Shown here: positions 1 to 64,000 of the stretch, in pieces
Layout of the letters: the number at the start of each line of letters is the position of its first letter
Position numbering within the stretch: position 1 is the stretch's first letter
Assembly (NCBI RefSeq): GCF_009914755.1
Contig: NC_060933.1
Length of the DNA stretch: 64,000 nucleotides
Reading direction: 5' to 3' (one strand)
Source of the DNA: the human T2T-CHM13v2.0 reference genome, Homo sapiens
Made by a program: the position numbers and the translations under genes
Notes under the pieces: generated by a model
Databases searched by the model: none
Seen by the model: only the letters and a program-made list of their open reading frames with translations
Told to the model about the DNA's origin: nothing

Positions 1-311
1 GCTCAGACTGGTTAAGTCCCAGGTCACTCAGCTATTAAATAGCCAATTAGGAGACCTGAAGTCCTGCTCTCAAACTCTTGCCATTCTACTTTATGCTGAG
101 CTATTTTCATACTTGCTTGTTATCCAATCTTTAATTATTTTGTGGCCATCATTTACCTATATAGGTTCAATAGAAATATTTTATACTGTGAGTTCAAATT
201 AACATCTGGACTGTATGGCTAATGTATAATACTCCCTAATTATGTAGCTGTTGATTTTCCAGAGCACTAGAATGCTGCAGGGTTGGCCTTTGGCCTAAAC
301 CATTTCTAGCT

Positions 312-462
312 ATGGACTTGCCAGATGAGAGCCAGTGGGACGAAACCACCTGTGGCTTGGCTGTTTGTCAGCACCCACAATGCTGGGCAACTATCCGCCG
401 CATTGAGAGGGGCCATCCTCGAATCCTCGGCTCATCCTGCAAAACTCCCCTGGATGCTGAAG
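312..462 (+). CDS. C9orf43: C9orf43 coding exon 1 (MDLPDESQW...PLDAE); exon probably starts at 263
   Basis: ATG 312, donor G|gtgaat at 462/463, acceptor ttttccag ending 262; N-terminus recognised as C9orf43; 151 nt, ends phase 1. Confidence 0.93.
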
Positions 463-576
463 GTGAATTAGCCAGCTTCTGTCCTCTCCCTCACGAGGTC
501 CTTAACGTATTTATGTATGTGGCTCCCTTTCTCCAGGCAGCAGGTTAACATGTTTTCTTCTGGTCTGCCTTCTTAG

Positions 577-712
577 ATAAACTCCCAGTGCTCACCGTGG
601 TAGACATCTTAGATTCCGGCTTTGCAGCTCATCATTTACCAGAATGTACCTTTACTAAGGCCCATTCTTTATTGTCTCAGAGTTCAAAGTTTTACTCCAA
701 ATTTCATGGCAG
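577..712 (+). CDS. C9orf43: C9orf43 coding exon 2 ([10 protein letters not shown]...KFHGR)
   Basis: ttcttag acceptor, AG|gtaaat donor, 136 nt, phase 1->2. Confidence 0.92.
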
Positions 713-909
713 GTAAATTATCATGGAATCTTCCTTTACAGCCTATTGTCTCAAAATTCTGGATTATGATTTTCCTTATCCATTAGTATACTTTGAGAAA
801 GCTAGATTAAAAAGAAAATACCAATTGGGTTAAAGAAGTGGTGAATAGGCAGTGGGAAACAGAAAGAAACCCTTCCTGCTTGTGCCCTAGGAATTGGTTA
901 ATTTGGGAG

Positions 910-2414
<1,505 letters not shown>

Positions 2415-3534
2415 CCTGTCTTTCTATAATAATATTTTATTTTTAGGTATGAAACTATTTGTAAGCTCCTAAAGGAAAAAGCAGTGCCTTTTTTTTTTCT
2501 TTTCTTGAGTCTCCTACAATGTCTGTGTACCCAATGAGTGCTTGCTGGTACATGAAACAAAGGGACAGGTATCTGTGGAAAACTTAGACTTAAAAAATTC
2601 GAAGACTTTGTTACCTGGAATAAAGCACCAGTGGTGGCTCTCATAGTATTTTCTTTTCTCCTGTTCCATTTAAGTAGCCCTTAATGATTTCTCTTTGGCT
2701 AACAATAGTATAGGAAGAGGTGTGACTATTTTCATGTTCTCTAGGACTTTAACTCTGGTTAGACAGCGGTGTTTCTCAGTCAGGACCTATGATATGCTTC
2801 ATATTCATACCCAGGGACACACTCCGCCCCTGCCATGCCCGCCATGTATAGCGCAGAGCTGTGAGAGAGCTGCCTCCTCTAGTCATTTCCCTGTTTACAC
2901 GCCTTCTTCCTTCAGTGTGTCTTGCTTTCTGCTTCACACTCTCTGTCGGAGACCAGTCCTTCATGACATGGTGGGTTTTTGCAGTGGCTTCTGAACTGGT
3001 TTCCCTGCCTTTTCTCCTCGAAGCTATTTTACATATGGCCAACAGATTAATCTTCCAAAAATATTGCTTTGTTCATTTCCTTGCTTGAAAAGCCCCTTTA
3101 TCAGAACTTTGTTTACTAGAGAACAGACTCAAACCTCCCAACTCTAGACTGGTGGCCTCTCTCTTTACTGTCTGGCTCCTCTAATCAGAGTCTTCTCTTC
3201 TTGAACACCAACTTTTCCTCTGTGTGAGACTGGTTTTCTGATTGTGCTTTTCTGTCATGCAGTTTCCTAAACCTTAAAGGCCCTCTTCCTTCCTGTCACT
3301 TCATTAAGTCCCTTTCCTGGCCTGTAAGGCCCTACGAGATCTGGCCTTCCTACTGGACCTCATCTCGCATTTCTCCCTTCCTTGTTGAGTAGGCTGCAGC
3401 TGCACTGCTCTTTCAATTCCTCATCTATGCCACACCTCCCACCCCAGGGCTAATGGCCCTACTGTTTCTTCTGAGTAGAACACTTTTTCTCTTAACTAGG
3501 TTTTTTTTTTTGTTCTTTTGTTTTTTGTTTTTAA

Positions 3535-3727
3535 AACACTATTGACATTTTGGACCAGATAATTCTTTGTCCTTTGGGGCTGTCTTATTTTAGCTACTTC
3601 CCTGGCCTGTACCCATTGAATACTAATAGTACCCTACCTCCAGTTATGACAACCAGAAATGCCTCCAGACATTACCAGATGTCCCCTCGGGGCAAAATTG
3701 CCCCCTTGTTGAGAAATACTGCCCTAG
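3535..3727 (-). mobile_element. MER20-like hAT DNA transposon inside L2 remnants
   Basis: ...gacaaccagaaatgcctccagacattaccagatgtcccctcggggcaaaattgccccc... matches the MER20 reverse complement. Confidence 0.7.
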
Positions 3728-4864
3728 ATCCTTCCATCTAATTCCTTTTGGTCATTTGAGTTTAAGCTTAAATGTTGCTTTTTCACAGAAGTCTTCCTCA
3801 ACCAGTCTATTTAAAATTTCCTTACACCCTCATTGTCATTTAACCAAGCATCATTTTTCTTCAGTTCTTCTGACCTGAAATGATTTTTTTGATTTGTTTG
3901 CCGCCTCTCATGAGAATGTCAGTCCCTACAAGAGCAGGGACCATATGTTTCTTTTGTTGGCTGCTCTGTCTCCTATGTCTTCAACAATGCATGGCAAGTA
4001 GTGGAAACATAATAAGTATTTGTTGATTGAGAGAATATGGTCCTTTTCTTCTGTCAAGGTTGAGTTTCCTCATTTCCCACTAGCCTCTGATACTCTCTCT
4101 TCCAAACTACCCCCAGTACTTCAGTCCCTGACATGCTTATTGATATTTTTATGTTTATCTCCTGTTTGTCCAACTGGATTTTAGGCCCTTTGAAAGCAGG
4201 GACCATGACATTTGTTTAGTCATTCAATTCACAACTGTATTTTAGTGCGGGCCACTGTGATGAATGCTGGGATACAATAGTAAACAACATACAGTCTTTA
4301 TCCTCAAGGGACTTTCAGCCTAGTTGGGGAGGCAAAGAAATAAGCAGTCCGTATGATGAGTGTCATGAGAGGACCGCCCCCTGGTGTGTGGAAACACCAG
4401 AAAGGGTTCCCAAGTCAGGGCACTGTCTTCTGTGTAAGTGGCATCTGTGCCTAGACTGGAAGTCTGAGCAGTCTAGTGAAATGGGGGTTGTAGGTGGGAG
4501 GTTGGCAGGAAGCGAGTTCTAAACCATAGGAATAGCATATGCAAAGGCTTGGAGGCAAGAGGAAATTGTGTCTGTATCAGGAAAATAGTTCATTGTGCCT
4601 AGAACATAGAGCAGGAATGGAAGAGTGGTCAGAGATGAGGCTGGGGAGCTGCAGTAGAAACAGGAAGCAGGAGTCTGTGTCATGTAGGACTTCATAAAGC
4701 AGGCTGAGTGTTAGGTCTTTATCTTTTTTTTGTTTTTAAATTCCACTATCATTCCTAAAGATCTTTATCATTTACCCCTTTACATTATTCATTCATTCAT
4801 GCATGTAACATGTCTTTTAAAAAATAAGAAAAATAGCAAGTGATATGAAAACATAAGGATATGA

Positions 4865-5595
4865 GTTTTTTACTGTGGTAAATATATACATAATAAAAAT
4901 TGACCATTTTAGCCATTTTTAAGCATACAATTCATTGGCATTAAGTACATTCACAGTGTTGTACATCCATCAGCACTATCCATTTCCAGAATGTTTTCAT
5001 CATGTCAAACAAAAACTGTATCCATTAACAGCAACTCCCCATTCCCTCCTCTTCCCAGTCCCTGGTAATATCTATTCTATTTTCTGTCTTTATGAACTTG
5101 CCTGTTCTAAATACCTCATGTAAGTGGAATTACACAACATTTGTCCTTTTGTGTCTGGCTTATTTCACATAGTATAATGTTTCCAGTGTTGTAGTATATA
5201 CTGTAGTCCCCCCTTATTTTCAGGAAATATATTCTCAGACCCCCAGTGGATGCCTGAAACTGTGAAAGTACCAAACCCTATATTTACTATGTTGTTACGT
5301 ATACATACATACCAATGGTAAAGTTTAATTTATAAGTTAGGCACAGTAAGAGATTAACAACAATAAGATAGAACAATTAAAATATACTGTGATGAAAACT
5401 CATGGTGTGAATATCGTCCTTGTGGTCTCTCTCTCTCTCTCAAAATACCTTAGTTATAGGTGCTCACCTATTTTCAGACCATAGTTGACTGTGGGTAAGT
5501 GAAACCATGGATAAAGGACTACTGTATCAGAATTTCATGACTTTTAAAAGCTGAATGATATTCTATTGTATGTATATACCGCATTTTATTTATGT
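4865..5595 (-). mobile_element. old L1M 3' end with nested MER44/Tigger-type element (~5200-5525)
   Basis: L1M 3'UTR motifs (cattaagtacattcacagtgttgt); gacccccagtggatgcctgaaact is MER44-like. Confidence 0.65.
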
Positions 5596-5925
5596 AACGT
5601 ATTTTGAACATCTACATCAAAGTACTTAATATTAACTTTCATTGATGGTGATATAACTGTCTCTAGCTGGAGAGAAGAGTAGGCTATGAATTCTGTTTGA
5701 TGGAACAAATAGTTGTGAAGTATTTGCAGTGTGCAATGTCTGTTAAGGAGCTGTTCCGGGAAAAACAAACAAAACTTAAGGATATGGTGAGATCCTACAT
5801 TCATTTGGTAAGCATTAAGCCCAAGGTTTTCTGTAGATAAGTAGAAGGATTTCCTCATAGCACTAACGTTATCATTCCAATAAGTCTTTTGTATTTCTGT
5901 TTTATGTGTGGAACTCATTTTTTAG

Positions 5926-5983
5926 GCCTCCGAAGGGTTTACCTGACAAAAGTTTGATCAACTGTACTAACAGACTTCCCAAA
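5926..5983 (+). CDS. C9orf43: C9orf43 coding exon 3 ([19 protein letters not shown])
   Basis: tttttag acceptor, AAA|gtaagt donor, 58 nt, phase 2->0. Confidence 0.9.
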
Positions 5984-6909
5984 GTAAGTCATAGATTTTA
6001 AAAGTACTTCTTCAACATTTTTTCTTTACTAGTGGAAATAAACTATTCTGCCTTTATTTGAAATTATTCCTCAGGAGGACTAAAATCTGAATAGTAATGT
6101 TGATAGTAACCATCTAATATTGGGCCCTTCCTGTATGCTAGACTCTGTGCTATCTACATGCCATATTGTTTTCAGAAATCCTAGAAGCCAGTGGGATCTA
6201 TTTGTATGGGTTTGGCGTAGGTGAGAATTTTCTGTCTCTATCCTGCATAGAACATGTTCAGCTACTCAGTAAATACTGTCGTCTCATAATCAGGGAAACT
6301 GGAATGCTGGAATGGCAGACCCAGGTAGGCCTTAAGATCATCTCATCTGATAACTTACAAAGTGTTTAGCTATGATCTACAGTAAGAAATAGATTTTACA
6401 ACAAAAATACCATGGAACAATCCTTACCCTAACTATGCACTCTAATATTTTCTGCCCTATTCTGTTTTATTCTATTTCATTTTTAAACAATGTGGTCTGT
6501 GATTCAAAAAATTTGATTTTATGACCTATGAATAAGTTGCAATTGCAGTTTGAAGAACACTATAATGGTTTGATAGACCACAGCCTATCTTATATATCTT
6601 GCAGGTGAGGAAACTGAGATGGGTAGTGATTAGCTAAAGCACACAGCTAGTTAGGGGTAGAGCTAAATTAGAAATTTAGGAAGAAAAAACCCTCCTACTT
6701 AACTATGGTAAAGAGAGATTTACTATTCTTTGCAGTACTACTGGATGCCTTTTATTTTTTTCTTGAGATGCTTCACTTTTCAATATCATGTGTAGTGGAG
6801 CGTATAAGGAACTGAGATGGTAGATGGTTTTGAATGGATGAATTGACTAATCACTTTACCTCTTTGACTTCTTTAGAACAAGAGGATTAGATTAAATAAT
6901 AATAACAAC

Positions 6910-7197
6910 AATAATAATTATTATTTTAAGAGACAGGGTCTTTCTCTGTCACCCAGGCTGGAGTGCAGTGGTATGATCATGGCTCATTGTAGCCTCAAAC
7001 TCCTGGGTTCAAACCATCCTCCTGTCTCAGACCCCTGAGTAACTGAGACTACAGGCACACACCACCACACTTGGCTAATTAAAAACTTTTTGTAGAAACA
7101 GGGTCTCACTATGTTGCCCAGGCTGGTCTCAAACTCCCAGCCTCAAGCAATCCTCCTACCTCTGTCTACCAAAGTGCATGAGTTGTCATGCCTGGCC
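6910..7197 (-). mobile_element. AluJ
   Basis: Alu consensus with J-type diagnostics. Confidence 0.88.
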
Positions 7198-7920
7198 GAG
7201 ATTAAATTATTTTAAGTTAATTATTTGAAGAGATAATGTATGAACATGATTTTTAAATTCAAAAAGCATTAAAGGATTTATAATAAAAAGGAATCTCTCC
7301 TATTACCTCCAAGTCCATCAGTTTGTCTTCACAGGGACAACCTTATTTTGAATAGTTTTTTCGTGTGTGTATCTTACCAGGAATATGGACTAGGTGATTT
7401 ATAAGATTTCCTTGAGCACTATGTTCTAGGATCCTAAATAGCTAAATGTGAGAAGAGTTAGCCTTTGACTTTTATATAAATGCCTATAATTGTAGTCAGA
7501 CTGTAAAAGAAAACACCTTGCTTCTGTTTCTATCAGTTCTCTTCCTGCTCCCAAACTGCAGATTGTAATGTCTGTGGGATCTAAGTCTTTGGAGTGGAGT
7601 GGGCAGGATAAGTAATGTTCCTGTAGGTAAGCCCCAGGGCACCCTCATATGGGATTGGATTGGGAGTTGCTAAATGCTACCCTAATGGCACAGGGAAGCA
7701 GGGGAGATTATCTGCTTATTAATACTCACTCTTGCAGATACCTATACTGATATTTGATGGAGTAGTCTGTTTTTTTTGGGAGAATATTATGAAGATATCT
7801 TGAAGATGGGAAACTTAAAATCATCTTCTGTGCCACCAAACTCTTTGCTTAGCATATCCTTAATCTGATATAGGAGCTTAGCACCTCAAGCCATACATAG
7901 GCTTTATATCTTTCTCTTAG

Positions 7921-8021
7921 TTTCCAGTGTTGAATTTGAATGAGACGCAACTTCCCTGCCCTGAAGATGTTAGAAATATGGTTGTATTGTGGATCCCAGA
8001 AGAAACAGAGATACATGTGAG
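7921..8021 (+). CDS. C9orf43: C9orf43 coding exon 4 ([10 protein letters not shown]...EIHVS)
   Basis: tttctcttag acceptor, AG|gtgagt donor, 101 nt, phase 0->2. Confidence 0.9.
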
Positions 8022-9366
8022 GTGAGTATCATATCTGGAACTCAGAGGACTTTGACTCTATAAATCCCTGATGTCTTCTGCAGCGTCCTTTTTGTGATCT
8101 CCCATTTAGCCAGCTCATTGCAAGTAGCAGGAGGCCAAGCAGAGAAGGTCGTGGTCTGTTGCATCTGCCTTTTGCTACACTGGAATTTTAATGTAATGCA
8201 TTTTGAGATTCATGCTGTGGGACTTCTCCATATCAAATTTTACACGGCAGTAAATAGCATACAAGATAGGGCTCAACTTACTTATAAGGCTTGACTAAGA
8301 AATAAATGCTCTCTCTTAGTTTTTCTTATTAGCCACTTGCAACAAGTGAAAAAGTTCTCAGTGAAGCATGTGAATCTCTGTTCTCAACCCCAGGGCCTAG
8401 TACAGTGTACAAAAGCAATAGCATATAGGACTTGTGTACAAAAGAGTGTGACAAAGACCATTTGGTGAAGGCCCAAAGGCTTGCTAATATTGACAACCAT
8501 GGGGAAAGTGTTTGGTTCTTCTTTCCTGATCCTTGAGGCTTTCAGGTTCTTAAGTGACATTTAGAGATGATGAAACTTAAGAATTTCTTTTTATTTCTTT
8601 TGTTTTTCTTTTTAAAAAATAATCCTGTGAGTGCTTCTCTCTATATATATGCATTTGTGTGTGTGTATATATGGTATAAACAAATGAAAAACAACCCTAA
8701 GGGTTTATTTCCTTTCGTGTGAAAGAAGCTCAGAAGTAGGCAGGCTAGGTCATGTGAGCTCCATGAGATAATTAGAAACCAGGGCTCCTTCTAGCTTTTT
8801 GGGCCGTCATCCTTAGCCCATGGATTCCAACTTCTAAGGAGTTTCATGGCTGCTTTTAAGGTATAAGTTGGCTACTAGAGATCCAGCTATCATATCCACG
8901 TCCCAGGCAAGGAGGAAGAGGTCAGAGCAAAAAATACTTCTTACCAAACATCTCTGTGTCAAGCAGTGAGGATTTAGTGAACCAAATAGATTTGGTCCCT
9001 GTCCTGTTGGAGCCTTGTCAGGGGGAGTCAGCCATTACAGACATAACCACACCTACATATATCATTTCTAATTTGGATTCATGCTATGAAAGTAGGTAAC
9101 CGGATTGCCTGAGAGAATAATGGGAAACCTAATTTAGATATGAGGATGGGGGGTCTTTTTAGCAGAAGGTACTTGGGCAGCAGTTACTGCTGGGTTCCCA
9201 ACCAGCTATCTTTGAGTACTGATCAAAGATAGGAATCTTTGTGGTCATCATTCACAAATATCCTTGGAGCTTCTGTTTAAGATATCTGGGAATAAGTTGT
9301 GCTTACTCTTATTTCAAGTCCAGCTGAGAAGCATGTTTTGTTTTGTTTTGTTTTGTTTTTCTCCAG

Positions 9367-9403
9367 CCAGCATGGGAAGAAGAAAAGAAAGAACTCGGCA
9401 GTG
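9367..9403 (+). CDS. C9orf43: C9orf43 coding exon 5 (QHGKKKRKNSAV; basic NLS-like)
   Basis: (GTTTT)n tract + ctccag acceptor, GTG|gtgagt donor, 37 nt, phase 2->0. Confidence 0.88.
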
Positions 9404-10143
9404 GTGAGTTTGATGTTTTTGTGCAAACCTTTATAATATTGCTATGTAGAGTTTATTTTGTTTTCCTTTCAGGTCTCCTCCACCTTACCCCCGTTCTTTC
9501 CTGAAATGATCCAAATCTGCTAAAGAAAACCCTTCTTTAGGAATAATTAACCAAACCATTCTCTATTCAGAGACTCCTTTTTTCTGTCTCCTTCCTATAG
9601 GGAGATGAAGAGCACCTTGAGATAATAGGAGGAACTGTTGCGTGTTCAGGGGGGGAGTTTTTGGTCAATTAAAAACGAATCCCCAACGTGATCATATAGA
9701 ATTTCAATGGACTAGGGGTTATAAGACCTGGGCTTCTAACTCTAATTGTACCATTTATGAGTAAATGTGACCTTGGATAAGTCACTGTAAGACTGCTATG
9801 TCCATGAGAGTAGTGTCTTGGTTCATTTTGTTCATTGCTGAATCCCCATCCCTAGCCCTGTGCCTGACACATAATTAGACAATAAATTTTTGTTCAGTTT
9901 GTTGAGTGAGTAAACGAATGACCTTTCTGGAAAATGAAACAAAACAACGAATCCCTGTATGATCTGAATACAACAACAGAGTTGGGAGCTTGAGAGGGAA
10001 ACATGTGGCGGCCCTCATCGTTCAGAGGAGGCAACCATGGCTGGAGTACATGCCAGGGTAGTGTTGAGAGGCTAGAATGTTGATGGAAAGGACTAGGCTA
10101 AAAAGAATGCTTTGGAGAATTCTTTCCATTGTTTCTCTTCCAG

Positions 10144-10316
10144 AAAAGCAAGTCATTTCTGGGTCTCTCTGGAAATCAGTCCGCAGGAACACGAGTAGGA
10201 ACACCAGGGATGATCGTGCCTCCCCCAACCCCAGTGCAATTGTCTGAACAATTCAGTTCAGATTTCCTACCTCTCTGGGCTCAATCCGAAGCGTTACCTC
10301 AGGATCTACTGAAGGA
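10144..10316 (+). CDS. C9orf43: C9orf43 coding exon 6 (KSKSFLG...QDLLKE)
   Basis: ttctcttccag acceptor, GA|gtaagt donor, 173 nt, phase 0->2. Confidence 0.92.
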
Positions 10317-10983
10317 GTAAGTATCATGTAGGTCTGTGGGAGAGCCAGAGCACCTGCTTTTTACTGAAGCTGGGATGGGTCTAAACAGTGTGCTTTTTCT
10401 GAGTAGGACTGGGAGAAAACTATCACCCCGATTTGTTTACTGAACTCTTGGACTTACCAACAGGCAGGGATGACCATCATAACCACCACCATTTGTCACA
10501 CTTACCATTTGCCTGGCCCTGTGCTAGGCATATCACATGTACTTTCATTTAAATTTGCACTAGGAGGTAGGCACTATCACTGTCTTCTTTTTATAGGTGA
10601 ATTATGAATAAGTGGTAGGCAGAATATGTGGTCTGCAGTGAGATGACCTTTGAATTTTACATTGAAACTTAACTGGCTATATGAATTTTGGTAATGTATT
10701 TAGCCTCTTAAAGCTTCATTTTCCTCATTTGCAAAGTGGGAGTAATATCTGTTCTCAGGTGTTGTAAAAGCACATGAGCCTGACATAGAATCAGCACTGA
10801 GTATATGCAGCTATGATGATCGTAGTTGCATCAGAAAAGTGTTACCAAATGAACACTTGTTGGTACAGGCCTTTTCAGACCCAAAGTGGAAATTTCTTGG
10901 AGCCCTTTACATCTCTTTCTCCTCAGCCATGCTTTCCGGGAAGAGCTGTTGCTGACTGTCTGGCTGTCCTCTGTCCCCTTCAG

Positions 10984-11134
10984 ACTTTTGCCAGGTGGAA
11001 AGCAAACCATGCTCTGTCCAGAGATGAAGATAAAATTGGCCATGATGAAAAAGAATCTTCCCTTGGAAAAGAACCGACCTGACAGTGTGATTTCTTCTAA
11101 GATGTTTCTATCTATACACCGCCTCACCCTGGAA
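10984..11134 (+). CDS. C9orf43: C9orf43 coding exon 7 (LLPGGKQ...HRLTLE)
   Basis: ccccttcag acceptor, GAA|gtaaga donor, 151 nt, phase 2->0. Confidence 0.92.
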
Positions 11135-11329
11135 GTAAGAGCTAGGAAACAGCAGGGAAGAAGCCTATGTGAAAATTCAAACCCATCTCTCCTCAAATCT
11201 GGAAGAGTTGACATTCTATTCCTTATCTCCCTTCTGCCTTTCCACTCTGAACCCATGCCCCAGAGAAGGCTGGGCTCTATGTATGTAAAAGCCAGTCGAT
11301 GGGGAAGTGTTGAGAGAGCAATGTTCTCT

Positions 11330-11643
11330 ATTTCTTTCTTTTTTTTTTTTTTTTCTTTTTTGAGAGACTGGGTCTCACTCTGTCACCCAGGGTGTAGTGC
11401 AGTGGTTGATCATGGCTCACTGCAGCCTTGACCTGCTGGGATGAAGTCATCCTCCTACCTCAGCCTCCAGAGTAGCTGGGACTACAGGTGTGCGCCACCA
11501 TGGCTGGCTAATTTTTAATTTTTTGTAGAGACAGGGTCTCACTATGTTGCCTAGGCTGGTTTCGAACTCCTGAGCTCAGGTGATCTGCCCACCTCAGCCT
11601 CCCAAAGTGCTGGGATTACAGGCATGAGCCACCATGCCTGGCC
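11330..11643 (-). mobile_element. AluJ
   Basis: Alu consensus; TSD-like atgttctctatttct on both sides. Confidence 0.9.
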
Positions 11644-11836
11644 ATGTTCTCTATTTCTTCTGCACTTTGTTCCCCACACCTTTTCCCTTCCTCCGTAGCC
11701 CCTGGTACAATGCTGCAAAACACTGGGTTCTTAAAATGTGCTTGTTGACTGGATGAATAAACGCATTTGGGGGATACATTTGGAGAAAGGGAAAGACCTG
11801 CAGTAGAGCTTTTCTTTTTCTTTTTTCTTTCTCCAG

Positions 11837-11894
11837 AGACCAGCACTGCGATATCCTGAACGTTTGAAGAAATTACATAACCTGAAGACAGAAG
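11837..11894 (+). CDS. C9orf43: C9orf43 coding exon 8 ([19 protein letters not shown])
   Basis: long polypyrimidine tract + ctccag, G|gtagat donor, 58 nt, phase 0->1. Confidence 0.9.
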
Positions 11895-12161
11895 GTAGAT
11901 TTGCTGTTGCTGCTGGATCTCTAAGCACCATTTTCTGTTAGCCCACATTTCTCATACTTTAACGTGGTCCAATTCAGTTATATTTGTGGCCACAGTCATA
12001 CAGGGTCACATGTAGAACTCAGGAAACAATAGTTTCAGGAAGCAGCCCCTCTGGCTTGGTCCTTACCAGGGAGTCACCATTGTGAAGGAAGGCACAGCAG
12101 GCATTCCAGTGGGAGAGAGGGGGCTGTTAGAAGAGGATCAAGCTGGCTCTCTGGTCACCAG

Positions 12162-12238
12162 GTTACAGGAAACAGCAGCAGCGGCAGCAGCAGCAGCAGC
12201 AGCAACAGAAGAAGGTGAAAACACCTATTAAGAAACAG
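12162..12238 (+). CDS. C9orf43: C9orf43 coding exon 9 (polyQ exon, GYRKQQQRQ8KKVKTPIKKQ)
   Basis: caccag acceptor, CAG|gtagag donor, 77 nt, phase 1->0. Confidence 0.88.
12173..12208 (+). repeat. coding CAG repeat (CAG)3 CGG (CAG)6 CAA CAG
   Basis: read directly; encodes Q3-R-Q8. Confidence 0.95.
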
Positions 12239-12460
12239 GTAGAGTGGCAGTGAGGGGCTTGCTGGGACTGGGAGAGGTCTACAGCCTGGAATGGGAAGGG
12301 ATGTATGAAAGGTGGGGGTCTCCTTGTTTTCTATCTGGTTATAGATAAAAAGTTCTTGTCTGGTTGTAGATGTTAAATTCCTTCTTTTTGATATTCCTTT
12401 TGAAAAAAGTTTTCTTTACTTCCAAAAATCCTAATTTGTTCCTCCTGATGTGGGTTTCAG

Positions 12461-12548
12461 GAGGCTAAAAAGAAAGCCAAGAGTGATCCAGGGATCCAGA
12501 GCACTTCACATAAACATCCAGTTACCACCGTTCATGACCGTCTCTATG
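12461..12548 (+). CDS. C9orf43: C9orf43 coding exon 10 ([11 protein letters not shown]...HDRLY)
   Basis: tttcag acceptor, G|gtaagg donor, 88 nt, phase 0->1. Confidence 0.9.
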
Positions 12549-13939
12549 GTAAGGGGAATATATGCTTGGTTGGGGGTGATAGGATCCCTGAGGGGTAGGT
12601 ATCTGAGGGCAGGAAAAGCTAAACATGCTCTTGTCATTTTGAGACCTGCCTTTGTCAGGCACTCAGAGTTTCTTGGAATGCTTCAGTCTGTCTGGTCTCT
12701 CATGCACCATCCTTCCCTCATAAATTTGCTAAACAAACAAGCTGAGCCAGATGTCTGCTTCACATGAGGGCTTGAAAGATGACCATGAACATGAATCCCA
12801 GTCATCTTTTCCTCAGGTTCTACCTTAGAAAAGGCAGAGCACTTTGAGGATCAGGAGAGGAACAAGCCCAGGTTACTGAAGAGAAAACCCTGAGGGCCCA
12901 TTTTCCAATGAGGCAGGGAGAGCTGGGGCCCCTCACTAGAACCCCAAAAGAGTTCTAAGGAAGCAGAGCTCTGGGGCCCCCTAACCTTCCTGCCACAAGG
13001 TAGAGAGTCTCTGGAGCCTCACGTTAAAATCAACACATTGTCTAGCCCCATCCAGGAGTCAGGGAGCCAACTCTTGTCAGGCAGTTCTTTTGCTCCAGTG
13101 CTCATGCTGGACACAAGAATGGACATCTCCCCTTTTTGGAGTCGTTATTATGTCTGAGCTCAGGCATATACTTACCCCTATCCCTCCAAAATTTTTCAAC
13201 TTGAGTGGAGAATGGGAGGAGGGAGAAAGAATCCCCCCAAACTTTGGAGGATCGTTGTGCCCGTCTCAGACTGGACATTGCTGACTTTAATATGAAAACA
13301 ACTGTTTAATCATCAGAAAGAGCTCTCCAATCCTGGGGCACTGGGAGGGCTGAGATGAGGTTTCCTGAGAAGGATGTTGCCCTCTTGCTTTCCTTCCCAT
13401 CTCACTTAGTTGTCTGATGCCAATGATCTGCTCTAACCTGAAGGTTGGAAGGTTCCTGCCCTTCTTATGGGAGGTGGACAGAATCAGGGCTTGGCCCCGG
13501 GCAGGAGGTGATGTATCCAAGGTTAACACTCCATCTAGGGTGACCACTACCACTCCCCTGAATTCCGTTCTGGTGCCTTTTGTACCCCTTCCCAATGCCT
13601 CCAATAGGAGCAATTTTGCTTGGGTGACTGGGGTGCCTCTGTGAGTCATGTTCATAGAGCAGTGGCCTGTCCTCACTGAGTTGAGAAAGGCTTTATGGAA
13701 GAGATGATTTTTGCATTGAATCTTGAGTATGTGTGGGAGTTTTCCTGATATGGGAAAGAACTCTTGAGAGGGAATAGCCTGTGCAAAGGCATCTAGGAGG
13801 ATCACAGCTGCTCAGGAAACACTGAGCAGTTGAGTGTGGTTGTGGGGTTGGGTATTTAAGGGAGAGTGGTCTATCACACCAAAGAGGTAGGCAGGGGCTT
13901 GTATGGACTGCTAAGTCTTTTGACCTTTATCATCCAGGC

Positions 13940-14445
<506 letters not shown>

Positions 14446-14964
14446 TGGTAGGGAGTCCATGGAAATGCTATAATTTAGCATAATACCTCTGGTGGCAGCT
14501 TGGAAGATGTTTGTTTAGGGAAAGGGAGATTGAGAAAAGAATGAATGAATCTACCTAGGGACTAGTTGGGGAAGCAGCTGATGCAAAAGAAACATAAAAC
14601 TAGAGGTTTTTGTTTTTGCTTTGTTTATGGGTACATGAGGGATGGCGCAAGAAGATGAGTCACATTCTGGTAAGAGGAGTATTCATATGCTGTGAAAAAG
14701 TAGATTAGGGTTTCTTGGAGGAATCCTGGGTCTTTTAACACACACTTGAGCGTAATCTCTAATTCTGTAATAGATGAAGTTACAGTCCCAGGTGAGCAGA
14801 ATCTCAAGTAGAACTCAGAAGGTCTAACTACCTTTTACCTGCCATCAAGGTCTTGTCTTTTCCTGGATGCAGAGTCACTTGTAGACTAGGGGTCACCTAG
14901 AAGCCCCCAAATAGGGTATGATATGGTAATAAGAGGAAGATTGAATGGACTCTTTGGTTACTAG

Positions 14965-15041
14965 GTTACAGAACTCTGCCAGGTCAGAACAGTGACATGA
15001 AGCAGCAGCAGCAGATGGAAAAAGGAACCACTTCGAAACAG
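14965..15041 (+). CDS. C9orf43: C9orf43 coding exon 11 ([26 protein letters not shown])
   Basis: ttactag acceptor, CAG|gtgaga donor, 77 nt, phase 1->0. Confidence 0.88.
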
Positions 15042-15072
15042 GTGAGAGTGTACCAAGGCCTCTGCTAGGACC

Positions 15073-15505
15073 CAGTTTCAGTTATCTATTACTATGTAAC
15101 AACCCCAAAGCTTAACCATAATGATTTGCTATTGCTAATGATTCTGTGGGTTGACTGGACAGTTGTTCTTCTCCTGCTTGAGGTCACTTAATGCAGCTGG
15201 GCTGAGGCTGTTGGCCAAGTTGCTGGTTTTCCTTCCTGAGGCCTCTGCATGTGGCTTATTTGGGCTTTTTGATAGCATAGTAGTCTCATGAAAGCAGTTT
15301 CATGAAAGCAGTTTCTTAAGGGATGGGCCTGGAACTAAAACAGTGTTACTTGTGCCACATTTTCTTGGCCAAAGAAGCCACAAGTCCATCCCAGAGAGTA
15401 AATAAGAGAAGAAATAGGCCCTATCTCCTGATGGGAGGAACAGCATGTGCATACCAGAATGGGAGGAATTGTTGGAAGCCATCTTTGGAGGCCGTCTGCC
15501 CTTAG
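15073..15505. mobile_element. MLT1-type LTR
   Basis: cagttatctattactatgtaacaacccc..., ...gccatctttggag MaLR motifs. Confidence 0.65.
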
Positions 15506-15717
15506 TTGACTGCAGGGAATGGGAAGGAGTGGTTCTAGGTTCATTTGGACAGCATGGAGGGCAAAGAACGTGTGGTAAAAGCTTCTCTTCAGTCCCAAGA
15601 GGTGGGTCTCTGGCTCATCTTAGATGTTAATTTCTCCAAGAGAAGCATCTTTTAGAAAAATCCTTTTAGTTTCCTAAAGTCTTGATTCAAATTTCCTTAT
15701 ACCCCAATGAATTTCAG

Positions 15718-15781
15718 GATTCCACGGAGAGACCAAAGATGAACTACTATGACCATGCGGATTTCCACCACAGTGTAAAAA
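15718..15781 (+). CDS. C9orf43: C9orf43 coding exon 12 ([21 protein letters not shown]); non-canonical donor ATAAGT
   Basis: atttcag acceptor; the 64-nt phase 0->1 boundary needed to join the last exon is followed by ATAAGT rather than GTAAGT. Confidence 0.82.
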
Positions 15782-15989
15782 ATAAGTTACTAGAGTAGAG
15801 GAACCTTAGTAAGTGACTGAGGATAGGGAGAGTTGAACCTGTGTTGACCAGGATAGTTTACCTCCCTGAAGGCACAGTTCCTCTATCTCAGAGAAGTCCT
15901 AAAAACACCCCATTTTTCCTTTTCTGTCCTCCATTTGTTGTAGTTGAGAGGAGTTTACAGGTGCAATTAATGACTGCATCTTCTTTTAG

Positions 15990-16204
15990 GTCCTGAATTG
16001 TATGAAACAGAACCCACTAACAAGGACATTAGTGCTCCAGTGGACGCTGTGCCAGAAGCCCAGGCTGCCAGGCAAAAGAAGATCTCCTTTAACTTTTCAG
16101 AAATTATGGCTAGCACAGGCTGGAACTCTGAGCTCAAACTACTTAGGATTCTTCAGGACACTGATGATGAGGATGAGGAGGACCAGTCCTCTGGGGCAGA
16201 GTGA
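15990..16204 (+). CDS. C9orf43: C9orf43 last coding exon (SPELYETEP...[12 protein letters not shown])
   Basis: ttcttttag acceptor, TGA at 16202-16204; exon lengths sum to 1386 nt = 461 aa + stop. Confidence 0.92.
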
Positions 16205-16401
16205 GAAGCCTCTGGAGGAATAGACTGAAGGCATCCCCTGGGGCAGCCGTGTTCCAAAGCGGGATGGCTGGTATCCTGAGGGCAGCAACGTTTCACATAA
16301 GGGCAAGAGGAGAGGGGCTTCTGCTCTCTGGAGCCTTTACCAGGGCCTGAGCTCTGAGCTTAGGGATTCCATTTTCTTTGTTCACCTCTACTTGCCTCTA
16401 A

Positions 16402-16407
16402 AATAAA
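16402..16407 (+). terminator. C9orf43 polyadenylation signal AATAAA (second candidate ATTAAA at 16481-16486)
   Basis: hexamers about 200 and 280 nt after the stop codon, T-rich sequence downstream. Confidence 0.7.
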
Positions 16408-16671
16408 TGTAGGAGAAAAATCCCCAGCCTTTTTAAATTTAGATTATTTCCTTTCCATTAGGGTCAGAATAATTTTGGTGATTAAACACAACTGCTTTTC
16501 AATCAAAAGACTTATTTTCTGTTTCTAGGAGGAAGGGAAAGATGTTTCTTGGTATCTGTTTTCTGGGTCACTCTTATCTCTGAAGTTCTGAAAGGTTTCC
16601 AGTTGTAGGAGGCTGAATTTGGCTCATGGGAGCTGCCATGATGCTCCCTAGATTTTCCTCTCATTCCCTAG

Positions 16672-17130
<459 letters not shown>

Positions 17131-18659
17131 AAAAGCTCTAGTTTCTAAGGAACTGAGTCTGCACAGGAAAGTTTCAGTGATGCTCATAAAGGCTCAGAAT
17201 TTCAGAGTCTGAGAGAACTTCTAACTTGGTTTTGGAGGTTTTTTTTTTTTCATGTTTTAGTCCTTAAAAAGATATAATGTAAAAATTTCAAAATTACGTA
17301 AAAGGAAAGAGAATAATATAATGAAACTTTGATGTATTCAGTATCTTAGATCTGGGCAAGGAAGGCCCTTGGCCCCGTGCTTTAGAAAGTCCTCTGGTGT
17401 TCTGGCTGTGCTGCCCCTCACGGCAGAGAAATCTGCAGAGCCAAGTGGACGTACACCTAGCTGGAGTCTGTGACTCCCCTTTTAGACTTTGTTCCTGGTA
17501 TTTGGAACCCTGGAATTCCCTGCCCAGTGGCCTCTTGCCTACTTCCATGGCTTCTGCAGGCCTCTTTTGTGGGTCCATCTCCCAAGAGTGGACTATCCCA
17601 CCAGTGTGTGTGCTGCTGGGTTCAAGGGGGTAAGAGGAGGGTATTTGGAGAGGGATGTGCCCAGAGCTTGGACAGATAGACTGGGGTATCAGCATTTGTT
17701 GCCTTTCCCAGTAAGGATGGGATCATGGGGATGAGAAGTGAGGGCTGGTTCTTCTAGTGCTGCATGTTAGTGTGGAACCTCAAGGAATCTGTGGATTTTG
17801 AATGAACCTGGCTTTCTAGATCATGAAGGTATACTGGTCAAGGTAGCAAGTTAGAACATGTTTTATTTAACAATTTGTTAGCTTAATTTATAGTTTTTAA
17901 ATGTTCAGACATGGTTAGTAGACCTGTTTTTGTACACTTATCCTGAGTCCTGCAAAACATTAGGACTGTCCAGAGCCATCATTTGGGACAAATTTTAAGG
18001 AGGAAGAATTTAACCCCACAATGTAGAGATCATTAATTTGCAGTCCCATTTTAAAGGTAAGGATAGCAAGGCTCAGAGAGGGGATTTGTCTTGACTGAGC
18101 TCATGAGCTGGGAAGTGGGGCTAAGCTGGAATCTGGGTCTCCTAGTGCTAGGTCAGAGCTCTTTTCATTATTCCAGTCTGCTGTTCTCTCACCTCATTCT
18201 CCAGAAACAATGGTAGGTTATTCATCATCATATTTAACCAGAGTCTGACTTCCTCTCCTTCCTGGTGTGCTGTCTGTCTTCCTCTGTAATTGATTAATGT
18301 GGGTCCCAGGGATGCTGGCTCCATGTTTTTTATAATCAGGAAAGTTGGAAACATATAAAAGTTAATGAGATCCCATGTGTCCATTACCTAAGAATTATCA
18401 ATTTGTGACCAATCTTGTTTCATATACACACACCCCCATCCTGAACAAGGTTATCTGAAGCAAAGGTCATTTTTATCCATAAATATTTCAGCATACACTT
18501 CTAAAAGAAAAGTGTTAAAAATAACTATGAAAATTAATCATAGCTGCTTAATATCAAATATCCAGGCAAATTCAAATTTCCCTCTATTATTAATTTCTTT
18601 TCACAGTTGATACCTTCAAACTAGAATCCAAATAAGGCCCATAAATTGTATTTGGTTGA

Positions 18660-18968
<309 letters not shown>

Positions 18969-19294
18969 CCCTAAAATTCTTTAATCTATAGGTCCCACTT
19001 TCTCCTTTTTCATTTTTCTTTTCTTGCAATTTATTTGCTGAAGAAACTGGGTTGTTTGGTCTGTAGATTCCTACATTCTTGATTTTTCCAGTTGTATCCT
19101 CATGGTGTTGTTTAACACATTTCTTCATTCTCTTTATTTCCTGCAAACTGTTAGATCCAGAGGCTTGAGCTGCTTCATGGTATTTTTTTTTTTTTGCAAG
19201 AAAATTTCATAGATGGCATTATGTTCTTCCATCAGGAGGCCCTTAATGTCTGGGTGTCTCTTCTCTGGTCTTAGTGGCCAATAATGATCTTTGC

Positions 19295-23690
<4,396 letters not shown>

Positions 23691-24596
23691 GGAAATCTCT
23701 GAGCCAAAGCCCTGGTGGTGGGCGTGGGAACAATGATGTGCTTCTTCCTGAGTGACACCCCCATGTTAGATTCTGAGTGCTTGGTAGATGGGAGAGGTAG
23801 CAGTCACAGGTCTTCTTGGCTTGCCTCTCAGCATGGAACTCCGCCCATAAACTGGGGCAAACTCAATCAGAGCCCTAGTATTTTCAATGGTACCTTGCCC
23901 AAGGTAGAGCCTATTTCCACCAGTGGAGGTTGCATTTATATCAGCTGTACTCACCTGGAACTTTGCCTGCAGCAACAAGTAGTGGGGAAGGATGAGAAAT
24001 GCTGACATCCCGTCCCTCCTGGGAAGATAGCTGAGGGGAGAGGCAGCCCTGTGTTCTAGGCTGAAACAGCCTGAAGTATAGTTTTTGCCTCACTGAATTG
24101 AGGGTGGGAGGACAGAGAGGGCATGCGTCTTGGTTCACATACCTCAGATTCTTGTAATTCTGAGTTTTTGTAGATTTTTCTTGAACAAATATTTCTTCAT
24201 TTGTGGTATGCCCTTAAGGCCATTTCCAGAGTTTTTAAATGTTTGTTTTTGTTTTGTTTTGTTTTTTAAACAATTCTCACTAGTTTTACTGGAGAGCAGA
24301 CCTTGGAGGTCCTCAGTGTCACACTGAAAGCAGAACTCTGGCTTGGGCCTGAGAGTGACCCAGGCCCAAGCCTCTGTTTATTTATTTATTTAATTATACT
24401 TTAAGTTCTGGGGTACATGTGCAGAATGTGCAGGTTTTTTACGTAGGTATACATGTGCCATGGTGGTTTGCTGCACTCATCAACCCGTCAATTACATTAG
24501 GTATTTCTTCTAATGCTATCCTTCCCCTAGCCCCCCAACCCCTGACAGGCCCCAGTGTGTGATGTTCCCCACCCTGTGTCCATGTGTTCTCACTGT

Positions 24597-28449
<3,853 letters not shown>

Positions 28450-28488
28450 TCATTAGTTGATGCAGTTTCTTCTTAGTCTCGATGGTCT

Positions 28489-29502
28489 TTACATTTTGGC
28501 ATGATTTTGCAGCGGCTGGTACCGGTTGTTCCTTTCCATGTTTAGCGCTTCCTTCAGGAGCTCTTTTAGGGCAGGCCTGGTGGTGACAAAATCTCTCAGC
28601 ATTTGCTTGTCTATAAAGTATTTTATTTCTTCTTCACTTATGAAGCTTAGTTTGGCTGGATATGAAATTCTGGGTTGAAAATTCTTTTCTTTAAGAATGT
28701 TGAATATTGGCCCCCACTCTCTTCTGGCTTGTAGGGTTTCTGCCGAGAGATCCGCTGTTAGTCTGATGGGCTTTCCTTTGAGGGTAACCCGACCTTTCTC
28801 TCTGGCTGCCCTTAACATTTTTTCCTTCATTTCAACTTTGGTGAATCTGACAATTATGTGTCTTGGAGTTGCTCTTCTCGAGGAGTATCTTTGTGGCGTT
28901 CTCTGTATTTCCTGAATCTGAACGTTGGCCTGCCTTGCTAGATTGGGGAAGTTCTCCTGGATAATATCCTGCAGAGTGTTTTCCAACTTGGTTCCATTCT
29001 CCACATCACTTTCAGGTACACCAATCAGACGTAGATTTGGTCTTTTCACATAGTCCCATATTTCTTGGAGGCTTTGCTCATTTCTTTTTATTTTTTTTTC
29101 TCTAAACTTCCCTTCTCGCTTCATTTCATTCATTTCATCTTCCATTGCTGATACCCTTTCTTCCAGTTGATCGCATCGGCTCCTGAGGCTTCTGCATTCT
29201 TCACGTAGTTCTCGAGCCTTGGTTTTCAGCTCCATCAGCTCCTTTAAGCACTTCTCTGTATTGGTTATTCTAGTTATACATTCTAAATTTTTTTCAAAGT
29301 TTTCAACTTCTTTGCCTTTGGTTTGAATGTCCTCCCGTAGCTCAGAGTAATTTGATCGTCTGAAGCCTTCTTCTCTCAGCTCGTCAAAATCATTCTCCAT
29401 CCAGCTTTGTTCTGTTGCTGGTGAGGAACTGCGTTCCTTTGGAGGAGGAGAGGCGCTCTGTGTTTTAGAGTTTCCAGTTTTTCTGTTCTGTTTTTTCCCC
29501 AT
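28489..29502 (-). CDS. L1 ORF1p, open, 337 aa (one Glu deleted from the coiled coil)
   Basis: MGKKQNRKTGNSKTQ...NHAKM; ARR and YPAKLS motifs intact. Confidence 0.92.
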   Translation of the reverse strand: MGKKQNRKTGNSKTQSASPPPKERSSSPATEQSWMENDFDELREEGFRRSNYSELREDIQTKGKEVENFEKNLECITRITNTEKCLKELMELKTKARELREECRSLRSRCDQLEERVSAMEDEMNEMKREGKFREKKIKRNEQSLQEIWDYVKRPNLRLIGVPESDVENGTKLENTLQDIIQENFPNLARQANVQIQEIQRTPQRYSSRRATPRHIIVRFTKVEMKEKMLRAAREKGRVTLKGKPIRLTADLSAETLQARREWGPIFNILKEKNFQPRISYPAKLSFISEEEIKYFIDKQMLRDFVTTRPALKELLKEALNMERNNRYQPLQNHAKM

Positions 29503-30407
29503 CTTTGTGGTTTTATCTACTTTTGGTCTTTGATGATGGTGATGTACAGATGGGTTTTCGGTGTAGATGTCCTTTCTGGTTGTTAGTTTTCCTTCTAACA
29601 GACAGGACCCTCAGCTGCAGGTCTGTTGGAATACCCTGCCGTGTGAGGTGTCAGTGTGCCCCTGCTGGGGGGTGCCTCCCAGTTAGGCTGCTCGGGGGTC
29701 AGGGGTCAGGGACCCACTTGAGGAGGCAGTCTGCCCGTTCTCAGATCTCCAGCTGCGTGCTGGGAGAACCACTGCTCTCTTCAAAGCTGTCAGACAGGGA
29801 CACTTAAGTCTGCAGAGGTTATTGCTGTCTTTTTGTTTGTCTGTGCCCTGCCCCCAGAGGTGGAGCCTACAGAGGCAGGCAGGCCTCCTTGAGCTGTGGT
29901 GGGCTCCACCCAGTTCGAGCTTCCCGGCTGCTTTGTTTACCTAAGCAAGCCTGGGCAATGGCGGGCGCCCCTCCCCCAGCCTCGTTGCCGCCTTGCAGTT
30001 TGATCTCAGACTGCTGTGCTAGCAATCAGCGAGATTCCGTGGGCGTAGGACCCTCTGAGCCAGGTGTGGGATATAGTCTCGTGGTGCGCCGTTTCTTAAG
30101 CCGGTCTGAAAAGCGCAATATTCGGGTGGGAGTGACCCGATTTTCCAGGTGCATCCGTCACCCCTTTCTTTGACTCGGAAAGGGAACTCCCTGACCCCTT
30201 GTGCTTCCCAGGTGAGGCAATGCCTCGCCCTGCTTCGGCTCGCGCACAGTGCGCGCACACACTGGCCTGCGCCCACTGTCTGGCACTCCCTAGTGAGATG
30301 AACCCGGTACCTCAGATGGAAATGCAGAAATCACCCGTCTTCTGCGTCGCTCACGCTGGGAGCTGTAGACCGGAGCTGTTCCTATTCGGCCATCTTGGCT
30401 CCTCCTC
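29503..30407. promoter_or_regulatory. L1 5'UTR: CpG-rich sense promoter (minus strand, YY1 site AAGATGGC) and antisense promoter pointing to the + strand (toward RGS3)
   Basis: intact L1HS-type 5'UTR with many CpGs retained; established L1 promoter architecture. Confidence 0.75.
29958..30173 (+). CDS. L1 ORF0 (71 aa, antisense 5'UTR ORF), intact, with donors SD1 (30063|) and SD2 (30148|)
   Basis: MAGAPPPASLPPCSLISDCC...RHPFL*; ggcaATGG context. Confidence 0.8.
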   Translation: MAGAPPPASLPPCSLISDCCASNQRDSVGVGPSEPGVGYSLVVRRFLSRSEKRNIRVGVTRFSRCIRHPFL

Positions 30408-30467
30408 TCATAATTATTTCTTGAATGTGCGTTGCATTGCAGAATGACTTATGTGGGCTGGGTTTAA

Positions 30468-30785
<318 letters not shown>

Positions 30786-31617
30786 TACAATTTTCTTCAC
30801 TTCTTATTAGCCTACCCTCAGACCTGTCCACTGGAGCAAACCCAATTCCTAATGGTCAGTGGTAGGGATGAGGACAAGGCAGGGTTTGCCTTCCATTTGC
30901 TTATTTTATCTAAAGACTTAGGCAGAGAAGAGAAGGTATAACTATTTTATAACAAATTCAACTACTTTATTGGTGAAGCAACTCTCAGAAATTGGAACAT
31001 TCTTTTAAGTCCTGTTGATGAGTACACAGTTACTTTTTGAATCCTGGTGGATTTTGAGTGAGAAGATATGCACTATCTGAATGCTAGCTTTTGTGTCTAT
31101 TTTCAAAGGGAGATAAAACACTTGCAGACTGAAACTTGTTTTACCTTTCACATAGCAATCCCTCAAATTTAGACAATCACAAACAGAACCCTGGGAAATA
31201 TAATCTCCAAACCATGTTAGTTTTCAAGGTGCTTTACACTCACTATTTCAGTTGGTTCTCTGGCCAACTACATAGATAGATGTGGACTGTATCCAGTTGA
31301 TAAATTAGGCTCAGAATACAGGGCTGATGAGAGCCCATTTGGGGCCTTTGAGTGAATTAGAAAAAGACACCCTTTAAAACACTTTACTATCATCTGTTGA
31401 AAATTAACTCAATGACTGTACAAATCTAAGATGGTTATAATATGAGCAGCATCCCTAGAGTTGGTCCACGACCTTCACAACAGACCTAGTGGCCCTGCTG
31501 GAGAGGCCAAAAGTCAAAGGTGAGCAAGTAAAGGGGCCTGGGCTTAGAACTTTGGCTCAGCCTGTCTTCATCCACTGTATCCTGACACCTCTCCTACTCC
31601 TTCTCTTTAATGTACAG

Positions 31618-31744
31618 CTGAGACTGGGATACCCTTAGACTGAAAGGAAGGACACGGCTATGTAGAAAAGAATTGACTGAAGGGGAGGAGTACTCGTGAA
31701 CCCCTTGCTTCAGCCTCCCAATGTTCTGAGAGAGGAGGAGCCAG
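31618..31744 (+). other. RGS3: candidate non-coding 5' exon of the long RGS3 transcript
   Basis: strong donor CAG|gtaact at 31744/31745 and a polypyrimidine tract + tacag acceptor ending 31617; the RGS3 Alu exon has an acceptor, so an upstream exon must exist. Confidence 0.45.
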
Positions 31745-32000
31745 GTAACTGCTGCTAACTGCCATTTCCCCACCATCTGGGCCTAAGGAAGCAGAAGTAA
31801 GGCTTAATTAATAGCCAGTATTGCTTGGAGATTCACTTTACTTATTTAAACCAACAAAAAGACTTAAGATTTAGCCTGTTGGAATATGGTTCTAAGAGGC
31901 TTATATTTCCAAGAAACTAGTCCTTAGTTTCTTTTGTTCTTTGCTACTTTGTGATCCCTGCTAGAGACAGGCCACTTGCTTTGGGTTACCATAATTTTCT

Positions 32001-32324
<324 letters not shown>

Positions 32325-33796
32325 TAATTTTCTAAGCACACTTCCTAGTGACACCTGGCCCAGTTTGACACCTGTGTAGAAGCAATAATCAATGAAAGCA
32401 TCTTCAGATATTCTAGGCCCATACTCAGAGCCAGCTGGACTTTGATTTGGTATTGGTCCCAACCTCTGGGGTGACATATGCTGTTCTTCATTGATTTTGT
32501 TTTTGTATGTTTTGAGACAGACTCTCCCCCTGTTGCCCAGGCTGGAGGGCGGTGGCGCAATCTCTGCTCATTGCAACCTCCGCCGCCTGGGTTCAAGCGA
32601 TTCTTGTGCCTCAGCCTCCTGAGTAGCTGGGTTTACAGTCATGTGCCACCAAGCCCAGCTAATTTTTGTATTTTTAGTAGAGACAGGGTTTCTCCATGTT
32701 GGGCAGGTTGGACTCAAACTCCTGGCCTCAAGTAATCCGCCCACCTTGAGCTCCCAAAATGCCGGGATTACAGGCGTGACCCACCGTGCCCAGAATGTTT
32801 TTGAATTATAGAAAACCCCTTGGGTTTGGTGGGAGGGAGTGAGGGTTTCATCCATGACACAGTGACACTTAAAAAATCAGTTTATTCAAATGCACTAAAG
32901 GAATTGCTTGATAAATTAAGGACAGTAATACCTCTGGCCTTAGATAGAAATGATTAGAAGGTCCTTCTTAGATAGAAATGATTAGAAGTCCAGAGGAATC
33001 TGGGAAGGAATTTCTAAATTTTCTCTTTCCATTGACATAAGGTACCAGGGTATGAAATTCATTTGTCCTTGTATATATGCATTTATTTAACAGATATTGG
33101 GTATCTAATACATATTAGAGAATCATCCCTTAGATTATCTTGATAGAGAAAAGAAAAGTTCTGGAGAAATGGTGGAGAGTCATTCCCAGGAATATAGCTT
33201 TGTAAGAAAATTTTCCTGGATCAATTGGTAAAGTTTTCTGGAACCACTAGGTGGTGATATTACATTATGAAAATGACATGCTTTCCTTGACACCTTTCAA
33301 ATAACTGCAGGCCTCTGGTAATTTCTGAGGCCAGTGTCCCCACAACCAAAGAAACGTCTTAATGAGTAAATGAAGAAAAACACATTCCATCATTTACATA
33401 TATAAATTTACATATGTAAATTTAAATGCTCCAGGGGACTGGTAGTTCCTCGAGAGAAGGGTCTGTGCCTATTGTTTTCATGGTTACAACCTCAGGTGGC
33501 GTGTAGGAAGCCCTTGATCAATGCTTGATGAATGAATCCAACTCTGAACAATTTTGATGACCATTGAAAGGACCATTCCAAGAGTGTGGCAAAAAAGGTG
33601 GCACATGTCCAAAAGGCCTAGGATTTTGGGAATTAGGAGCTGTTGATGATCCTGACAGATTATCAGTTGGGCAGAGACTCAGGAAGGCAGTATTTGGAAG
33701 GGCAGAAATATCAAAAGTGATCTGAGGCACTTATAATTCTTTGTATCCCCTAAGCTTACCTTGGCCAGATTTCATCCTTTAAAAAATACAGGGAGG

Positions 33797-34248
<452 letters not shown>

Positions 34249-34682
34249 TTAACTATGCCAGTGTAATTAGAATTCCCTATATTTAAAATGGTTCCTTTTA
34301 CTTATTGAATATATATGTATAAAATTTTTTGGGGGTCTATATTACTTCTTGGGATGGCTTTGCCTTAGAAGGAATCTTCAAAAATCATTTTTAAAAAACT
34401 CTTCTCTGCCTCTCATTCATTGTTTTATTTGCTCATTCATTTATTTGCTATAAATTCATTCATTCCTCAAATATTTATTGAGCACCTATTATGTACAAAG
34501 CAGTGGTCAAGTTTGTGTGATCATCTTTGACCTTTTCTTTTTATGGTCCATCTGAATTCGGTTAATTAGCAAGTCATATTAGGTGCAGCATCCAAATCTA
34601 TCCACTTCTCTCTGCTTTTTCTGCTATTACCCTAGTCCAGGTCTCTGTCTTCTTGCATCTGGATTATTGCATTACCCCTAGT

Positions 34683-34992
<310 letters not shown>

Positions 34993-36569
34993 TAACCCCT
35001 GATCTTTACCCCGACCATCCATTCTTCCATCTTTCCACCATGTGAATATCATGATACATCTTTCCTTAAAACTCTCCTTTCCCCTTAGGATCAAGCCTAA
35101 CCTCTTTCACTTGGTTTACAAGCCTCACAAGGCAGGGCTATGACCTGGCTTCTCTCCCCCCAGCCCCATTGCCACTCACTCTCACCTTGTTCTATGTGCT
35201 CTAGCCAAGACTTTTTTCTTTAGGTTCTTCTAATGAACCATGTCCTCTCTTACCTTCTGACTTTTTTTTTGGTACTTTTTCTTCGACTTCTTCTTCCCCC
35301 TTCTGCCTGGCTATTTTCTACTCATTCTTTAGGTCTCAGCTTACATATGACTTATTTGGGAATAAGCTTTTTCTGACCACTGTCAAGATGAAGTTCTCCT
35401 CTTTCACTTTTTCTCTCATAGCCACTATTGGGGTTCACAGCTTGTCTGTTGCCACCCTCTACTGCCAGACTGACTTCTGCGAGTGGCAGAGCTCTCTCTG
35501 TCTTCACTATATAAATATCCGGCACCTCACTGAGTGCCTGGCCCACTGTAAGTGCTTAATAATATATGTTGAATGAGTGAATAAATGAAAAAATATATAT
35601 GATGTGTCTTCTTTCTTCAGTGTACTTATAATCCAGCAGTGTGAGGTAAGTGGTACAAAGAAAGAACTACAGTGATGAGAAGAAGGAGAGGTCACTTTGG
35701 ATATTACCATTTAAGGCTGGGTTGGGTTTTGGCAAGTGAAGATGTTTGTGGAGGTGGCGTTTGAAGTGGAGGGAAGTGACATAGGTGGGAAAAGTTTGGG
35801 GAGCAGGCAAGGAGCATAGTGTTCCTATCTCAGAAGAGTAGGAGTGGGACTGAAGACAGCTTGTGACTAGATTGTGCAGGGCCTCGACTCTGATAGCCAA
35901 TGGGAAGACATTGATGGCTTCTGAATCAGGGAGTGATAGCACTAAATCAATGCCTTAGAAAATGCTAATCTAATGGCAGAGTGAAACATGAATTGGAGAG
36001 AGAACAGCAAGACCAGTTAGGAGGCTATCATAGAAATCAAGATGGGAGGTGATCAGGGCCTGAATTATGTAGATGTCAATAAGAATGGAGACAAAAGGAT
36101 ACTATGCAAAGGAAGAATGAACCAGAACCCGGAAACCAGAAAGGAAGAGTGAGGGAAAGGGAGGAGTGAGGTGCTTTATTATCGGAAATGTGAAGTCAAG
36201 AGGAAGAACCAATTTAAGGAAAGATAGAGATCATTAATCAAACCTTTACAATGAAATTGTGGTTATATATACATTTTACTTATGAGAATTCCGTCAATGT
36301 GTGGGGTTAAAATGAAAGCCCAAGTGGGAGGGAGTGACAAAGAAGATGCACTGCAACTAATGGGAGCTGTTCCAGTTCTTCCACTCTGAAAATACGTCCC
36401 AGAGGGAGTGTGAGATGGGGAAGGTCAAGTTGCTGTTCCTCATTTTATGTCAACCATGTGTATTTTATGGTTGACATAGGGATTATTTAAGGATAACTGT
36501 GGTTATTCATGATTTATGTCTTATACACTGATTTTAGAACCAAATTCCCAAGCCAGATTTTGCTTTTTA

Positions 36570-37205
<636 letters not shown>

Positions 37206-37731
37206 AGATTTTGCTTTTTAAAGCATGTGCCAGGCCCCAGGCTTGGCAGTAGGCAGATACTAAGAAAACACGTCAGTCACTGCATTGGAGCTGCTCACAG
37301 TCTAGTTGGGTAGAAAGATATGGAAGCAGACAGTGAGCACTACAGTCTAGGTGAGCAGTCAGAGAGAAGGGTGGAGGCAGAGGGAAAGGAGACTGGTGGC
37401 TGGTGTGTCAAGGCAGAGGTGGTGCTGGGCCCTGGGAATGGAGAGAGATCTAGGAGTCGTTAGAACAGGTGAGCGCAGCAATAGGCGTGCATGAGCTCTC
37501 AGAGGGAAAGAATATTGAGGAGGGAAGAGGACTAAAGGCCACAGCCAGGAACACACAAGAAGGTAAGCAGAGTCAGAAAACAGAAGAGTTGTCAGAGAAG
37601 CAGCAGGAAAACTCAGGCAAGGGGGATGAGGACTGTGAATAGGCAAGTGGTCTGCATAATGAGGAAGACAATGGTGACTGCGGAGTGAATGAAGTTTCAG
37701 CAGTGTGGTGAGGGCAAAATAAGGGGTCCCC

Positions 37732-38037
37732 AGGCCGGGCACAGTGGCTCATGCCTGTAATCCCAGCACTTTGGGAGGCTGAGGCGGGCGGATCACGAGG
37801 TCAGGAGTTCAAGACCAGCCTGGCCAATATGGTGAAACCCCATCTCTACTAAAAATACAAAAATTAGCCTGGCGTGGTGGCGTGTGCCTGTAATCCCAGC
37901 TACTCAGGAGGCTGAGGCAGAAGAATTGCTTGAACCTGGGAGGCGGAGCTTGCAGTGAGCCGAGATCACACCACTGCACCTCCAGCCTGGGCAACAGTGC
38001 AAGACTCCGTCTCAAAAAAAAAGAAAAAAAAAAAAAA
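37732..38037 (+). mobile_element. AluSg-like
   Basis: Alu consensus with poly-A. Confidence 0.92.
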
Positions 38038-38554
38038 GGTGGGGGCAGGCCTTCAGTGATTGGAAAGAATCTGGAAGCAAAGGCAATACATGCCACTTCT
38101 CTAAGTTCCAGCTCCAGAACAACTAACTTAGATATGTCCTCTAGTTTCCAATCAGATTTCCCTGGAGAAGGTTTGGGATCCCTGGATGCCATGACCTTTG
38201 CCCCTGTTTCTTTACAGTATGGTCTGCTATGTCCACTGGAAGGGCACTTCACCATCACAGTACATGGATCCAGAAACAGACTTTACTCTACATAAGCCTT
38301 ATATTCAAACCTGAGTGCAATCCAGCTGATCTCAACTGTGGTTGTTGCATTTTAGACTACACATATCTATATTATTTTCTTCCATAAGTAGCATCCATAT
38401 TCCCACATGATTGCAATTGCTAACTTGCTAATAGCTTCCCTTGAGTTTGCTTCTTGCAATTATCTAATCAGAAGGCAACATATGCAATTTATTACAGGAT
38501 GCAGGGAGCTCTGGGTGTTTTTTTTTTTTAAGTCAATGGTTCCTATCCTAGTTA

Positions 38555-41905
<3,351 letters not shown>

Positions 41906-43394
41906 TATTGTTTTTTAATTTTGAAAAACTGAGGGCCTCTGGAATGTAGGATTATGCCAGGCCAAGTTGCTCATTATCAGGCCAGGAAAAGCAGCTCTTG
42001 AAGAGGCTGAAAGGGCTTCCAGCCTAACTGCGAGGGTGCTGAGTCATTCTAGCAGAGACCAGGCACTCTGCTTTTCTGGCTCTTATCAAGTCTTTAGCTT
42101 TTATCTTTGGACTCAACTTACTAGTTCACATTCCTTTGGTGGTGAAGGTTTGGTCTCTTCCACTTTGAAGCAGTATCTCTCCGCTTACACTTGAAATCTT
42201 GAATCTTTTACTTGGTTCTCTTTAGTCCCTGTTTGTGTATTTAGGTCACTAGAGGCTTCTACATCTGGGGCACATTAAAGTTCCTCAGTGGTATTTACAG
42301 CAACCAGCATCTGTTTCTGTAGAGAACAATTAACCCAAAGATACCACCTTGTTCTACCTTGAAGATGAATTACAGAGACACTTTTAAAAGGCAAATCCTT
42401 CATTTCAAGGGTGAATAAAATACCACTTAACAAAGCATTCCAGCTGGTTAAATTTAGGACATGAAAAAAACCTGACCCAAGAATATCGTCTGGCTTTGAG
42501 TCCAGGGTGTTTTTCCTTTTAGAGTAAATTTGGTACCTTTTCATTCATGTGAAGTTGTTGCCCCCCAGCATTTTATTCTGGGATGAAAGGTCAACAGGGA
42601 CTGTCTTGTTGCTAAATCTAATGGACACTTCTCAGTTATTAAACCTACTGGACCTCTTAACAATATTTGACACTGTTGACTATTATTTCCTTCTTAATAC
42701 ATCCCCTGACTTTTCCTTCCCCTTTCAGGCCTTTCTTCCTCTGCCTGTTTTTTCAGTTGGTACTACTCTTGGTTCTGTCCTGAGCTTTCTCACATTAAAC
42801 ATTCCCTGTGGGCTGTCTTATGCATGCTCATGGCCTCACAGGGAATTCCTAAATCTATATTTCTAGCCTAAGTATTTTTTGCTGAGCTTCAGACCATTAT
42901 GTTCAACTGTTCACTTGACATCTTCACTTGGATGGCACATGGGTCACCCAACCTTAGCAGGCTCACAGTTGAACTCATCCATTCTCCCCTCAGTTCAGCC
43001 CTGCCTCTCATGTTCTTCATTTCTGCAAAGGGCACTTCTAAACAATTTCTCAAGCCAGAATTCCTTGCATTCCATCTTCTACTCAATCACCATGGCCTGT
43101 TGATTCTATCTCTTTCCATCCCTATTGCCACTTCCCTAGTTTGGTCATTGTCATCTTTTACCTGGATGACCAGAAAAGACTTCTAAGAGCAATTTTTGCT
43201 TCCGACCCTCATGTCATGCAAACGCCTCCACCCCTAACCAATTTGTTTTTTTTTTTTTCGTATTCTAGCCAGAGCAATCTTTCTAAAATGTGAATTAAAG
43301 GCTGTTGGGATCTTGCTTAAAATATTTGACAACTGCTCTATGCTCTTAAAATAAAGCCCAATCTCCTTATAATAAAATATGCAGCCCTATATGA

Positions 43395-43690
43395 TTTATT
43401 TATTTTTTTTTTGAGACAGAGTTTCGCTTTTGTCTTCCAGACTGGAGTACAATGCGATGATCTCAGCTCACTGCAACCTCTGCCTCCGGGTTCAAGCCAT
43501 TCTCCTGCCTCAGCCTCCCGAGTAGCTGGGATTACAGGCATGCGCCACCACACTGGCTAATTTTGTATTTTAGTAGAGATGGGTTTCACCATGTTGGCCA
43601 GGCTGGTCTCAAACTCCTGAACTCAGGTGATCCACCTACCTCAGCCTCCCAAAGTGCTGGGATTACAGGCGTGAGTCACCGCGCCTGGCC
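43395..43690 (-). mobile_element. AluS
   Basis: Alu consensus. Confidence 0.9.
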
Positions 43691-44401
43691 GAGGCCCTGT
43701 ATGATTTGGCCCCTGTTTACTTTCTTGCATATTACTGATTCCCTCACGTTCTAAGTTCCCTGCCACATTTCCCATTGTTCAGTTCCTCAAACGTACAACG
43801 CCCCCTCTCACTTTCTGGCCTTTACATGTTTTGTTCTTTCTGCCTGTAACCCTTCCTTCCTCTCCTATACTTGGCTAAATCATACTGCAGGTGATTTTCT
43901 TTGGGCAGTCTTCCTTGACCCCCTTTATCATCTTGGTTTGCCTAGCTCCCCAGATTAAGTGAAATGTTATTCTATGCTTCCAGAGGTTGCTGTGTTTCCT
44001 CTATTGTAATGCTTACCCAATCTCCCACTTGACTATAAACTCCATCTTTTTCACTGCTATATGTATCCCCAGTGCCCAGTTATAAGGCTCAGCTCCATAG
44101 GTGCTTAGCAAACACTTGTTGAATTGAACTTTAATGTGTCAGTAGCCACAGAAGTCTCAGTCCTGCTAGACCGTAGCCTTGCCACTTTGAGCAAGAGGAC
44201 TGCTGGGAGAGATGGTATTCTATAATGGTTCTCTTGCTGGGAGCTGGATTTTTATTTCCCCACTGTTTATTTACTAGTTTAGCAACCTGATTCAGTTAAC
44301 AACTCTGCATCTTAGTTGCTTCATATATAAATACAAATGCTTGAACTTTCTGAAAGCAAATGGTGGGCCAGATTTTTTTTTCTTTTTCATTTCCTTGGTT
44401 A

Positions 44402-45878
<1,477 letters not shown>

Positions 45879-46062
45879 TAATTTTGTCGAATAGAGTTTT
45901 GGTTTCCTTTTCTATTTTATCTATAGTTAGTGATCTATTAAAAATTTCAAACTTTTTATCAATTTTACTAATTAATACTTTCTAGAAAATCATCCAGTTC
46001 CTTTCAGATTTTCAAATTTATACAATAAGGTTGCAGTGGTTTTCTCTTATAATTTAAAATAT

Positions 46063-46651
46063 TAGCCAGCACGGTGGTTCACGCCTATAATCCCAGCGCT
46101 GTGGGAGGCCAAGGTGTACGGTTCACTTGAGGTCAGGAGTTCGAAACCATCCTGGCCAACATGGTGAAAACCTGTCTCTACTAAAAATACAAAAATTAGC
46201 TAGGTGTGGTGGCGCGTGCCTGTAGTCTCAGCTACTTGGGAGGCTGAGGTATGAGAATCGCTTGAACCTGGGAGTGAGCTGAGATTGTGCCATTGCACTG
46301 CAGCCTGGGTGACAGAGCGAGATTCTGTTTCAAAAAAAATAAAAAAAAAGAGGCCGGGCTCAGTGGCTCACACCTGTAGTCCCAGCACTTTGGGAGGCTG
46401 AGGTGGGCAGATCACCTGAGGTCAGGAGTTTGAGACCAGCCTGGCTAACATGGTGAAACCACCTTTCTACTAAAAATACAAAAAATTAGCCGGGCATGGT
46501 AGTGTACACCTGTAATCTCAGCTACTCGGAAGGCTGAGGCAGGAGAATTGCTTGAACCTTGGGAGGCGGAGGTTGCAGTGAGCAGAGATCGCACCACTGC
46601 ACTCCAGCCTGGGCAACAAGAGAGAAACTCTCTCAAAAAAAAAAAAAAAAA
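46063..46651 (+). mobile_element. two tandem AluS elements
   Basis: Alu consensus at ~46063-46350 and ~46352-46651. Confidence 0.9.
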
Positions 46652-46833
46652 TCACCTGTATATCTTGGCTTTCTCTTCCCTAAACTTGCTTATTTCTGGT
46701 TTTCTGTATACATTTTGCCAGAGGTCTATTTTACTGAACTTTTCAGAGACAAGGCTTTGGTCTTATTGTTGAAGTTTATTTTTTTGAGGATAAATTTCAC
46801 CTTTAACCTTATTTCCTTTTAAAATTTTCTCCT

Positions 46834-47129
46834 GGCCAGGCGCAGTGGCTCATGCCTGTAATCCCAGCACTTTGGGAGGTTGAGATGGGCAGATCGCAAG
46901 GTCAGGAGATCGAGACCATCCTGGCTAACAGGTAAAACCCCGTCTCTACTAAAAATACAAAAAATTAGCCGGGCGTGTTGGCGGGTGCCTGTAGTCCCAG
47001 CTACTCGGGGGGTGCTGAGGCAGGAGAATGGCGTGAACCCAGGAGGTGGAGCTTTCAGTGAGCCGAGATTGCGCCACTGCACTCCAGCCTGAGTGACAGA
47101 GTGAGACTCCGTCTCCAAAAAAAAAAAAA
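46834..47129 (+). mobile_element. AluY (partly exonized)
   Basis: Y diagnostics gagatcgagaccatcctggctaac and gagaatggcgtgaaccc. Confidence 0.92.
46852..46931 (+). CDS. RGS3: RGS3 long-isoform first coding exon ([27 protein letters not shown]), Alu-derived; exon starts 46840
   Basis: acceptor ttttctcctggccag|, donor AG|gtaaaa, 80 coding nt ending phase 2; matches the N-terminus I recall for the long (C2PA) RGS3 isoform. Confidence 0.8.
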
Positions 47130-47544
47130 TTTTTTTTTCTTCTGAATTAGCTTATTCCTCTTCTAACTTTTTGAAATGAATTTTTAGTTAAAACACTTTA
47201 AATCTTTGTTATTTTCTAAATAAATTATCCCCTTGAACTTTCTACTCTAATTCCATCGATCTGTCTTTTCTTTTTAGTTTTATATTATTTAACACCATTT
47301 AACATCTGGTAGTACAAGTTCCCTTTGTTATTATTTTTCTAAGTTTTCTTGGTTATTATTGGGCTAGATGATATCTTAAAGTCACTAAGATTCTTTGAGA
47401 GTTATTGTGAAAATGCACCCAAATAAATCCATTTAGTCCCTTCTTTTCAAACTCAAGTATTCCTTATTATTCCAGATATAGTCAGTCTTTAAAAAAATGC
47501 CTAAAATCATTGCTCGATACTTTATTAAGTGCTTCAAATCAATC

Positions 47545-47835
47545 TGTATATATGCATATGGTATATATGTAGTGTATGTGTTTTGTGTGCATGTGTCAGT
47601 GTGATGTGTGCTTATATATATGCATAGGATGCATATATAATGTGTGGGGTGTGTTTGTATATGTATGTGAGGTGTGTATGTAGTGTGTTTATGTATGTGT
47701 ATATGTGCATATGATGTGACTGTGTGTGTACATGGGATATGTTGAGGTATGTGTATGTATGTGTGCAGAGTGTATGATTGTTATCGTGTGTGGTATGATA
47801 ATGTATGTGTGGAGTGTGTGTGCACATGTGTGAGG
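47545..47835. repeat. TG/TA low-complexity tract
   Basis: degenerate alternating purine-pyrimidine repeat. Confidence 0.85.
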
Positions 47836-48301
47836 TGGAAGAACCCCAGGGGGTGCTAGAATGCTCAGGACATGTGAGAAAGCCAGGCTTGGTCCAACTC
47901 TCCTGCCTTCTTGGGGAAAGCAGGGCCATGATCATGAGCCTTTCTGGATGTTGCTTTTGGACAGCAGTGTGGGTTAATAGGGCCAGTCTCTCCTGAAGTG
48001 CCCTGCCCAAGCTCCCACTCACCTCTCTCCTCCATCTCTTGAGGAAAGGGTGACCGACCTGTCCTTTTAGGAAAAGGAAGCTTCCAGCACGCTACTGAGT
48101 AAAGGAGCCTTACTGGTGGTGGTGAAGGTGATACCATCAGAGGGGCCAGCTCAGGATCAGGCTGGCCTTGCAATCTTCCAACTGAATATGTTAGCTGCAG
48201 AGTGGGGCAGGAGTCAGGAGGGGACCTACAAAGCAGTAGAATCTTTGTTCCCATTACCGGGTGTAAGTGCCCAGTGTGGGCCTCGGTCTTTTCTCTCCTA
48301 G

Positions 48302-48455
48302 GTCACATTCAGACAGCACACCTTTGCCCAATTTTCTTTCTGGATCTCACCGTCCTGAGTGTTGTACCTGCAGGTTGCTCACAGCCTCTGGAGCCCAAGA
48401 TAGTCTCCCCTTTGGGAGGAGGCTCTACAGTGGTCCCTGGCGAAGTTGTGAAGAG
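48302..48455 (+). CDS. RGS3: RGS3 long-isoform exon (SHSDSTPLPNF...WRSCEE)
   Basis: ttctctcctag acceptor, GAG|gtgact donor, 154 nt, phase 2->0. Confidence 0.82.
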
Positions 48456-48615
48456 GTGACTATCATCTCAGGCACATCACCTTCCCTTTTCCCTGTGGGC
48501 CTTCCTTTGCTGTTTCCTGAACACCATGCTTTCTAGTTCCTACTGGGAGTGAACACACCTTGCATGGAGCATCTTCAGGCCATGGCTAACTCATGCTCCC
48601 ATCTTGCTCCTGCAG

Positions 48616-48796
48616 GTCTGCCACGTCTCTGTGCTCAGTGTCCTCTCTACATCCTGTGGCTTGAGCCTGAGCTTGCCCATATTCCCTGGCTGGATGGAGT
48701 GGCTAAGCCCTGATATCGCTCTGCCCAGAAGAGATGAGTGGACTCAAACTTCTCCAGCCAGGAAGAGGATCACGCATGCCAAAGTCCAGGGTGCAG
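48616..48796 (+). CDS. RGS3: RGS3 long-isoform exon (VCHVSVL...MEWLSPD...KVQGAG)
   Basis: ctcctgcag acceptor, G|gtaagt donor, 181 nt, phase 0->1. Confidence 0.85.
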
Positions 48797-50029
48797 GTAA
48801 GTCCATCTGTCACTGGCTTGAGGCTAGGAGAGTGGACCTGCTCTTGTTAAAGGCAGTGTTCACCATGTGTGTGTGTAACCGGGGTTGGAGGGGGAGAGTG
48901 GGGTGGGGTGGGGGGGTGCAGTAAAGAGCAGGGCAGGACTTCACGAAGTGCCAGGATTCAAACAATCCTACGGCATTTATGTGATTTATCACCAGTTTGC
49001 TGATTCAGGGCTCCTTCTGCAGTTTCTGCTCCTCGCTGGTGGCCACCTGACCCTGTGGCGTTTGCTCCTTCCACCTGCTGTTGGCCATGGGGCAGATGTG
49101 GAGGCCAAGGAAGAATAGGACAATGGCGTTTGGGGCAGACAGGCCTGGGTTCAAATTTCAGCTCTGCCTATTCCTAGCTCTGCAAACCTTGGGCATGTCA
49201 CCTGTCTTCTCTGCCTGAGGTTCAGATTTCTTCCTGGTAAATTGGGGCTAATACTTATTAGACTTACCGTGAAGATTAACTGAGATGATGTGTGTAAATT
49301 GCCCAGCTCAGCTCAGCCTCTGGCATCTGGTACTCAACACATAACTCTTCTCTCCACTTTCTGTCTTGCATCTCCCCATCTTGTTTTTGAGTGGATCACT
49401 GAACCACAAATATCCACTTGGCGATGAAGTCTGGGGAACAGGGACAAATACCAACACTTCCCATTTTTAGATTTACACGAGACTAACAGCTTTCCTTCCC
49501 ACAGTGGCAACAGAGATTTGCAGAGCAGATGTCTTGGTGTGAAACTGCTACGAGGAGGTGTCCTGTAAATGTTTGCTGACAAAGCAGCAAAGCAGGGTTT
49601 GACCTTCCAGCTCTGCCTCCCCGCACCAGGCTGGGGGATTCACCCACCCCACTCCGTTTCCTGTGCGTTCCTCTTTCTCAGAGGCTGTGGGCCTGTCCTG
49701 CTGTCCGATGGCATCAGGCTGTGGGACGGGGGGCCATCAGGTTGGTTGGAGCAAGCTGCTCCCATCCGGACCTGTGTCAGGCAGCACTTGTTCAAGAGGA
49801 GGCTCAAGAGAGTGATCCAGGATGCAGGGTTTGGGAAGAGGATGCAGCATGGTGGGGGGCGACCTGTCCAAGCGCAGAGAACACTTTTCCAAACCTCACT
49901 GCCCTGGGCCATCGGGTGCTCCTTTGCCTTTGCTTGGATCTAATGATTATAGGCCTGAGCTTCAAAGCAGGTTATAAACCCGACTAATTGCTGGTCTAGG
50001 AGAGCTGGACGAGGAGGCCAAGCCTGCCC

Positions 50030-50560
50030 AGAGTGGGCACCCCGGACTGGGCCTTCTCGTGGGACTGGCATTTCCAACCGGGAGCGCGGTGCTGGGGCCG
50101 GGATACCCGGGGTGGCCGCACCGTCCTGCTGGCTCCTTGGGTGGCTGCCGTCGCTGCTCAGCGCGGGTCGGCGGCGCCGCCTCCCCCACCCCGGCCCAGC
50201 TCTGCTCCGGCAGGTGGAACTCTCCCCATTCAAACCCGCGCGGGCCAATCAGGGCCGGGCGCGCCCTGGCCGTTCCAACGCTTGGGGCAGCCCTACCTCC
50301 CGCTCGCGCTCCTCCCGCCCTGGAGACTCCGGTTACTGGGGAGCAACACAGCCGCCTCGGGTTGCAGACGCTCCTGTCCGGGTCGCAGTGGGACGCCATG
50401 GAGCGCTCCCTGCACCGCGTCTCCCTCGGGAGCCGGCGTGCCCACCCGGACTTGTCCTTCTACCTCACCACCTTTGGTAAGTGCCCGCTGGGGCTGGCGG
50501 CAGGGGCTGCTTCACCCTGCTCCCAGCGCCCAGAAACGCAGCCCCTCGTGGTGACAGGGG
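50030..50560 (+). promoter_or_regulatory. RGS3: CpG island promoter of an RGS3 alternative first exon; CCAAT box at 50245-50249
   Basis: dense CpG/GC, gggCCAATcag NF-Y-like site, CACCC/GC elements, no TATA. Confidence 0.85.
50398..50476 (+). CDS. RGS3: RGS3 alternative first coding exon (MERSLHRVSLGSRRAHPDLSFYLTTFG)
   Basis: strong Kozak gacgccATGG, donor G|gtaagt, phase 1 (same as 48796, so both can join one shared downstream exon outside the window). Confidence 0.88.
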
Positions 50561-52030
50561 AGGCTGGGAGCAGGTGCTCTTTCTATCTAGGGGCACCTTC
50601 TCTGGCCCCTTTCTCCTGTGACTGCCCAGGAGGGGCTCAGGGCACAGGCTCAGTCCAAGCAAGCTGCTGGACACCACCTGCTGCCCGGCCATGAGTGCCA
50701 ACTGCGGTTGGTTCTGCCTCACTTGGCTGGAATAATCACGCTCTGGTTAATCTTTCAGAGACCTGGGTTGTCACCACGGAGTTTCTCATTAGCAAGCAGC
50801 TCAGGTTAAATCAAGGTCTTGTTATAGCAACTGGAGATCTCATTCACCCACTTTCCTTTGGCTCAGGGAGCGGACAGGTGCTGGGCCCTTTGGCCCTGCT
50901 GCCTTGTGGGGAGGCTGCAATTTGACTTTGTTGGGTATCTGAGCCACAGTGGAGATGGGAGAATTCTCTCCTCCAAGAAAGAACAATCCCTTAGGAGGGT
51001 CCCAGGGCTGCCTCAGGGTTTGAGGTGGAAAGAAGTGAACAGTAGGCTTCACTCCCAAGCCCCTAAGTAGCAGACTGAGTTCCCCCAAATAACAGCTGGG
51101 CGGCAGCTGCCCAAAGGTCTGGGCAAACCTGGCCTTCCTGGTAGCCATAGTAAAGGTAACAACCCTACCCTTGAGGGTAACCCTTCATTTCCTCACTGGT
51201 CCTGCAACTCTCTGTGGAGAGGGGTTATTTTTCCTCTGTGAAGACTTGAAACCAAGAGATCTTCCATGAGCCAGTGGCAGAGTTCGTAGCTGAGCTCAAG
51301 CTTTCCAGAGATGACCTGTCCAGCGCATTTTTGTTTGAACTTGCATACAATTTCCTTCTAAAGGTTGGGGCTGTTACTGAAACATTACTGGACATTGCCC
51401 AGCTTTCAAAGACAGAGTGCCCAAGGAGTTTGGTCCCTCCCTGGGGTTCCTGGCTCTTCTGTTTTCAGGCTTACTCCTGCTCAACATATTTGGTTTTCCA
51501 CAACCTGCTTTTTTTCCTTAGGGGTAGAGGGAATGATGGAAGAGCAGTGGCTTGGCCTCTGAAATTGCCTGACGTCTGGCAGCAGGAATTCACTGGTCTA
51601 GTTGGTGGACGATAAAGGGCAATTAACTAGCCATCATTTGTTGAGAACTTACCATTGCCATTCCTTATGCCAAGTGTTTTACCTGCATTATCTCACTTAA
51701 TGCCCCAGCGTAGGAGGCAATTCCTGCTAACCCCATTGGGATGCAGGGCTCTGTGAGACAAGGGTGGTTTCCAGGATGATCTGTATTGGCTGGGGTAGGA
51801 GTGATCAGGAAAGGGTGTCAGGGAGCTGTGAGGCCCTCTTACCTTAGCTGTGTCCTGATTAAAAAGTAAAAATATGTTTGCTTTTTTCCTCCTTATTATC
51901 ATGGTTACATGTGTTTACTGCTGAAAACTTAGTGAAAAGAAGAAAGTGAAAATCACTTGTAATCTGACTTCCCAGGGAGACCACTGTTAACTTTCTGATT
52001 TATATCCTCCCAGGCTTATTTCCACACCTA

Positions 52031-52034
<4 letters not shown>

Positions 52035-52078
<44 letters not shown>
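52035..52078. repeat. (TG)22 microsatellite
   Basis: read directly. Confidence 0.95.
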
Positions 52079-52079
<1 letters not shown>

Positions 52080-52589
52080 CTGTGTGTATTTAGGGGTCAA
52101 ATTTCAACACAATTGAGATCAAGTTTGTATGGACAATTTTGTAACCCATATGTTTTCCTTAGTGGCCTGATGTGAATATTTCCTTGCATTGGTCCATGTT
52201 CTTCTATTAGATTAATCTGCCTGCCAGATCTGGGAAGCTGAGGAGGGTTCAGGCCCAGCAGGGAGTGGATCTTCCTGCCCAGCCATGGCCTCAGGGCTGA
52301 GTCTGATGGGTATCAGGGAAGGCTGCTGCTTGAACAAGTGACTGTGACCTGAGTGTGCAGGAGGCAGACAGGAGCCTGGGTGGGGTGGGAAGCCACCTGC
52401 TCTTATTCGTGCAGGCTCCTCTCACATCTCTCTAAGGATGCTTATGAGAGCATTTGAGAAATTCTCTCCTGTTTCCTGCACTGGCTCTGTTTCCCTGGGT
52501 GCCATTTGTCGTGGTGCCCCTCTTTCAGGCTGCTGATTTTCTTTATCCACTGTGATCTTCACTGATCTGCTTATGAGCAAAGATTCCTA

Positions 52590-52770
52590 TCAGTGGTTTC
52601 CAAACCCAGCCAAATATCAGAAGCATGTGGGGAGCCTGTTAAAAATACACAGATTCCTAGAATCTTCTTCTGGAGACTCTAGTTTAATAGGTCTGGGGTG
52701 GAGCCTGAGAATATGAACACTTAAGAAGCCATAGAGCGTTCAGACTGTCATCCAGGTTTGGAAGCTATGG
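52590..52770. mobile_element. MER5A-like
   Basis: cagtggtttccaaac...taggtctggggtggagcctgagaat. Confidence 0.65.
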
Positions 52771-53309
52771 ATTCAGAGTCAGTTTTGGTAGCAATTGGGA
52801 CCACTTTTACTGTGAAGGTTTTGGCTAAGTTTTTCTCAGTTCACTGGCCTTTCCTTAGCAAAGTAGGTAGCCCCTGGCCTTCTACTGTGAGCTTTGCCTT
52901 GGTAGAACCAGATGAAGATGTTGCTTAGCTGGTAGTTTCCTGAGCACAGACATGTAAAGGGAGCATAATCATCTATGGAAATATAAAGAGACAAAACTGT
53001 TTTGATGAGAATTCCCTTCGGGGAGAGTACTGCATGATATATGTATTTGTGTGTACACATGAACACAACCCCTTGTCCCCCAAAAGGAGTATGTTCAAGT
53101 GACATTAATTGAAGGACACTGCGTTCTGAGGAGGTGGCCTTACTTCAGGGGAAGGGAGTAGGCAAGCTGAGGCTAGGACCCAACTACTCTAGAGGGATTT
53201 TTTTTTCTTTATTGTGAAAAATGATGTAATTTGAAGTCATTGTAGGTATACATAATATTTTTCTCCAGGATTGTATATTTTATTTTGATTAGGATATTTG
53301 CTGATTTTT

Positions 53310-55165
53310 CTTGTAACAGCTTTATTGAAATATAATTCAGATATATACAATTCACTCATTTAAACCATACAATTCAATGGTTTTTAGTATATTCACAGAG
53401 ATGTGTAACTATTATCACAATTTCAGAACATTTTCATTCCCTCAAAAAGAGACATTATGCTCTTTAGCTTGTACCGTCCTCCCTTGTCCCGAGCCCAAAG
53501 CAATTGCTAATCTATTCTCTCCCTCTGTAGATTTGCCTGTTCTGGACATTTCATATAAATGGAATCGTATTTTTTTTTTTATGACTGACTTCTTTCACTT
53601 AGCATAATGTTTTCAAGTTTAATCCATGTTGTAGCAGATATCATACTCCATTCATTTTTATGGCTGAGTAGTATTCATTGTATGGCTATACCACATTTTA
53701 AAAATTTATTCATCTGGTGATGAATATTTTGGCTGTTTCTCCCTTTTGACTATTATGAATAATACTGCCATGAACATTTGTGAACAAGTTTTTGTGTGGA
53801 CAAATGTTTTCATTTCTCTTCATATACACACAGTATATACCTAGGAGTAGATTTGCTGAGTCCTATGGTAACTCTGTGTTTAACTATTTAGGGAACTACC
53901 AAACTCTTTTCCAAAGTAGGTGTATCATTTTATGTTCCCATCAGCTGTGTATATGGGTTTTGGTTTTTCCACATTCCTTACCAACACTTGTTATTATCTG
54001 ACTTTTTAATTCTAGCTATCCTAGTGGGTGTGAATTGATATTCACTATAGTTTCGATTTGCATTTTCCTGATGACCCGTGATGTTGAACATTTTTTCATG
54101 TGCTCATTATTTATATATCTTCTTTGGAGAAGAATGTATTCAGATCTTTTGTTCATTTTAAAATTGGGCTTTTTGTCTTGTTATTATTGAGTTGTAAGAT
54201 TTCTTTATATATTCTAGATGCAAGCTCCTTAACCGATATATGATTTGCAAATATTTTCTCTCTATCTGTGGGTTTTTTTCACTTTCTTGATAGTGTTCAT
54301 TGAATCCCAAACTTTTTTTGGGGATGGGGTCTTGTTTTGTTGCCCAGGCTGGAGTTCAGTGGCATGATCATGGCTCCTCTTTGACCATGCAGCCTCAACC
54401 TCCTGTGCTTAAGCGATCCTCCCACTTCAGCCTCCTGAGTAGCTGGTACTACAGATGTGCACCACCATGCCTGGCTAATTTTTCTTATGTAAAAAAAACT
54501 TTTTGTAGAGATGAGGTTTCCCTATGTTGCCCAAGCTAGTCTTGAACTCAGGGACTCAAGCGATCTCCTGCCTTGGCCTCCCAAAGTGCTGGGATTATAG
54601 GCATGAACCACTGTGTCCAGCCAGAACCCCAAACATTTTTAATTTTGATGAAGTTCAATTTACTTTATCTTTTGTTACTTGTACTTTGTGTTATATCTCA
54701 GAATTCACTGCCAAATCTAAGGTTCTGTCAGTTACCAAGAGATTTACCTGTATGTTTTCTTCTAAGAGTTTTATAGTTTTGGCTCTTATATTTAGGTCTT
54801 TGATCCACTTTGAGTTAATTTTTGTGTATGGTATGAGGTAAGAGTTCAACTTCATTGTTTTTTGTGGCTATCCAGTTGTCCCAGTACCATTTGTTGAAAA
54901 TACCATTATTTCTCTATTGGATGATCTTGGTACCTTTACTGAAAATCAATTGCCCATAAACCCACGGCTTATTTCTAGGCTTTCAATTCTATTCCATTGA
55001 TCTATCTGCCTATTATCATTCCAGTATCATACTGTCTTGATTACTGTTGCTTTGTAGTACATTTTGAAATCAGGTTGTGTAAATCCTCCAATTTTGTTCT
55101 TCTCTTTCAAGATCATTTTGGCTGTCCTGGGTCCCTTGAATTTCCATATGAATTTTAGGCATAAT
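53310..55165 (-). mobile_element. L1MB-type 3' fragment with nested AluJ (~54312-54622)
   Basis: L1M 3'UTR start acagctttattgaaatataattca; ORF2 peptide [15 protein letters not shown]. Confidence 0.82.
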
Positions 55166-56109
55166 ATTTTATATAGAAAATAAAAAAACTCAAGTTCACA
55201 AAAATGTTGGATAGATAGTTTTAAAATATCATCTTGAAGGGATACCAACTTATTAGTTTGACTGATGAAGCAAATTATTAATTTACCTGGGGTCTCTGAA
55301 CCAAATTTTAACTTGCTTGGGATCTCTAGTCACCTGGATATGGTGAGTGGTCAGGAGAGAGAACAGGTTGCCTTTTCTGCAGGGTATCTGGGTCTGGAGA
55401 TGGTGGGCAAGCTGGACATGTTCTGAGGTCTGCAGGTGGCTGTGGACATTGGGTGACAAAATGCACCTCTCTTTAGAAATGCCAGCCCCCTATGAACCTA
55501 CAAAATGAAAGCTGTCGGGAGCAGCTCTAAATGTAGGCTCGAGAGGACTGCCTGGAGTCACTGATTTGCCATAGGGAAGTTGGGAAGATGTGGTTCTGGA
55601 GGCAGAGTAGACTTAGGAGTGTCATTGATTTGCTCAGCATTTTTTTTTTTTTTTTTTTTTTGCCTCATGTTTGTTGTGTTGGTACAATGTTAGCTGGGGC
55701 CTGTTTCACTCCTTTCTCTGCCTCTCTTTAGAAGCCGTGGAGATAAATAATTCATTTTCTGTAGTGAGAGTGAAGCTTGGGAACAGATGTCAGCCAGCTG
55801 CGTGGTGTGTTGGGCAGTGCACGGTCAGGCCCTGAACTGGAGGCCTTCAATGTGTCCCTGCCAGCTGCCCCTGGCTGGCACGTGTTTCCAGTCCCACTGC
55901 TCTGAGCCTGGGAGATTCCCTGGCATGGTTGGGGAAACCTATCCAACTGTTTCTCAGGAGCTCATCATTTGCTGGTCATACTCCTCAGCATTTATTGGCT
56001 TTTCTGTCATTCAGAGTCCAACTGCTCAGGAGCTTTCAGAAATTCCTCAAAGTTTCTGGCCCATAGATAGCCCTTTGTCCTCTTTTCCCATTCTGCTTTG
56101 TGTGTTCTT

Positions 56110-58110
<2,001 letters not shown>

Positions 58111-58529
58111 TCTGTCATCCCAGAAATGGAAGTCCCCTACATATATTTTCTAAGCTTTTTTGAGTTGGTTTTTGTTTTTTTTTCCCTCCCTTTCTGCCTC
58201 TCTCCCTCCTTTTCTCCTCCCTCCCTGCCTCTTCCGTCCCTTCCTCCCCTCCCCGCTCTCTCTCTCCGTCCCTCCTTTCTTTCTCCCTGCCTGCCTGCCT
58301 ACCTGCAGTTGTCCGAGCAGGCATTACTGGGGCTGGAGGGTCCCTTTCCAAGATGGCTCATTCACATGGCTCTCAGCAGGAGGCCTCAGTTCCTTGCTAC
58401 CTGTAATTAGGAGGCTTCTGTTTCTCATCGCATGGACCTCTTCGTAGGATTGCTTGAGCTTCCTTATTATGTGGCAGCTGGCTTCCTTCTAGGCAAGTGA
58501 TACAAAAATGAAAGCAAGAAAGAACTCCC

Positions 58530-59705
<1,176 letters not shown>

Positions 59706-59989
59706 GAAGGAACTAATAATACCTTTAATATCCTAATGTTGAAAGTCATCCACTGTCATTTCTACCACATTCTATTTGTTAGAAGCAAGTCACTAAGTCC
59801 AGCCCATGTCTGAAGGGAGGAACTAGGCTTCACCTCTTGAAAGGAAGAGTATCAAAGACTTTGTGGACAAATTTTAAACCCATGATAGGTATAGAGAGGC
59901 TAACAGTGGGGGCCCTGGACTGCCTAAATGCAAACCCCAGCTCTGCCACTTACTGGCTGTGTGATTTGGACAACCTGTTTTAGCTATTT

Positions 59990-60286
59990 TCTTTTTTTTG
60001 AGTTGGGGTCTCACTCTGTTGCCCAGGCTGGAGTGCAGTGGTGTGATCATGGCTCACTACAGCCTCAACCTCCTGGGCTCCAGTGATCCTCCCACCTCAG
60101 CCTCCTGAGTAGCTGGGACTACAGGTACACACCACCACGTCCGGCTAATTTTAAAAAAACGTTTTTGGAGAGACAGAGTCTTGCTATGTTGCCTAGACTG
60201 GTCTCAAACTCCTGGCCTCAAGTGATCATCCTGCCTCAGCCTCCCAAAGTGTTGGGATTACAGGTGTGAGCCACCATGCCCAGCCA
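59990..60286 (-). mobile_element. AluJ inside a MIR
   Basis: Alu consensus; MIR core ccagctctgccacttactggctgtgtga upstream. Confidence 0.88.
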
Positions 60287-61962
60287 ACCTGTTTACCTCT
60301 TAATAATCTTCAGCTTCCTTGCCTGTAAATTGGGATAAAAGTAGTAACCATTTCACGGAGTTATTGTGAGGAGTAAAAGAAATAAAAAGCTTATAGTAAA
60401 GTGCTGAGTACCTAGTAAACATCTAAGAAACATTGACTTTGTTCTCTCCATGTGTGTGCCTAGCCTGGTAGTTCACTATGGCCCTGAACTCTGGGTTGAG
60501 ATGTGTGTGAATCCTGTAGGATGTTTGGATCTGAGCCCCACAGGACTGCTAGTGGTGTTATGATCCAGCCAAGATTAGATGCTGACTGCAGTAGATTCAG
60601 GAGTTTTATTTTACCAGCTTGCCCAGGACGGACCTAGAATCCCTTGTGAGTGATCCATGGGAATCTAAATTATCAAGAGACTGAATGCTAATTTATTAGT
60701 TTATGCTGAAAAATAGAATTTCTGAGTAGACTAGAAGACTTATGCTGGCCGGAGCAATCTCTTTCTGTAAGGAAAAAGAGCTTGGGAAACTACATTAATA
60801 TCAGCTTTCACAGGAAGCAGAGAGGCCAGGGGATTGAACTGACCCATCACAATTTTTATGCCAGTGCTGTGTGTCCTATGTCCTCACCTTCGCAAACCAG
60901 GGCCACTTTTTTGAATGGAACTCAGGGTTCTCCTTCTTTTAACACAGTAGCCATGGGAAATTCTCCTGGGTTATGTCCATAGAGCTGTGTGGCTGCCTGT
61001 TTCCCAGCGCCACTGCAGCCTACCATTTCTCCCTTAGATCAAGCAGGCAGTGAAATTGGTAAACACATGCTTAACCATTTCTGAGCCTGGATCAGGGCTG
61101 GGGTGTGGATGAGGCAGCTGAAGACCACAGAGAGAGGGCGTGCCTGGCATCTGGCTGGGCACCCTCCCTCCTGCGAGGAAGACTTGAGTACAGACGTGTC
61201 CTCATAAACGGAGGGGAAATCTGTGGATGTTAGCGGCTGGCTAGGCTCCATGTAGACCCAACTGCCTTCATATGTTTGTCTGGATATCATCACCCTTCCT
61301 GTAGCTTTTAACATGTGACAGTTCTTAAATGGGCAGCGGCTTCTGGGGTGAATTGGATTTTAGGATGCCTGCTGCTTCATGCTAGCCAGGCAAGTCCATC
61401 ATAGATGTATTCTCTGCACATCTCAGGGTGGCATGGGCTCCCACTGGGACACATTCCGGCTGATCCCTGAGTCTAGCAAAGGTGTGCAGTCCCCATCTAC
61501 TTCCTTTATTTTCTGAGTATGTCTCTTTCTGACTGTGGCCTGTGGGTTAGAGTTCATCTGTGGTTCTCTACTGAGTATTGTCTGCCAGACTGAATTTCTT
61601 TAGCTGGTGTCCACATCCATTTAAAAGTGCCCAGTAAGTCTGAGCCCTTCAAGTCCTGTGCCCAGCAGAATTTGGGTTTGTTGCCTTTTCCAGGCTTTCT
61701 GAAGCTCATTCCCATCCAGTATTTTTCCTGCCATATGGGGCCCTGTCTATTCTCCCTTTGGCTCTGGGCCCTGGTACACACTTGCAGCCTCTCTGGGCAT
61801 CCATCACCACCACCTTTTGCACATAGTGTTGGTGCCCAACTGCGATCTCATGGGAACAGGGGACATGCCCTGTCCAAAGGCCCTGCCCAACCTCGATGAG
61901 GATGACTTCAAGCCCTTTAGCCTGACTGCTCCCTGAGTCTAGGGAGGAATGGGGAGTGTTGA

Positions 61963-62305
<343 letters not shown>

Positions 62306-64000
62306 ACAAAGACAAGTTTTTAAAGGAACAAGCAAATTTCAGAACAATACATAGGGTATGTATCTGTGGAGGGAGGTTGGGTGGGGGGGGTGTTCTGAAA
62401 GGATGCCAAATTAGCTGGTGCTTCGGTGAGCTGAAGACTCCAGGGATTCAGCCCTACTTCCCCTTCACCTGGAGGTTTCTTTCTCTAGATTGGAGACATT
62501 TCTAGGAGGCTGCCCTCTATTTTTTTTCTTTTTCTTTTTTTTCCTTTGAGACAGGTCTCACGCTGTTCCCCAAGGTCCAGGCTGGAGTTGCAGTGGTGTG
62601 ATCATGGTTCACTGTGGGCTCAACCTCCTGGATTCAAGTGGTCCTCCCACCTCAGCCTCCCAAGCAGCTGGGACTATAGGATGTGCCACTATGCTCAGCT
62701 AACCTCTTGGTTTCTTGAGAAAAGCTGTGGCACCTGGTGCTGTCCCCGATGGTTCTCTCTACCTCTGAATCTGAAGGTTGTGTTGGCAGACGCAGTGGGC
62801 ACAGCAGAGGAGGTGCGTGCTAGAGGGCTGTGGGTGTTCCAGAAGACTGTGCACAGGAAAGAGTGCTGGAGTGGGGGTAGAGTTCTAATCTCCAGCTCTG
62901 GATTCTCTGGGCCCAGAGCAAATCACCTTCCATCTCAGGCATGACCGTTCTGGCTACAAAATGAGGAGACTGGACAAGATGACTTCAGGGGCCTGTGTGT
63001 CAGACATTTGGTGGAGTAGCATGATGGGGGGAAGGAGGGGACAGGCATGGCCGAGGGAGGGATCTTGTGAACTGGGGCAGGTGTGTCCTGGCCTGGGGAG
63101 CCTGGAGTCTGGTCTGCTGGGTTTGGTTTCTCTGCTGTAACAGGGTACAGGGCACCCTGGCCTTCCTGAGAAGCCCCTGGCTGGCAGGGCCTGGAACGGG
63201 AGCAGTGCAGTGTGGTGCAAACTCATCTCAATCCCGAGTCAGCCTTTGCCCCTGGGCCTTTGTCAGCCTCCAGCTTCTCACTTGGCCTTGCCCAAGTCCC
63301 TGTCCTAGCCACTGGGCTGTGAGCCCTGTGAGGGCAGGCACCTGCCCAGCCTCGTGCAGATGCCCAGCAAATATTTGCTAAATGGAATTAGTGACCATTT
63401 GTGTCTGGAGATTTCCTGATCCTGACTTCTGGGCAAAGGGCCACTGTTAGTTAGGTGATAGGTGTTGTGGAGCACAGGGGTTCCTGTGGCTTTCGGATCC
63501 AAGCATGTTTGTGCCAGAGCTGGCTTTGCACAGGTAGTAGTTTCAGAAAAAATGTTTCATGTTAAACATAGGTGTCTTTGAGTTGGTGAAATTCAACCCA
63601 TGACTGCGGGCTTCGTTTGCCTGTTTCCAAACCTCTCTCTCTCCCACCCCACACTAGATTGGGCACAGTTTTCATAGGTTTCTCAGCTCTAGGAAGCCAC
63701 AATGAAGTAATTGCTCAGACTTTGAGATAATGATACCGTCAGTTCTCCCGGCGCCTTTCATCCAAGGAGTCCTCCTCACCTGCCAGCATTATCTGATCAC
63801 AGCTTGGAGAGTGCCATAACCCCTGTTATTAGCTCTACCTCACATCCATGGCCACTGTGGTCCTGAAAGAAGAGGGCAGTTAGGGCTGGAACTGAAACAG
63901 GATTCCTGGGCTTCTGAGATCTGGGTCCTGGACAGGAGAACAGCAGATATTTCTGATGGATGACGGGCTGGACCAGGGTTTGCAGGAGCCTGAATTGCTT

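What the first reader, a model, noticed from the sequence alone, without database searches (positions are those of the whole stretch)
15778..15798. C9orf43 penultimate-exon donor is ATAAGT, not GTAAGT (apparent c.1171+1G>A)
Seen: the other 11 coding introns are GT-AG. Joining exon 15718-15781 to 15990 is what the frame needs (AAA A|GT CCT = K-S-P, total 461 aa), yet positions 15782-15787 read ATAAGT, a perfect consensus except for +1. It is not a U12 donor (ATATCC) and the acceptor is AG. Inference: this haplotype carries a splice-disrupting allele. Retaining the 208-nt last intron stops at TAG 15796-15798 and removes the acidic tail. Skipping the exon, or using cryptic AGT|gtaaaa (15774), reads the last exon in another open frame ([12 protein letters not shown]...EKPLEE*, stop at 16223). 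Both outcomes should escape NMD because no downstream junction remains.
Basis: partly seen in the sequence, partly recalled or inferred. Interest (0 to 1): 0.85.

Follow-up and report, generated by a model that had tools for sequence, protein, structure and literature searches.

The report
AT-AG last intron in C9orf43
In this reference genome the last intron of the little-studied, testis-enriched gene C9orf43 begins with AT instead of the near-universal GT, most likely an ordinary inherited splice-breaking allele that costs the protein its conserved tail.

Summary
The RefSeq select transcript joins exon 15718-15781 to 15990. The intron between them starts ATAAGT and ends AG, and the junction cannot be slid. 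The other 11 in-window introns are GT-AG. In a chr9 sample, 1 of 275 select-transcript donors is AT, and it is this one.

It is not a U12 intron, and there is no long duplex that would suggest A-to-I editing. Scored with G at +1, the site is a median-strength donor; as it stands, it scores below every real donor.

The most likely reading is that CHM13 carries a donor +1 A allele and RefSeq's intact 461-aa CDS is projected from transcripts of other genomes. I could not see GRCh38, dbSNP, gnomAD, ape DNA or reads, so this is inferred, not shown.

It missed the best substitute donor, a perfect GTAAGT at 15809 behind the in-frame TAG, and it overrated 15775. The exon's acceptor is the weakest in the gene, which favours skipping.

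Every aberrant outcome loses the conserved DUF4647 C-terminus.

This is an ordinary kind of finding, useful mainly as an annotation caveat.

The parts
15718..15781 (+). Penultimate coding exon of C9orf43 (64 nt, ends in phase 1)
   Evidence: RefSeq and Gnomon exon coordinates; phases and translation.
15698..15717 (+). Acceptor region of that exon (TATACCCCAATGAATTTCAG|gat), the weakest acceptor in the gene
   Evidence: -0.4 bits, below all 266 training acceptors. The gene's other acceptors score 2.0 to 14.6 bits.
15782..15787 (+). Annotated donor, aaa|ATAAGT: A at +1, with the rest matching the U2-type consensus
   Evidence: -0.4 bits as it stands (below all 261 training donors). Scored with G at +1 it reaches 8.6 bits (51st percentile), the same 9-mer as the gene's own intron-3 donor at 5984.
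15782..15989 (+). Last intron (208 nt), AT-AG
   Evidence: No U12 donor at its 5' end and no U12 branch-site match within 65 nt of the 3' end.
15796..15798 (+). In-frame TAG reached if the intron is read through (...[10 protein letters not shown]), giving 395 aa
15809..15814 (+). Best substitute donor, tta|GTAAGT, same phase as the annotated donor but downstream of the TAG
   Evidence: 5.5 bits, 17th percentile, the highest of the 18 GT sites between 15719 and 15984; product of 395 aa.
15775..15780 (+).
   Evidence: 0.5 bits, 1st percentile; product of 465 aa in the other frame.
15970..15989 (+). Acceptor of the last exon (ATGACTGCATCTTCTTTTAG|gtc), ordinary U2 type
   Evidence: 6.7 bits, 19th percentile, with yTnAy branch-like motifs 20 and 33 nt upstream.
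15990..16204 (+). Coding part of the last exon in the annotated frame: 70 residues plus the stop, forming the conserved C-terminus of DUF4647
   Evidence: translation. PF15504 positions 395-457 of 457, 78.1 bits, E 9.4e-22.
15990..16223 (+). Other frame of the last exon (77 codons plus the stop), read after exon skipping or use of the 15775 donor
   Evidence: Gnomon XM_054362632/633 have a CDS ending at 16223. No Pfam family up to E 10.

Best explanation
Position 15782 (T2T-CHM13 chr9:125,627,782) is a genuine A allele at the +1 position of an otherwise ordinary U2-type GT-AG donor. The intact 461-aa CDS that RefSeq draws here is a projection of transcripts from genomes that have G there. With A at +1, the annotated junction should be made poorly or not at all. 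U1 pairing loses one base pair, and the G1-G(-1) contact that positions the 3' splice site for exon ligation is lost. I infer three outcomes. (a) The weakly defined 64-nt exon is skipped, giving a frameshifted 446-aa protein. (b) The GTAAGT at 15809 is used instead. (c) The short last intron is retained. Outcomes (b) and (c) both stop at the TAG at 15796 and give 395 aa. All three remove the conserved C-terminal ~70 residues of the DUF4647 protein, and by position all should escape NMD. What is shown: the letters, the frames, the site scores, the conservation of the tail, and that it is not U12. What is inferred: that G exists in other genomes, and what the spliceosome actually does here.
For: The AT-AG junction is unambiguous. 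It is the only AT among 275 sampled select-transcript donors. With G at +1 the 9-mer scores 8.6 bits, the median of real donors, and is identical to the gene's intron-3 donor; as it stands it scores -0.4, below all 261 training donors. It shows no U12 features. There is no long duplex around the site: no inverted repeat covers 15782, the local fold has z = +0.51 with 69 of 100 shuffles folding at least as well, and P(paired) is 0.31. In the human P complex the 3'SS guanine pairs with G1 of the 5'SS (PMC6461851, passage seen). Parada 2014 states that single mismatches at U2 splice dinucleotides cause dramatic impairment (PMC4176328, passage). The tail is conserved in the family: PF15504 positions 395-457, 78 bits, and the other frame matches nothing. 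Gnomon already models the exon skip. The exon's acceptor is the weakest in the gene. The gene is testis-enriched, with a raised omega on the human branch at uncorrected p = 0.026 only (corrected 0.21) (PMC7020506, passages), and rare splice-donor LoF alleles of it are on record (PMC8253404, passage). It is therefore the sort of gene that tolerates such alleles.
Against: By my own rough, recalled estimate, a haploid genome carries only about one to a few donor +1 G>A alleles in main transcripts. That is not far above the handful of natural U2-like AT-AG introns, so the prior odds are not overwhelming. Natural AT-AG introns do exist: ACTR10 is primate-derived from GT, and C14orf37 is U2-like and edited. 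A second annotated 'A where G is expected', the GT-AA intron 15042-15707 of XM_054362634.1, lies 75 nt away. A single variant does not explain that. My searches found nothing in print about this site, and supplements are closed.
Confidence: 0.72

Rival explanations
1. This is a natural, working U2-type AT-AG intron. A at +1 is the normal human (or primate) state, and the spliceosome makes the annotated junction from it without editing.
For: RefSeq curated transcripts and four Gnomon models use exactly this junction. Parada 2014 reports 184 high-confidence non-canonical U2/U12-like introns, including AT-AG ones without evidence of editing and one (ACTR10) derived recently from GT in primates (PMC4176328). 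The rest of the donor is a perfect consensus, which could compensate.
Against: The AT-AG introns in Sheth 2006's tables are U12-type (11 human AT-AG, among them ACTR10; PMC1557818, Tables 2 and 3). This intron has neither a U12 donor nor a U12 branch site. A1 with a terminal G breaks the G1-G(-1) contact used for exon ligation (PMC6461851). C9orf43 does not appear in the main text of either survey (one search lists neither paper), although their supplementary tables are closed.
Confidence: 0.14
2. Splicing depends on A-to-I editing. ADAR turns the +1 A into inosine, which is read as G and makes a functional 'GT' donor. The same process would turn the AA at 15706-15707 into a usable acceptor.
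For: AT-AG and GT-AA are exactly the two classes that Parada 2014 found converted by editing (Table 2: C14orf37, NUP210 and CRYZL1 are AT-AG; NRK, ADARB1, HOOK3 and COG8 are GT-AA). Both classes occur here on the two sides of one exon.
Against: No inverted repeat covers 15782 or 15707 within 14500-17500. The 331-nt local fold is no more stable than shuffles (z = +0.51). In a 1561-nt fold, P(paired) is 0.09 for 15707 and 0.31 for 15782, and the only helix is 10 A/U-rich base pairs with 16509-16518, just beyond the annotated transcript end at 16508. The masked repeats nearest the exon are 13978-14302 and 16727-17132, and I did not test whether they pair.
Confidence: 0.04
3. This is an assembly or consensus error in CHM13. 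The true base is G, miscalled next to the A run.
For: The site follows a run of five A's (15777-15781), so the A call extends a homopolymer.
Against: The difference would be a substitution, not the length error typical of homopolymers. By recall, the published accuracy of this assembly implies far fewer errors than real variants per base. Nothing else looks wrong locally, and the locus is single copy. Reads are closed, so this was not tested.
Confidence: 0.02

Closest known systems
Essential splice-donor (+1 G>A) loss-of-function alleles of U2-type GT-AG introns
   Same: The donor is a consensus site in every position but +1, with an ordinary AG acceptor and branch-like motifs. The predicted outcomes are the classic ones: skipping, a cryptic donor or retention. 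The site is in the last intron of a gene that appears tolerant of such alleles.
   Different: The G allele was not observed here. The aberrant products should escape NMD, so the result would be a tail-less or tail-swapped protein rather than a null.
ACTR10 AT-AG intron (Parada 2014, PMC4176328; Sheth 2006, PMC1557818)
   Same: AT-AG termini. The AT is described as recently derived from GT and present only in some primates.
   Different: Sheth 2006 lists ACTR10 among U12-type introns (Table 3). The C9orf43 intron lacks a U12 donor and branch site.
Edited U2-like AT-AG intron of C14orf37, and GT-AA introns such as ADARB1 and NRK (Parada 2014, Table 2)
   Same: A stands in the genome where the spliceosome needs G. 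Both classes (AT-AG and GT-AA) are annotated around this exon.
   Different: No duplex that could recruit ADAR was found. RNA evidence was not available.
U2-dependent AT-AC introns (mentioned in Sheth 2006, abstract seen)
   Same: A at +1 with a U2-like donor sequence.
   Different: By recall, those introns end in AC, which restores the first-last nucleotide contact. This one ends in AG.

Membership tests
U2-type GT-AG intron carrying a donor +1 substitution | The donor matches the U2 consensus at all positions other than +1 | tested here: met
   aaa|ATAAGT. Scored with G at +1 it reaches 8.6 bits, the 51st percentile of 261 real chr9 donors, and is identical to the gene's intron-3 donor.
U2-type GT-AG intron carrying a donor +1 substitution | AG acceptor with a pyrimidine tract and a branch-like motif | tested here: met
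   6.7 bits (19th percentile), with yTnAy motifs 20 and 33 nt from the 3' end.
U2-type GT-AG intron carrying a donor +1 substitution | G at +1 in other human haplotypes or in the ancestral sequence | not testable with these tools
   No access to GRCh38, pangenome, ape genomes, dbSNP or gnomAD. The paper searches found no statement about this position.
U2-type GT-AG intron carrying a donor +1 substitution | Aberrant splicing from the A allele | not testable with these tools
   No RNA reads. Gnomon exon-skip models exist, but their evidence and its genotype are unknown.
U12-type intron (AT-AC, AT-AG) | Donor /ATATCCTT (consensus recalled) | tested here: not met
   The intron starts ATAAGTTA. No match with 2 or fewer mismatches at the 5' end.
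U12-type intron (AT-AC, AT-AG) | Branch site TCCTTAAC about 10-30 nt from the 3' end (consensus and distance recalled) | tested here: not met
   the only matches with 2 or fewer mismatches lie 85 and 65 nt from the 3' splice site.
U2-type AT-AC intron | Terminal dinucleotide AC | tested here: not met
   The intron ends in AG at 15988-15989.
A-to-I edited splice site | The edited A lies in a stable, extended duplex | tested here: not met
   One search found no inverted repeat over the site. One search gave z = +0.51. One search gave P(paired) 0.31 and a 10-bp helix only.
A-to-I edited splice site | Consistent A>G mismatch in RNA reads | not testable with these tools
   Reads are closed.
DUF4647 (PF15504) protein family | Match to the Pfam profile over its length, C-terminus included | tested here: met
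   7 of 10 exon-encoded pieces match PF15504 at E <= 1, and 6 of them score above the 27-bit cut-off (one scores 26.7). Matches run from profile position 1 to 457, and the last exon covers 395-457 at 78.1 bits. The 3 pieces without a match are 21-25 aa long.

The most novel reading that the evidence does not exclude
The A at 15782 is not a defect. The reading here is that human testis really makes the 15781/15990 junction from an AT-AG, U2-like intron, either directly or after A-to-I editing of the +1 A. The neighbouring GT-AA intron (15042-15707) would belong to the same phenomenon. The conserved tail of C9orf43 would then depend on a non-canonical or edited splice site flanking one weakly defined 64-nt exon.
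Probability: 0.1. Interest if true: 0.6.

Novelty: new member of a known kind. Interest (0 to 1): 0.25.

Why it matters
If the main reading holds, the T2T-CHM13 reference carries a probable tail-removing allele of C9orf43 while its RefSeq annotation shows an intact 461-aa CDS. Anyone calling variants or predicting proteins on T2T coordinates would then treat the disabling A as the reference state and the functional G as the variant. This is a small, practical annotation caveat and one more example of a loss-of-function allele in a testis-enriched gene of unknown function. It would matter more only if the AT-AG junction proved to be genuinely used. That would add a rare U2-like AT-AG intron, possibly paired with a GT-AA acceptor on the same exon.

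Tried and rejected
U12 intron: rejected. There is no U12 donor and no branch site near the 3' end.

A slid or alternative GT-AG alignment giving the same mRNA: rejected by the letters.

Paralogue or processed pseudogene that could confuse the assembly or record the junction: one search found only the locus itself, although closed regions are not shown.

A-to-I editing: no supporting structure.

Dual coding of the last exon: the other frame is open for 77 codons. So are 50 of 5000 mononucleotide shuffles and 426 of 5000 codon-order shuffles that keep the annotated protein's codons. Together with the lack of any Pfam match, I treat this as chance.

Literature. 'C9orf43' occurs in 21 papers, none of them about this site. 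rs766369889, a rare C9orf43 splice-donor allele, occurs in 1 paper, which gives no position, so I cannot say whether it is this site. A search by approximate hg19/hg38 position prefixes returned 68 papers; the 20 listed were irrelevant. Aliases and identifiers returned 3 irrelevant papers. A search on CHM13 with splice and LoF terms returned 2 papers with nothing on this gene. Supplementary tables are closed. Those of Parada 2014, Shimada 2010 and the TOPMed paper could name this site.

Atlas search with the last-exon peptide: no usable hit.

Not done: I did not run the search for homologous proteins. Only exon-sized references (70 aa or less) could be given, and its length window would then exclude the full-length orthologues. 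As a result, no cross-species alignment of the tail or of the junction codon was made, and conservation rests on the Pfam profile alone.

The site scores come from a plain position-weight matrix built on 261 donors and 266 acceptors from gene-dense chr9 tiles. They are not MaxEntScan or SpliceAI scores.

Full report
WHAT IS THERE

The window letters around the finding read ...cacagtgtaaaaa|ataagttactagagtag..., with the exon ending at 15781. The next exon is preceded by ...cttcttttag|gtcctg at 15989/15990. The RefSeq table for this chromosome shows that the select transcript NM_001278629.2, two further NM records and four Gnomon models all join exon 15718-15781 to 15990-16508. The intron is therefore 15782-15989, 208 nt, with termini AT-AG. 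The junction cannot be moved by a base either way, because 15781 (a) differs from 15989 (g) and 15782 (a) differs from 15990 (g). This mRNA can arise from this DNA only through an AT-AG splice.

Of the 12 introns of the select transcript that lie in the window, 11 are GT-AG and this one is AT-AG. The CDS reaches nucleotide 1171 at 15781, and the product is 461 aa.

HOW UNUSUAL IT IS

I listed the 7349 introns of the 744 RefSeq-select mRNAs on chr9 and fetched the most exon-dense tiles. In those loci plus the window, 275 donors could be read: 272 GT, 2 GC (GOLGA2, SPTAN1) and 1 AT, which is this site. All 279 acceptors are AG.

Across all RefSeq and Gnomon transcripts of C9orf43 and RGS3, 20 distinct introns lie wholly in the window, and 18 are GT-AG. 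The two exceptions both border the same exon: this AT-AG intron, and a GT-AA intron, 15042-15707, used only by Gnomon XM_054362634.1.

WHAT KIND OF INTRON IT IS

A position-weight matrix built from 261 real GT donors (C9orf43's own left out) scores the site at -0.4 bits as it stands, below every training donor. With G scored at +1 it reaches 8.6 bits, the 51st percentile. That 9-mer is identical to the gene's own intron-3 donor, aaa|GTAAGT.

The acceptor is ordinary: 6.7 bits, 19th percentile, with branch-like yTnAy motifs 20 and 33 nt upstream. The intron does not start with the U12 donor. The only loose matches to the U12 branch site lie 65 and 85 nt from the 3' end (both consensus motifs are recalled). 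This matters because the human AT-AG introns tabulated by Sheth et al. 2006 are U12-type (11 of them; PMC1557818, Tables 2 and 3). This one is a U2-type site with a single wrong letter.

EDITING

Parada et al. 2014 (PMC4176328: abstract, sections 16 and 17, and the AT-AG passages) report 184 high-confidence non-canonical U2/U12-like introns. Some AT-AG and GT-AA sites among them are converted to canonical ones by A-to-I editing.

I looked for an ADAR-type duplex and found none:
- No inverted repeat of 14 nt or more within 14500-17500 covers 15782 or 15707.
- The 331-nt local fold is no more stable than shuffles: z = +0.51, with 69 of 100 shuffles folding at least as well.
- In a 1561-nt fold from exon 11 to just past the transcript end, 15707 is paired with probability 0.09 and 15782 with 0.31. 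The latter sits in a 10-bp A/U-rich helix with 16509-16518, just beyond the annotated end at 16508.

Editing is not supported, but without RNA it cannot be excluded.

MOST LIKELY EXPLANATION

CHM13 carries an A allele at the +1 position of an ordinary GT donor. The intact CDS drawn on it is projected from transcripts of other genomes.

The mechanism is established knowledge. In the human post-catalytic spliceosome, the guanine of the 3' splice site pairs with G1 of the 5' splice site (PMC6461851, passages). That paper cites Parker and Siliciano 1993 for this contact; I saw only the reference entry, and the content is recalled. Parada et al. note that single mismatches at U2 splice dinucleotides cause dramatic impairment.

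I could not show that a G allele exists. The literature searches found nothing on this position. One TOPMed paper mentions a rare C9orf43 splice-donor allele, rs766369889, without a position (PMC8253404, passages), and I cannot say whether it is this site.

By my own recalled rough numbers, a haploid genome has only about one to a few such alleles in main transcripts. That is not vastly more than the number of natural U2-like AT-AG introns, so I hold this reading at 0.72 rather than higher.

The gene's character fits the reading. It is testis-enriched and was flagged at the uncorrected threshold only (uncorrected p = 0.026, corrected 0.21) for a raised omega on the human branch (PMC7020506, passages). 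The site is also in the last intron.

CONSEQUENCES (INFERRED)

One search gives the products:
- Annotated junction: 461 aa.
- Exon skipped: 446 aa, stop ending at 16223.
- Donor at 15775: 465 aa, same stop.
- Donor at 15809, or intron retained: 395 aa, ending ...[10 protein letters not shown] at the TAG at 15796-15798.

The exon's own acceptor, TATACCCCAATGAATTTCAG|gat, scores -0.4 bits. That is below all 266 training acceptors and is the weakest in the gene. With its donor disabled, this 64-nt exon is poorly defined on both sides. Gnomon already models its skipping in XM_054362632/633. I rank skipping and use of 15809 as the leading outcomes, followed by retention of the short intron.

WHAT IS LOST

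Scanned exon by exon, 7 of 10 coding pieces match Pfam DUF4647 (PF15504), and 6 of these score above the curated cut-off. The last exon matches profile positions 395-457 of 457 at 78.1 bits, E 9.4e-22. The other frame of the last exon matches nothing up to E 10. The tail is therefore a conserved part of the family, and the frameshifted tail is not.

The openness of the other frame is not remarkable once codon content is kept (426 of 5000 codon-order shuffles).

No orthologue alignment was made.

RIVALS
- A natural working AT-AG intron: 0.14.
- An editing-dependent site: 0.04.
- A consensus error next to the A run: 0.02.

The unexplained GT-AA intron 75 nt upstream is the one observation that a single variant does not cover. 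Scored with G at -1, that acceptor would reach 4.9 bits, better than the annotated acceptor. Three readings remain open: two A/G differences between CHM13 and the genomes that supplied the transcript evidence, editing at both sites, or a Gnomon artefact.

VERDICT

It is most likely an ordinary essential-splice allele in a gene of unknown function, with a useful caveat for the T2T annotation. Interest is 0.25. It is a new member of a known kind, and it may well already be catalogued in variant databases that I could not consult.

Noticed in passing
window 15042-15707 (acceptor 15706-15707; exon 15708-15733): Gnomon XM_054362634.1 uses a GT-AA intron whose exon opens with the stop TGA at 15708-15710. 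This is the second 'A where G is expected' at an annotated splice dinucleotide, 75 nt from the AT donor and on the other side of the same exon. As it stands the acceptor scores -4.2 bits. Scored with G at -1 it reaches 4.9 bits, better than the annotated acceptor at 15718.
   Followed up: partly
window 15698-15717: The acceptor of the penultimate exon is the weakest in C9orf43 and scores below all 266 sampled chr9 acceptors (-0.4 bits). The exon is therefore probably weakly defined whichever donor allele is present.
   Followed up: partly
window 15990-16223: The +1-shifted frame of the last exon is open for 77 codons. It is matched by 50 of 5000 mononucleotide shuffles and by 426 of 5000 codon-order shuffles, and it has no Pfam match. 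I judge this to be chance.
   Followed up: yes
window 12173-12208: A CAG/CAA tract encodes QQQRQQQQQQQQ (residues 293-304). Its last eight codons, (CAG)6 CAA CAG, match the configuration G6A1G1 (Q8) listed for C9orf43 in a survey of polyglutamine length polymorphism, where alleles of 8-9 are reported (PMC1896166, table passage; coordinates).
   Followed up: partly
window 15779-15788 and 16509-16518: A 10-bp A/U-rich complementarity links the donor region to the sequence just past the annotated transcript end at 16508. It is the only predicted pairing of 15782 (probability 0.29).
   Followed up: no
It was neither fetched nor pursued.
   Followed up: no
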